Virus record (IMG/VR): IMGVR_UViG_2563366897_000003
Reading direction: 5' to 3' (one strand)
Length of the DNA stretch: 33,104 nucleotides
Origin: a virus
Taxonomy: Duplodnaviria; Heunggongvirae; Uroviricota; Caudoviricetes
Numbering within the stretch: position 1 is the stretch's first letter; each line of letters begins with the position of its first letter. Both the position numbers and the translations under genes were made by a program. Under the pieces are notes generated by a model, which saw only the letters and a list, made by a program, of their open reading frames with translations, had not been told where the DNA came from and made no database searches. Of this stretch, positions 1-33,104 are shown piece after piece.

Positions 1-85
1 CTGCATTAATTTTCTGGCGCATCCACTCATAAAGTTCATCATCGGTATAGTCTGGCGCGATGATGACGGGTTCTCGTTTCTGCAT
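1..85 (-). CDS. hypothetical protein, N-terminal part only (gene runs off the window start)
   Basis: Minus-strand ATG at 83-85 preceded by GAGGAA Shine-Dalgarno (complement of 91-96); frame stays open to the window edge (MQKREPVIIAPDYTDDELYEWMRQKINA...). Absent from the ORF track because truncated. Confidence 0.3.
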   Translation of the reverse strand, partial: MQKREPVIIAPDYTDDELYEWMRQKINA

Positions 86-114
86 ACTGATTCCTCGCGG
101 TGCTGCTTCGCTTA

Positions 115-243
115 TCAGCCGTTAGATTTTGCCGAGCTGGAAAGCGCCTGTTTAAACTCACTGAAGCTGAGAGCTTCTTCGCCTTCGGCAAGACCATCGA
201 AGTATTCTTCGTAAGCCTTTTCCATGATTGTGTCGAAATCCAT
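115..243 (-). CDS. small acidic hypothetical protein (42 aa)
   Basis: Hand-translated minus-strand ORF MDFDTIMEKAYEEYFDGLAEGEEALSFSEFKQALSSSAKSNG; its ATG (241-243) sits 1 nt after the stop of the upstream gene (245-247), suggesting translational coupling. Below the ORF-track size cut-off. Confidence 0.3.
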   Translation of the reverse strand: MDFDTIMEKAYEEYFDGLAEGEEALSFSEFKQALSSSAKSNG

Positions 244-244
244 A

Positions 245-481
245 TCACTCACCTGAGTTTCTTTCCAGCCAGCGACGGGCACCATTTTCGGTTTTAAACG
301 TTTTGCTTTTGGTATACGTCATCGCGGTGAATGTGCCGTCCTGGTTGGGAAACACGCCGTACACCAGAGATTCGTTGTTGCCAAGCTCGATAGTATCCAT
401 GCTGACCTCATTTCCCCTTAACGCCGGGGTAGCGGAACAAAAACCTGCTGCATAGTTATTAAAGTTGAACCCTGCCGTCAT
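245..481 (-). CDS. hypothetical protein of the leftward early operon (78 aa)
   Basis: ORF track 245..481; GAGG about 9 nt upstream of the ATG; same strand as, and downstream of, the repressor gene. No family recognised. Confidence 0.4.
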   Translation of the reverse strand: MTAGFNFNNYAAGFCSATPALRGNEVSMDTIELGNNESLVYGVFPNQDGTFTAMTYTKSKTFKTENGARRWLERNSGE

Positions 482-692
482 GTTCTTACGCCTCGGGCTG
501 GCTACTTAACCCCTGACCACTGCCTGGTAACTCGAAGTATTGCCCTGCATTCTGTAGGATGGGGTGAGGGAATGAATGGAGTTTAGAAAAACGAACTTTT
601 CAGGTCAATGTTTTTTTATCAAAACATTTTAAGCAGGCAGCTGTTAAGCCATCACCACGATGGCATACAGTTAATCAAATAGATGAGGTTGG

Positions 693-1331
693 TTAAATAT
701 CTTGTTGAATTTTAAAGCATACGCCCAATATGCAAGATAGATCATCCAGCATAATTGAAGGGTAGCGAGGATTCGTGGGGACTAAAAGAATATCCGGCCC
801 TTCTATCTCCAGTTTACGAATGACAGGTGTTGTGGTCCCTTTGGGTAAGGCAAGGACAATATTTCCTGGTTGTACGGTTCGATCGGGATCAATAAAAACT
901 GTTGAACCATTTGGGATGGAAACTCCCCCACCAGATGTTGACATACTGTCACTCTCTAGAACAACTGCAAAGGTATTGACCGGGATTTCTCCGACAAGCT
1001 GCACACAAGAGGTTATTGAGGAATTTTTCATATAATCACTCCAGCTTGCTGCCTGCTGAAGTGATAGTAGCGGAACCGTTTTTATCGGCGGTAAAGATAG
1101 ATCAAGCGAATCACCTGTATTTAACTCTCCTCCATTAAGAAGCCAATTTTCGTTTACTTTCAATATTTTTGCCAGTGAACTTATGTAACGCGAGGACGGC
1201 GCTCCTCCACCGTTCATCCATTGACTTACGGAGCCTTTTGATGCGCCAGTGCCATTGACAAGGTCTTTGCCTTTCAGGTTTAGCGCATGCATACGTTGGG
1301 TTATGCGTTCAGATATAGTTTGCTTGCTCAT
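693..1331 (-). CDS. cI: CI-like prophage repressor (N-terminal HTH, C-terminal S24/LexA-like autopeptidase)
   Basis: 212 aa; N-terminus has an XRE-type helix-turn-helix (QRMHALNLKGKDLVNGTGASKGSVSQW); C-terminus has an SDSMS Ser motif and a downstream Lys (VIRKL) typical of the LexA/CI Ser-Lys dyad; divergently arranged against a cro-like gene. Confidence 0.85.
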   Translation of the reverse strand: MSKQTISERITQRMHALNLKGKDLVNGTGASKGSVSQWMNGGGAPSSRYISSLAKILKVNENWLLNGGELNTGDSLDLSLPPIKTVPLLSLQQAASWSDYMKNSSITSCVQLVGEIPVNTFAVVLESDSMSTSGGGVSIPNGSTVFIDPDRTVQPGNIVLALPKGTTTPVIRKLEIEGPDILLVPTNPRYPSIMLDDLSCILGVCFKIQQDI

Positions 1332-1421
1332 GTTTTGATTTTAAAACACAGATGGTTTTGTTTCTTGACTTTTTTGGTTTTGATTATTAAACTTTTGACG
1401 TTCAGTTTTATGGAGCGACTC
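1332..1421. promoter_or_regulatory. divergent immunity promoter/operator region (pRM/pR-like)
   Basis: 90-bp AT-rich spacer between divergent repressor and cro-like genes; GTTTTGATT direct repeat at 1332-1340 and 1377-1385 plus GGTTTTG at 1354-1360 (candidate operator half-sites); candidate rightward promoter TTGACT (1365-1370) with 17-bp spacer to TAAACT (1388-1393). Confidence 0.45.
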
Positions 1422-1652
1422 ATGAAAAAATCAGAAGTATTAGGCTATTTTGGCGGAGTTGTTAAAACAGCCGCAGCTCTAGGAACGTCAAAAACCACAG
1501 TCAGCATGTGGGGGGAAGAGGTTCCGTGGAAATGGGCGTTGCTAATTCAGGCAGTCACTGCCGGGGCGCTCAAATATGAGTTACACATACCGACGGTTGT
1601 CATTCCCGGTTCTGATCATAATCCGCCTTCTAACCAAGGGGGGGATTCATGA
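1422..1652 (+). CDS. Cro/YdaS-like HTH regulator
   Basis: About 77 aa from the ATG at 1422 (GGAG 5 nt upstream; an alternative in-frame ATG lies at 1410); HTH-like segment VVKTAAALGTSKTTVSMW; position and orientation match cro/ydaS of lambdoid or Rac-type prophages. Confidence 0.7.
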   Translation: MKKSEVLGYFGGVVKTAAALGTSKTTVSMWGEEVPWKWALLIQAVTAGALKYELHIPTVVIPGSDHNPPSNQGGDS

Positions 1653-2074
1653 AAATCAAGCATGAACACATCCGCATGGCGATGAATGCCTGGGCGCATC
1701 CGGACGGCGAAAAAGTACCGGCTGCGAAAATTACCAAAGCGTATTTCGAGCTGGGAATGACGTTCCCGGAACTGTATGACGACAGCCATCCGGAAGCCCT
1801 GGCTCGCAATACCCAGAAAATTTTCCGCTGGGTAGAGAAAGACACCCCTGATGCAGTTGAAAAAATTCAGGCGTTGTTACCAGCGATCGAAAAGGCAATG
1901 CCACCTTTGCTGGTGGCCAGAATGCGCAGCCACAGTTCAGCTTATTTTCGGGAGCTGGTGGAGACGCGGGAGCGACTGGTGAGAGACGCTGATGATTTTG
2001 TCGCAGTGGCAATCGCCGGTTTCAATCAGATGAACCGTGGTGGCCCGGCAGGAAATGCTGTGGCAGTACATTGA
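1649..2074 (+). CDS. YdaT/CII-like regulatory protein
   Basis: 141 aa beginning MKIKHEHI..., overlapping the cro-like stop by 4 nt (ATGA); size, N-terminal motif and position match the YdaT family as recalled from memory. Confidence 0.6.
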   Translation: MKIKHEHIRMAMNAWAHPDGEKVPAAKITKAYFELGMTFPELYDDSHPEALARNTQKIFRWVEKDTPDAVEKIQALLPAIEKAMPPLLVARMRSHSSAYFRELVETRERLVRDADDFVAVAIAGFNQMNRGGPAGNAVAVH

Positions 2075-2139
2075 CTGACAATAGCCATATCGAATCGCTT
2101 CCGGCAACTCGTGAGTAAAAAGATTCGGTATCAGAAGAG

Positions 2140-3216
2140 GTGAGTATGGCTAACGCTTGGCTCAGATTATGGCATGACATGCCAAATGACCCTAAGTGGC
2201 GAACAATTGCCAGGGTGTCAGGGCAGCCAATTGCAACAGTGATGGCAGTGTATATCCACCTCCTGGTGAGCGCGTCACGAAATGTCACGCGAGGTCACAT
2301 TGATGTCACGACAGAAGATTTAGCAAGTGCGCTCGACGTGACAGAAGAGGTAATTGATTCAATTTTGCAGACGATGCAGGGGCGGGTACTTGATGGTGAT
2401 TTAATCACTGGATGGGAAAAACGCCAGGTGCTTAAAGAGGACAACGGCAATATTTCGCAAACCGCAAAATCTCCGGCAGAGCGCAAGAGGGCGCAGCGAG
2501 AGAGGGAAAGAAAGCGGGAACAAAATGGCGATTGTCACGGCGCGTCACGAAATGTCACGCACATGTCACGACGAGTCACGACAGATAAAGATACAGATAA
2601 AGATACAGATCAAGAAGATCAAAACACTATGGTCCATGGCGTAAAAAACGCCACGAACCAGGCAGGGGATGTTCAGACCGTCAATCCTGGTCAGCCAGCA
2701 GGCACGACACCGGAAGCCGATTCAGCGTATGCGCTGAAAGCCGATTCGGGCGCTGTGCAGCAGGTGATGACCCCAAGGCCGGAACAATCACACCAACTGC
2801 AGCAGCCTGAAGCCGATTTCGCCATTCAGCGGGAAGCCGATCGGGTAGTCCCGGAAAACACCGGGCTGTCTGTGGGACGAGTGGATTATCCGGATGTGTT
2901 CGAACAGGTCTGGCGGGAGTACCCGTTGCGTGCCGGAGCAAACCCGAAGAAATCCGCTTTCAGTGCATGGAAGGCCAGATTACGCGAGGGGGTGCCACCA
3001 GAGGCCATGCTGGATGGCGTGAGGCGTTACGCAAGATACTTGGCGGCTACCGGGAAAACGGGAACGGAATTTGTTCAGCGAGCGACGACGTTTTTTGGAC
3101 CGGACCGGAATTTTGAGAACCCCTGGTTGCTCCCGGTAAGCGGCACGAACAACCAGCGTTGTGTGAATCATATTTCTGAACCGGATAACGAAATTCCGCC
3201 GGGCTTCAGGGGGTAA
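2140..3216 (+). CDS. replication initiator / phage replisome organizer with embedded origin iterons
   Basis: 358 aa; N-terminus (WLRLWHDMPNDPKWRTIA) resembles the phage replisome-organizer N-terminal domain; conserved C-terminal block WREYPLRAGANPKKSAFSAWKARL...FFGP; two iteron clusters lie inside the coding sequence, as in lambda O. Confidence 0.7.
   Translation: MSMANAWLRLWHDMPNDPKWRTIARVSGQPIATVMAVYIHLLVSASRNVTRGHIDVTTEDLASALDVTEEVIDSILQTMQGRVLDGDLITGWEKRQVLKEDNGNISQTAKSPAERKRAQRERERKREQNGDCHGASRNVTHMSRRVTTDKDTDKDTDQEDQNTMVHGVKNATNQAGDVQTVNPGQPAGTTPEADSAYALKADSGAVQQVMTPRPEQSHQLQQPEADFAIQREADRVVPENTGLSVGRVDYPDVFEQVWREYPLRAGANPKKSAFSAWKARLREGVPPEAMLDGVRRYARYLAATGKTGTEFVQRATTFFGPDRNFENPWLLPVSGTNNQRCVNHISEPDNEIPPGFRG
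2274..2620. repeat. putative replication origin: GTCACG iteron arrays plus a tandem 12-bp repeat
   Basis: GTCAC(G/A) at 2274, 2284, 2294, 2305 and again at 2534, 2544, 2554, 2565, 2575 (10-11 bp spacing, about one helical turn), an inverted copy at 2337-2342, then tandem ACAGATAAAGAT x2 (2581-2604). Confidence 0.6.
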
Positions 3217-3256
3217 GTGTTAATTTCTGGTCATGAGGTAATTTTCAGGAGGGCTT

Positions 3257-3679
3257 GTGGCAAAAGTTTTTACACAAGAAGAGCGGGAAAAAATTAAAGG
3301 ACAGGTTGTTGAACTCGTACGCCAGAGTGGGCGCGAGACGTTACGACAACTGGAAACTAAAACTGGGGCAACAAGATATCTGATGAGCGTTCTGGCCAGA
3401 GAGCTGGTTGCCAGTGGCGATGTATACAATTCTGGCTACGGGTTATTCCCGTCTGAACAGGCTCGTAAAGACTGGCAAAATGCCCGCAAAAAATTATCGA
3501 GGGCAAAGCTGAAGAAACCGGTTGTGGTTGATCCGGACCTTATCTGGTCGTTACCTGACGGAGAAATACGTCGCTACGACAGTCGCCTAAACATAATCTG
3601 TCGCGAGTGCCGGAAGAGTGAAGCTATGCAGCGTGTACTGGCTTTCTATCAGGGTAATTTTCAGGAGGCGGTACTGTGA
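3257..3679 (+). CDS. hypothetical protein (140 aa)
   Basis: ORF track; GTG start preceded by CAGGAGG; follows the replication gene. No Walker motif, so not an obvious DnaC/P-type helicase loader. Confidence 0.5.
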   Translation: MAKVFTQEEREKIKGQVVELVRQSGRETLRQLETKTGATRYLMSVLARELVASGDVYNSGYGLFPSEQARKDWQNARKKLSRAKLKKPVVVDPDLIWSLPDGEIRRYDSRLNIICRECRKSEAMQRVLAFYQGNFQEAVL

Positions 3680-4093
3680 GTGAAATTAGCTATCAGGCTT
3701 CAATTACCGCTGGCATTCGCATCAAAGGAGAGGAGCATGGAAATAAAACCAGAGGATGAGTTAAGCAATATCGTTTTATTTCCGGTAAAAGAGGATGACC
3801 CTCGTAATCAGGTTAATTTTCTTTATGAGCCATCGGAAAGACCATATTGTCATCACGCCTCTGTCCGGGTTGACGAAAAAGAGCGTCAGGTCCGCTGTAA
3901 AATCTGCGGTGCAGTTGTGGAGCCATTTGACTGGATGCTCTCTGTGGCGAAAAGAGAAACCAGACTGGCAGATGATGTAAGGCTCTTGCGTCAGGAGGAG
4001 CGGGAAAGGCGAAAAAATATAGAAAAGCTAATTCAGATTGAGCGTAACGCGAAAGCGCGGATACGCAGGGCGACAAAATCCAGAACTGAATAA
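3680..4093 (+). CDS. hypothetical protein with putative zinc-binding motif (CHH...CxxC)
   Basis: ORF track 3680..4093 (GTG directly after the upstream stop); an alternative ATG at 3737 has a stronger AAAGGAGAGG SD and gives 118 aa; contains CHHASVRVDEKERQVRCKICG and a basic coiled C-terminus. Confidence 0.5.
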   Translation: MKLAIRLQLPLAFASKERSMEIKPEDELSNIVLFPVKEDDPRNQVNFLYEPSERPYCHHASVRVDEKERQVRCKICGAVVEPFDWMLSVAKRETRLADDVRLLRQEERERRKNIEKLIQIERNAKARIRRATKSRTE

Positions 4094-4186
4094 TTAAATT
4101 TAGCTCTGTTAAAAATTTAATCCTTAACCGGAGGGATTTCTGCACCCTCAGAACATCAGGAGGCCGCCCGAAAGGGCGGTAGTTAA

Positions 4187-4369
4187 ATGCGAAAGTTTAA
4201 AATAATTATTGAAACGGGAATAGCCGGTGGAGATTTCGAGGATGAATTCGAAGTGGATGATGATGCGACGCCTGATGAAATACATGACGAAGCAAAAGAT
4301 ATTTTCTTTAACTACTGCAATTACTCATATCACGAAATAAAAGACGAAGAGGAAGAACAAAATGGCTGA
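4187..4369 (+). CDS. small highly acidic protein (60 aa)
   Basis: ORF track; very Asp/Glu-rich (GDFEDEFEVDDDATPDEIHDE...KDEEEEQNG); AGGAGG lies upstream, separated from the ATG by a GAAA-tetraloop hairpin. Confidence 0.45.
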   Translation: MRKFKIIIETGIAGGDFEDEFEVDDDATPDEIHDEAKDIFFNYCNYSYHEIKDEEEEQNG

Positions 4370-4537
4370 TTTTGGTTCAACTAAATACAACGTCAGTTTT
4401 GAAGAATGGCATGAACTGTTAATGGACTATGCAGAGTTACGTGGTGGCAGTGCTGCTGATGCTGAAGCATGGCGTGATGATTATGAAGCAGGAAAAACTC
4501 CGGTCGAAGCATATTGTGATGAGTGGGGCGATGAATG
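4362..4537 (+). CDS. small acidic protein (58 aa)
   Basis: Hand-translated MADFGSTKYNVSFEEWHELLMDYAELRGGSAADAEAWRDDYEAGKTPVEAYCDEWGDE; its ATG overlaps the stop of the preceding acidic gene (ATGGCTGA). Below the ORF-track size cut-off. Confidence 0.4.
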
Positions 4538-4860
4538 AGCGAGGTTAATTATCAGGAAGGGCATGAAACGGCGGGGCAAGCAAAAACAGTGGCATGGCGA
4601 TATCGCTACGTGAAAAAAAAGGCGTTACGGACTTTCAGGGGAAGTAGTGGTCTGGTGACTGGAAATATGTACCGAAAAAAGAGGATTGTAACGACAGGCC
4701 GAACTATGAAATTCAGGCCTTATTCACTGCCCCGCCAGTCCCGGTTACATCAGAAGAACTGGTTAAAGCTGTGCACTTTTATGAACAACTAAAACGCGAA
4801 AATCCACCAGCATCCGGAAACCTGATTACAGATTCCCAGATAAGGCAATGAGCTACCTGG
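4535..4860 (+). pseudogene. probable frameshifted gene remnant
   Basis: Track ORF 4535..4792 turns into low-complexity basic sequence after an A8 homopolymer (4613-4620); a second frame (4648-4851) encodes protein-like sequence (...NYEIQALFTAPPVPVTSEELVKAVHFYEQLKRENPPASGNLITDSQIRQ) with no start codon. Confidence 0.25.
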
Positions 4861-5021
4861 CGCAGAACGGGCTGATAAGTATGGGGAATGTTTTACGATG
4901 AATATTTAGACTAAAGAGTTTGTAACGCTATGTAAGTGATTTTTTCTGGTTTAGATATTTATATGTCCGGCCAAATTGAGGTGTGTTTAAATGTAATTGC
5001 ACATTGATTGTAGGAGGAATA

Positions 5022-5201
5022 ATGAAAAACGCATTGCAGTTTTTGTTTGTTGCGTTCTGGTTGTTCGTATCATGTATGCCCATCATCTTCACAGCAAGGT
5101 ATATGGAAAAAGTTGATGTTTTGATATTAATATTTGGATATATAAATGCCCTTTTTTTAGGGGTGTTCATGGCGGTCATGTGCATTGAATACTGGCGGTA
5201 A
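5022..5201 (+). CDS. small hydrophobic membrane protein (59 aa, two predicted TM segments)
   Basis: AGGAGG 6 nt upstream of the ATG at 5022; MKNALQFLFVAFWLFVSCMPIIFTARYMEKVDVLILIFGYINALFLGVFMAVMCIEYWR; sits in an AT-rich island with promoter-like sequence upstream. Confidence 0.45.
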   Translation: MKNALQFLFVAFWLFVSCMPIIFTARYMEKVDVLILIFGYINALFLGVFMAVMCIEYWR

Positions 5202-5460
5202 ATACAGCGAACGCCATTGGTTTAGTTGGATATTTACTGTGCCGGACAAAAACGGTTTGCGGGGAAATCTTAGTTAAGTAGAATGACTGCGGGTGCTTGA
5301 GGCTATCTGTCTCAGGCATGAACACCAAAAGGCAGATAGAGAAAAGCCCCAGTTAACATTACGCGTCCTGCAAGACGCTTAACATTAATCTGAGGCTCAA
5401 TCTATGAACGGCAAATCTAGGTTAGCCTCTTACGTGCCGAAAGGCAAGGAGAAGCAGGCT

Positions 5461-5616
5461 ATGAAGCAGCAAAAGGCGATGTTAATCGCCCTGATCGTCA
5501 TCTGTTTAACCGTCATAGTGACGGCACTGGTAACGAGGAAAGACCTCTGCGAGGTACGAATCCGAACCGGCCAGACGGAGGTCGCTGTCTTCACAGCTTA
5601 CGAACCTGAGGAGTAA
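5461..5616 (+). CDS. hok: Hok/Gef family type I toxin (HokD/RelF-like)
   Basis: MKQQKAMLIALIVICLTVIVTALVTRKDLCEVRIRTGQTEVAVFTAYEPEE is a clear Hok/Gef-family sequence; AAGGAG-like SD upstream; the track ORF starts earlier in frame at 5404 (possible leader/mok-like extension). Confidence 0.8.
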   Translation: MKQQKAMLIALIVICLTVIVTALVTRKDLCEVRIRTGQTEVAVFTAYEPEE

Positions 5617-5686
5617 GAGACCTGGCGGGGGAGAAATCCCTCGCCACCTCTGATGTGTCAGGCATCCTCAACGCACCCGCACTTAA

Positions 5687-5711
5687 CCCGCTTCGGCGGG
5701 TTTTGTTTTTT
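5687..5711 (+). terminator. rho-independent terminator downstream of hok
   Basis: CCCGC-TTCG-GCGGG hairpin followed by TTTTGTTTTTT. Confidence 0.6.
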
Positions 5712-5783
5712 CCTGGCATTCTGGTTTACAATTCGCACGTCAGCCTGAACACCTGACACCTGCTGCGCCAGCAGAGAAAACAG

Positions 5784-6056
5784 ATGGCGCACAAAACCAA
5801 ATTTCACAATTCTGATACCGACCTTGCCATCCGGCATGAGCGGCGTTCACACGCATTTAAAACCGACTGGTACCAACACCCACCATGTACTGAAGAACAG
5901 GCCGAATGGCTGATTCATTCTTACCGCAGGCGCGGGTTCGAGGTTAAGAAAGCTCTCAGTCTCGACTATCGGCACTGGATAATCTCTGTCAGGCTGCCTT
6001 ATTCCGAACGCCCACCACGTCCGTCCCGCACTTTCCAGCAACGGATCTGGAGGTAA
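5784..6056 (+). CDS. hypothetical protein (90 aa)
   Basis: ORF track; directly precedes the DUF968 gene in the same orientation. No family recognised. Confidence 0.4.
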   Translation: MAHKTKFHNSDTDLAIRHERRSHAFKTDWYQHPPCTEEQAEWLIHSYRRRGFEVKKALSLDYRHWIISVRLPYSERPPRPSRTFQQRIWR

Positions 6057-6057
6057 C

Positions 6058-7116
6058 GTGCGGGTATTACTTAGACCTGTTCTGGTGCCTGAGCTTGGGC
6101 TGGTGGTCCTTAAGCCGGGCCGTGAATCCATACAGATATTTCATAATCCTCGAGTGCTGGTGGAGCCGGAACCGAAAAGCATGTGCGGCCTGCCATCCGG
6201 AGTCGTCCCTGCCGTTCGCCAGCCGCTGGCGGAGGATAAATCATTACTGCCATTTTTCAGCAATGAGCGTGTGATTCGTGCTGCTGGCGGCGCTGGTGCA
6301 CTGTCTGACTGGCTGTTGCGCCATATTAAATCCTGCCAGTGGCCACACGGTGATTATCACCACAGTGAAACCGTCATTCACCGTTATGGTACCGGCGCAA
6401 TGGTGTTGTGCTGGCACTGCGACAACCAGTTGTGTGACCAGACCTCAGAATCACTTGAGCAACTTGCTCACCAAAACTTGTCAGCATGGATGATTGACGT
6501 CATCCGTCACGCAATCAGCGGTACGCAGGAGAGGGAGTTATCGCTGGCCGAATTATCCTGGTGGGCGGTCTGCAATCAGGTGGCTGATGCGCTTCCGGAG
6601 TCTGTATTGTGTCGTTCACTGGGATTACCGGTGGAAAAAATCCGCTCCGTATACCGTGAGAGTGACATCGTACCGGGAGAACAGACTGCCACCAGCATAC
6701 TGAAGCAGCGCACAAAAAATATTGCGCTGCCACTTCACGTCCACCAGCAACAGCCCCCACTCCAGGAAAAGACGTTAGTAAGCATCGCCGTTGATCCGGA
6801 GTCTCCGGCTCAGTATCTCCAGCGCCAGAAACCACAACGGGAAGAGATGCCTGTATACACGCGCTGGGTAAAAACGCAGAAATGCATGACGTGCGGTAAT
6901 CAGGCAGATGATCCGCATCACATCATTGGTCATGGCCTGGGAGGTATGGGAACAAAGGCTGATGATTTGTTTGTTATTCCGCTGTGCCGTAAATGTCATA
7001 ACGAACTGCACGCCGGGGTAAAAGATTTTGAAGAAAAACACGGCAGCCAGCTGTTGTTGCTGATTCGTTTTTTAATGCACGCGAGAAATTCGGGTGTCCT
7101 GAAGTGGAAAGCATGA
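6058..7116 (+). CDS. DUF968-family prophage protein (YdfU-like) with C-terminal HNH/zinc-finger-like motif
   Basis: 352 aa; C-terminal block CMTCGNQADDPHHIIGHGLGG...CRKCHNELH matches DUF968; located between hok and rusA as in Qin-type prophages. Confidence 0.7.
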   Translation: MRVLLRPVLVPELGLVVLKPGRESIQIFHNPRVLVEPEPKSMCGLPSGVVPAVRQPLAEDKSLLPFFSNERVIRAAGGAGALSDWLLRHIKSCQWPHGDYHHSETVIHRYGTGAMVLCWHCDNQLCDQTSESLEQLAHQNLSAWMIDVIRHAISGTQERELSLAELSWWAVCNQVADALPESVLCRSLGLPVEKIRSVYRESDIVPGEQTATSILKQRTKNIALPLHVHQQQPPLQEKTLVSIAVDPESPAQYLQRQKPQREEMPVYTRWVKTQKCMTCGNQADDPHHIIGHGLGGMGTKADDLFVIPLCRKCHNELHAGVKDFEEKHGSQLLLLIRFLMHARNSGVLKWKA

Positions 7117-7479
7117 ATGACTGAACGCATAGAATTTGTTTTGCCTTACCCGCCGACGGTGAATACCTACTGGCGACGTCATGGCAATACGTATTTCATC
7201 TCGGAGGCCGGAAAGCGTTATCGCCGTGATGTGGCGCTAATTGTTCGCCAGCAGCGGCTGAAATTAAACCTGTCCGGAAGGCTGGCGATAAAGGTGATTG
7301 CAGAGCCACCGGATAAGCGTCGTCGCGACCTGGACAATATCCTGAAAGCACCGCTGGATGCGCTGACGCATGCGGGAGTGTTAATGGACGATGAGCAGTT
7401 TGATGAAATCAATATCGTTCGTGGTCAGCCAGTATCTGGTGGACGTCTGGGGGTGAAGATTTACCCCATAATGCATTAA
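7117..7479 (+). CDS. rusA: RusA-family Holliday junction resolvase
   Basis: 120 aa; LPYPPTVNTYWRR...RRRDLDNILKAPLDAL...GGRL matches RusA motifs, including the catalytic acidic cluster. Confidence 0.85.
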   Translation: MTERIEFVLPYPPTVNTYWRRHGNTYFISEAGKRYRRDVALIVRQQRLKLNLSGRLAIKVIAEPPDKRRRDLDNILKAPLDALTHAGVLMDDEQFDEINIVRGQPVSGGRLGVKIYPIMH

Positions 7480-7493
7480 GAGCAGGTCAAAAA

Positions 7494-8315
7494 ATGAAAC
7501 TGGAAGATTTACCGAAATACTACTCCCCAAAATCCCCTGGCCTGACCGATGCATCGGCCTCAACGTCAAAAGATGCGCTGAGTATCACTGATGTGATGGC
7601 CGCGCAGGGCATGACACAGAATCGGGCTGAGATGGGTTTTTCTGCGTTCCTGGGGAAAATGGGCATCAGTATGAATGACAGGGCGCGGGCAACAGAATTA
7701 CTGGCAGATTATGCACTCAGTCGGTGCGATCGTGTGGCGGCGTTGAGAAAACTTCCGGCAGAAATAAAACCGGTAGTGATGCGCATTATGGCTTCGTACG
7801 CTTTTGAGGATTATGCCCGCAGCGCAGCGAGTAAAAAGCAGTGCCCTTGTTGCTATGGGGAAAAATTTATTGAAAGCGTAGTTTTTACAAACAAGGTCCA
7901 GTATCCGGATGGTAAGCCACCAGTGTGGGCAAAGTGCACAAAAGGCGTGTATCCGTCTTACTGGGAAGAATGGAAAAAAGTCAGGGAGGTGGTAAAAGTT
8001 GCCTGTCCGGAGTGTGGCGGAAAGGGTGAGGTTTCCACCGCCTGTAAGGATTGCCGTGGGCGTGGTGTCGCCATTCATTGTGAAGAGTCGGTAAAACGTG
8101 GTATGCCTGTTATCAGAGACTGCCAGCGTTGTGGTGGTCGTGGCTATGAAAGACTACCATCAACGGAGGCATTTAATGCTATATGCGAGGTGACAAACCA
8201 GATAACACGCGCGTCATGGGAAAAAACAGTTAAGAAATTCTATGATGCGCTGGTGACCCGGTTTGATATTGAAGAAGCATGGGCTGAGCGGCAGTTAAAA
8301 AAGGTAACTAGGTAA
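7494..8315 (+). CDS. Q: late-gene antitermination protein Q (zinc-finger type)
   Basis: 273 aa with three CxxC pairs (CPECGGKGE, CKDCRGRG, CQRCGGRG); immediately upstream of a promoter/terminator pair, the tRNAs and the lysis genes. Confidence 0.75.
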   Translation: MKLEDLPKYYSPKSPGLTDASASTSKDALSITDVMAAQGMTQNRAEMGFSAFLGKMGISMNDRARATELLADYALSRCDRVAALRKLPAEIKPVVMRIMASYAFEDYARSAASKKQCPCCYGEKFIESVVFTNKVQYPDGKPPVWAKCTKGVYPSYWEEWKKVREVVKVACPECGGKGEVSTACKDCRGRGVAIHCEESVKRGMPVIRDCQRCGGRGYERLPSTEAFNAICEVTNQITRASWEKTVKKFYDALVTRFDIEEAWAERQLKKVTR

Positions 8316-8320
8316 CAAGG

Positions 8321-8348
8321 TTGATTTTTCCGGAATCTGTGGTAAATT
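8321..8348 (+). promoter_or_regulatory. candidate late promoter pR' (and qut region)
   Basis: TTGATT (8321-8326), 16-bp spacer, TAAATT (8343-8348), directly downstream of Q and upstream of a terminator. Confidence 0.35.
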
Positions 8349-8397
8349 CGTCATAACAATGGGCTTTTTATGCCTGACGTTAGAAGAGTTTCTACAA

Positions 8398-8420
8398 CCC
8401 GCCGCCGAGCGGGTTTTTTA
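8398..8420 (+). terminator. tR'-like intrinsic terminator
   Basis: CCCGC-loop-GCGGG hairpin followed by TTTTTTA, about 65 nt after the candidate pR' start; classic substrate for Q antitermination. Confidence 0.55.
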
Positions 8421-8458
8421 TTGCGGAATTAATTACGGACCGTTATTATTCTGCTCCC

Positions 8459-8534
8459 GGCCCTTTAGCTCAGTGGTGAGAGCGAGCGACTCATAATCGC
8501 CAGGTCGCTGGTTCAAATCCAGCAAGAGCCACCA
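8459..8534 (+). tRNA. tRNA with CAU anticodon (ileX/ileZ-type tRNA-Ile2, or tRNA-Met)
   Basis: Cloverleaf readable by eye: GGCCCTT acceptor, GCTCAGTGG D-arm, CTCATAA anticodon loop (CAT), GGTTCAAATCC T-arm, encoded CCA at 8532-8534. Confidence 0.85.
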
Positions 8535-8634
8535 TCACAAACCGCCATTAGCTTATCAGGAAGAGCAGACGACACGATAACAGGGTTGTTGGTGCGGGGG
8601 CGGGTCCCCGATGGCGGTCCATTATCGGTATTCA

Positions 8635-8708
8635 GCGTTGTTAGCTCAGCCGGACAGAGCAATTGCCTTCTAAGCAATCGGTCACTGGTTCGAATCCAGT
8701 ACAGCGCG
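8635..8708 (+). tRNA. tRNA-Arg (anticodon UCU, argN/argO-like)
   Basis: GCGTTGT acceptor pairs with ACAGCGC at the 3' end; CTTCTAA anticodon loop (TCT); GGTTCGAATCC T-arm; no encoded CCA. Confidence 0.85.
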
Positions 8709-9566
8709 CTATATTCATTCTTCCAGATTCCTTCCGGCAGAGCCTTATACTGAAATATACCTGGCTCAGGATATTGTTGAAAATATTTTATGTTTGTCAA
8801 AAATAAAAGTTCTGTTAAGTATTGATTGAGTGTTTGTTATACGGTCTAATGGTTTTTTCAGCATTAAATATTTATCATTCATATGGTGTGGGTAGAGTGA
8901 ATATTGATGAGGCGTCGGGGTGTTTCATCCTTAGGCAGCGTATTGATATAGTCAATGCAGGACGAGCAAAGGCCTTCAGCCGTTTGACAGTTTTGTTCTG
9001 TACTCCTGATCGTCTTTCGGGAAGAGACGTTATTATTCTGAATAGTGATGCTATACAGAGGGTTTGCGATGAGTTCATGGTTGCTAATTCAGAATTATTT
9101 GCTCTTGTTCAGGAGTACAACAGAATAGCCAGTACCTGTGGTATGGATGAACTTCGGATTACTCATCTGGGGTAGATACATATCTGGATTATCACTTGTT
9201 ACGGTAAAAAGTGATTGCTTACTGTTTTTGTGAGTGGCATTGCAGCAGCCGGATAATGTCAGTGCTGGCTGACGGTGTGCTGGTGGCGGGTGTGGTGGTT
9301 GTTGCTTTCCCGTTGCTGAAAAAGAAAACGCCAGACTGTTAGCCGGGTATCAGTTAGCGGGAGAAATTTTTAAATACTTCACAATTCAGGCGGTTGACTG
9401 TTGTCTGGTTTGCGGGGAGTTTGTTAAAAGAAACTGGCATGGTGAATCCCCCTGTGCGGAGGGGCAATCAGCGAGTAGGTATATGGGATAATCGCGGATT
9501 CAGGTGCTGGTACTGAATTCACCGGGAGGCACCCGGCACCATGCAATGGCACATAGCGCCACTCTC

Positions 9567-9602
9567 CAGCCCCTCTCCGGAGGGGCTGTTTATATTGATT
9601 TT
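9567..9602 (+). terminator. intrinsic terminator inside the cargo island
   Basis: CAGCCCCTC-TCCG-GAGGGGCTG (9-bp stem) followed by TTTATATTGATTTT. Confidence 0.5.
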
Positions 9603-9622
9603 GTCAGATGTGAGTAAACTCC

Positions 9623-9958
9623 TTATGGACTTTGTTGTTTTAGTCCATAAGGACATATTTGCAGAGTGCAACGGTTATTAAAGCATTCATTCAATACGTT
9701 ATCTGTATTTGTAGGACATTCCTGGCTGTTTTTGATTAAATTCCAGAATGTTTTATTGAATGGTGCTACGTTGTAAATGGTTACAGGTAGCACTTTGTTA
9801 TTGAGCATGATACCTGTGTGAGTCAGTGTAAATATACTTTCAGGAGGTAAGAAAGCATCCGATTGATACCAGATTATTAATTTTATTTTACTCCATATGA
9901 CTGAAAAAGATATTCCGCATGATGGCTGGATAACTGTATCAATCACAATCCACTTCAT
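9623..9958 (-). CDS. hypothetical protein (111 aa), antisense to the late operon
   Basis: ORF track; AAGGAA SD 6-7 nt upstream of the minus-strand ATG; AT-rich codon usage; an 11-bp perfect inverted repeat (9621-9652) overlaps its stop. Confidence 0.4.
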
Positions 9959-10203
9959 TTAGTTTCCTTGTTTATGTCTTGCTGGTGATGTTCTGAAAAG
10001 TATAAATGATATTTTTGAATGTAAACCATAGAGCAGAATTATTTTTCTGATGTTGTTTATTGTTTATTTAAATGCAGGGTGGTTTATATCTCGTCTTGTA
10101 GTTTATCCATGCATATCTGCTTGATGATGAGGTTTTTATTTAAGGTATGGTTTTGTGTTTTTTCTGTATTACATGTCAGGTATTTTAAAGAATTATTTTT
10201 CAG

Positions 10204-12180
10204 ATGGTGGAAAGAACCATGGCATTTAAACACTATGATGTTGTCAGGGCGGCATCGCCGTCAGACCTTGCGAAACGACTGACACAAAAACTGAAGGAGG
10301 GGTGGCAGCCATTTGGCAGTCCGGTGGCCATCACGCCTTATACCCTGATGCAGGCCATTGCGGCGGAAGGTGATGTCACCACACCTGTGGTGGTGAAGCC
10401 GTCGGATGGAGAAGGCGCAGTTATCAGCACCACCAGCAACCCGGAGTATTACTTTGTTGTTGCCCTGGCCGGGCAGTCAAACGGTATGGCGTATGGTGAA
10501 GGGCTTCCGCTGCCGGAGACATATGACCGTCCGGACCCGCGTATTAAACAGCTGGCGCGTCGCAGCACTGTCACGCCGGGTGGTGCGTCCTGTAACTACA
10601 ATGACATTATTCCTGCGGACCACTGCCTGCATGATGTTCAGGATTTGAGTAAGTTTTCACACCCGAAAGCCAGCGCAGCTCAGTATGGATGCGTGGGGCA
10701 GGGATTACATATCGCGAAGAAATTGTTGCCGTTTATTCCGGCGAATGCCGGTATTCTTCTGGTTCCGTGCTGCCGTGGTGGTTCTGCATTTTTGGCGGGC
10801 GATGAAGGTACCTTCAGCGAATCCACCGGCGCAAGCGAGACCTCGGCACGCTGGGGTGTTGATAAGCCACTGTACAAGGACCTGCTTACCCGTACTCAGG
10901 CCGCACTGAAGGCCAACCCTAAAAATATTCTGCTTGCAGTGGTCTGGATGCAGGGCGAGTTTGATTTGAAACAGGGTGCATACGCCACTCAGCCGGGGCT
11001 GTTTGATTCCATGGTGGAAAAATATCGTTCTGACCTGTCGGAATTCGGAGGTCAGTGTCTCGGGGGCTCTCCGTCATCGGTTCCCTGGATTTGTGGCGAC
11101 ACGACCTACTACTGGAAGCAGACTTATTCTTCGCAATACGATGCGGTGTATGGTGCATACAAGACGAAATCCGCAAAAAAAATCTTCTTTGTGCCGTTTA
11201 TGACGGATGAAAACGGGCGAAATGTGGGTACCAACGAGCCGTCAGAAGATCCGGATGTTGCGGATATTGGGTATTACGGAGCCGGTGGTCGAACGGACGC
11301 CAAAACCTGGACGACGGCCGACCGTAAAACGCATTTTGGATCATGGGCACGTCGTGGGATTATTTCCGACCGTCTGGCAACGGCGATTCTTGTGCATGCC
11401 GGGAGAAACGCTGAATTCATTACCGGAAAACAGCCTGATACGGTGAAGCCCACCGGACCTTCCGGTGAAGGTACGGAGAGAGAGCCGGAAGCCCCGGTCA
11501 GTAACCGAACCCTGATGAGTCTGCTGGCGTCCGGCGAAGACCTGGCATCACAGGGCTGGCGCTATTATCACAAACCGGCGAGCGGAGACAATGTTAACAA
11601 AAACATTGCTGAAGCGGTGGTCAGTGATGCGGGGGCTACGGGAGGTAAGGCCCTGCAACTGAATAAACCGGAAAACCACATCTGGTTTCTGGAGCATGAT
11701 GCAGCCGGACAGGGAGTGGAGTTACTGAAGAAGGGGGGACGTGTGAGCGTACGGTTTAAGTTGCCGGGTTCACTGGTGCCGAATCAGTTTGCCCTGGGCA
11801 TTTACTGGCAGTTGTCGTCCCTGCCGGAGGGAGTGACGCTGGCAGAGGAAGGCAACGACATGCTGATGTCCTTCTTTCTGCAGACGGATGCGACGAACCT
11901 GAACGCGATGCACCACAAGAAGCCGAATGCGAAGCTGGAAACGTTCGGGGTCTTTGATAACGGATGGCACACACTGGCTTTTGAGTTTGCCGGAAACAAC
12001 AGCATTCAGGTGACGCCGGTACTGGATGAGAAACGGGGGACGCCGTTCACACTGGTGAAATCTCCGGCATCAGGGGCGGCGGACAAACTGCAACTGACAG
12101 GCATATCAAAGGCGGCGACATATACGCTGCTGATTGACAGTGTGAAGGTGGAAGTGAACAACGCGGACATCGCGGCATGA
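10204..12180 (+). CDS. nanS: NanS-p-type prophage sialate O-acetylesterase (DUF1737 N-terminus plus SGNH/SASA esterase domain)
   Basis: 658 aa; N-terminus AFKHYDVVRAASPSDLAKRLTQKLKEGWQPFGSPVAIT is the DUF1737-type leader of EHEC prophage NanS-p/L0105-like proteins; sits between Q/tRNAs and the holin as in Stx-phage-like prophages. True start may be the ATG at 10219. Confidence 0.8.
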   Translation: MVERTMAFKHYDVVRAASPSDLAKRLTQKLKEGWQPFGSPVAITPYTLMQAIAAEGDVTTPVVVKPSDGEGAVISTTSNPEYYFVVALAGQSNGMAYGEGLPLPETYDRPDPRIKQLARRSTVTPGGASCNYNDIIPADHCLHDVQDLSKFSHPKASAAQYGCVGQGLHIAKKLLPFIPANAGILLVPCCRGGSAFLAGDEGTFSESTGASETSARWGVDKPLYKDLLTRTQAALKANPKNILLAVVWMQGEFDLKQGAYATQPGLFDSMVEKYRSDLSEFGGQCLGGSPSSVPWICGDTTYYWKQTYSSQYDAVYGAYKTKSAKKIFFVPFMTDENGRNVGTNEPSEDPDVADIGYYGAGGRTDAKTWTTADRKTHFGSWARRGIISDRLATAILVHAGRNAEFITGKQPDTVKPTGPSGEGTEREPEAPVSNRTLMSLLASGEDLASQGWRYYHKPASGDNVNKNIAEAVVSDAGATGGKALQLNKPENHIWFLEHDAAGQGVELLKKGGRVSVRFKLPGSLVPNQFALGIYWQLSSLPEGVTLAEEGNDMLMSFFLQTDATNLNAMHHKKPNAKLETFGVFDNGWHTLAFEFAGNNSIQVTPVLDEKRGTPFTLVKSPASGAADKLQLTGISKAATYTLLIDSVKVEVNNADIAA

Positions 12181-12181
12181 T

Positions 12182-12218
12182 AAAAAAAGCCGCCAGCGGC
12201 AGGAATGGACGCTGGCGG
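12182..12218 (-). terminator. minus-strand-oriented intrinsic terminator right after the nanS stop
   Basis: 9-bp perfect stem CCGCCAGCG/CGCTGGCGG (12190-12198 / 12210-12218); on the plus strand it is preceded by A7 (12182-12188), so on the minus strand the hairpin is followed by a T7 tract. Confidence 0.4.
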
Positions 12219-12535
12219 AGGTAATTCCAATGGAGAATGTAAAGAAAAGATGCTTTCGTATATCGGTTTTTTAAATGAAAACAGTTCTCATTGTCAACCA
12301 TAACGGTAAGAAATTATGACATTTATTCATCAGGTAATGCTGTACTTCTGTATGGCAGTCTGTGTTATGTATCTTCTTTCGGGTGGGTACAGGGCAGTGC
12401 GCGATTTCTGGCGCAGGCAGATTGATAAAAGGGCCGCTGAGAGAATCAGCGCCAGTCAGTCAGCCGGAAGCAAACCCGAAGATCCGCTCATTCCGTAGTC
12501 ACTTTCTTGACAACACCTTTCAACGAGAAAATCCC

Positions 12536-12781
12536 ATGTCAGAAATCACATCCCTGGTCACTGCTGAGGCAGTGAAGGAAGTCCTGCGCTCTGAAGAAGT
12601 CCTGAGCGCACTGAAACAGAAACTCCGCCAGAACCTTGAGTCGCGTCTTGATGCAGAAGTGGATGCCATTCTGGATGAGCTGCTGGGCGTACCAGCGGTT
12701 CCGGAGCCGGAAGGTATCGCGGGTGACGGGAGTGCTTCAGATGGCGGTGAACCCACACCTGACAGCGACATGATGATGTAA
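12536..12781 (+). CDS. hypothetical acidic protein (81 aa)
   Basis: In-frame ATG inside track ORF 12362..12781; [51 protein letters not shown]...; weak SD. Confidence 0.4.
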
Positions 12782-12857
12782 GCCTGCGCAAGGGACCATC
12801 GGTGTGTGCCGGTGGTCTTTATATTGTTGTGAGCTTCCGGATAACGGGAGACGGGGT

Positions 12858-13073
12858 ATGTACCAGATGGAAAAAATCACAACAGGTGTGTCATACACCA
12901 CGTCAGCGGTGGGAACGGGCTACTGGTTCCTGCAGTTGCTGGACAGGGTTTCCCCGTCTCAGTGGGCGGCAATAGGCGTGCTGGGGAGTCTGCTGTTTGG
13001 GCTGCTGACGTACCTGACTAACCTGTATTTCAAAATCAAAGAGGACCGGCGTAAGGCGGCGCGGGGAGAGTAA
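12858..13073 (+). CDS. S: phage-21-type pinholin (class II holin S) with dual-start motif
   Basis: [71 protein letters not shown] closely matches S21-type pinholins; two Met codons (12858 and 12867) give the holin/antiholin dual start. Confidence 0.85.
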
Positions 13074-13077
13074 AGTG

Positions 13078-13968
13078 ATGAATAAAAAATATGAACTGGT
13101 TGTTAAGGGGATAAATAATTACGGGGATAAGGTTACTGTTACTGTGACACCGGAAGGTGACGGGCAAGCGTCGCTGTTGTTGCCAGATGTGGCGATTAGT
13201 CTTGACCGTACTGAAGGTGCCACGCTGGAGTTTTACGAAGCTGAGGCGAAAAAGCAGGCGAAGCAGTTTTTCATGGATGTTGCTGCCGGGTTATGTGAAT
13301 GGAACGAACCGTTGCCGGAAAAGCGCCCCGTAATTTTAGAGGCGCAGGATGTGTTGATAACCTACAAAGGAAAGCTACCGGGAAGAATTACTTGTTCTCT
13401 GAAGATGCCGCCGTCAACACTGCGGTCAGAAAAAGATGATGTTGAATCACGTATTGAAAAACTGGAGAGCTACGTCGTTGAGCTGAATAAGAAATGGTCG
13501 ATATTGGTGCCTTCTGGCGATGAAAAGCAGTTTGCTGCGTTTGACGATTATTGTCGGAAAGTGATGAGCAGAAATCTCGCAGAGTGTTTCAGTATTCATA
13601 ATGATAATTTCAGTGAGCTGGAATGGGAGTGTAACCGGCCATCCTTTGTTGTATCCGGTGATGCTGGGAAAATAACCATCTCAGAAAATGGGAAAGTAAC
13701 ACCTCCATCGCACCAGCACAGTGAGGAGCTCATTGAATTTGCCATTGATTACCTGAAGAACAATAAAAAGCAGGGGCTGATGAAGCGCGTTGGCCGTTGC
13801 ATGGGATATCTTCAGGTAGCCGCTGAGATTGAAGCGCTGGCCAGTGGTGCTGATAAGGATGCAATTGTGCGGGAGGCTCTTCTTCGTGATTTTAATACTC
13901 CACCCTTTAAAAAAGTGCCGGCTTACTGGCTTCATCCGGGGCTGACTTATCTTAAAGTGCGTATTTAG
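13078..13968 (+). CDS. hypothetical protein (296 aa) inserted between holin and endolysin
   Basis: ORF track 13075..13968; the ATG at 13078 has GGGGAGAG 7 nt upstream and starts 5 nt after the holin stop; no signal peptide or TM segment; no recognised domain; slightly lower GC than neighbours. Confidence 0.6.
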   Translation: MNKKYELVVKGINNYGDKVTVTVTPEGDGQASLLLPDVAISLDRTEGATLEFYEAEAKKQAKQFFMDVAAGLCEWNEPLPEKRPVILEAQDVLITYKGKLPGRITCSLKMPPSTLRSEKDDVESRIEKLESYVVELNKKWSILVPSGDEKQFAAFDDYCRKVMSRNLAECFSIHNDNFSELEWECNRPSFVVSGDAGKITISENGKVTPPSHQHSEELIEFAIDYLKNNKKQGLMKRVGRCMGYLQVAAEIEALASGADKDAIVREALLRDFNTPPFKKVPAYWLHPGLTYLKVRI

Positions 13969-14004
13969 TGGGCCAGGGACAGCGGCTGAATATTTAATAT
14001 ATCC

Positions 14005-14538
14005 ATGAACACCAAAATCAAATACGGCCTGTCGGCTGCCGTTCTGGCGCTGATTGCCGCTGGTGCGCCTGCGCCTGACATTCTCGACCAGTTTCTGGAT
14101 GAAAAGGAAGGCAACCACACCACAGCATACCGTGATGGTGCAGGTATCTGGACCATCTGCCGTGGTGCCATCATGGTGGATGGCAAACCTGTCGTTCCGG
14201 GCATGAAGTTGTCGAAGGAAAAATGCGACCGGGTTAACGCCATTGAGCGTGATAAGGCGCTGGCATGGGTGGAGAAAAACATCAGAGTGCCATTGAGTGA
14301 ACCCCAGAAAGCGGGGATCGCGTCATTCTGTCCGTACAACATTGGCCCCGGTAAGTGTTTTCCGTCGACGTTTTATAAACGAATTAATGCAGGTGATCGC
14401 AGGGGAGCGTGTGAGGCGATTCGCTGGTGGATTAAGGACGGTGGCAGAGACTGCCGTATTCGTTCAAACAACTGCTACGGTCAGGTATCCCGTCGTGACC
14501 AGGAGAGCGCGCTGGCGTGCTGGGGTATCGACAGATAA
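14005..14538 (+). CDS. R: SAR endolysin (phage lysozyme R, R21-like)
   Basis: 177 aa; N-terminal signal-anchor-release segment (LSAAVLALIAAGAPAP) followed by a lysozyme catalytic region (EGNHTTAYRDGAGIWTICRG). Confidence 0.9.
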   Translation: MNTKIKYGLSAAVLALIAAGAPAPDILDQFLDEKEGNHTTAYRDGAGIWTICRGAIMVDGKPVVPGMKLSKEKCDRVNAIERDKALAWVEKNIRVPLSEPQKAGIASFCPYNIGPGKCFPSTFYKRINAGDRRGACEAIRWWIKDGGRDCRIRSNNCYGQVSRRDQESALACWGIDR

Positions 14539-14630
14539 GCAGAATATTTTGCTGAAAAATAAGGTATGGCTACGCGGGCGGATAACACGAAATCCTGCGA
14601 ACTGGCGAAACGTAAGTGAATAAAAGTAAA

Positions 14631-14665
14631 AACCCCGTTTGTTGGCACCAAGCGGGGTTTTGTGT
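14631..14665. terminator. bidirectional intrinsic terminator between R and Rz
   Basis: CCCCGTTTG...CAAGCGGGG hairpin flanked by AAAAA upstream and TTTTGTGTTT downstream. Confidence 0.5.
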
Positions 14666-14694
14666 TTCTGACCTTGAGTAAGGCAAGGGAGAAC

Positions 14695-14877
14695 ATGGCG
14701 AAGTATAAACGAATTCTGTTGAGGTTGACTATGAAAAATGGCCTTGAACTGAAAGCGCCTGTAACTGATGACATCAGCAGAGCACTGGCTTTTGCCATTA
14801 AGTGGGTGGCGGTCGGTGTTGCTGTGTCCCCGATGCTGTATGGGCTGGCAAAACTGGTCATTGCGTTGAAATCGTGA
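14695..14877 (+). CDS. hypothetical small protein (60 aa) with hydrophobic C-terminus
   Basis: In-frame ATG inside track ORF 14662..14877; GGGAGAAC upstream; C-terminal predicted TM helix ([22 protein letters not shown]). Confidence 0.35.
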
Positions 14878-14891
14878 AGGGAGGATTAAGC

Positions 14892-15023
14892 ATGTCAGAC
14901 AAACTCATAACGCTGGCGAAGATCCTCTGTGTAATTGTCGGCATTTCATTTTCACTAATGCTGGTTGCTCTTTTTCTTTCCATGGCCTGGATGATGTTGT
15001 CTTCGTCGGGGTTGCTGGGGTGA
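14892..15023 (+). CDS. small single-TM membrane peptide (43 aa)
   Basis: AAGGGAGG SD 7 nt upstream of the ATG; [43 protein letters not shown]; stop overlaps the Rz start. Confidence 0.4.
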
Positions 15024-15493
15024 ACATAAACCGAATGCTTTCCGCGTTTATCGTTATTCTGCTGGTGGCCTGTGGTGCGCTGTGGATGGCAACAGACCAT
15101 TACCGTGATAACGCGATTACCTACAAAGCGCAGCGCGATAACAAAGCCAGTGAACTGAAGCTGGCGAACGCAACCATTACTGATATGCAGGTGCGCCAGC
15201 GCGATGTTGCTGCGCTCGATGCAAAATACTCGAGGGAATTAGCCGATGCGAGAGCTGAAAATGAAACTCTTCGCGCTGACGTTGCCGCTGGTCGTAAGCG
15301 CCTGCGGATCAACGCCACCTGTCCAGGCTCCGTGCGTGAAGCCCCCACCACCTCCGGCGTGGATAATGCAACCGGCCCCCAACTGGCAGACACCGTTACA
15401 CGGGATTATTTCACCCTCAGAGAGCGGCTGATGACGATGCACAAGCAACTGGAAGGGGCACAGGACTATATCCGCACTCAGTGCCTGAAATAA
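15020..15493 (+). CDS. Rz: Rz i-spanin
   Basis: 157 aa; N-terminal TM then [44 protein letters not shown]..., a close match to lambda Rz; start is the GTG at 15020 or the ATG at 15035. Confidence 0.85.
15261..15431 (+). CDS. Rz1: Rz1 o-spanin lipoprotein, embedded in the +1 frame of Rz
   Basis: [56 protein letters not shown]: lipobox LVVSAC and proline-rich core, very similar to lambda Rz1; lies entirely within Rz. Confidence 0.8.
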
Positions 15494-15803
15494 GTTTTGT
15501 TGATGCGCCGTATCGTCGCTATATTCCCTCATTAACAGAGACCGCAGCCCGACAGGGAGACTCCTCTGCGCGAGTGTGCGGGGATAATTAAAAACGATGC
15601 ACACCGGGTTTTTACCGCGTTAATGATTCGCGGGTTTATCCCGGTGCGATGGTGGAAGAAACAGGAAGCTGTATTACAGAAAGTGCTACTACTGTATCCC
15701 GATGCGATGTATGTAATGTGAGTCAGATAATGGCACAGGATGTGGTGATGTGGCAGTCTGGAACACAGGATATATTGTCAGAATAAGACCCGTAGGAATA
15801 AAA

Positions 15804-16130
15804 ATGAAAAGACGCCTTTTACTACTTTTTCTGTTATCTGTCCTGGCAGTGGGATGCTCGCAGCAAAAAGCTGATGAGCCCCGGCAATTAGTGACGGTGT
15901 ATCCACGATATCCGGAATATGCTGCAGCAAATTATATCAAGGGGCTGGTTGAGGTTAAGTTCGATATTGGTGCTGATGGGACTGTGACACGGATCGTTTT
16001 TCTCCGCTCAGAGCCTCATAATTTGTTTCGTGATGAAGTGGTGAAGGCCATGGCGAAATGGCGATTTGAAAAGAATCGCCCCTGTCAGGGAGTGAAGAGA
16101 CAATTTATCTTTACGCCGTCACGTCCTTGA
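15804..16130 (+). CDS. lipoprotein with a TonB C-terminal-like domain
   Basis: 108 aa from the ATG at 15804 (AGGA SD); signal peptide and lipobox LAVGCS (Ser at +2); YPRYPEYAAANYIKGLVEVKFDIGADGTVTRIVFLRSEPHNLFRDEVVKAMAKWRFE fits the TonB_C signature (YP..A....G.V.VKFD...DG.V...F..EV..AM..WR.E). Confidence 0.7.
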   Translation: MKRRLLLLFLLSVLAVGCSQQKADEPRQLVTVYPRYPEYAAANYIKGLVEVKFDIGADGTVTRIVFLRSEPHNLFRDEVVKAMAKWRFEKNRPCQGVKRQFIFTPSRP

Positions 16131-16222
16131 TGCTTCCAGGTAGAGAGGGGCTGGACGCAGGAGAAAAATGAAAGAGCCAGCGGTTATATTTTTGTCATGG
16201 CTGACGAGGAATGATGGAAGAA

Positions 16223-33104: not shown

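What the first reader, a model, noticed from the sequence alone, without database searches (positions are those of the whole stretch)
2274..2620. Origin-like iteron arrays embedded in the replication initiator gene
Seen: nine GTCAC(G/A) hexamers in two clusters (2274-2310 and 2534-2580) spaced 10-11 bp, an inverted copy at 2337-2342, and a tandem 12-bp repeat (ACAGATAAAGAT x2) immediately after the second cluster; all lie inside the 358-aa replication gene and encode part of its linker. Established: lambda ori lies within gene O as iterons plus an AT-rich segment. Inference: this is the prophage replication origin, and the helical phasing places initiator binding on one DNA face. No DnaC/P-type helicase loader gene follows, so origin firing may depend on host factors.
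Basis: partly seen in the sequence, partly recalled or inferred. Interest (0 to 1): 0.45.

Follow-up and report, generated by a model that had tools for sequence, protein, structure and literature searches.

The report
Phage replication origin inside initiator gene
The short GTCACG repeats are real and are almost certainly the prophage's replication origin, written into the gene of the protein predicted to bind them: a familiar lambda-like design, here in an unstudied but very widespread initiator family.

Summary
Ten of the window's 30 GTCAC(G/A) hexamers lie in 2274-2580. Four are direct copies (array 1), one is inverted, and five are direct copies (array 2). Spacing is 10-11 bp, and an AT-rich (ACAGATAAAGAT)x2.9 tract follows array 2 immediately.

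The repeats are under selection as DNA. They fall in all three codon phases. In 21 homologues from genomes of 34-69% GC, the codons overlapping them are frozen (normalised codon entropy 0.10 against 0.79; P<1e-5). The layout of array 1, array 2 and a GATAAA tract holds across the family, and both arrays change core together (GTCACG, GTAACG, CGAACGC, GTGACGC).

The protein has a winged-helix N-domain, a disordered linker and a swappable C-domain. The mosaic junction lies just after the AT tract. Elsewhere the same N-module sits upstream of lambda-P-like, DnaC-like or DnaB-like genes.

The best reading is a lambda-like origin (initiator-binding repeats, called iterons, plus an unwinding element) inside its own initiator gene. 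No experiment supports this yet.

Array 1 encodes a loop inside the folded DNA-binding domain, not the linker. The gene probably starts at ATG 2146.

No loader gene follows. The protein ends in a copy of the DnaT C-terminal tail, which suggests host helicase-loading factors are used.

The parts
2146..3216 (+). Replication initiator gene (356 aa from ATG 2146; the mechanical ORF starts at GTG 2140). It has a winged-helix N-domain (aa 1-95), a basic helix (about aa 110-126), a disordered linker (about aa 128-240) and a small helical C-domain (about aa 250-330) with a DnaT-like tail.
2274..2310 (+). Iteron array 1: four GTCAC(G/A) cores spaced 10, 10 and 11 bp, in codon phases 2, 0, 1, 0. It encodes aa 43-55 (ASRNVTRGHIDVT), the helix-1 end and loop/beta-1 of the winged helix.
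   Evidence: The same positions (nt 128, 138, 148, 159 from the ATG) recur in about 22 homologues. Codons are frozen: Ser TCA, Val GTC, Thr ACG, Gly GGT, His CAC. Relatives L001, L002 and L007 carry two extra units (+21 bp = 7 codons).
2337..2342 (-). A single inverted copy of the core (CGTGAC on the + strand), 27 bp after array 1.
   Evidence: Present at the same position in 17 of 22 homologues but conserved less strictly than the direct copies (consensus). Its function is uncertain.
2534..2580 (+). Iteron array 2: five GTCACG cores spaced 10, 10, 11 and 10 bp, in codon phases 1, 2, 0, 2, 0. It encodes aa 130-145 of the disordered linker.
   Evidence: Homologues have 3-5 copies at the equivalent place. 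The spacers differ between relatives while the cores do not.
2581..2628 (.). AT-rich tract, purine-rich on the top strand and directly abutting array 2: (ACAGATAAAGAT)x2.9 at 2581-2615, with two GATC sites (2608-2611, 2617-2620). This is the candidate DNA-unwinding element.
   Evidence: TRF. GC is 30% at 2580-2619. It is the lowest-GC 40-mer of the first 900 nt of the gene in the window and at or next to that minimum in nearly all of the 23 loci, including genomes of 61-69% GC. The same AGATAAAGATA tract follows array 2 in subfamilies with other iteron cores.
2603..2621 (.). Mosaic junction between the N-terminal module (DNA-binding domain plus both arrays plus the start of the AT tract) and the exchangeable C-terminal module.
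   Evidence: L001 and L002 share window 2140-2603 and then diverge completely. L003 and L005 share window from about 2621 to 3216 behind a different N-module.
2630..2660 (.). Imperfect palindrome (13-bp arms, 5-nt loop) just beyond the AT tract. Its role is uncertain.
   Evidence: (I15). GC-rich hairpins follow the AT tract in several relatives, but this is only a weak trend: 8 of 23 loci at <=10% control frequency.
3151..3213 (+). C-terminal 21 aa, NQRCVNHISEPDNEIPPGFRG, a near copy of the extreme C-terminus of E. coli DnaT (aa 159-179). It is a candidate contact for host helicase-loading factors.
   Evidence: 15 of 21 residues identical, and both sequences end at the protein C-terminus. The coding segment is shared by different initiator genes in E. 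coli prophages.
3257..3679 (+). The next gene (DUF977 / LygF / Ren-like). It marks the absence of any phage helicase or helicase-loader gene after the initiator.
   Evidence: Pfam DUF977 and PHROG Ren-like. The genes up to Q (7494-8315) are a zinc-ribbon protein, small ORFs, hok/sok, DUF968/HNH and RusA.
693..2074 (.). Upstream immunity and early region that would drive transcription into the origin: CI-type repressor (693-1331, minus strand), Cro (inside ORF 1287-1652, plus strand) and a YdaT/CII-like gene (1649-2074, plus strand).
   Evidence: Pfam Peptidase_S24+HTH_3, P22_Cro and YdaT_toxin. PHROG CII-like activator.

Best explanation
Window 2274-2628 is the replication origin of a lambdoid prophage, embedded in the gene of its own initiator.

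Proposed mechanism, with each step marked:
1. After derepression, rightward early transcription (Cro, then the YdaT/CII-like gene, then the initiator) produces the 356-aa protein. Inferred from gene order.
2. Its N-terminal winged-helix domain binds the 6-bp GTCACG cores. The fold is predicted; the binding is inferred.
3. The cores recur about every helical turn (mean 10.25 bp), so the bound proteins line up on one face of the DNA in two arrays about 230 bp apart, forming an oligomeric, probably bent or looped nucleoprotein complex. The geometry is shown; the complex is inferred.
4. That complex destabilises the (GATAAA)n AT-rich tract that directly abuts array 2. The tract's position and conservation are shown; unwinding is inferred.
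5. The disordered linker presents the C-terminal domain, which recruits the replicative helicase through whichever partner that C-module is matched to. In relatives the partner is a lambda-P-like, DnaC-like or DnaB-like gene product.
6. In this prophage no partner gene is present. The DnaT-like C-terminal tail is the candidate handle for the host DnaB-DnaC loading machinery. Inferred.
For: 1. Clustering is far beyond chance and unique in the window.
2. The hexamers occupy all three reading frames, so no peptide repeat can explain them.
3. Codon test, with hexamer columns defined from the window alone and measured in 21 other loci. Normalised codon entropy is 0.10 (11 codons) against 0.79 (51 other equally conserved residues), permutation P<1e-5. 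Identical codons at identical residues run at 91-100% inside the hexamers and 24-47% outside.
4. Array positions, spacing and orientation are the same in hosts from 34% to 69% GC.
5. Only the core carries information in a logo built from 175 units: GTCAC 2 bits at each position, +6 G in 86%, spacers near 0 bits.
6. The AT-rich tract always abuts array 2 and sits at or next to the gene's GC minimum, even in GC-rich genomes.
7. More distant homologues keep the two-array, 10-bp-period layout and the GATAAA tract but use other cores: GTAACG, CGAACGC, GTGACGC. Both arrays always change together.
8. Copy-number changes come in whole units that preserve the frame: 21 bp = 2 units = 7 codons.
9. The N-domain is a winged helix. 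Array 2 and the AT tract lie in a disordered linker.
10. The mosaic junction falls right after the origin, as expected if the binding domain and its sites must travel together.
11. The same N-module sits upstream of lambda-P-like, IstB/DnaC-like, Toprim-DnaB or DnaB-like genes in other genomes.
12. The design matches two experimentally established cases: ori-lambda inside gene O (PMC6022878, PMC7466680) and SPP1 oriL inside gene 38 (PMC6316719).
Against: - There is no experimental evidence of binding, unwinding or initiation for any member of this family. I found no paper describing it.
- The initiator is not a recognised member of the lambda O or SPP1 G38P families. It has no Pfam hit, and PF09681 is only sub-threshold.
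- The cores are direct 6-bp repeats without the dyad symmetry of lambda iterons, so the binding mode must differ.
- The distance between the arrays is not held to a constant helical phase (211-247 bp), which weakens any specific looping model.
- The sequences are phylogenetically related, so the codon statistics overstate independence.
- Because the sites lie inside the gene, co-variation of site and protein is partly forced by the coding overlap.
- How a helicase would be loaded without a phage loader is not shown.
Confidence: 0.8

Rival explanations
1. The arrays are binding sites for the initiator, but they serve mainly for autoregulation or copy control: a roadblock or operator inside its own gene, or handcuffing between the two arrays. 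Replication would start elsewhere in the phage.
For: Iteron-binding plasmid initiators commonly autoregulate as well (general knowledge). Two separated arrays plus an inverted copy would suit looping or repression. Nothing here shows unwinding.
Against: The strictly conserved AT-rich, purine-rich tract abutting array 2 is the hallmark of an unwinding element and has no obvious role in repression. No second cluster of cores exists in the 33-kb window or in 25 related loci, apart from one extra cluster in L012. The origin-inside-initiator layout matches lambda and SPP1 (PMC6022878, PMC6316719). The two functions do not exclude each other.
Confidence: 0.08
2. The hexamers are recognised by a different protein, either a host factor or a neighbouring phage regulator such as the YdaT/CII-like or DUF977 protein, and are unrelated to the initiator's own DNA binding.
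For: Binding was not tested. The upstream YdaT/CII-like gene and the downstream DUF977 gene are DNA-binding candidates.
Against: The arrays travel with the N-domain across hosts from E. coli to Pseudomonas, Bordetella and Chromobacterium, while the flanking genes differ. The core switches between subfamilies of the N-domain within similar hosts, which a conserved host factor would not allow. No DnaA box with <=1 mismatch lies near the region.
Confidence: 0.05
3. The repeats are a by-product of protein-level constraints (a conserved SRNVT-type peptide motif present twice) or of recent local duplication, with no function as DNA.
For: The peptides ASRNVT(R/H) occur in both arrays. A 21-nt stretch is identical between them (2270-2290 and 2540-2560), which indicates duplication. 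The motif ASRNVTRGH is highly conserved as protein.
Against: The cores lie in all three codon phases. Synonymous positions inside the cores are frozen while other equally conserved residues vary freely in codon choice. Cores are invariant while the spacers, and the peptides they encode, vary. The arrays persist across deep divergence, about 60% amino-acid identity.
Confidence: 0.02

Closest known systems
ori-lambda inside gene O of phage lambda and lambdoid Stx phages (O/P system)
   Same: Initiator-binding repeats followed directly by an AT-rich unwinding region, all inside the initiator ORF. The initiator has an N-terminal DNA-binding part, a flexible linker and a C-terminal partner-recruiting part. 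Iteron number varies between relatives (4 or 6 in lambda and Stx phages). The position in the early right operon after cro/cII is the same (PMC6022878, PMC7466680).
   Different: Lambda iterons are 18-19 bp with dyad symmetry, each bound by an O dimer, and form one array. Here the cores are 6-bp direct repeats on a 10-bp period in two arrays about 230 bp apart, and the first array lies inside the coding region of the DNA-binding domain itself. No sequence relationship to lambda O was detected (no Pfam hit). No P gene follows in this window.
SPP1 oriL inside gene 38 (G38P 'replisome organizer')
   Same: Direct repeats plus an AT-rich DUE located within the origin-binding protein's own gene, bound by that protein (PMC6316719). 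NCBI and some depositors label this E. coli protein 'phage replisome organizer'. There is a weak full-length match to Pfam PF09681.
   Different: The PF09681 match is below Pfam's threshold (16.6 against 23.3 bits), and none of 39 homologues passes it. SPP1 encodes its own loader (gp39) and helicase (gp40) and has a second origin, oriR. This window has neither a loader and helicase nor a second cluster of cores.
E. coli DnaT (primosomal protein; dnaT-dnaC operon) and DnaT_C-containing phage O-like proteins / DopC
   Same: The last 21 residues are 15/21 identical to the DnaT C-terminus. In sister prophages the same initiator is followed by a DnaC-like gene, the same order as dnaT-dnaC. Relatives with the same N-module carry a true DnaT DNA-binding domain, PF17948. 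Phage O-like proteins with a DnaT C-terminal domain have been described (PMC5509034).
   Different: The window protein lacks the DnaT ssDNA-binding domain itself; only the tail matches. DnaT is recruited by PriA/PriB to forks, not by sequence-specific repeats (PMC13377028).
SaPI (staphylococcal pathogenicity island) origins (recalled from memory, not checked here)
   Same: Short hexanucleotide iterons in two sets, associated with an AT-rich region next to the rep gene.
   Different: As I recall, the SaPI ori lies after the rep gene, the AT-rich region sits between the two iteron sets, and Rep is itself a helicase. Here the origin is inside the gene, the AT tract follows the second set, and the initiator has no helicase domain.

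Membership tests
Lambda-type origin (iterons + AT-rich DUE inside the initiator gene) | Several repeated sites clustered inside the initiator ORF, far beyond chance | tested here: met
   Ten cores lie in 307 bp, and 0 of 100,000 random placements reach that number. These are the only such clusters in the window.
Lambda-type origin (iterons + AT-rich DUE inside the initiator gene) | An AT-rich, easily unwound region directly adjacent to the repeats | tested here: met
   GC is 30% at 2580-2619, abutting array 2. It is conserved as the local GC minimum in 23 loci, including GC-rich genomes. Unwinding itself was not tested.
Lambda-type origin (iterons + AT-rich DUE inside the initiator gene) | Repeats are bound by the initiator encoded by the same gene | not testable with these tools
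   Support is indirect only: a winged-helix N-domain, concerted core switching with N-domain subfamilies, and a mosaic junction after the origin.
Lambda-type origin (iterons + AT-rich DUE inside the initiator gene) | Iterons of about 18-19 bp with internal dyad symmetry (one O dimer per iteron) | tested here: not met
   Only a 6-bp asymmetric core carries information and the spacers carry about 0 bits. The period is 10-11 bp.
Lambda-type origin (iterons + AT-rich DUE inside the initiator gene) | Initiator homologous to lambda O, with a P-type partner gene downstream | tested here: not met
   No Pfam family at E<=0.01. The next gene is DUF977. P-like genes do follow the same N-module in other genomes.
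SPP1 G38P-type replisome organizer (Pfam PF09681 Phage_rep_org_N) | N-domain scores above the Pfam gathering threshold | tested here: not met
   16.6 bits against a 23.3 cut-off, E=0.008, although the match spans profile positions 1-119 of 121. None of 39 homologues matches at E<=0.01.
SPP1 G38P-type replisome organizer (Pfam PF09681 Phage_rep_org_N) | Origin with direct repeats plus an AT-rich DUE within the organizer gene | tested here: met
   compared with the description in PMC6316719.
Winged-helix DNA-binding domain | Helix-turn-helix followed by a beta-hairpin wing in a confident model, with structural matches to known wHTH domains | tested here: met
DnaD-like C-terminal domain (helicase-loader recruitment) | Structural or sequence match to the DnaD/DnaB_2 domain | tested here: inconclusive
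DnaT (primosomal protein) | DnaT ssDNA-binding three-helix domain (PF17948) | tested here: not met
   Absent from the window protein but present in L001, which shares the N-module.
DnaT (primosomal protein) | Conserved extreme C-terminal tail ...VSEPDxxIPPGFRG | tested here: met
   15 of 21 residues are identical to E. coli DnaT 159-179, and both end at the C-terminus.

The most novel reading that the evidence does not exclude
Site and reader may be physically the same DNA. Array 1 encodes the loop/beta-1 of the initiator's own winged helix, and array 2 encodes a matching peptide in the linker.

Between the GTCAC and CGAACGC subfamilies the recognition helix and wing are unchanged (48 shared-conserved columns). 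Only four columns are group-specific. Three of them (V47A, H131N, S134E) lie in the iteron-encoded segments and the fourth is Q117W.

If those iteron-encoded peptides are themselves the specificity determinants, then a change of iteron sequence would rewrite the element that reads it in the same step. That would give this family a built-in route to new replicon specificities.

A related possibility is that the DnaT-like tail lets the initiator load host DnaB without any phage loader, and would show what the DnaT tail is for.
Probability: 0.15. Interest if true: 0.8.

Novelty: new variant of a known kind. Interest (0 to 1): 0.5.

Why it matters
- **A common replicon gets a candidate origin.** At least 1,647 of 5,426 complete E. 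coli genomes carry this initiator gene. Its N-module occurs in prophages of Gamma-, Beta- and Alphaproteobacteria and beyond. The gene is mostly annotated 'hypothetical protein' and the family has no Pfam model.
- **A clean case of dual coding.** A regulatory DNA array is maintained inside a protein-coding region in all three frames, with measurable freezing of synonymous sites.
- **A natural series of specificity switches.** Matched initiator and iteron variants (GTCACG, GTAACG, CGAACGC, GTGACGC) are available for study.
- **A lead on helicase loading.** The loaderless arrangement and the DnaT-like tail bear on a question that recent structural work calls open: how DnaT-type proteins recruit DnaB-DnaC (PMC13377028).
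- **Practical uses.** The origin could seed new narrow- or broad-host vectors. It also offers a marker for typing prophage replication modules, which current Stx-phage 'Eru' schemes define by genes only (PMC8044961, PMC8951638).

Tried and rejected
- **Family searches on the initiator.** Pfam gave no hit. NCBIfam gave only the DnaT tail.
- **PF09681 membership.** Sub-threshold, and no homologue passes.
- **PDB sequence search.** Only the DnaT tail matched.
- **DnaA boxes.** None with <=1 mismatch lies near the origin. The TATATCCACC at 2251 has two mismatches and its third codon positions are not conserved.
- **Promoter and terminator scan.** Nothing above chance. A minus-strand terminator-like hairpin at 2660-2630 is noted but not pursued.
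- **A lambda-like palindrome after the AT tract as a family feature.** Only a weak trend: 8 of 23 loci, median control frequency 0.18.
- **Constant helical phase between the two arrays.** Not supported; the gap is 211-247 bp.
- **Literature.** The Eru papers on Stx-phage replication regions do not mention iterons or origins. A full-text search for GTCACG plus 'iteron' returned nothing relevant. The DnaT papers read do not say what the C-terminal tail does.
- **Phage database.** None of the phages carrying the N-module is a well-studied model with a mapped origin.
- **First codon-entropy test.** In one search the columns were chosen by DNA conservation, which is circular. I repeated the test with columns defined from the window alone and got the same result.
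Full report
**Observation.** The window holds 30 GTCAC(G/A) hexamers on both strands, which is the number expected by chance. Ten of them lie between 2274 and 2580:
- Four direct copies at 2274, 2284, 2294 and 2305.
- One inverted copy at 2337-2342.
- Five direct copies at 2534, 2544, 2554, 2565 and 2575.

Spacings are 10, 10, 11 and 10, 10, 11, 10. None of 100,000 random placements of 30 sites put 10 in any 310-bp span; the maximum was 6. No other cluster of three or more cores exists in the 33 kb. Directly after the last core comes (ACAGATAAAGAT)x2.9 at 2581-2615. This coincides with the GC minimum of the gene, 30% at 2580-2619.

**Context.** The repeats lie in ORF 2140-3216. The real start is probably ATG 2146, because homologues begin MANxWLRLWHD. 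Upstream are a CI-type repressor, a P22-type Cro and a YdaT/CII-like gene. Downstream are DUF977 (LygF/Ren-like), a zinc-ribbon protein, small ORFs, hok/sok, DUF968/HNH, RusA and antiterminator Q. This is the early right operon of a lambdoid prophage.

The protein matches PHROG 3729, 'replication initiation protein', over its full length, but it has no Pfam family. The gene is present at >=80% coverage in 1,647 of 5,426 complete E. coli genomes. It is usually annotated 'hypothetical protein' and sometimes 'phage replisome organizer'. It also occurs in deposited phage genomes such as Tritos, Evi and vB_EcoS-640R1.

**The repeats are selected as DNA.** The nine direct cores occupy codon phases 2, 0, 1, 0 and 1, 2, 0, 2, 0, so no repeated peptide can generate them.

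A scan of representative genomes with an alignment of N-domain homologues returned 60 loci. In about 22 of them the cores sit at the same distances from the start codon: nt 128, 138, 148, 159; inverted copy at 192; and about 388, 398, 408 (and 417). These loci include Escherichia, Serratia, Rahnella, Pseudomonas, Bordetella, Acidovorax, Chromobacterium, Castellaniella and Pseudothauera, with locus GC from 34% to 69%.

In a codon alignment I defined the hexamer columns from the window sequence alone and measured codon usage in the 21 other sequences. Among residues conserved in at least 90% of sequences:
- The 11 codons whose third base lies in a core have mean normalised entropy 0.10.
- The 51 other codons have 0.79 (permutation P<1e-5).
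- Ser is always TCA, Val GTC, Thr ACG, Gly GGT and His CAC.
- Codon identity with the window at identical residues is 91-100% inside cores and 24-47% outside (first version).

A logo from 175 units shows information only in GTCAC (2 bits at each position) plus G at +6 (86%). The spacers carry about 0 bits. Close relatives differ in spacers but not in cores. Spacings are 10 bp (96 cases) or 11 bp (32 cases), mean 10.25 bp, about one helical turn.

Copy number changes by frame-preserving pairs of units. L001, L002 and L007 have two more units in array 1 (+21 bp = 7 codons). The window has two more in array 2 than most relatives.

**A conserved three-part layout.** In all 23 loci of the GTCAC type, the last core of array 2 is followed at once by (A/C)(C/T)AGATAAAGATAAAGA... 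This tract is purine-rich on the coding strand. It lies at or next to the lowest-GC 40-mer of the first 900 nt of the gene, including in genomes of 61-69% GC, where Asp and Lys are still written GAT and AAA.

More distant homologues (about 35-57% identity) lack GTCAC. They keep two arrays at the same places with a 10-bp period and the same AGATAAAGATA tract. Their cores are GTAACG, CGAACGC or GTGACGC, and within a locus both arrays always use the same core. An unrelated N-module that shares this gene's C-terminal half (an O157-type prophage, L003) shows the same layout with AAGGGGCTT repeats 256 bp apart followed by a purine tract.

Concerted change of two arrays about 230 bp apart, which encode different peptides, points to one common reader that evolves with the module.

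**The protein.**
- *Where the arrays fall.* Array 1 (aa 43-55) encodes the end of helix 1 and the loop/beta-1 of this domain, not the linker. Array 2 and the 12-mers encode the disordered linker.
- *Pfam.* PF09681 (N-terminal phage replisome organiser) matches end to end but below threshold, 16.6 against 23.3 bits. No homologue passes.

**Modularity and neighbours.** E. coli relatives L001 and L002 share window 2140-2603, which covers both arrays and the first part of the AT tract. They then switch to a DnaT-domain C-terminus followed by a lambda-P-like gene. L003 and Shigella phage 75/02 Stx share window from about 2621 to 3216 behind another N-module and are followed by a DnaC/IstB-like ATPase. 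The junction thus lies right after the origin. Lambda genetics predicts this if the binding domain and its sites must be inherited together (PMC6022878).

Across genera the GTCAC N-module precedes different partners:
- Lambda-P-like genes: L008, L010, L030.
- IstB/DnaC-like genes: L021, L022.
- A Toprim-DnaB primase-helicase: L017.
- A DnaB-like helicase: a 50.9-kb circular P. aeruginosa record.
- Nothing recognisable: the window, Tritos, L018, L025, L026.

The flanking regulators differ as well, so the only constant companion of the arrays is the N-domain.

**The missing loader.** Nothing between the initiator and Q resembles a helicase or a loader. This is not a one-off deletion. The junction 'initiator tail then DUF977' occurs in at least 2,595 E. 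coli genomes, and 'tail then DnaC-like ATPase' in at least 1,365. One of the latter is a 97%-identical copy of this very gene (L067).

The last 21 residues, NQRCVNHISEPDNEIPPGFRG, are 15/21 identical to the extreme C-terminus of E. coli DnaT, and both end the protein. dnaT lies directly upstream of dnaC in E. coli, and genetic interactions between the two are cited in PMC13377028. That paper also states that how DnaT recruits DnaB/DnaC is unknown. Phage O-like proteins with DnaT C-terminal elements have been noted before (PMC5509034).

I therefore infer, without proof, that the tail is the handle for a DnaC-type loader. That loader would be phage-encoded where present and the host's where not.

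**Mechanism proposed.**
1. Early transcription produces the initiator.
2. Its winged helix binds the cores on one face of the DNA in two arrays.
3. The oligomeric complex stresses and opens the adjacent GATAAA tract.
4. The linker-tethered C-domain and tail bring in DnaB through host DnaC.

*Shown here:* the anatomy, DNA-level selection, conservation, co-variation, the predicted fold, the mosaicism and the gene neighbourhoods.
*Inferred:* binding, unwinding and helicase recruitment.

**Rivals.**
- A purely autoregulatory role cannot be excluded, but it does not explain the invariant AT tract.
- A different binding protein is unlikely, because neighbours and hosts vary while the cores track the N-domain.
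- A protein-level or chance origin is contradicted by the frame and codon analyses.

**Comparison and novelty.** Functionally this is the lambda and SPP1 design: iterons plus a DUE inside the initiator gene (PMC6022878, PMC7466680, PMC6316719). It differs in four ways:
- The initiator family has no Pfam model and is unrelated to lambda O.
- The sites are asymmetric 6-bp cores on a 10-bp period rather than 18-19-bp dyads.
- There are two arrays about 230 bp apart, and the first lies within the coding sequence of the DNA-binding domain.
- The GATAAA tract is conserved across the whole family.

I found no publication describing it. None of the phages that carry it is a studied model. I rate it a new variant of a known kind.

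One intriguing point is left open. Between the GTCAC and CGAACGC subfamilies the recognition helix and wing are unchanged. Three of the four group-specific residues lie in the iteron-encoded peptides, so the sites may encode part of their own reader.

Noticed in passing
window 3151-3213: The initiator ends with NQRCVNHISEPDNEIPPGFRG, which is 15/21 identical to the extreme C-terminus of E. coli DnaT (aa 159-179). The 63-nt segment that encodes it is shared by several different initiator genes in E. coli prophages. It is followed either directly by DUF977 (>=2,595 genomes) or by a DnaC-like ATPase (>=1,365 genomes). The papers I read do not say what this tail does in DnaT.
   Followed up: partly
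window 2603-2621: Sharp mosaic junction inside the gene. Relatives share either everything to the left (N-domain, both arrays and the start of the AT tract) or everything to the right (C-domain and tail).
   Followed up: yes
window 2630-2660: Imperfect palindrome (13-bp arms) just after the AT tract. On the minus strand it pairs fully with two G-U pairs and is followed by the T-rich complement of the AT tract, so it looks like a terminator. GC-rich hairpins follow the AT tract in some relatives, but only as a weak trend.
   Followed up: partly
window 2140-2146: The ORF finder starts the gene at GTG 2140. Homologues and the RefSeq annotation of relatives start at the ATG equivalent to 2146, giving 356 aa rather than 358.
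   Followed up: yes
L003 2160-2201 and 2416-2498 (E. coli ERL06-2497 prophage); L005 (Shigella phage 75/02 Stx): A different, unclassified N-terminal module fused to the same C-domain has the same layout: two clusters of AAGGGGCTT repeats (11-bp period) 256 bp apart, followed by a purine-rich tandem repeat. This is probably the origin of those Stx-type prophages.
   Followed up: partly
L066 (P. aeruginosa CP137943.1, 50.9-kb circular record filed as a plasmid): The record is a lambdoid-type phage genome that carries the GTCAC-type initiator followed by a DnaB-like helicase. A second, near-identical record (CP124671.1) also exists. They may be episomal or actively replicating phage DNA captured in the assemblies.
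   Followed up: no
alignment of N-domains; window aa 47, 117, 131, 134: Only four residues are fixed differently between the GTCAC-type and CGAACGC-type initiators: V47A, Q117W, H131N and S134E. The recognition helix and the wing are shared.
   Followed up: partly
window 5291-5616, 8459-8531, 8635-8708, 9408-9597: A hok/sok-type toxin-antitoxin locus (sok RNA match plus a small Hok-like ORF), two tRNA genes downstream of Q, and the sRNA STnc100.
   Followed up: no
window 10204-12180: A 658-aa protein with DUF1737, SASA (sialate O-acetylesterase-like) and DUF6645 domains lies in the late region downstream of Q. It resembles the NanS-p type esterase genes seen in Stx-phage-like prophages.
   Followed up: no
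L012 5317-5351 (Bordetella sp. locus): This is the only extra cluster of three or more GTCAC/GTGAC cores found outside the two arrays in 26 sequences examined. It lies about 2.3 kb downstream of the initiator start.
   Followed up: no

What the first reader, a model, noticed from the sequence alone, without database searches (positions are those of the whole stretch)
4128..4537. Two overlapping small acidic proteins behind a structured leader: candidate DNA mimics or anti-defence factors
Seen: ORFs of 60 aa (4187-4369) and 58 aa (4362-4537) are both strongly Asp/Glu-rich and overlap by 8 nt (ATGGCTGA). The first is preceded by AGGAGG (4158-4163) that is 23 nt from the ATG, with a 6-bp GAAA-tetraloop hairpin (4164-4179) in between; a second hairpin (4131-4149) lies just upstream. 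Established: many phage anti-restriction and anti-defence proteins are small acidic DNA mimics, and a hairpin between SD and start codon can restore functional spacing (as in T4 gene 38). Inference: an early-expressed anti-defence pair whose translation depends on folding of the leader.
Basis: partly seen in the sequence, partly recalled or inferred. Interest (0 to 1): 0.5.

Follow-up and report, generated by a model that had tools for sequence, protein, structure and literature searches.

The report
Acidic prophage gene pair, split ribosome site
Two real, conserved, very acidic small genes of unknown function in an E. coli lambda-like prophage sit behind a portable ribosome-binding site interrupted by a hairpin; the leader idea is plausible, but nothing yet shows they are DNA mimics or anti-defence factors.

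Summary
ORF1 (4187-4369, 60 aa, pI 4.05, net -15) and ORF2 (4362-4538, 58 aa, pI 4.05, net -12) overlap by ATGGCTGA. AGGAGG (4158-4163) lies 23 nt before the ATG, with a CCGCCC-GAAA-GGGCGG hairpin between.

Both genes are under purifying selection (pN/pS about 0.07). The region occurs in about half of complete E. coli genomes. ORF1 is Pfam DUF7167 and ORF2 matches phrog_519. Each family also occurs alone, in virulent phages, so they are not an obligate pair.

New here: the roughly 27-nt SD-plus-hairpin unit is a portable, repeated intergenic element. It also precedes an unrelated 72-aa membrane-protein gene, with the ATG 6 nt after the stem (7 nt for ORF1). All four combinations of two upstream and two downstream contexts exist. 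Hairpin-less ORF1 relatives have GGAGG 7 nt from the ATG. One stem pair shows G-C, G.U, A.C and A-U, but covariation is not significant.

This fits a T4 gene 38/25-type split ribosome-binding site. The upstream hairpin (4131-4149) is not supported.

The parts
4094..4186 (+). Intergenic leader between the 137-aa zinc-ribbon gene (phrog_1621, stop at 4091-4093) and ORF1
   Evidence: no promoter-like or terminator-like site on the + strand; no Rfam match
4131..4149 (+). Upstream 5-bp stem GAGGG/CCCTC with a 9-nt loop. It is present but not supported as functional.
   Evidence: the polymorphisms CCATC, CCCTA and GATGG break the stem. This region is missing from the short-leader copies of the element.
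4158..4163 (+). AGGAGG Shine-Dalgarno sequence, single-stranded and directly 5' of the hairpin
   Evidence: The duplex with the 16S 3' end is -10.3 kcal/mol. It is kept in nearly all variants; the exceptions are AGGAAG and GGGAGG.
4163..4180 (+). Hairpin: 6 G-C pairs (4164-4169 with 4174-4179), a GAAA tetraloop (4170-4173) and a possible closing G4163-U4180 pair
   Evidence: 96% of stem cells are paired across 15 distinct variants. One pair shows G-C, G.U, A.C and A-U.
4156..4181 (+). Portable SD-plus-hairpin element TCAGGAGGCCGCCCGAAAGGGCGGTA. This is the stretch shared by all recombinant contexts.
   Evidence: The overlapping 30-nt query (4154-4183) has 4889 places in 2652 complete E. coli genomes, all in unannotated DNA in the records listed. 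There is a single copy in this window.
4180..4186 (+). 7-nt spacer TAGTTAA between the stem and the ATG. It contains an in-frame TAA at 4184-4186, which is GAA in some variants and then gives spurious 87-aa annotations.
4187..4369 (+). ORF1: 60-aa DUF7167 protein (PF23768, phrog_1997, WP_001224662). The model has a beta-hairpin followed by a helix. Conserved motif: FEVxDDATxEEIxDEA.
4348..4353 (+). AGAGGA, an SD-like sequence for ORF2 inside the acidic tail codons of ORF1; its GAGG core ends 9 nt before the ORF2 ATG
   Evidence: duplex -6.0 kcal/mol; the junction is conserved in all 188 intact copies examined
4362..4538 (+). ORF2: 58-aa acidic protein, predicted three-helix bundle (phrog_519, WP_000753060, no Pfam family). 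It overlaps ORF1 by ATGGCTGA, so translation is probably coupled.
4535..4792 (+). ORF3: a degraded third gene of the string, starting at an ATGA overlap with the ORF2 stop. RefSeq marks the equivalent as frameshifted with an internal stop.
   Evidence: an intact 152-aa form is seen in L026; ArgO145 has an ead/Ea22-like gene at this position

Best explanation
This is a mobile accessory cassette in the delayed-early operon of an E. coli Rac/Qin-like lambdoid prophage.

Shown:
- ORF1 (DUF7167) and ORF2 (phrog_519-like) are real genes under purifying selection. They encode very acidic 60- and 58-aa proteins.
- The cassette moves as a block between the nin-type region and the exo-xis/ea-type region of different phages.
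- Each gene family also exists on its own, in virulent phages as well.

Inferred mechanism of expression:
- ORF1 is started from a split ribosome-binding site. AGGAGG is held about 5-7 nt from the AUG once the GC-rich GAAA-tetraloop hairpin between them folds. This is the arrangement described for T4 genes 38 and 25.
- ORF2 is then translated by coupling through the ATGGCTGA overlap.
- The roughly 27-nt SD-plus-hairpin unit is portable. It serves at least two unrelated genes and marks the joints at which early modules are exchanged.

Inferred function (weakest step): each protein acts alone as a small acidic stoichiometric binder, a decoy for a host nucleic-acid-binding protein. This would serve host takeover or counter-defence. 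DNA mimicry is compatible with the data but undemonstrated.
For: Real genes:
- pN/pS is about 0.07 in the most divergent alleles, and 188 of 204 copies keep the 60-aa frame.
- ORF1 scores 55.1 bits against DUF7167, cut-off 24.4. PHROG matches are E 9e-31 and 4.5e-23.
- The region is in 2533 of 5426 complete E. coli genomes.

Mobility and early context:
- The neighbourhood here is YdaS/YdaT-like, replication genes, DUF977, zinc-ribbon gene, ORF1, ORF2, hok/sok, DUF968, RusA, Q.
- In ArgO145 the same pair lies among ead/Ea22-like genes.
- Family members in Serratia, Pseudomonas, Bacilli and Enterobacter elements sit in strings of small early genes.
- Homologues also occur in virulent Enterococcus Herelleviridae, Klebsiella Guernseyvirinae and Ackermannviridae phages.

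Leader:
- AGGAGG is free, with an anti-SD duplex of -10.3 kcal/mol. The hairpin is stable, and the leader fold has z = -2.8.
- The identical unit precedes a 72-aa membrane-protein gene with a 6-nt spacer, against 7 nt for ORF1.
- All four combinations of upstream and downstream context exist. Thirty-eight fetched loci carry two copies.
- Hairpin-less ORF1 relatives have GGAGG-N7-ATG or GGAG-N8-ATG.
- Stem changes are mostly C to U, which keeps G.U pairs. One pair reaches a compensated A-U state in 11 loci.
- The T4 precedent is spacing reduced from 22 to 5 nt (gene 38) and from 27 to 11 nt (gene 25) (PMC3014915).

Acidity is a family trait. For 84 ORF1-family members the net charge is -6 to -16, with median pI 4.05. 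For the ORF2 family the median net charge is -9. Five of the 15 near-invariant ORF1 positions are Asp or Glu.
Against: - There is no expression, binding or phenotype data for either protein. Literature searches for DUF7167 and the accessions found nothing relevant.
- There is no similarity to any solved DNA mimic or named anti-restriction family.
- Hairpin covariation is not better than shuffles: 276 of 500 shuffles reach the observed value. Some variants carry A.C or C.A mismatches.
- The 3' arm GGGCGGU is SD-like (-8.2 kcal/mol), sits exactly 7 nt from the ATG, and aligns with the canonical SD of hairpin-less relatives. The hairpin could therefore repress rather than enable initiation.
- Conservation of the unit could simply reflect its role as a recombination joint.
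Confidence: 0.5

Rival explanations
1. The hairpin is a translational brake. The functional SD is the degenerate GGGCGGU in the 3' arm, 7 nt from the ATG. The 5' arm CCGCCC sequesters it. The upstream AGGAGG acts at most as a standby site. ORF1, and ORF2 through coupling, would then be kept low or made conditional on temperature, a helicase or an RNase.
For: The 3' arm pairs with the anti-SD at -8.2 kcal/mol and lies at the canonical distance. MAFFT aligns it with the GGAGG of hairpin-less relatives. The 3' arm is nearly invariant, while the 5' arm varies.
Against: Opening a 7-bp GC stem with a GNRA loop costs more than the weak duplex returns. A perfect AGGAGG abutting the stem is kept in almost every copy. 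The same geometry works as an activator in T4 genes 38 and 25. Both genes are under strong purifying selection, so they are expressed.
Confidence: 0.2
2. The SD-plus-hairpin unit is conserved mainly as a short linker at which lambdoid phages exchange early modules by homologous recombination. Its effect on translation would be incidental.
For: Mosaic break points lie immediately 5' of TCAGGAGG and a few nt 3' of the stem. All four combinations of upstream and downstream context exist, and there can be two copies per prophage. The 30-nt query covering the element has 4889 places in E. coli genomes, against 3588 for the 461-nt gene region.
Against: This does not explain why the ATG of two unrelated genes sits 6-7 nt after the stem. 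It does not explain why the unit contains a perfect SD, or why stem changes are mostly pair-preserving. It is compatible with the split-RBS model rather than exclusive of it.
Confidence: 0.2
3. ORF1 and/or ORF2 are classical anti-restriction DNA mimics of the Ocr/ArdA type that block type I R-M or related DNA-targeting defences.
For: The proteins are small, with pI 4.05, 28-33% Asp plus Glu, acidity conserved across both families and an early-gene position. ORF1 homologues overlap an annotated exonuclease gene in two unrelated virulent phages. From my own knowledge, this recalls the position of the RecBCD inhibitor gene 5.9 next to gene 6 in T7.
Against: There is no Pfam, PDB-sequence or fold match to any mimic. 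There is no conserved neighbour across contexts. Acidity alone is not specific.
Confidence: 0.15

Closest known systems
Split translation-initiation regions of bacteriophage T4 genes 38 and 25 (Nivinskas et al. 1999; Malys and Nivinskas 2009; reviewed in PMC3014915)
   Same: The SD is too far from the AUG (23 nt here; 22 and 27 nt in T4). A hairpin lies wholly between them and would cut the effective spacing to 5-7 nt (5 and 11 nt in T4). The structure is present in close relatives and absent in distant ones, which have a normal RBS.
   Different: This one is in temperate lambdoid prophages. The unit is a short portable element found before at least two unrelated genes, and often twice per prophage. 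There is no mutational or probing evidence. The 3' arm is itself SD-like.
Pfam DUF7167 (PF23768) / PHROG 1997
   Same: ORF1 matches over its full length above the gathering threshold. Size is 52-65 aa and the core motif is FEVxDDAT..EI..EA.
   Different: Nothing. ORF1 is an ordinary member. The family has no known function or solved structure.
PHROG 519 (small helical acidic phage proteins; no Pfam family)
   Same: ORF2 matches at E 4.5e-23. It shares the motif FEEW..L...A..GGS..D..AWR.DY..GKTP.EAW.DEWG with homologues in Ackermannviridae and in enterobacterial prophages.
   Different: ORF2 covers only profile positions 76-137 of 143. Most relatives found are stand-alone proteins of 50-65 aa.
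DNA-mimic anti-defence proteins (T7 Ocr, ArdA, T4 Arn, T7 gp5.9, lambda Gam)
   Same: Small, strongly acidic and encoded in early regions (my own knowledge of these proteins).
Accessory genes of the lambdoid nin and exo-xis regions (ren, nin genes, orf60a/61/63/73, ea22)
   Same: Same genomic niches. The genes are short, often overlap, are exchanged as modules, and neighbour Ead/Ea22 genes.
   Different: There is no match to the Pfam families of those genes.

Membership tests
Pfam DUF7167 (PF23768) | Score at or above the curated gathering threshold over the whole domain | tested here: met
   55.1 bits against a cut-off of 24.4; residues 2-53 match profile positions 1-60 of 60
PHROG 519 | Significant match to the family profile | tested here: met
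   E 4.5e-23, but only to profile positions 76-137 of 143
Split RBS of the T4 gene 38/25 type | Strong SD at a non-functional distance (over about 15 nt) from the start codon | tested here: met
   AGGAGG at 4158-4163, ATG at 4187, 23 nt between them
Split RBS of the T4 gene 38/25 type | A stable stem-loop entirely between the SD and the AUG that restores a spacing of about 5-11 nt | tested here: met
   A 6-7 bp GC stem with a GAAA loop is present in the MFE and centroid folds; z = -2.8; 7 nt (or 5-6 nt) remain
Split RBS of the T4 gene 38/25 type | No competing accessible SD at canonical distance | tested here: inconclusive
   The 3' arm GGGCGGU is SD-like (-8.2 kcal/mol) at 7 nt, but it is locked in the stem
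Split RBS of the T4 gene 38/25 type | Structure maintained in evolution (covariation) | tested here: inconclusive
   96.2% of stem cells are paired; there is one pair with a double change; this is not above shuffles (276/500)
Split RBS of the T4 gene 38/25 type | Stem-destabilising mutations lower translation and compensatory ones restore it | not testable with these tools
   Needs reporter fusions or toeprinting
DNA-mimic / anti-restriction proteins (Ocr, ArdA, ArdB/KlcA, Arn, Gam, gp5.9) | Sequence membership in a named family | tested here: not met
   The Pfam scan gives only DUF7167 for ORF1 and nothing for ORF2 or 37 of its relatives. There are no PDB sequence or profile hits with E below 0.1.
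DNA-mimic / anti-restriction proteins | Fold similarity to a solved mimic | tested here: not met
DNA-mimic / anti-restriction proteins | Small size and strongly acidic surface | tested here: met
   pI 4.05 for both; net charge -15 and -12; acidity is conserved in both families
DNA-mimic / anti-restriction proteins | Carboxylates arrayed like DNA phosphates, and binding to or inhibition of a DNA-binding enzyme | not testable with these tools
Intrinsic terminator | GC-rich hairpin followed by a U-tract | tested here: not met
   The stem is followed by UAGUUAAAUG. No terminator-like site is called here on either strand.
Obligate two-gene system (for example toxin-antitoxin or a heterodimer pair) | The two genes co-occur wherever either is found | tested here: not met
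   ORF1 occurs without ORF2 in L089-L100, Pseudomonas, Bacilli and Enterococcus phages. ORF2 occurs without ORF1 in Ackermannviridae and Enterobacter prophages.

The most novel reading that the evidence does not exclude
The 27-nt SD-plus-hairpin unit is a dedicated, portable translation-initiation cassette of lambdoid phages. It both sets the expression of early accessory genes and serves as the joint for swapping them. DUF7167 and the ORF2 family would be two new, independent classes of acidic decoy inhibitors of host DNA-targeting defence or repair enzymes, shared by temperate and virulent phages of Gram-negative and Gram-positive hosts.
Probability: 0.12. Interest if true: 0.65.

Novelty: new member of a known kind. 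Interest (0 to 1): 0.38.

Why it matters
About half of complete E. coli genomes carry this cassette, yet neither protein family has any known function or structure. Relatives occur in virulent phages considered for therapy, including Ackermannviridae and Enterococcus Herelleviridae. They are therefore reasonable, cheap candidates for anti-defence or host-takeover screens.

The leader would be a second natural class of split ribosome-binding site outside the T4-like phages. Here it takes the form of a short reusable element. This matters for gene calling: several databases carry spurious 87-93-aa N-terminally extended versions. It also bears on how mosaic phage genomes keep swapped genes expressible.

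Tried and rejected
- Rfam, at gathering thresholds on the whole window and at E up to 10 on 4000-4400, found nothing at the leader.
- The promoter/terminator scan found no + strand site in the intergenic region, and the hairpin has no U-tract.
- The variant that seemed to lack AGGAGG (L010, L026, L043) might have meant the 3' arm alone suffices. It is instead an IS insertion into the hairpin, so it is not informative.
- The 87-93-aa extended ORF1 proteins in databases arise where TAA at 4184-4186 is GAA, or from other upstream contexts. The DUF7167 profile starts at residue 2 of the 60-aa form, so 4187 is the family start.
- The upstream hairpin 4131-4149 is not part of the mechanism. It carries disruptive SNPs and is absent from the short-leader copies.
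- Literature searches for DUF7167, the WP accessions, the PHROG ids, the gene names of the Rac record, and lambdoid anti-defence accessory regions found nothing on these proteins.
- Charge-pattern analysis of the models was not possible because the coordinates are not exposed.

Full report
**Where the window comes from**

The window is an E. coli lambdoid prophage of the Rac/Qin type. Around the finding the gene order is as follows:
- a repressor region with YdaS/YdaT-like genes;
- a 358-aa replication-type gene (2140-3216);
- DUF977 (3257-3679);
- a 137-aa zinc-ribbon protein of phrog_1621 (3680-4093);
- ORF1, ORF2 and a degraded third ORF;
- sok/hokD (5291-5616);
- DUF968, RusA and the Q antiterminator;
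- two tRNA genes.

Late genes are lambda-type. The 461 bases around the finding occur in 2533 of 5426 complete E. coli genomes and in 16 deposited phage genomes.

**Observation check**

- ORF1 (4187-4369) is 60 aa with 20 Asp plus Glu, net charge -15 and pI 4.05.
- ORF2 (4362-4538) is 58 aa with 16 Asp plus Glu, net charge -12 and pI 4.05.
- They overlap by ATGGCTGA.
- AGGAGG lies at 4158-4163.
- CCGCCC-GAAA-GGGCGG lies at 4164-4179, with a possible G4163-U4180 closing pair.
- The ATG is at 4187.

The 24-nt SD-plus-hairpin string never appears in shuffles, even with 3 mismatches allowed. The leader folds better than shuffles, with z = -2.8.

**The ORFs are real genes**

Among fetched copies, 188 of 204 keep the 60-aa frame. 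Of these, 182 are followed by an intact 58-aa ORF2 at the same 8-nt overlap. The most divergent alleles give pN/pS of about 0.07 for both genes.

ORF1 is a full-length member of Pfam DUF7167 (55.1 bits, cut-off 24.4) and of phrog_1997. ORF2 matches phrog_519 and has no Pfam family.

**Family distribution**

A profile search finds DUF7167 proteins of 52-65 aa in Klebsiella, Citrobacter, Serratia, Yersinia, Kosakonia, Pseudomonas and Stutzerimonas, and in a Bacilli-like metagenome bin. They also occur in virulent Enterococcus Herelleviridae and Klebsiella Guernseyvirinae phages.

ORF2 relatives form a small family of 81 clusters among 1.84 billion representatives. They are present in 198 phage records, most of them Salmonella, Klebsiella and Escherichia phages and including virulent Ackermannviridae, as well as Enterobacter prophages.

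The two families are distributed independently:
- ORF1 relatives are followed by other genes in L089-L100 and in the Pseudomonas, Bacilli and Serratia elements.
- ORF2 relatives stand next to Ead/Ea22 genes without ORF1.

They are therefore not an obligate pair.

**Genomic niche**

The niche is consistent: strings of short early genes.
- In this window the cassette follows the replication genes, in a nin-type position.
- In Stx2a phage ArgO145 the identical pair lies among ead/Ea22-like genes.
- An Enterobacter ORF2 homologue is found in both positions, after O/P and next to xis/int.
- In two unrelated virulent phages the DUF7167 gene overlaps a gene annotated as an exonuclease. I treat this as a lead only.

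**Protein models and comparison with known proteins**

AlphaFold2 gives ORF1 a beta-hairpin (residues 2-8 and 17-23) followed by a helix (29-43), at pLDDT 87.6. It gives ORF2 a three-helix bundle at pLDDT 78.5.

- BFVD returns only uncharacterised small phage proteins.
- Single-sequence and profile searches of all PDB sequences give nothing below E 0.1.

Acidity is a family trait. Net charge is -6 to -16 across 84 DUF7167 members, and the median is -9 in the ORF2 family. Five of the 15 near-invariant DUF7167 positions are Asp or Glu.

The proteins therefore have the generic hallmarks of decoy or mimic proteins and none of the specific ones. DNA mimics are convergent, so the lack of fold similarity lowers "is an Ocr/ArdA" but does not exclude "works like one".

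**The leader**

Several comparative results bear on it.

1. Mosaic break points. In one set of loci the upstream sequence is unrelated right up to TCAGGAGG, so the SD and hairpin travel with the downstream gene.

2. A second gene. The same unit, TC(A/G)GGAGG-CCGCCC-GAAA-GGGCGG-TA, also precedes an unrelated 72-aa membrane-protein gene (MTTLFRKEYP...). Its ATG is 6 nt after the stem, against 7 nt for ORF1.
   - Thirty-eight fetched loci carry two copies, 1.06-1.7 kb apart.
   - All four combinations of two upstream and two downstream contexts exist.
   - In complete E. coli genomes the 30-nt query (4154-4183) has 4889 places in 2652 genomes, up to 9 per genome. No gene is annotated under the match in any listed record. 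The 461-nt gene region has 3588 places.

3. Relatives without the hairpin. More distant enterobacterial ORF1 relatives have an ordinary RBS, GGAGG-N7-ATG or GGAG-N8-ATG. Pseudomonas and Bacilli relatives also lack the hairpin.

4. Variation in the stem. Across 15 distinct variants, 96% of stem cells pair.
   - Changes are mostly C to U in the 5' arm, which keeps G.U pairs in the + strand RNA.
   - One pair shows all four states: G-C, G.U, A.C and a compensated A-U (11 loci).
   - The formal covariation test is no better than shuffles (276 of 500), because variation is so low.

5. A false lead removed. The apparent variant without an SD is an IS insertion into the hairpin.

6. The upstream stem. 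The stem at 4131-4149 carries disruptive polymorphisms and is absent from the short-leader copies.

**Interpretation of the leader**

The geometry is almost that of T4 gene 38. There, 22 nt is reduced to 5 nt; in gene 25, 27 nt is reduced to 11 nt, and the intervening structure enhances initiation (PMC3014915). Here 23 nt would become 5-7 nt.

AGGAGG is single-stranded and pairs with the 16S 3' end at -10.3 kcal/mol.

The main rival rests on the 3' arm GGGCGGU. It is SD-like (-8.2 kcal/mol), sits at the canonical 7 nt, and aligns with the SD of hairpin-less relatives. The hairpin could therefore be a sequestering brake.

A third reading is that the unit is conserved as a recombination linker. 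That reading is compatible with either translational model.

I favour the split-RBS reading at about 0.55 for three reasons:
- a perfect SD abuts the stem in nearly all copies;
- two unrelated genes keep the same post-stem spacing;
- both genes are clearly expressed, judging by selection.

ORF2 most likely depends on coupling through the conserved ATGGCTGA overlap, with a weak internal AGAGGA.

**Verdict**

The "pair" and "DNA mimic / anti-defence" parts remain speculation. The genes are catalogued but uncharacterised families, and the leader is a new example of a known mechanism. Interest is moderate.

Noticed in passing
L009 about 2050-2270; L245 7029-7247; also L032, L241 (not in this window): A 72-aa predicted membrane protein (MTTLFRKEYPQKSRATEFLFLILFIVLMIP...) is preceded by the same SD-plus-hairpin element, with a 6-nt spacer. 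It often lies about 1.06 kb from the ORF1 copy.
   Followed up: partly
L026 1588-2954 (also L010, L043): IS elements (an IS3-family transposase and a second transposase fragment) are inserted exactly inside the leader hairpin. This removes AGGAGG and the 5' arm while ORF1 and ORF2 stay intact.
   Followed up: partly
window 4535-4851: The third ORF of the string starts at an ATGA overlap with the ORF2 stop and is degraded here. RefSeq marks the equivalent as frameshifted with an internal stop. Other prophages have an intact 152-aa or ead/Ea22-like gene at this position.
   Followed up: partly
window 4184-4186: The in-frame TAA just before the ORF1 ATG is GAA in many variants. This opens the frame upstream and explains the 87-93-aa extended DUF7167 entries in databases, which are probably mis-called starts.
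   Followed up: partly
window 5291-5616: A hok/sok type I toxin-antitoxin locus (Rfam sok, 112 bits; HokD-like ORF) lies about 0.75 kb downstream of the cassette.
   Followed up: no
window 9408-9597: A full-length match to the gammaproteobacterial sRNA STnc100 (132 bits) lies downstream of Q and of the two tRNA genes (8459-8531, 8635-8708).
   Followed up: no
window 10204-12180: A 658-aa protein with DUF1737, SASA (sialate O-acetylesterase) and DUF6645 domains occupies the position where Stx phages carry stx and nanS-p. No toxin gene was seen.
   Followed up: no
L224 3501-3671; L225 3501-3671: DUF7167 homologues overlap a gene annotated as an exonuclease by 11-13 nt in Klebsiella phage VLCpiS11a and Enterococcus phage PBEF129. 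This may hint at a link to DNA-end metabolism.
   Followed up: no
PP818812.1 (hits H26, H41): A record named Actinobacillus phage vB_Apl-pPE4 carries this E. coli cassette at 96% nucleotide identity. That is unexpected for the stated host; it could reflect contamination or a mislabelled host.
   Followed up: no

Follow-up and report, generated by a model that had tools for sequence, protein, structure and literature searches.

Based on comparisons with sequenced phages, prophages and complete Escherichia coli genomes, we read the interval 8715-10203 of the window (the whole 33,104-nt stretch of DNA analysed) as belonging to a lambdoid E. coli prophage and forming its cargo ('moron') region, with the late antiterminator/tRNA block on its left, nanS-p on its right and two exchangeable slots flanking a conserved sRNA gene; in this reading slot A holds the remnant of a decayed cassette and slot B the gene iraL with its own promoter. 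We place the probability of this reading at about 0.85. The interval is made of two AT-rich cargo modules split by a backbone sRNA gene, and is not one island. Such DNA is common in E. coli prophages and for the most part well known, iraL, STnc100 and DUF3927 having already been described; the finding is ordinary because the antisense gene is iraL and the terminator is that of the known sRNA STnc100, and the modest residue of novelty is confined to an unannotated gene, ORF92.

Results

Organization of the region

The features of the window follow the order tRNAs, ORF92 and a truncated DUF3927 gene, STnc100, iraL on the minus strand and nanS-p (Table 1). The borders of the slots were defined by BLAST against 933W, in which window positions 8419-8719 correspond to 2081-2380 and 9379-9545 to 3749-3926, with stx2A/B located at 2463-3703; in this comparison slot A has no similarity to stx2AB. 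Borders were likewise drawn by BLAST against the 'empty' phage PPwrbA_EH2201. Comparing the Q-to-nanS interval with relatives, as the sequence-only reading had proposed, delimits two slots and not a single insertion.

That reading had recognised the late-region architecture of Stx phages, and this is borne out: the backbone order Q, tRNA block, STnc100, nanS-p is found in the window, identity to 933W reaches 86% in the tRNA block, STnc100 is common to both, and the esterase genes share 70-91% nucleotide identity, with 91% at the N-terminus. It had also taken the region for horizontally acquired cargo in the toxin slot. Exchangeable cargo is supported for both AT-rich segments, and the modules are separable, since slot A occurs in mEp460 in the absence of iraL, and 640R1 carries iraL but no ORF92; the equivalence with the stx locus holds for slot A only, and not for iraL.

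Table 1. Features of the cargo region and of its flanks (window coordinates)
Feature	Position	Strand	Evidence or remark
Late-gene antiterminator Q	7494-8315	+	PF03589 Antiterm, E = 3e-54; PGAP 'antitermination protein'
Candidate pR' (TTGATT-16-TAAATT)	8321-8348	+	Read from the sequence only; under the 9/12 threshold of the scan
tR' terminator with T-run	8396-8415 (pR'/tR' entry 8321-8421)	+	Terminator scan
tRNA, CAU anticodon (ileZ type)	8459-8534	+	ARAGORN; Rfam tRNA 68 bits; PGAP tRNA-Ile
Degenerate argN tRNA remnant, anticodon arm replaced	8541-8621	+	Aligns with CFT073 and 933W argN
tRNA-Arg(UCU), argO type	8635-8709	+	ARAGORN; Rfam 68 bits
Slot A, stx-equivalent interval	~8720-9378		BLAST against 933W: no homology; stx2AB there between the same flanks
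ORF92 (phrog_2873), probable gene, 92 aa, helical-hairpin protein	8897-9175	+	GTG start; selection, homologue starts, PHROG, AF2
DUF3927/TciB-like small membrane-protein gene, 5'-degraded	9211-9342	+	PF13064 95.6 bits (gathering 25); phrog_1470
STnc100-family sRNA gene (PasD/EcOnc27 relatives)	9408-9597	+	Rfam RF02076 132.4 bits (gathering 47), E = 2.8e-30, model 1-206
Rho-independent terminator of STnc100	9567-9602	+	Hairpin 9567-9588; 9-bp G+C stem and TTTATATTGATTTT tail
Slot B	~9603-10217		Holds iraL on the minus strand
12-bp perfect inverted repeat	9620-9631 and 9642-9653	−	Repeat search; last codons and stop of iraL
iraL, RssB anti-adaptor (IraM/IraL/RssC family), 111 aa	9623-9958	−	110/111 identical to CFT073 IraL
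iraL 5' UTR with AAGGAA SD, and promoter	9959-10025	−	Predicted TSS 9991; -10 TATACT 9999-10004; -35 TTTACA 10020-10025
NanS-p-type sialate O-acetylesterase	10219-12180	+	DUF1737, SASA and DUF6645 domains; PGAP start corresponds to 10219

On the left flank, the Q protein (273 aa, with a weak, sub-threshold match to a DnaJ-type zinc finger) is of another type than that of 933W. A third, degenerate tRNA, missed by the sequence-only reading, lies between the two called ones; it is called neither by ARAGORN nor by Rfam at E<=1. Two other Rfam matches, Trp_leader at 8316-8422 and Plastid-ycf2 on a tRNA, fell under their gathering scores and were set aside as chance. On the right flank, nanS-p is seen to decay in relatives, carrying a frameshift in MCJCHV-1 and surviving only as a stub in CFT073.

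The STnc100 gene between the slots

The STnc100 gene had escaped the sequence-only reading. The intrinsic terminator reported there was found again, with its hairpin and T-rich tail, and corresponds to the 3' end of STnc100 in the Rfam model alignment. The same element is present in 933W, PPwrbA, 640R1, mEp460, CFT073 and JLK-2012; in the window, as in 933W, PPwrbA, CFT073, JLK-2012 and mEp460, it occupies the typical prophage position, after Q or cargo and before esterase or lysis genes. Judged by this conservation, STnc100 is backbone between the cargo slots. In 933W it has the equivalent position, 75 nt past stx2B (PMC12370729). The EHEC copies are expressed, as observed by RNA-seq and Northern blotting in EDL933, and the Hfq-binding sRNA EcOnc27/sRNA103 overlaps with the copy that follows stx2B; the relationship to PasD and the synteny with an esterase gene have been described (Zhu, Shabalina and Storz 2026 preprint). 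Among the STnc100/PasD sRNAs, the window copy is a full-length covariance match, placed in the typical way after Q and immediately before the sialate esterase gene; one of the model's internal hairpins is missing from it, and its score is 132 bits, versus 208 for the 933W copy.

The promoter scan found no sigma70 promoter for STnc100, and only a weak conserved TTGTCT-N17-(TG)TTAAAA-like block is present, the candidate promoter including the TTTGTTAAAAG block (9420-9430). As no convincing promoter of its own was found, the sRNA could be processed from longer transcripts. Its terminator would halt all transcription not modified by Q. The minus-strand 'hypothetical protein' annotated by PGAP at 9424-9552 was rejected as spurious because it lies wholly inside the sRNA gene.

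Slot A, a probable remnant of a larger cassette

Slot A appears to derive from a cassette of AraC-like, ORF92, TciA (TerB) and TciB (DUF3927) genes, of which only ORF92 and a 5'-truncated TciB remain. Fuller cassettes exist: L010 and L011 carry AraC, ORF92, TerB and DUF3927 in this order, while L008 has AraC, ORF92 and STnc100. In phage JLK-2012 and relatives, the equivalent slot, bounded by the tRNAs and STnc100, is filled by the tciA-tciB (TerB and DUF3927) cassette; compared with it, the window has no tciA, has lost by deletion or replacement the 5' part of tciB with its first hydrophobic segment, and has ORF92 upstream instead.

The 28-aa hydrophobic mini-ORF previously proposed at 9256-9342 exists, but not as a separate gene: it is the 3' part of the DUF3927 gene, which PGAP calls as 43 aa from a GTG at 9211. 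Its 28 residues are all found unchanged (28/28) at the C-terminal end of JLK-2012 TciB. The full-length architecture of TciB (~50-54 aa, two hydrophobic segments) is not found in the window, where collinearity is limited to these 28 C-terminal residues; relative to JLK-2012 tciB, the upstream sequence lacks about 19 nt, so that TM1 is lost and one hydrophobic segment is left. Literature searches returned nothing but unrelated matches for TciB and, for DUF3927, one paper with a single passing mention. The label in PHROG, 'inhibition of cell division or resistance to colicin', seems to have been assigned by association with the TerB-like TciA. Any function of ORF92 or of the TciB remnant is presumptive.

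Slot B, iraL and its promoter

The 111-aa minus-strand ORF noted earlier is present in the ORF listing and, by homology, is IraL. Its product matches NCBIfam NF007393 with 162.4 bits (cutoff 121) over residues 1-110 of 111, PDB 8twd (IraM) with E = 2e-32, and K-12 IraM with 63% identity over 107 aa. Well-known homologues of the ORFs, which the sequence-only reading had named as evidence that would speak against it, do exist for the main gene, since the antisense ORF is IraL; the mini-ORF belongs to Pfam DUF3927, and 3/3 ORFs fall in existing PHROG families.

Its suggestion that the antisense gene has a Q-independent promoter of its own is supported by sequence conservation with CFT073. The published CFT073 5'-RACE end ACATCACCAGCAAGGCATAAACAAGGAAACCA matches the window with two mismatches, which places the predicted TSS at 9991, and the -35 and -10 hexamers are identical in the two sequences. 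Three substitutions are found around the TSS and in the 5' UTR, two of them within the 5' UTR and one at position -1. A -100..+33 fragment of the CFT073 promoter was enough for complementation.

The inverted repeat given earlier as 11 bp (9621-9652) is indeed perfect, but extends over 12 bp (9620-9653) and overlaps the iraL stop codon. With a minus-strand fold z-score of -6, it is probably the 3' hairpin of the iraL mRNA; it may act as a terminator, although its U-tract is weak. The STnc100 terminator was also considered as a bidirectional terminator for iraL, and this was rejected because the minus strand is without a U-tract.

In CFT073, IraL binds RssB and stabilises RpoS in log phase, according to immunoblot, half-life, two-hybrid and pull-down assays (PMC4045071). 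By analogy, the sigma70 promoter of iraL would drive its transcription in the lysogen, and IraL would bind the adaptor RssB and block the delivery of RpoS to ClpXP, so that RpoS would be higher in exponential growth; through iraL, the stress response of the host would then be altered by lysogenic conversion. The gene is presumably expressed in the strain carrying the window prophage, and Q-driven read-through at induction might silence it by antisense transcription.

Comparison with CFT073, K-12 and 933W

The closest of the described systems is the potB prophage island of the UPEC strain CFT073 (Hryckowian et al. 2014, mBio, PMC4045071). Positions 8417-10376 align with this locus as a single collinear HSP of 96.7% identity, and in both cases iraL is encoded on the minus strand, with STnc100 on one side and the DUF1737/nanS-p gene on the other. 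The two IraL proteins differ by one change (A65V). In CFT073 an IS200C closely follows tR', the middle tRNA-Arg is intact and nanS-p is only a stub; in the window there is no IS at this place, argN is degenerate and the esterase gene is intact. The MCJCHV-1 island is 100% identical to that of the window, and the upstream DUF3927 protein WP_000562553.1 is common to CFT073 and MCJCHV-1.

K-12 IraM (YcgW), the RssB anti-adaptor induced by Mg2+ starvation through PhoPQ, belongs to the same family, and both iraM and the window iraL are located beside or within prophage DNA. Nucleotide homology (71.5%) is confined to the coding region, so promoter and regulation differ; a search beside K-12 iraM found no STnc100. 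IraL is longer by a C-terminal extension of 4 aa, QQSP. According to PMC4045071, IraL is active in log-phase cells without stress, and its contacts with RssB are unlike those of IraM.

In 933W, the order is tRNAs (ileZ-argN-argO), stx2AB, STnc100/EcOnc27, AsxR on the minus strand and nanS-p. The two late regions both have a minus-strand regulator between the sRNA gene and nanS-p, but this is the iraL protein gene in the window and the 53-nt anti-sRNA AsxR in 933W; the window has no stx, and slot A holds ORF92 and the TciB remnant instead.

Discussion

The interval had been described as a single AT-rich island of 1.5 kb, horizontally acquired and filling the stx slot as a unit with novel genes. 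The low GC content is real (0.393 for 8715-10203 versus 0.518 for the whole window), the flanking architecture resembles that of Stx phages, and the full 1489 bp are found intact in 863 of the 5426 complete E. coli genomes. Base composition is uneven, though: GC is 0.386 in the 8720-9242 part of slot A and 0.323 in 9603-10203, the lowest 600-bp stretch of the window, whereas it is backbone-like in the middle, at 0.55 (9243-9342) and 0.515 (9370-9602). These middle 230-350 bp are backbone, common to 933W and to stx-less, nearly cargo-free phages. Each of the AT-rich parts is also found on its own: slot A is present in 1183 genomes, the iraL module in 1429/5426 and both in 863, in addition to their separation in mEp460 and 640R1. 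In 933W, stx2AB replaces 8720-9378 only, the window iraL belongs to a second slot downstream of the sRNA gene, and the genes are not novel. A one-piece insertion is therefore very unlikely. We consider it likewise very unlikely that the region is inert decay, with iraL and the remaining ORFs surviving as unexpressed relics, no sRNA produced and the host unaffected. Slot A is indeed degraded, with the AraC-like and TerB genes lost, TciB truncated and argN degenerate, and the esterase gene is damaged in MCJCHV-1 and CFT073. Against this, iraL is intact and at least 90% identical wherever it is found (1446 genomes), its promoter hexamers are those of the CFT073 promoter active in complementation, STnc100 is expressed in EHEC, and ORF92 shows purifying selection.

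ORF92 calls for a closer look, as it could also be conserved non-coding DNA, for instance a regulatory region or a 5' leader that is open by chance. PGAP omits it from the RefSeq genomes, in the window its SD is weak and its start codon is GTG, mEp460 is its sole carrier among sequenced phages, and there is no Pfam or NCBIfam match, the only Pfam hit being RHIM under threshold (E = 0.09). On the other hand, the frame stays open in homologues at only 32-64% amino-acid identity, dN/dS over the 8822-9175 frame is ~0.27 from codon 28 on versus 0.64 before, and differences at the three codon positions (24/23/42) are in excess at the third. Relatives form 21 clusters among 1.84 billion representatives; several homologues of 91-95 aa, called independently, begin at the same residue (profile position 26), one of them with an AGGAG SD ahead of its GTG. 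A PHROG family exists (phrog_2873, E = 6.6e-70), and the AF2 model is confident (pLDDT 89). ORF92 is probably a real gene, and the non-coding alternative is doubtful. The frame proposed earlier at 8822-9175 is open in the ORF listing, but its 5' end was over-extended: the start is most likely the GTG at 8897, shortening the product from 117 to 92 aa. The PDB profile search gave nothing significant (best GapR/UPF0335, E = 0.08), and Foldseek found no match in the PDB at E<=0.001; the generic helical hairpins that it returned (prefoldin, EmrA, designed helical bundles) were discarded as uninformative clues to function.

Beyond the two-slot organization, one may speculate that STnc100 is a fixed divider that makes two lysogenic-conversion slots downstream of Q, that slot B favours antisense, lysogen-expressed host regulators (iraL here, AsxR in 933W) switched off by Q read-through at induction, and that ORF92 is a genuine small protein working with the YdeO/GadX-like AraC regulators of the fuller cassettes. 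We regard this extended proposal as improbable in its entirety; if true, Q read-through would couple the host RpoS level to the state of the prophage. The location of iraL in the hotspot that harbors stx and AsxR in EHEC phages provides a frame for comparing the cargo of pathotypes, a toxin on one side and an RpoS stabiliser on the other. There is also some value for annotation: PGAP names IraL 'IraM', calls a spurious ORF in the sRNA gene and leaves out ORF92.

Organization of the Q-to-nanS interval

The window is a lambdoid Escherichia coli prophage; many ExPEC chromosomes, that of strain MCJCHV-1 among them, carry an identical copy (100%) of the flagged 1489 bp (8715-10203), and the first 25 kb of the window match strain JNEC-KY173 at 99.9% identity. 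The context described in the sequence-only reading (Q, a terminator, two tRNAs and a downstream NanS-p-type esterase) is confirmed by protein domains and tRNA calls (see table), and all three ORFs named there are found in the sequence, as are the hairpin of the terminator and the inverted repeat. The argN remnant between the two tRNAs was called by neither ARAGORN nor Rfam; the CFT073 copy scores 45.5 bits.

That reading had placed a single 1.5-kb island at the stx position, an observation that stands for its features but not for its unity. In BLAST comparison with the Stx2 phage 933W, the window matches the tRNA block at 8419-8719, the STnc100 region at 9379-9545 and nanS-p from 10218 onward, and these borders therefore limit the true stx-equivalent interval to ~8720-9378 (slot A). 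A second slot (slot B, ~9603-10217) holds the antisense gene in the window, whereas 933W has the antisense anti-sRNA AsxR at that place. Between the slots lies a full-length STnc100 sRNA gene that had been missed (Rfam scan; 132.4 bits, gathering score 47, E = 2.8e-30); the hairpin described as an intrinsic terminator is present, but is nothing other than the sRNA's 3' end. The two-slot model is also favored because the stx-less PPwrbA_EH2201 is essentially 'empty' (tRNAs, ~58 bp, STnc100, ~220 bp, then nanS-p), and because of GC composition and independently assorting modules. GC content is 0.386 in the left part of slot A, 0.55 in the TciB remnant, 0.515 in the sRNA and 0.323 in slot B, the lowest 600-bp value of the 33-kb window (mean 0.518, sd 0.052). 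mEp460 has 7400-9545 in common with the window, then TolA-C-like genes in place of iraL, and phage vB_EcoS-640R1 has iraL without ORF92, the 92-aa ORF of slot A. In a set of 5426 complete E. coli genomes, 1183 have slot A (at least 80% coverage), 1429 have the iraL module and 863 have the interval as a whole. The region is already known biology, very common in E. coli; all that remains of novelty is a 92-aa gene, unannotated and apparently under selection, together with a tidy picture of the Q-to-nanS hotspot as two slots.

Features of the window and of the loci compared with it
Sequence	Feature	Position (strand)	Remark
Window	Q antiterminator	7494-8315	PF03589
Window	Terminator	8396-8415	
Window	tRNA(CAU)	8459-8534	
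Window	argN remnant, middle tRNA (argN of 933W and CFT073)	8541-8621	acceptor, D and T arms retained; anticodon arm replaced
Window	tRNA-Arg(UCU)	8635-8709	
Window	STnc100 sRNA gene	9408-9597 (+)	
Window	iraL	slot B (−)	111 aa; NCBIfam IraM model
Window	NanS-p-type esterase	10219-12180	downstream of island; DUF1737/SASA/DUF6645
L001 (comparison locus)	Esterase	10505-12465	
L006 (comparison locus)	Esterase	24062-24247	
933W	tRNAs	2121-2372	
933W	stx2A/B	2463-3703	
933W	STnc100	3778-3983 (+)	
933W	AsxR	3985-4037 (−)	
933W	nanS-p	from 4190	
CFT073 (NC_004431.1)	Gene order		Q, IS200C, three tRNAs, DUF3927, iraL (−), DUF1737 stub
L010/L011 (enterobacterial prophages)	Fuller slot-A cassette	4142-6038	
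L008 (enterobacterial prophage)	Fuller slot-A cassette	164-1686	

The antisense gene and its promoter

By homology, the antisense gene is iraL. Its product scores above the cutoff of the NCBIfam IraM model (162 bits against 121), is 63% identical to K-12 IraM, matches the crystallised IraM chain 8twd (E = 2e-32) and shares 110 of 111 residues with a CFT073 protein likewise labeled IraM by PGAP. [quoted passage not shown] Well-known homologues of the ORFs had been named beforehand as grounds against the cargo interpretation, and the principal gene has them. IraL binds RssB and raises both the level and the half-life of RpoS in unstressed log phase; the gene, enriched among UPEC, prostatitis and Shigella isolates, has a sigma70-type promoter with a TSS mapped by 5' RACE, and a −100 to +33 fragment is enough for complementation (Hryckowian et al., PMC4045071). 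With two mismatches, the published 5' end falls on minus-strand position 9991, and the −10 (TATACT, 9999-10004) and −35 (TTTACA, 10020-10025) are those of CFT073. The proposal of Q-independent antisense expression was therefore right, but already published; the earlier interpretation as a whole is supported in part. Nucleotide homology with K-12 iraM does not extend beyond the coding region, which fits different regulation. In 640R1 the iraL −35 is TTTATA, not TTTACA; a −35 point mutation is described in the JJ1886 iraL2 copy (PMC4045071).

The inverted repeat is of 12 bp rather than 11 (9620-9631 and 9642-9653), and the hairpin that it forms across the iraL stop codon is plausibly a 3' stabiliser or a weak terminator. 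The STnc100 hairpin, considered as a bidirectional terminator, is not bidirectional by sequence.

STnc100 and the proposed regulation

STnc100 is a known prophage-borne sRNA family. In EDL933, 11 copies are transcribed and one is confirmed by Northern blot; the Hfq-binding sRNA EcOnc27/sRNA103 overlaps with the copy that lies 75 nt past stx2B, and a 2026 preprint relates STnc100 to PasD sRNAs, with the gene order sRNA, sialate esterase, holin. Directly upstream of the sRNA core, a block TTTGTTAAAA…GCATGG is invariant across 8 STnc100 loci (window 9420-9445; 933W 3784-3813). Variants reported to predict HUS (+90 and +103 after stx2B; PMC12711010) map, in Stx2 phages, within this block, which could be an extended −10 and TSS region of STnc100. 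A sigma70 scan yielded no promoter for STnc100; the candidate is a TTGTCT-N17-(TG)TTAAAA-like block, conserved, at 9401-9430. A partial 'hypothetical protein' pseudogene annotated by PGAP in MCJCHV-1 and CFT073 (minus strand, 9424-9552) lies wholly inside the sRNA gene and is probably spurious. Phage 640R1 carries two tandem STnc100 copies (4165-4358 and 4634-4822) upstream of iraL.

The best-supported reading, to which we give a confidence of about 0.85, combines a stop of pR' transcripts at tR', the STnc100 sRNA and a convergent iraL. In the lysogen, pR' transcripts would end at tR' and transcription from any promoter within slot A would be halted at the STnc100 terminator; STnc100 would build up as an sRNA, with the 9401-9430 block as its putative promoter. 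iraL would be read convergently, from a promoter of its own, and its product would sequester RssB, letting RpoS escape ClpXP. After induction, Q-modified polymerase would proceed past the sRNA terminator, antisense across iraL, and on to nanS-p and the lysis genes; such read-through might be expected to depress iraL.

Slot A and ORF92

Slot A holds a cassette that has decayed. Its mini-ORF matches Pfam DUF3927 (95.6 bits) and phrog_1470, 'TciB-like'. In phage JLK-2012 the same slot is occupied by a 54-aa TciB beside tciA (TerB, PF05099); compared with that TciB, the window gene retains the C-terminal 28 residues exactly and has lost ~19 nt ahead of them, and with these the first hydrophobic segment; it is therefore read as a 5'-degraded tciB. 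The L010/L011 cassettes run from Q through a methyltransferase, an AraC-like gene (YdeO/GadX-like, below cutoff), ORF92, TerB and DUF3927 to a holin, and that of L008 comprises the AraC-like gene, ORF92, a small ORF and STnc100; the AraC-like and TerB genes have thus been lost from the window.

The plus-strand ORF, initially delimited as 8822-9175 (117 aa), has no match in Pfam or NCBIfam and no PGAP annotation. Several results nevertheless suggest a real gene. It matches phrog_2873 (E = 7e-70), and its frame stays open in homologues down to 32-64% identity. Compared with the 57%-identical L008 homologue, it has a dN/dS of 0.64 over the first 27 codons (11/10/12 differences by codon position) and of 0.27 from codon 28 to the end (24/23/42); a profile search of 1.84 billion representatives yielded just 21 clusters, with several 91-95-aa proteins starting at profile position 26; and one homologue has an AGGAG SD upstream of the equivalent GTG. 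The start is therefore most likely GTG 8897, giving a 92-aa product. AlphaFold predicts with confidence (pLDDT 89) a helical hairpin whose tip forms a short beta-turn; Foldseek and PDB profile searches returned generic coiled-coil hairpins only. In the fuller cassettes ORF92 always lies directly 3' of the AraC-like gene, a position that hints at a functional pair.

Flanking genes

The window has an intact NanS-p-type esterase gene. In MCJCHV-1 this gene carries a frameshift (4 gap positions), and in CFT073 and phage 640R1 only a DUF1737 stub is left; among iraL prophages it is therefore in repeated decay. The sok antitoxin RNA of a hok/sok module (RF01794, 112 bits) is encoded at 5291-5466, upstream of the DUF968-RusA-Q genes, and MCJCHV-1 has an annotated hokD at the corresponding position. 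In NZ_AP045169.1, the best-matching genome for window 1-25000, an IS21-like ISEc10 transposase is among the features under the match, which therefore points to an IS element somewhere in the first 25 kb.

Follow-up and report, generated by a model that had tools for sequence, protein, structure and literature searches.

Nearly all Stx phages, and many E. coli prophages, rely on pinholin/SAR-endolysin cassettes for lysis and toxin release. One such cassette is present in the DNA considered here, a stretch of 33,104 nucleotides from a virus of the Caudoviricetes (IMG/VR record IMGVR_UViG_2563366897_000003, referred to below as the window), where a gene for a 296-aa protein separates the holin gene (S) from the endolysin gene (R). 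This raises the questions of what the gene is, whether it should be regarded as an insert or as a usual member of the cassette, and what its product could do late in infection. The region is the late part of a Stx-phage-like lambdoid prophage, without stx, and upstream of the cassette lie the gene for a Q antiterminator (7494-8315), two tRNAs, a NanS-p-type esterase gene and the DUF1378 and DUF826 genes. The elements of the cassette and of the gene are the following:

12791-12820, + strand: terminator-like hairpin directly 5' of the holin gene (consensus scan)
12858-13073, + strand: P21-type class II holin (pinholin), Pfam PF04971 Phage_holin_2_1 ('P21 holin S'), 7e-33, with the dual start MYQMEK (M1, M4)
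13063-13070, + strand: Shine-Dalgarno (SD) sequence GGGGAGAG within the holin 3' end (sequence)
13078-13968, + strand: long-form ydfR-family coding sequence, 296 aa plus stop (ORF; phrog_1085 over its full length, 3e-189)
13078-13302, + strand: N-terminal DUF1327 domain, aa 1-75 (Pfam PF07041, 1.5e-40)
13303-13431, + strand: linker segment, aa 76-118 (PEKRPVILEAQDVLITYKGKLPGRIT...), from the alignment of E. coli forms
13432-13506, + strand: short coiled coil, aa 119-143 (sequence; AF2 helix at 113-143)
13642-13965, + strand: C-terminal domain, aa 189-296 (alignment, AF2, dN/dS)
13969-14004, + strand: spacer between ydfR and R, which is the AT-rich leader of R, without a recognisable SD (sequence)
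14005-14538, + strand: SAR endolysin of the RrrQ/933W-R type (Pfam Phage_lysozyme, 1e-23; 92% identical to R of phage PA28)
15020-15493, + strand: Rz i-spanin (Pfam Phage_lysis, 2e-47)
15246-15431, + strand: Rz1 o-spanin, embedded in Rz (ORF with lipobox)

In phage 434, a terminator is annotated at the position equivalent to that of the hairpin upstream of S.

The open reading frame was called from a GTG at 13075 to 13968 (297 aa); the ATG at 13078, which is the start backed by all homologues, gives 296 aa, and the frame ends with a TAG at 13966-13968. The holin gene stops with a TAA at 13071-13073, so that 4 nt lie between this stop and the ydfR-family ATG. The endolysin shows a Gly/Ala-rich, SAR-like N-terminus and, as read from the sequence, the triad E35-x8-D44-x5-T50. 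That the ydfR reading frame is real follows from the purifying selection acting on its C-terminal domain, for which dN/dS values of 0.16-0.37 were obtained against six independent homologues, including comparisons with dS > 1. Two overlapping ORFs on the minus strand (13681-14118 and 13965-14342) were rejected as genes because the purifying-selection signal and all the homology sit in the + frame.

The original prediction had described a 296-aa ORF lying between a dual-start pinholin and a SAR endolysin, with an SD of its own, and the ORF, Pfam and sequence evidence bears out this layout. Its remarks on the absence of membrane and export signals and on base composition held as well: neither a transmembrane helix (maximum Kyte-Doolittle 19-residue mean of 0.75) nor a signal peptide was found in the 296-aa protein, and the gene has a GC content of 46.1% (GC3 0.465) against 54-55% (GC3 0.59-0.71) in the holin, R, Rz and nanS-p genes. 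It was wrong, in turn, in stating that no domain could be recognised. Besides the full-length phrog_1085 match, residues 2-101 match positions 1-88 of the 93 of the Pfam profile PF07041 (DUF1327) with 137.8 bits (E = 1.5e-40), the curated gathering cut-off of this profile being 25 bits. In its intact 296-aa form the protein is 97% identical to its closest cluster, one of 962 members, and RefSeq copies up to 99.9% identical carry the name 'YdfR family protein'. The gene follows a P21-type holin and precedes an endolysin, the position expected for the YdfR family and the one that ydfR, the gene after which the family is named, has in E. coli K-12; BP-4795, mEp460 and Evi show this layout too. 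Its size is another matter, since a single-domain protein of about 70-115 aa would be expected of the family and the protein here has 296 aa, with an additional coiled coil and C-domain. Beyond DUF1327, nothing was found in Pfam either for the 296-aa protein or for its Salmonella homologues, and the search of NCBIfam with the 296-aa protein returned no meaningful match.

These data indicate that the gene almost certainly encodes the full-length, two-module form of YdfR (DUF1327), a late gene, optional and dependent on Q, of the lambdoid prophages of E. coli, in which it occupies the slot between a P21-type pinholin and a SAR endolysin and is translated from an SD embedded in the holin gene, its product being a soluble cytoplasmic protein made up of an acidic N-domain, a linker, a coiled coil and a basic alpha/beta C-domain. 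A literature search returned no description of the long form of the YdfR family, and a single paper names DUF1327. Besides the work on K-12 YdfR discussed below, ydfR appears only in the tables of screens, with a 3-fold higher streptomycin MIC upon over-expression and a slight down-shift in a lambda lysogen. The family itself was already catalogued, and what is new here is the two-module architecture of the long form together with its unclassified C-domain. K-12 YdfR, which is the studied protein, is without part of the family, as the C-terminal domain of about 108 aa is missing from it.

The N-domain (aa 1-75), formed by three beta-strands followed by a long helix, is acidic (pI 4.6), was modelled with AF2 pLDDT values of 65-86 over aa 1-70, is 46% identical to residues 1-74 of K-12 YdfR and shows dN/dS values of 0.6-0.9 within E. 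coli, calculated from few sites. It is followed by the linker, the sequence of which is conserved and is also found in the short form of phage BP-4795, and for which AF2 gave no confident structure (pLDDT 21-36). Heptad positions of the coiled coil are taken by V121, I125, L128, V132, L135, W139 and L142, and this segment probably makes the protein an oligomer. After it, alignments of the E. coli forms, alone and together with the distant ones, reveal a variable, helical and indel-rich region up to around aa 188. The C-domain (108 aa, residues 189-296) combines three short strands and four helices, is basic (pI 9.1) and was modelled with high confidence (AF2 pLDDT 90.2, pTM 0.83). Sixteen of its residues are invariant between E. 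coli and Salmonella: H214, I223, L226, G239, R240, L245, Q246, A248, A249, P276, K278, W284, P287, G288, Y291 and L292. No Pfam family corresponds to this domain and its confident model had no fold match in the PDB or in BFVD. Sequence-profile searches against the PDB yielded coiled-coil noise only, with weak matches to the GCN4 and APC coiled coils, and no enzymatic motif was found in the protein.

The modules are also separable, and the C-module, that is, the coiled coil plus the C-domain, was observed in three arrangements. In four loci (L008-L011) it is a 185-aa gene located directly after the holin gene, with no DUF1327 gene between S and R; in three others (L005-L007) it is a 213-aa gene followed by a separate DUF1327 gene of 75 aa, so that the order of the modules is reversed; and in the third arrangement it is fused to the N-domain, as in the 296-aa protein. 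Long forms with an N-domain of the K-12 type (81% identical) occur as well, P0022 being an example, and across the family the N-domain alleles have been swapped between backbones. The distant clusters of the family belong to Salmonella enterica and keep the order of N-domain, coiled coil and C-domain at 28-40% identity. The Salmonella gene is found in lambdoid prophages bearing a Q antiterminator, between Q/HicAB and a cassette of HP1-type holin, lysozyme and Rz, which places it just upstream of a holin of a different family. A divergent viral contig carries two DUF1327-like genes just 5' of its holin gene. As for the genes located after the holin, the DUF1327 genes of the window, BP-4795, Stx2_95, K-12, mEp460 and Evi all begin 4 nt past the holin stop, those of mEp460 and Evi being divergent, short forms.

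Whether the gene is an insert was addressed by comparing the junction across related cassettes. In phage PA28, which is 933W-like, the holin is 100% identical and the endolysin 92% identical to those of the window, the two genes are 4 nt apart and the ATG of R is found at the exact place that the ydfR ATG has here; in phage 434, with a cassette of the same type, S and R overlap. Since both phages join S straight to R, the ydfR-family gene is an optional insert that is not needed for lysis. We then looked at how often the slot is filled, using a sample of 71 IMG/VR loci with a holin at least 97% identical and with R also present. YdfR-family modules, either fused, split or truncated, were present in 59 of the 71 loci, the remaining 12 having no insert, and every S-R insert in the 59 filled loci contains such a module. 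Both the N-domain and the C-domain were detected in 14 of these 59 (13 of them with the middle region too), ten consisted of the middle region and the C-domain with no N-domain detected, and 35 were truncated N-containing forms or other variants; altogether, at least eight distinct configurations exist at this slot in the 71 loci.

Among 50,697 deposited phage records, the holin family was found in 434, the DUF1327 domain in 101 and the C-domain in five. The cassette was matched in 4,244 of 5,426 complete E. coli genomes; N-domain DNA was present in 3,158 of the 5,426 (58%), C-domain DNA in 787 (14.5%), and in 559 of them coverage of the entire S-ydfR-R stretch reached 80% or more. Some copies of the gene are pseudogenes. 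The host range of the family is narrow, as an exhaustive search of 1.84 billion representatives produced only 75 clusters, with Escherichia/Shigella and Salmonella as the only hosts, and only three loci were found in GTDB species representatives, all of them from Escherichia or Shigella. A scan of IMG/VR with the Salmonella-branch protein P0185 found nothing. We conclude that the gene, although inserted, is also what normally fills the slot. The original prediction of inserted cargo is therefore correct in that the gene is optional, of atypical GC content and an insertion relative to PA28 and 434, and incorrect in that it is not unusual, the slot being routinely filled by the YdfR family; homologues at this position are the rule. 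In most pinholin/SAR-endolysin cassettes the holin is coupled to an accessory gene that is specific of one family.

The junctions suggest how the gene is expressed. The same GGGGAGAG that precedes the 296-aa gene is found ahead of R in PA28, of the N-module in BP-4795, Stx2_95 and K-12, and of the C-module in L005 and L008, and this SD inside the holin gene, judging from its sequence context, serves whichever gene comes next. The + strand has no promoter-like site from 12000 to 16300, nor was a convincing terminator seen after the ydfR-family gene. The hairpin upstream of S probably insulates the lysis genes from read-through unless the polymerase has been modified by Q. The SD shared within the holin, the lack of a + strand promoter in that interval and the hairpin 5' of S indicate an arrangement suited to expressing the gene together with the lysis genes, as had been proposed. 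Neither the S-ydfR junction (z = -0.02) nor the ydfR-R junction (z = 0.76) folds better than shuffled sequence, and Rfam gave nothing in the lysis-cassette region. The sequence itself shows that the insert takes over the holin-coupled start site of R and leaves R with an AT-rich, unstructured leader devoid of SD, so that it must also alter endolysin translation in cis. In K-12, ydfR is near-silent in RNA-seq under standard growth (PMC13232886).

As to the function of the protein, our best guess, offered as a tentative one, is a cytoplasmic adaptor acting late in infection and aimed at host RNA decay. The experimental basis is the K-12 orthologue only. Residues 1-72 of K-12 YdfR were recovered three times, as identical clones, in a two-hybrid library screen with RNase G as bait; the full-length protein interacts with Rne1-597 and not with shorter constructs; and Strep-YdfR co-purifies Rne1-598 in an eluate rich in DNase-resistant nucleic acid (PMC13232886). 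In the protein of the window, the 46% identity of the N-domain covers exactly the region recovered from K-12 YdfR in the two-hybrid screen. According to this proposal, the N-domain would dock on RNA and/or on RNase E, at its membrane-bound catalytic half, while the coiled coil and the C-domain could act as the effector or provide a second binding function; late transcripts, those of the lysis, toxin and morphogenesis genes, might as a result differ in stability or be processed differently, and the lytic programme would be tuned rather than executed, the protein not being required for lysis itself. The separability of the C-module, the same architecture in the Salmonella sister family and the purifying selection on the C-domain speak for an adaptor, as do the coupling to the holin that points to late expression, the lack of a transmembrane helix and signal peptide, and the long forms with a K-12-type N-domain. 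On the other side, the interaction of K-12 YdfR with RNase E could be bridged by RNA, an acidic N-domain is unusual for an RNA binder, the fold and motifs of the C-domain point to no RNA-related activity, and some of the family copies are pseudogenised. Over-expression of K-12 YdfR altered few transcripts and did not affect growth (PMC13232886). A two-part adaptor is not obligatory either, because there are C-modules unaccompanied by a DUF1327 module and short forms that lack the C-module, and a lysis-specific role is equally indicated by the tight association of the family with holin genes, as it begins 4 nt past S in E. coli phages and directly precedes the holin gene in Salmonella.

Such a lysis-specific role is the close rival of the RNase E proposal, and we consider it possible, if somewhat doubtful. 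By analogy with LydB of phage P1 or RIII of phage T4, the protein would be a cytoplasmic regulator of lysis timing, made in a fixed ratio with the pinholin through translational coupling, that might bind the holin at its charged cytoplasmic C-tail, or the SAR endolysin at its short cytoplasmic N-tail, and so make triggering later or sharper. Being soluble, encoded next to the holin and co-translated with it, the ydfR-family protein shares these traits with antiholins of this type, and there are precedents: LydB is an antiholin with no predicted transmembrane domains, the gene of which overlaps the end of the holin gene lydA by 4 nt (PMC9025707), and RIII is a cytoplasmic antiholin (PMC8385771). 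The constant 4-nt spacing in the six genomes named above, the presence of a YdfR-family module in all the S-R inserts (59 of 71 IMG/VR loci), the Salmonella homologues directly 5' of an HP1-type holin and the divergent contig with its two genes before the holin are all consistent with this role, and the basic tail of the holin could be a partner for the acidic N-domain (pI 4.6). In addition, the Keio ydfR deletion was envelope-leaky in a CPRG screen, and the supplementary files searched for that screen contain neither essQ nor rrrQ (ydfQ) (PMC3879167); this phenotype, however, may stem from polarity of the kan cassette on the SAR endolysin gene that follows. The protein is not similar to LydB, homology being rejected by a profile comparison (hhalign probability of 0.1%, E = 0.56), and the same holin and endolysin alleles function without a ydfR-family gene in PA28. 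The family occurs with two or more holin families that are unrelated, and at different positions, which argues against a specific holin-binding partner, and the position in the slot is weak evidence because these cassettes tolerate unrelated cargo between R and Rz (ant, a methylase, small ORFs).

A broader view, in which the YdfR family would be a new class of cytoplasmic phage regulators linking RNase E and RNA decay to the schedule of pinholin/SAR-endolysin lysis, with the C-domain as a new fold that has a partner of its own, seems to us unlikely. If true, when and how much lysis occurs and Shiga toxin is released would be set by this family in a large fraction of E. coli and Salmonella lambdoid prophages. 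More generally, burst size, the outcome of prophage induction and Shiga-toxin release would be affected if the gene tunes either lysis timing or the stability of late mRNAs.

We regard it as quite unlikely that this is a conflict gene, that is, a late factor related to counter-defence, superinfection exclusion or abortive infection in which the rapid shuffling of domains would reflect an arms race. The extreme mosaicism (at least eight configurations at one slot, an indel-rich middle region and swapped N-domain alleles), the dN/dS of 0.6-0.9 of the N-domain within E. coli, although derived from few sites, the narrow set of hosts with 75 clusters in 1.84 billion representatives, and the atypical composition would fit this possibility; the lack of an enzymatic motif and of matches in NCBIfam and PADLOC (best hit PbeC, E = 0.049, 9.9 bits, restricted to the coiled coil) does not. 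The Salmonella and split homologues gave no match in PADLOC-DB either. A defence protecting the lysogen is unlikely because the gene has no promoter of its own, a hairpin lies 5' of S and ydfR is essentially silent in K-12. Thus, two of the roles put forward in the original prediction find no support, an anti-phage one, given the PADLOC result and the lack of an own promoter, and that of a virulence factor released at lysis, since the protein has no signal peptide; the third, control of lysis timing, is the rival considered above. Finally, it is very unlikely that the gene is a functionless passenger, left over from an old insertion, decaying but harmless, and transmitted together with the lysis cassette. 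In favour of this reading, copies are often truncated, split or pseudogenised, just five of the 50,697 deposited phage records have the C-domain as compared with 434 having the holin, phages PA28 and 434 do without the gene, and over-expressed K-12 YdfR has almost no phenotype. Against it, purifying selection acts on the C-domain (dN/dS 0.16-0.37, in some comparisons with dS > 1), which also has a confident model (pLDDT 90), the architecture and 16 invariant C-domain residues are kept between E. coli and Salmonella at around 30% identity, and the 296-aa form is intact in a cluster of 962 members.

What this analysis adds to the label 'YdfR family protein' is a two-module architecture shared with Salmonella and a C-domain, also found as a separate gene, that has no Pfam or fold match. 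Among known systems, the nearest is K-12 YdfR itself (b1555, P76160), encoded in the Qin prophage in the order essQ (a P21-type holin), ydfR, rrrQ (a SAR endolysin of the RrrQ type) and rzpQ, with the same coupling to the holin; the K-12 protein, however, has 103 aa and consists of the N-domain plus an unrelated tail of 29 aa, whereas that of the window has 296 aa, with the linker, the coiled coil and a C-domain of 108 aa. The gene resembles lambdoid morons and late cargo genes (stx, nanS-p, bor, or ant between R and Rz) in being optional, in its atypical GC content and in separating genes that are adjacent in relatives. Unlike morons, it has neither a promoter nor a terminator of its own and is coupled to holin translation, and the S-R slot is filled by a single family, in contrast with the varied nature of late cargo.

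With P1 LydB the protein shares being a non-membrane product of a late gene coupled directly behind the holin gene in a system with a SAR endolysin; it differs in that the two have no sequence or profile similarity and in that the delay of lysis is an experimental fact for LydB. T4 RIII is likewise a small cytoplasmic protein associated with lysis, which is reported to bind ribosomal protein S1 and to affect the activation of the RNase RegB (PMC8385771; PMC9409239); it thus joins lysis to host RNA processing, the pairing suggested here for the YdfR family. It belongs to an unrelated type of phage and acts on a class III holin in lysis inhibition, and the two are alike in concept only. T4 (Srd), phiKZ (Dip) and T7 (gp0.7) encode proteins that reshape mRNA decay during infection by binding or modifying RNase E, and it is these modulators of RNase E that the YdfR family would resemble in the role tentatively proposed here.

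The start of the SAR endolysin gene R, which lies behind the long-form ydfR-family insert, was compared with the corresponding stretch of phage PA28 (L023, 2680-2780), in which the pinholin gene is joined directly to R. In the window (13969-14007), R is preceded by an AT-rich leader that carries no SD, and its first residues read MNTKIKYG, versus MSRKFRYG in PA28. Because R is served by an SD within the holin gene in cassettes devoid of the insert, the insertion alters the translation of R.

Among long forms that are nearly identical elsewhere, the alleles of the N-domain (13078-13302 in the window) are swapped; the homologue P0022, for instance, combines an N-domain of the K-12 type (81% identical to YdfR of K-12) with a body of the window type. 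This exchange, along with N-domain dN/dS values of 0.6-0.9 in pairwise comparisons within E. coli based on few sites, suggests that recombination occurs where the domain ends and that selection on it is relaxed or diversifying. In E. coli strain 7/2 (L024, 1937-2827), the C-domain DNA is 100% identical to that of the window; this copy of the gene carries the annotation of a YdfR pseudogene, truncated, and its C-domain stretch has none. Given that annotation, the 787 genomes counted as carrying the C-domain may include some in which the gene is disrupted.

In many related loci, of E. coli as well as of Salmonella, the ydfR-family gene is followed by a putative reverse-strand ORF 95-105 aa long, which the window lacks. 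The Salmonella version has a match to phrog_1853; among the E. coli copies, one bears the annotation DUF1823. Examples are:
L002, 4085-4399, reverse strand
L005, 4902-5189, reverse strand
L017, 5807-6124, reverse strand
L106, 2744-3040, reverse strand

The slot between R and the spanin genes Rz/Rz1 (14539-15019), occupied in related phages by ant, a DNA methylase or other small ORFs, and the region directly after Rz/Rz1 contain:
14629-14661, strong terminator-like hairpin (13 pairs and a T-run)
14662-14877, small ORF with hydrophobic C-terminal half, phrog_1115
14802-15023, small ORF with hydrophobic C-terminal half, phrog_4906
15750-16130, forward strand, directly after Rz/Rz1, lipoprotein-like ORF with lipobox LAVGC and a Pfam TonB_C domain, at odds with its PHROGs family label "Rz-like spanin"

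In the prophage early/replication region, a match to the sok antitoxin RNA (5291-5466, forward strand; Rfam RF01794, 112 bits) indicates a hok/sok-type toxin-antitoxin locus.

The slot used by Stx phages for stx lies, in the window (8459-10200), between tRNAs and a nanS-p-type esterase. Here local GC drops to 0.34, and other features stand in place of stx:
8459-8709, tRNAs, one border
8822-9175, ORF without known function, phrog_2873
9408-9597, sRNA STnc100 (RF02076, 132 bits)
9623-9958, reverse strand, 111-aa ORF
10204, nanS-p-type esterase, the other border

E. coli strain 7/2 has a neighbourhood with the same gene layout, in which the corresponding place is taken by a reverse-strand ORF, likewise of 111 aa, that bears the annotation anti-adapter IraM.

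Follow-up and report, generated by a model that had tools for sequence, protein, structure and literature searches.

A phage lipoprotein carrying a TonB C-terminal domain between the lysis genes and cos: a conserved gene and a candidate TonB decoy

Introduction

Many phages, colicins, microcins and siderophore-linked antibiotics enter the cell through TonB-dependent transporters, which are also the route for iron and vitamin B12. A phage protein that resembles TonB itself raises the question of what a phage gains from carrying it. Such a protein appears to be encoded at positions 15804-16130 of the DNA studied here, a stretch of 33,104 nucleotides from a virus of the Caudoviricetes, a lambda-like prophage (IMG/VR record IMGVR_UViG_2563366897_000003), which we refer to as the window. 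An initial annotation, which was made without database searches, described a lipoprotein with a TonB C-terminal domain and proposed that it might act as a decoy of TonB. Here we examine the identity of the protein, the genomic context, distribution and selection of its gene, the signals that could drive its expression, and the functions that these observations allow.

Results

A TonB C-terminal domain behind a lipoprotein signal

The gene, its ribosome-binding site and the parts of its product are located as follows.

15794..15797, + strand: Shine-Dalgarno-like AGGA, 6 nt before the ATG, read from the sequence
15804..16130 (stop codon included), + strand: coding sequence of a 108-aa lipoprotein precursor with a single TonB C-terminal domain (open reading frame list; Pfam, NCBIfam and PDB matches)
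15804..15857, + strand: lipoprotein signal peptide, MKRRLLLLFLLSVLAVG, with the lipobox Cys18 at its end (sequence, PROSITE-type regular expression)
15858..15878, + strand: short flexible tether, approximately residues 19-25, SQQKADE (pLDDT, start of the TonB alignment)
15879..16112, + strand: TonB C-terminal domain, residues 26-103, equivalent to E. coli TonB 153-230 (phmmer to 1u07/2gsk/2grx, Foldseek, Pfam)

The reading frame begins with ATG, and the sequence around its start, GGAAT.AAAATG, is common to the two allele classes that are described below. At the N-terminus, MKRRLLLLFLLSVLAVGC, a basic n-region (MKRR) is followed by a hydrophobic core (LLLLFLLSVL) and the lipobox LAVG-C, with Cys18 as the predicted lipidation site and Ser19 at position +2. 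This arrangement passes the PROSITE-type lipoprotein pattern. Thus, the open reading frame list and the pattern agree with the 108-aa frame, signal peptide, lipobox and +2 serine that had been reported initially. Cys18 is invariant in 8 aligned close and mid-distance relatives, and the lipobox cysteine is kept in relatives from phages and from chromosomes alike. The +2 residue of the relatives is S, T or A, and it is Asp in none of those examined. In E. coli, the residue that follows the lipobox cysteine decides Lol sorting (the "+2 rule"), with Asp causing Lol avoidance. Because Ser19 is not a Lol-avoidance residue, the mature protein is predicted to be sorted to the outer membrane.

The match of the remaining sequence to the TonB C-terminal domain is far beyond chance, and this is confirmed by several searches. 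Pfam TonB_C (PF03544) matches residues 33-99 with E=7.3e-13 and 49.2 bits against a cut-off of 24.6, so that the domain which the initial annotation had recognized from a motif is also found by a profile search. The NCBIfam model tonB_Cterm (TIGR01352) gives 47.4 bits against a cut-off of 27.1. The equivalog models for TonB (NCBIfam, PRK10819 type) reach 45-69 bits against cut-offs of 265-448, and the match extends over the last ~85 model positions only. Among solved structures, the top sequence matches are all E. coli TonB (1u07, 2gsk_B and 2grx_C; E about 1e-14). The alignment to E. coli TonB starts at residues 23-26 and is ungapped, such that residue n of the phage protein lies opposite TonB residue n+127. 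The counterpart of TonB 153-232 is retained in full, with 38-40% identity. The YP motif is present (Y36-P37), and the TonB positions Y163, F180, G186, F202, W213, Y215 and F230 are kept as Y36, F53, G59, F75, W86, F88 and F103. The last strand (V97-P105) is also present. Its counterpart is TonB 224-232, the last strand of TonB, which reportedly pairs with the Ton box in the complexes with BtuB and FhuA (PDB 2GSK and 2GRX). Other positions have diverged: TonB Q160 is replaced by Y33 (L in the second allele), R166 by Y39 and R158 by T31. These three TonB residues are implicated in transporter contacts.

A structure prediction had been suggested initially as a check of the domain, and the resulting AlphaFold2 model lies on TonB at ~1 Å. 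This model was built from 16 family members and has a mean pLDDT of 87.6, with values >96 across the domain, whereas the model from a shallow alignment reaches only 61. Along the chain, the mean pLDDT is 58 for residues 11-20 and 83 for residues 21-30, and it exceeds 96 from residue 31. The model has the helix / two-strand / helix / strand fold of the solved TonB C-terminal domains. It superposes on the TonB chain of the BtuB complex (2gsk_B) with an rmsd of 1.0 Å over 79 columns and on that of the FhuA complex (2grx_C) with an rmsd of 0.9 Å. The best Foldseek matches are again 1u07, 2gsk_B and 2grx_C (probability 1.00, rmsd 0.9-1.5 Å), while TolA domains score far more poorly than TonB domains. 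The viral structure library BFVD gave no significant match to the protein, and the PADLOC defence models gave none.

Two parts of TonB are absent. In place of the N-terminal transmembrane anchor, through which TonB couples to ExbB/ExbD, there is a cleavable lipoprotein signal. The Pro-rich spacer that spans the periplasm is also missing, and only ~7 residues lie between Cys18 and the domain. The product is therefore almost certainly a lipoprotein made of the TonB C-terminal domain, and the TonB domain is found here in a new architecture.

Position at the junction of lysis and packaging genes

The gene is flanked by the following genes, all identified by Pfam.

14005-14538: endolysin
15020..15493, + strand: Rz i-spanin gene (Phage_lysis, 161 bits)
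15246-15431: Rz1 o-spanin gene, embedded in Rz (Rz1, 71.6 bits)
17075..17623, + strand: Nu1 small terminase gene (Phage_Nu1, 286 bits)
17553-19523: gpA terminase

The lysis cassette of the window is complete without the TonB_C protein. Judging from phage 21, whose right genome end falls at ~16893 in the alignment, cos should lie ~760 bp downstream of the gene. Both the Pfam-identified genes and this genome end agree with the location between Rz/Rz1 and cos that had been given before. The accompanying statement that the gene occupies the bor slot was imprecise, since the gene does not lie in the slot that bor has in lambda. In phage 21, bor is a separate gene that lies between Rz and the TonB_C gene on the opposite strand, and the same arrangement is seen in Nissle 1917, where the bor homologue is annotated iss. 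Among the IMG/VR loci with this allele, bor/iss is found in this intervening place in 45 of 73, and it is missing in the other 28, as it is in the window.

End to end, the protein matches PHROG 1267, which is labelled 'Rz-like spanin'. We rejected the reading as an o-spanin, because canonical Rz and Rz1 genes are present in the window and the protein has no Pfam Rz1 match. The label is also unsupported in the wider family, since each of the eight divergent loci described below has a separate o-spanin-like lipoprotein.

Other features of the surroundings were considered. The prophage of the phage 21 type also carries sitABCD. The tip of the phage 21 J protein is only 55-57% identical to the J tips of lambda and 434, and the receptor of the carrier phage therefore cannot be deduced from them. 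A phage-encoded partner with a Ton box was considered and rejected, as a search for the Ton-box motif [DE]T[ILMV][TIVLA]V in all frames of the window between 13 and 20 kb found none. Some relatives of the gene have a DUF2560-like neighbour (N-terminus MSETVEIT), which is without a homologue in the window.

Two alleles under purifying selection

The protein sequence is already known and is not new. An identical protein is encoded by the classical phage 21 (CPT_21_73, 'TonB C-terminal domain protein'), by ev017 and Perceval, and by three ECOR-derived phages. It is also encoded in 1225 of 5426 complete E. coli genomes, Nissle 1917 included, where it is annotated 'TonB family protein'. The initial annotation knew of no description of such a decoy for a lambdoid moron. 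This is only half right: our searches of the full-text literature gave no functional study of the protein, and the gene is annotated in phage 21 and in RefSeq. The gene is full length in all but four of the E. coli genomes with this first allele (1221/1225), and the first-allele protein is found on at least 1000 contigs of the protein collection. A second allele with 70-72% protein identity is carried by four Stx1a phages, by JLK-2012 and by Lys8385Vzw. It is present in 415 of the 5426 complete genomes and full length in 414 of these. With both alleles counted, the gene is present in a quarter to a third, roughly, of the complete E. coli genomes.

Comparison of the two alleles gives a dS of about 1.4-1.5 and a dN of about 0.18. 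Their dN/dS is thus 0.12, and this ratio is alike in the signal peptide and the domain. Among 75 copies of the first allele there are seven minor haplotypes with 1-3 changes each, and all of the changes are synonymous. Thus, the sequence at 15804-16130 is a real gene, which is maintained by purifying selection and has its own architecture. Because of the low dN/dS and the synonymous-only haplotypes, labels such as 'partial tonB-like' or 'TonB fragment' are misleading.

The wider family

An exhaustive HMMER scan returned 2795 relatives, which are mostly long TonB proteins. A subset of 107-133 aa aligns with the phage protein over the full length (35-46% identity), and a lipobox is present in most of its members. 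Carriers of the family include the Klebsiella phage ST13-OXA48phi12.4 as well as dozens of IMG/VR prophage contigs. We mapped eight divergent prophage loci, and in these the gene directly follows the holin/endolysin/spanin genes on the same strand and precedes the terminase genes. This post-spanin position is constant across the eight loci although the types of endolysin and terminase differ. Relatives placed in this way, in prophages of very different kinds, have 39-45% identity. Phages have repeatedly kept a TonB_C lipoprotein at the junction of the lysis and packaging genes.

Homologues are also found outside prophages. In Raoultella ornithinolytica, the chromosomal homologue adjoins lacZ/lacI, in an Erwinia species it adjoins araBA, and in R. 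planticola it lies in an accessory region. Since these include ordinary chromosomal neighbourhoods, the architecture exists in bacteria independently of phages.

Expression

The sequence upstream of the gene was scanned for signals that could drive its expression in a lysogen. On the + strand, no sigma-70 consensus site with at least 9 of 12 matches was found, and a relaxed promoter scan gave 8 of 12 at best. The best match to a Fur box upstream of the gene has 11 of 19 positions, which is the background level. One feature lies downstream.

16223..16249, + strand: perfect 9-bp G+C-rich hairpin, possible weak terminator (RNA fold)

This hairpin begins ~95 nt past the stop codon. It has a U-rich tract at a distance and no adjacent U-run, and the terminator scan did not call it. 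Relatives vary in these respects. One (L104) has no promoter-like site upstream of the gene and a strong intrinsic terminator immediately after it, while two others (L093 and L108) have promoter-like sites of 9 of 12 just upstream, a frequency within chance expectation.

The simplest reading is that the late promoter drives the gene together with the lysis genes, and the protein is most probably made together with the lysis and late genes after induction. Low-level expression in the lysogen is possible. It is doubtful because there is neither a convincing promoter nor a convincing Fur box, and because the gene is syntenic with the lysis/late operon.

Discussion

A candidate decoy for Ton boxes or TonB

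In our analysis, the best-supported mechanism is that the protein acts as a decoy for Ton boxes or for TonB. We put this forward tentatively, as the likeliest single reading, with a chance of being right that is somewhat below even. It is mechanistically reasonable, given that the segment equivalent to TonB 153-232 is kept while the anchor and the spacer are absent. The mature lipoprotein would be held at the outer membrane, on the periplasmic side, with the TonB C-terminal domain as its only folded part. Lacking both a transmembrane helix and a Pro-rich spacer, it would not be energised by ExbB/ExbD. The short linker would place the domain where the Ton boxes of outer-membrane transporters emerge, and there the domain could bind Ton boxes by strand pairing or could pair with the C-terminal domain of TonB itself. 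Either binding mode would make it a non-productive competitor of TonB. Such competition would damp TonB-dependent transport, and it would block the agents that need energised TonB, i.e., phages of the T1/phi80 type, group B colicins, several microcins and sideromycins. If the protein is expressed late, we propose that the cell which makes it would be protected while lytic growth proceeds.

The phage protein and the C-terminal domain of E. coli TonB (~150-239; 1U07, 2GSK and 2GRX) share the Pfam family, the fold, the YP motif, the aromatic residues and the C-terminal edge strand. They differ in their anchoring, since the phage protein is lipid-anchored and predicted to reside in the outer membrane while TonB is held in the inner membrane. 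They also differ at their ends, as the phage protein stops right after the third strand and is therefore without the equivalent of TonB 233-239. The residues at the positions of TonB Q160, R166 and R158 (Y, Y and T) speak against a decoy, as does the lack of a PADLOC match.

The expected effect resembles one that has been produced artificially. When a periplasmic domain of TonB is overexpressed, the import of iron through TonB-dependent transporters is inhibited (Howard et al. 2001, as cited in PMC9841981). As far as that account goes, these engineered periplasmic TonB fragments (Howard, Herrmann, Stratilo and Braun 2001, J Bacteriol 183:5885) are likewise uncoupled from the energy source. They are artificial, soluble and overexpressed, whereas the phage protein is natural, predicted to be lipid-anchored and 40% identical.

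Small phage lipoproteins that inactivate a TonB-dependent transporter are also known, namely Llp of T5 and Cor of phi80, N15 and T1-like phages. Llp, a lipoprotein of the outer membrane, acts on FhuA from the periplasmic side, and the inactivation makes cells resistant to T5, phi80, colicin M and albomycin (PMC9586334). The likeness is functional only. Llp and Cor have no sequence or fold relationship to the phage protein, whose only Pfam match is TonB_C. Moreover, they are specific for FhuA, while a protein with a TonB domain would be expected to act on Ton boxes, or on TonB, generally.

The timing of expression matters for the decoy reading, because exclusion by a resident prophage needs expression in the lysogen. 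If the protein is made only late, a benefit through exclusion is less obvious. If it were instead an effective constitutive decoy, it would cripple siderophore uptake, and this conflicts with the presence of the gene in Nissle 1917. Nissle 1917-like strains depend on TonB-dependent iron uptake.

A bolder form of the decoy reading is that the protein is a natural, phage-borne dominant-negative TonB. Whenever it is made, it would turn off all TonB-energised transport across the outer membrane and so protect the carrier cell broadly against TonB-dependent phages, group B colicins, microcins and conjugates of siderophores with antibiotics. We regard this as possible, though rather less likely than not. 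The iron cost might be offset by SitABCD, a TonB-independent Fe/Mn importer that this type of prophage carries (phage 21, Nissle 1917).

Alternative functions

The protein could instead be a general envelope lipoprotein, i.e., host-derived envelope-fitness cargo whose TonB_C fold binds peptidoglycan, another outer-membrane protein or a substrate. Such a role is somewhat unlikely in our view. In its favour, TonB_C lipoproteins of 107-133 aa form a family, and among the Enterobacterales some of them (in Raoultella ornithinolytica, R. planticola and Erwinia) are chromosomal, with the same lipobox, short linker and one TonB_C domain, in neighbourhoods that are not prophages. The Raoultella and Erwinia homologues may indicate that the family has an envelope function unrelated to phage defence. 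The family also has residues of its own that are unlike TonB, e.g., Tyr at the position of TonB R166. Furthermore, TonB-like domains can bind partners other than Ton boxes, and FusB with ferredoxin (PDB 9hi3) is among the structural matches. Yet genuine TonB domains in complexes with their transporters are by a wide margin the nearest structures, and a housekeeping role leaves the strict linkage to the ends of lysis cassettes in many unrelated prophages unexplained.

That same linkage speaks for an accessory role at the stage of lysis and release. Made together with holin, endolysin and spanins, the protein could act on the outer membrane and switch off transporters that serve as receptors, so that, as with T5 Llp, progeny are not lost on debris, or it could assist or time the breakdown of the envelope. 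In lambdoid, Klebsiella and environmental prophages, the gene follows the spanin genes directly and on the same strand, which fits this role, as does the L104 locus with its lack of a promoter-like site and its strong terminator. The PHROG 1267 label points in the same direction, and exclusion proteins also stop adsorption to fragments left after lysis, as described in the T5 Llp paper. Still, we judge such a role to be unlikely. A separate lipoprotein of the o-spanin type is present in every locus examined, the window has canonical Rz and Rz1, and the protein has no similarity to the families of either. The receptors of the carrier phages cannot be deduced, given the divergent J tip of phage 21, and the promoter-like sites just upstream of the gene in L093 and L108 also count against this role.

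A third possibility is a lysogenic-conversion or virulence lipoprotein like Bor/Iss, which would be expressed from the prophage and act at the interface of the host and the bacterium, on serum or immune factors, and not on TonB transport. The gene adjoins iss/bor in the majority of the IMG/VR loci and in Nissle 1917, and it is common in human-associated E. coli. With sitABCD on the same type of prophage, the element also appears rich in fitness cargo. Lambda Bor and E. coli Iss are likewise accessory lipoprotein genes of the region from Rz to cos and are often the immediate neighbour. They are, however, unrelated in sequence, lie on the opposite strand and have a separate slot, and both genes are present in most relatives. 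The TonB_C fold suggests that the partner is periplasmic, and neither surface exposure nor a promoter of its own is indicated. We therefore consider a conversion function very unlikely.

It is extremely improbable that the gene is a decaying, functionless fragment of a captured tonB, as the annotations in ev017 and Perceval, the EDL933-derived names and a length shorter than TonB might suggest, for it has gained both a ribosome-binding site and a proper signal for lipoprotein export, is full length nearly throughout and has homologues of the same architecture at 35-46% identity, and we reject this reading on the dN/dS of 0.12 over a dS of about 1.4 and the synonymous-only polymorphism within the allele.

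Significance

If the decoy reading is right, the gene represents a mode of disabling TonB-dependent transporters that is new for a phage lipoprotein. It would also embody a new and very general principle of exclusion, which mimics the energy transducer of the host where other proteins block a single receptor. The consequences could extend to the host range of therapeutic phages, to bacteriocin competition, given that Nissle 1917 carries the gene, and to sideromycin susceptibility. Should the protein turn out to be a lysis factor or an envelope lipoprotein instead, this would still define a function for a family of TonB_C lipoproteins that is automatically annotated as 'TonB family protein'. 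The gene is a clean test case, since the protein is small, classical phage 21 carries it and the assays are standard. Thus, the decoy hypothesis is directly testable on a gene that is very common.

A conserved element upstream of the gene

A minor observation concerns the DNA between Rz and the gene.

15504..15690, no strand assigned: conserved, apparently non-coding element, possible regulatory region (allele comparison)

Homology to phage 21 resumes in the window at 15504, 10 bp past the Rz stop codon. We rejected the reading as a structured RNA, since an Rfam search of the element gave no match and its fold z-score is only -1.7. Between the allele classes, the element is ~90% identical, with indels of 1 and 17 nt, compared with a dS of about 1.4 in the coding sequence. 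Its first ~110 nt (15504-15612) match the region just upstream of bor in lambda, and the element is present in 432 phage records, lambda among them.

Conserved element upstream of the TonB_C gene

There is an apparently non-coding conserved element on the 5' side of the gene for the TonB_C lipoprotein (15804-16130, +), and we suggest that it may contain the promoter or regulatory region of bor, retained in the window despite the loss of bor itself.

15504-15690, apparently non-coding conserved element

Its initial ~110 nt match the lambda sequence immediately upstream of bor. Between both TonB_C allele classes the element is ~90% identical, with indels of 1 and 17 nt, even though the neighbouring coding sequences have a dS of ~1.4. 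Nested inverted repeats are found within it (CACCGGG..CCCGGTG around CCGCG..CGCGG), its fold z-score is -1.7, and it has no family in Rfam. The element is contained in 432 phage records.

Antisense site and the interval to cos

The best sigma-70-like score of the region belongs to a minus-strand site within the TonB_C coding sequence, oriented toward the position that bor occupies in relatives. This site may function as an antisense promoter, or the match may be fortuitous.

15931-15958, minus strand, sigma-70-like site (TTAACC, 16 nt, TATAAT, with TG; 10 of 12)

Between the TonB_C gene and cos, two minus-strand ORFs are present, neither of which has a match in Pfam.

16494-16814, minus strand, ORF
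16253-16606, minus strand, ORF

In one of them, an internal Met gives a signal-peptide-like start (MKIRNILAISLATSSFSCLA). Promoter-like sites are located on the minus strand at 17016-16977. For the same interval in phage 21 and RefSeq, small plus-strand ORFs are annotated instead. Phages with the second allele have a DUF3950 gene at the equivalent minus-strand position.

Lysis region and upstream esterase

The endolysin of the window has a SAR-like N-terminus, and two small hydrophobic ORFs, for which Pfam returned nothing, lie between it and Rz, in the interval 14538-15023.

14662-14877, small hydrophobic ORF, 71 aa
14802-15023, small hydrophobic ORF, 73 aa

Since no holin was found 5' of the endolysin among the window ORFs that we looked at, one or the other may be an unusually placed holin or pinholin. 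Upstream of the lysis cassette, at the site of the NanS-p-type gene in Stx phages, is a NanS-p-type esterase.

10204-12180, plus strand, 658-aa ORF with the domains DUF1737, SASA (sialate O-acetylesterase) and DUF6645

TonB-like proteins and neighbours in other prophages

P0139, a lipoprotein of 152 aa, has a C-terminal domain that resembles genuine TonB far more closely, the last strand included, and this resemblance suggests more than one origin for lipid-anchored TonB tips. Some phages may also encode full-length TonB-like proteins, because PHROG 34172 (251 positions, unknown function) is matched via its C-terminal TonB-like part.

Downstream of TonB_C, several divergent prophages encode a small DUF2560-like protein, which has no homologue in the window.

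L102, 5373-5621, DUF2560-like gene
L107, 5739-5984, DUF2560-like gene
L108, 7315-7560, DUF2560-like gene
L124, 6901-7146, DUF2560-like gene

Its N-terminus in L102 and L107 (MSETVEIT and MAETTEVT) bears a faint likeness to a Ton box.

The icd-located prophage of the phage 21 type carries sitABCD as cargo alongside iss/bor and the TonB_C lipoprotein.

L090 (phage 21), 12968-16417, sitABCD, Fe/Mn ABC importer
L091 (Nissle 1917), 8461-11910, sitABCD, Fe/Mn ABC importer

The presence of a TonB-independent metal importer and a putative TonB antagonist on one element may be more than coincidence.
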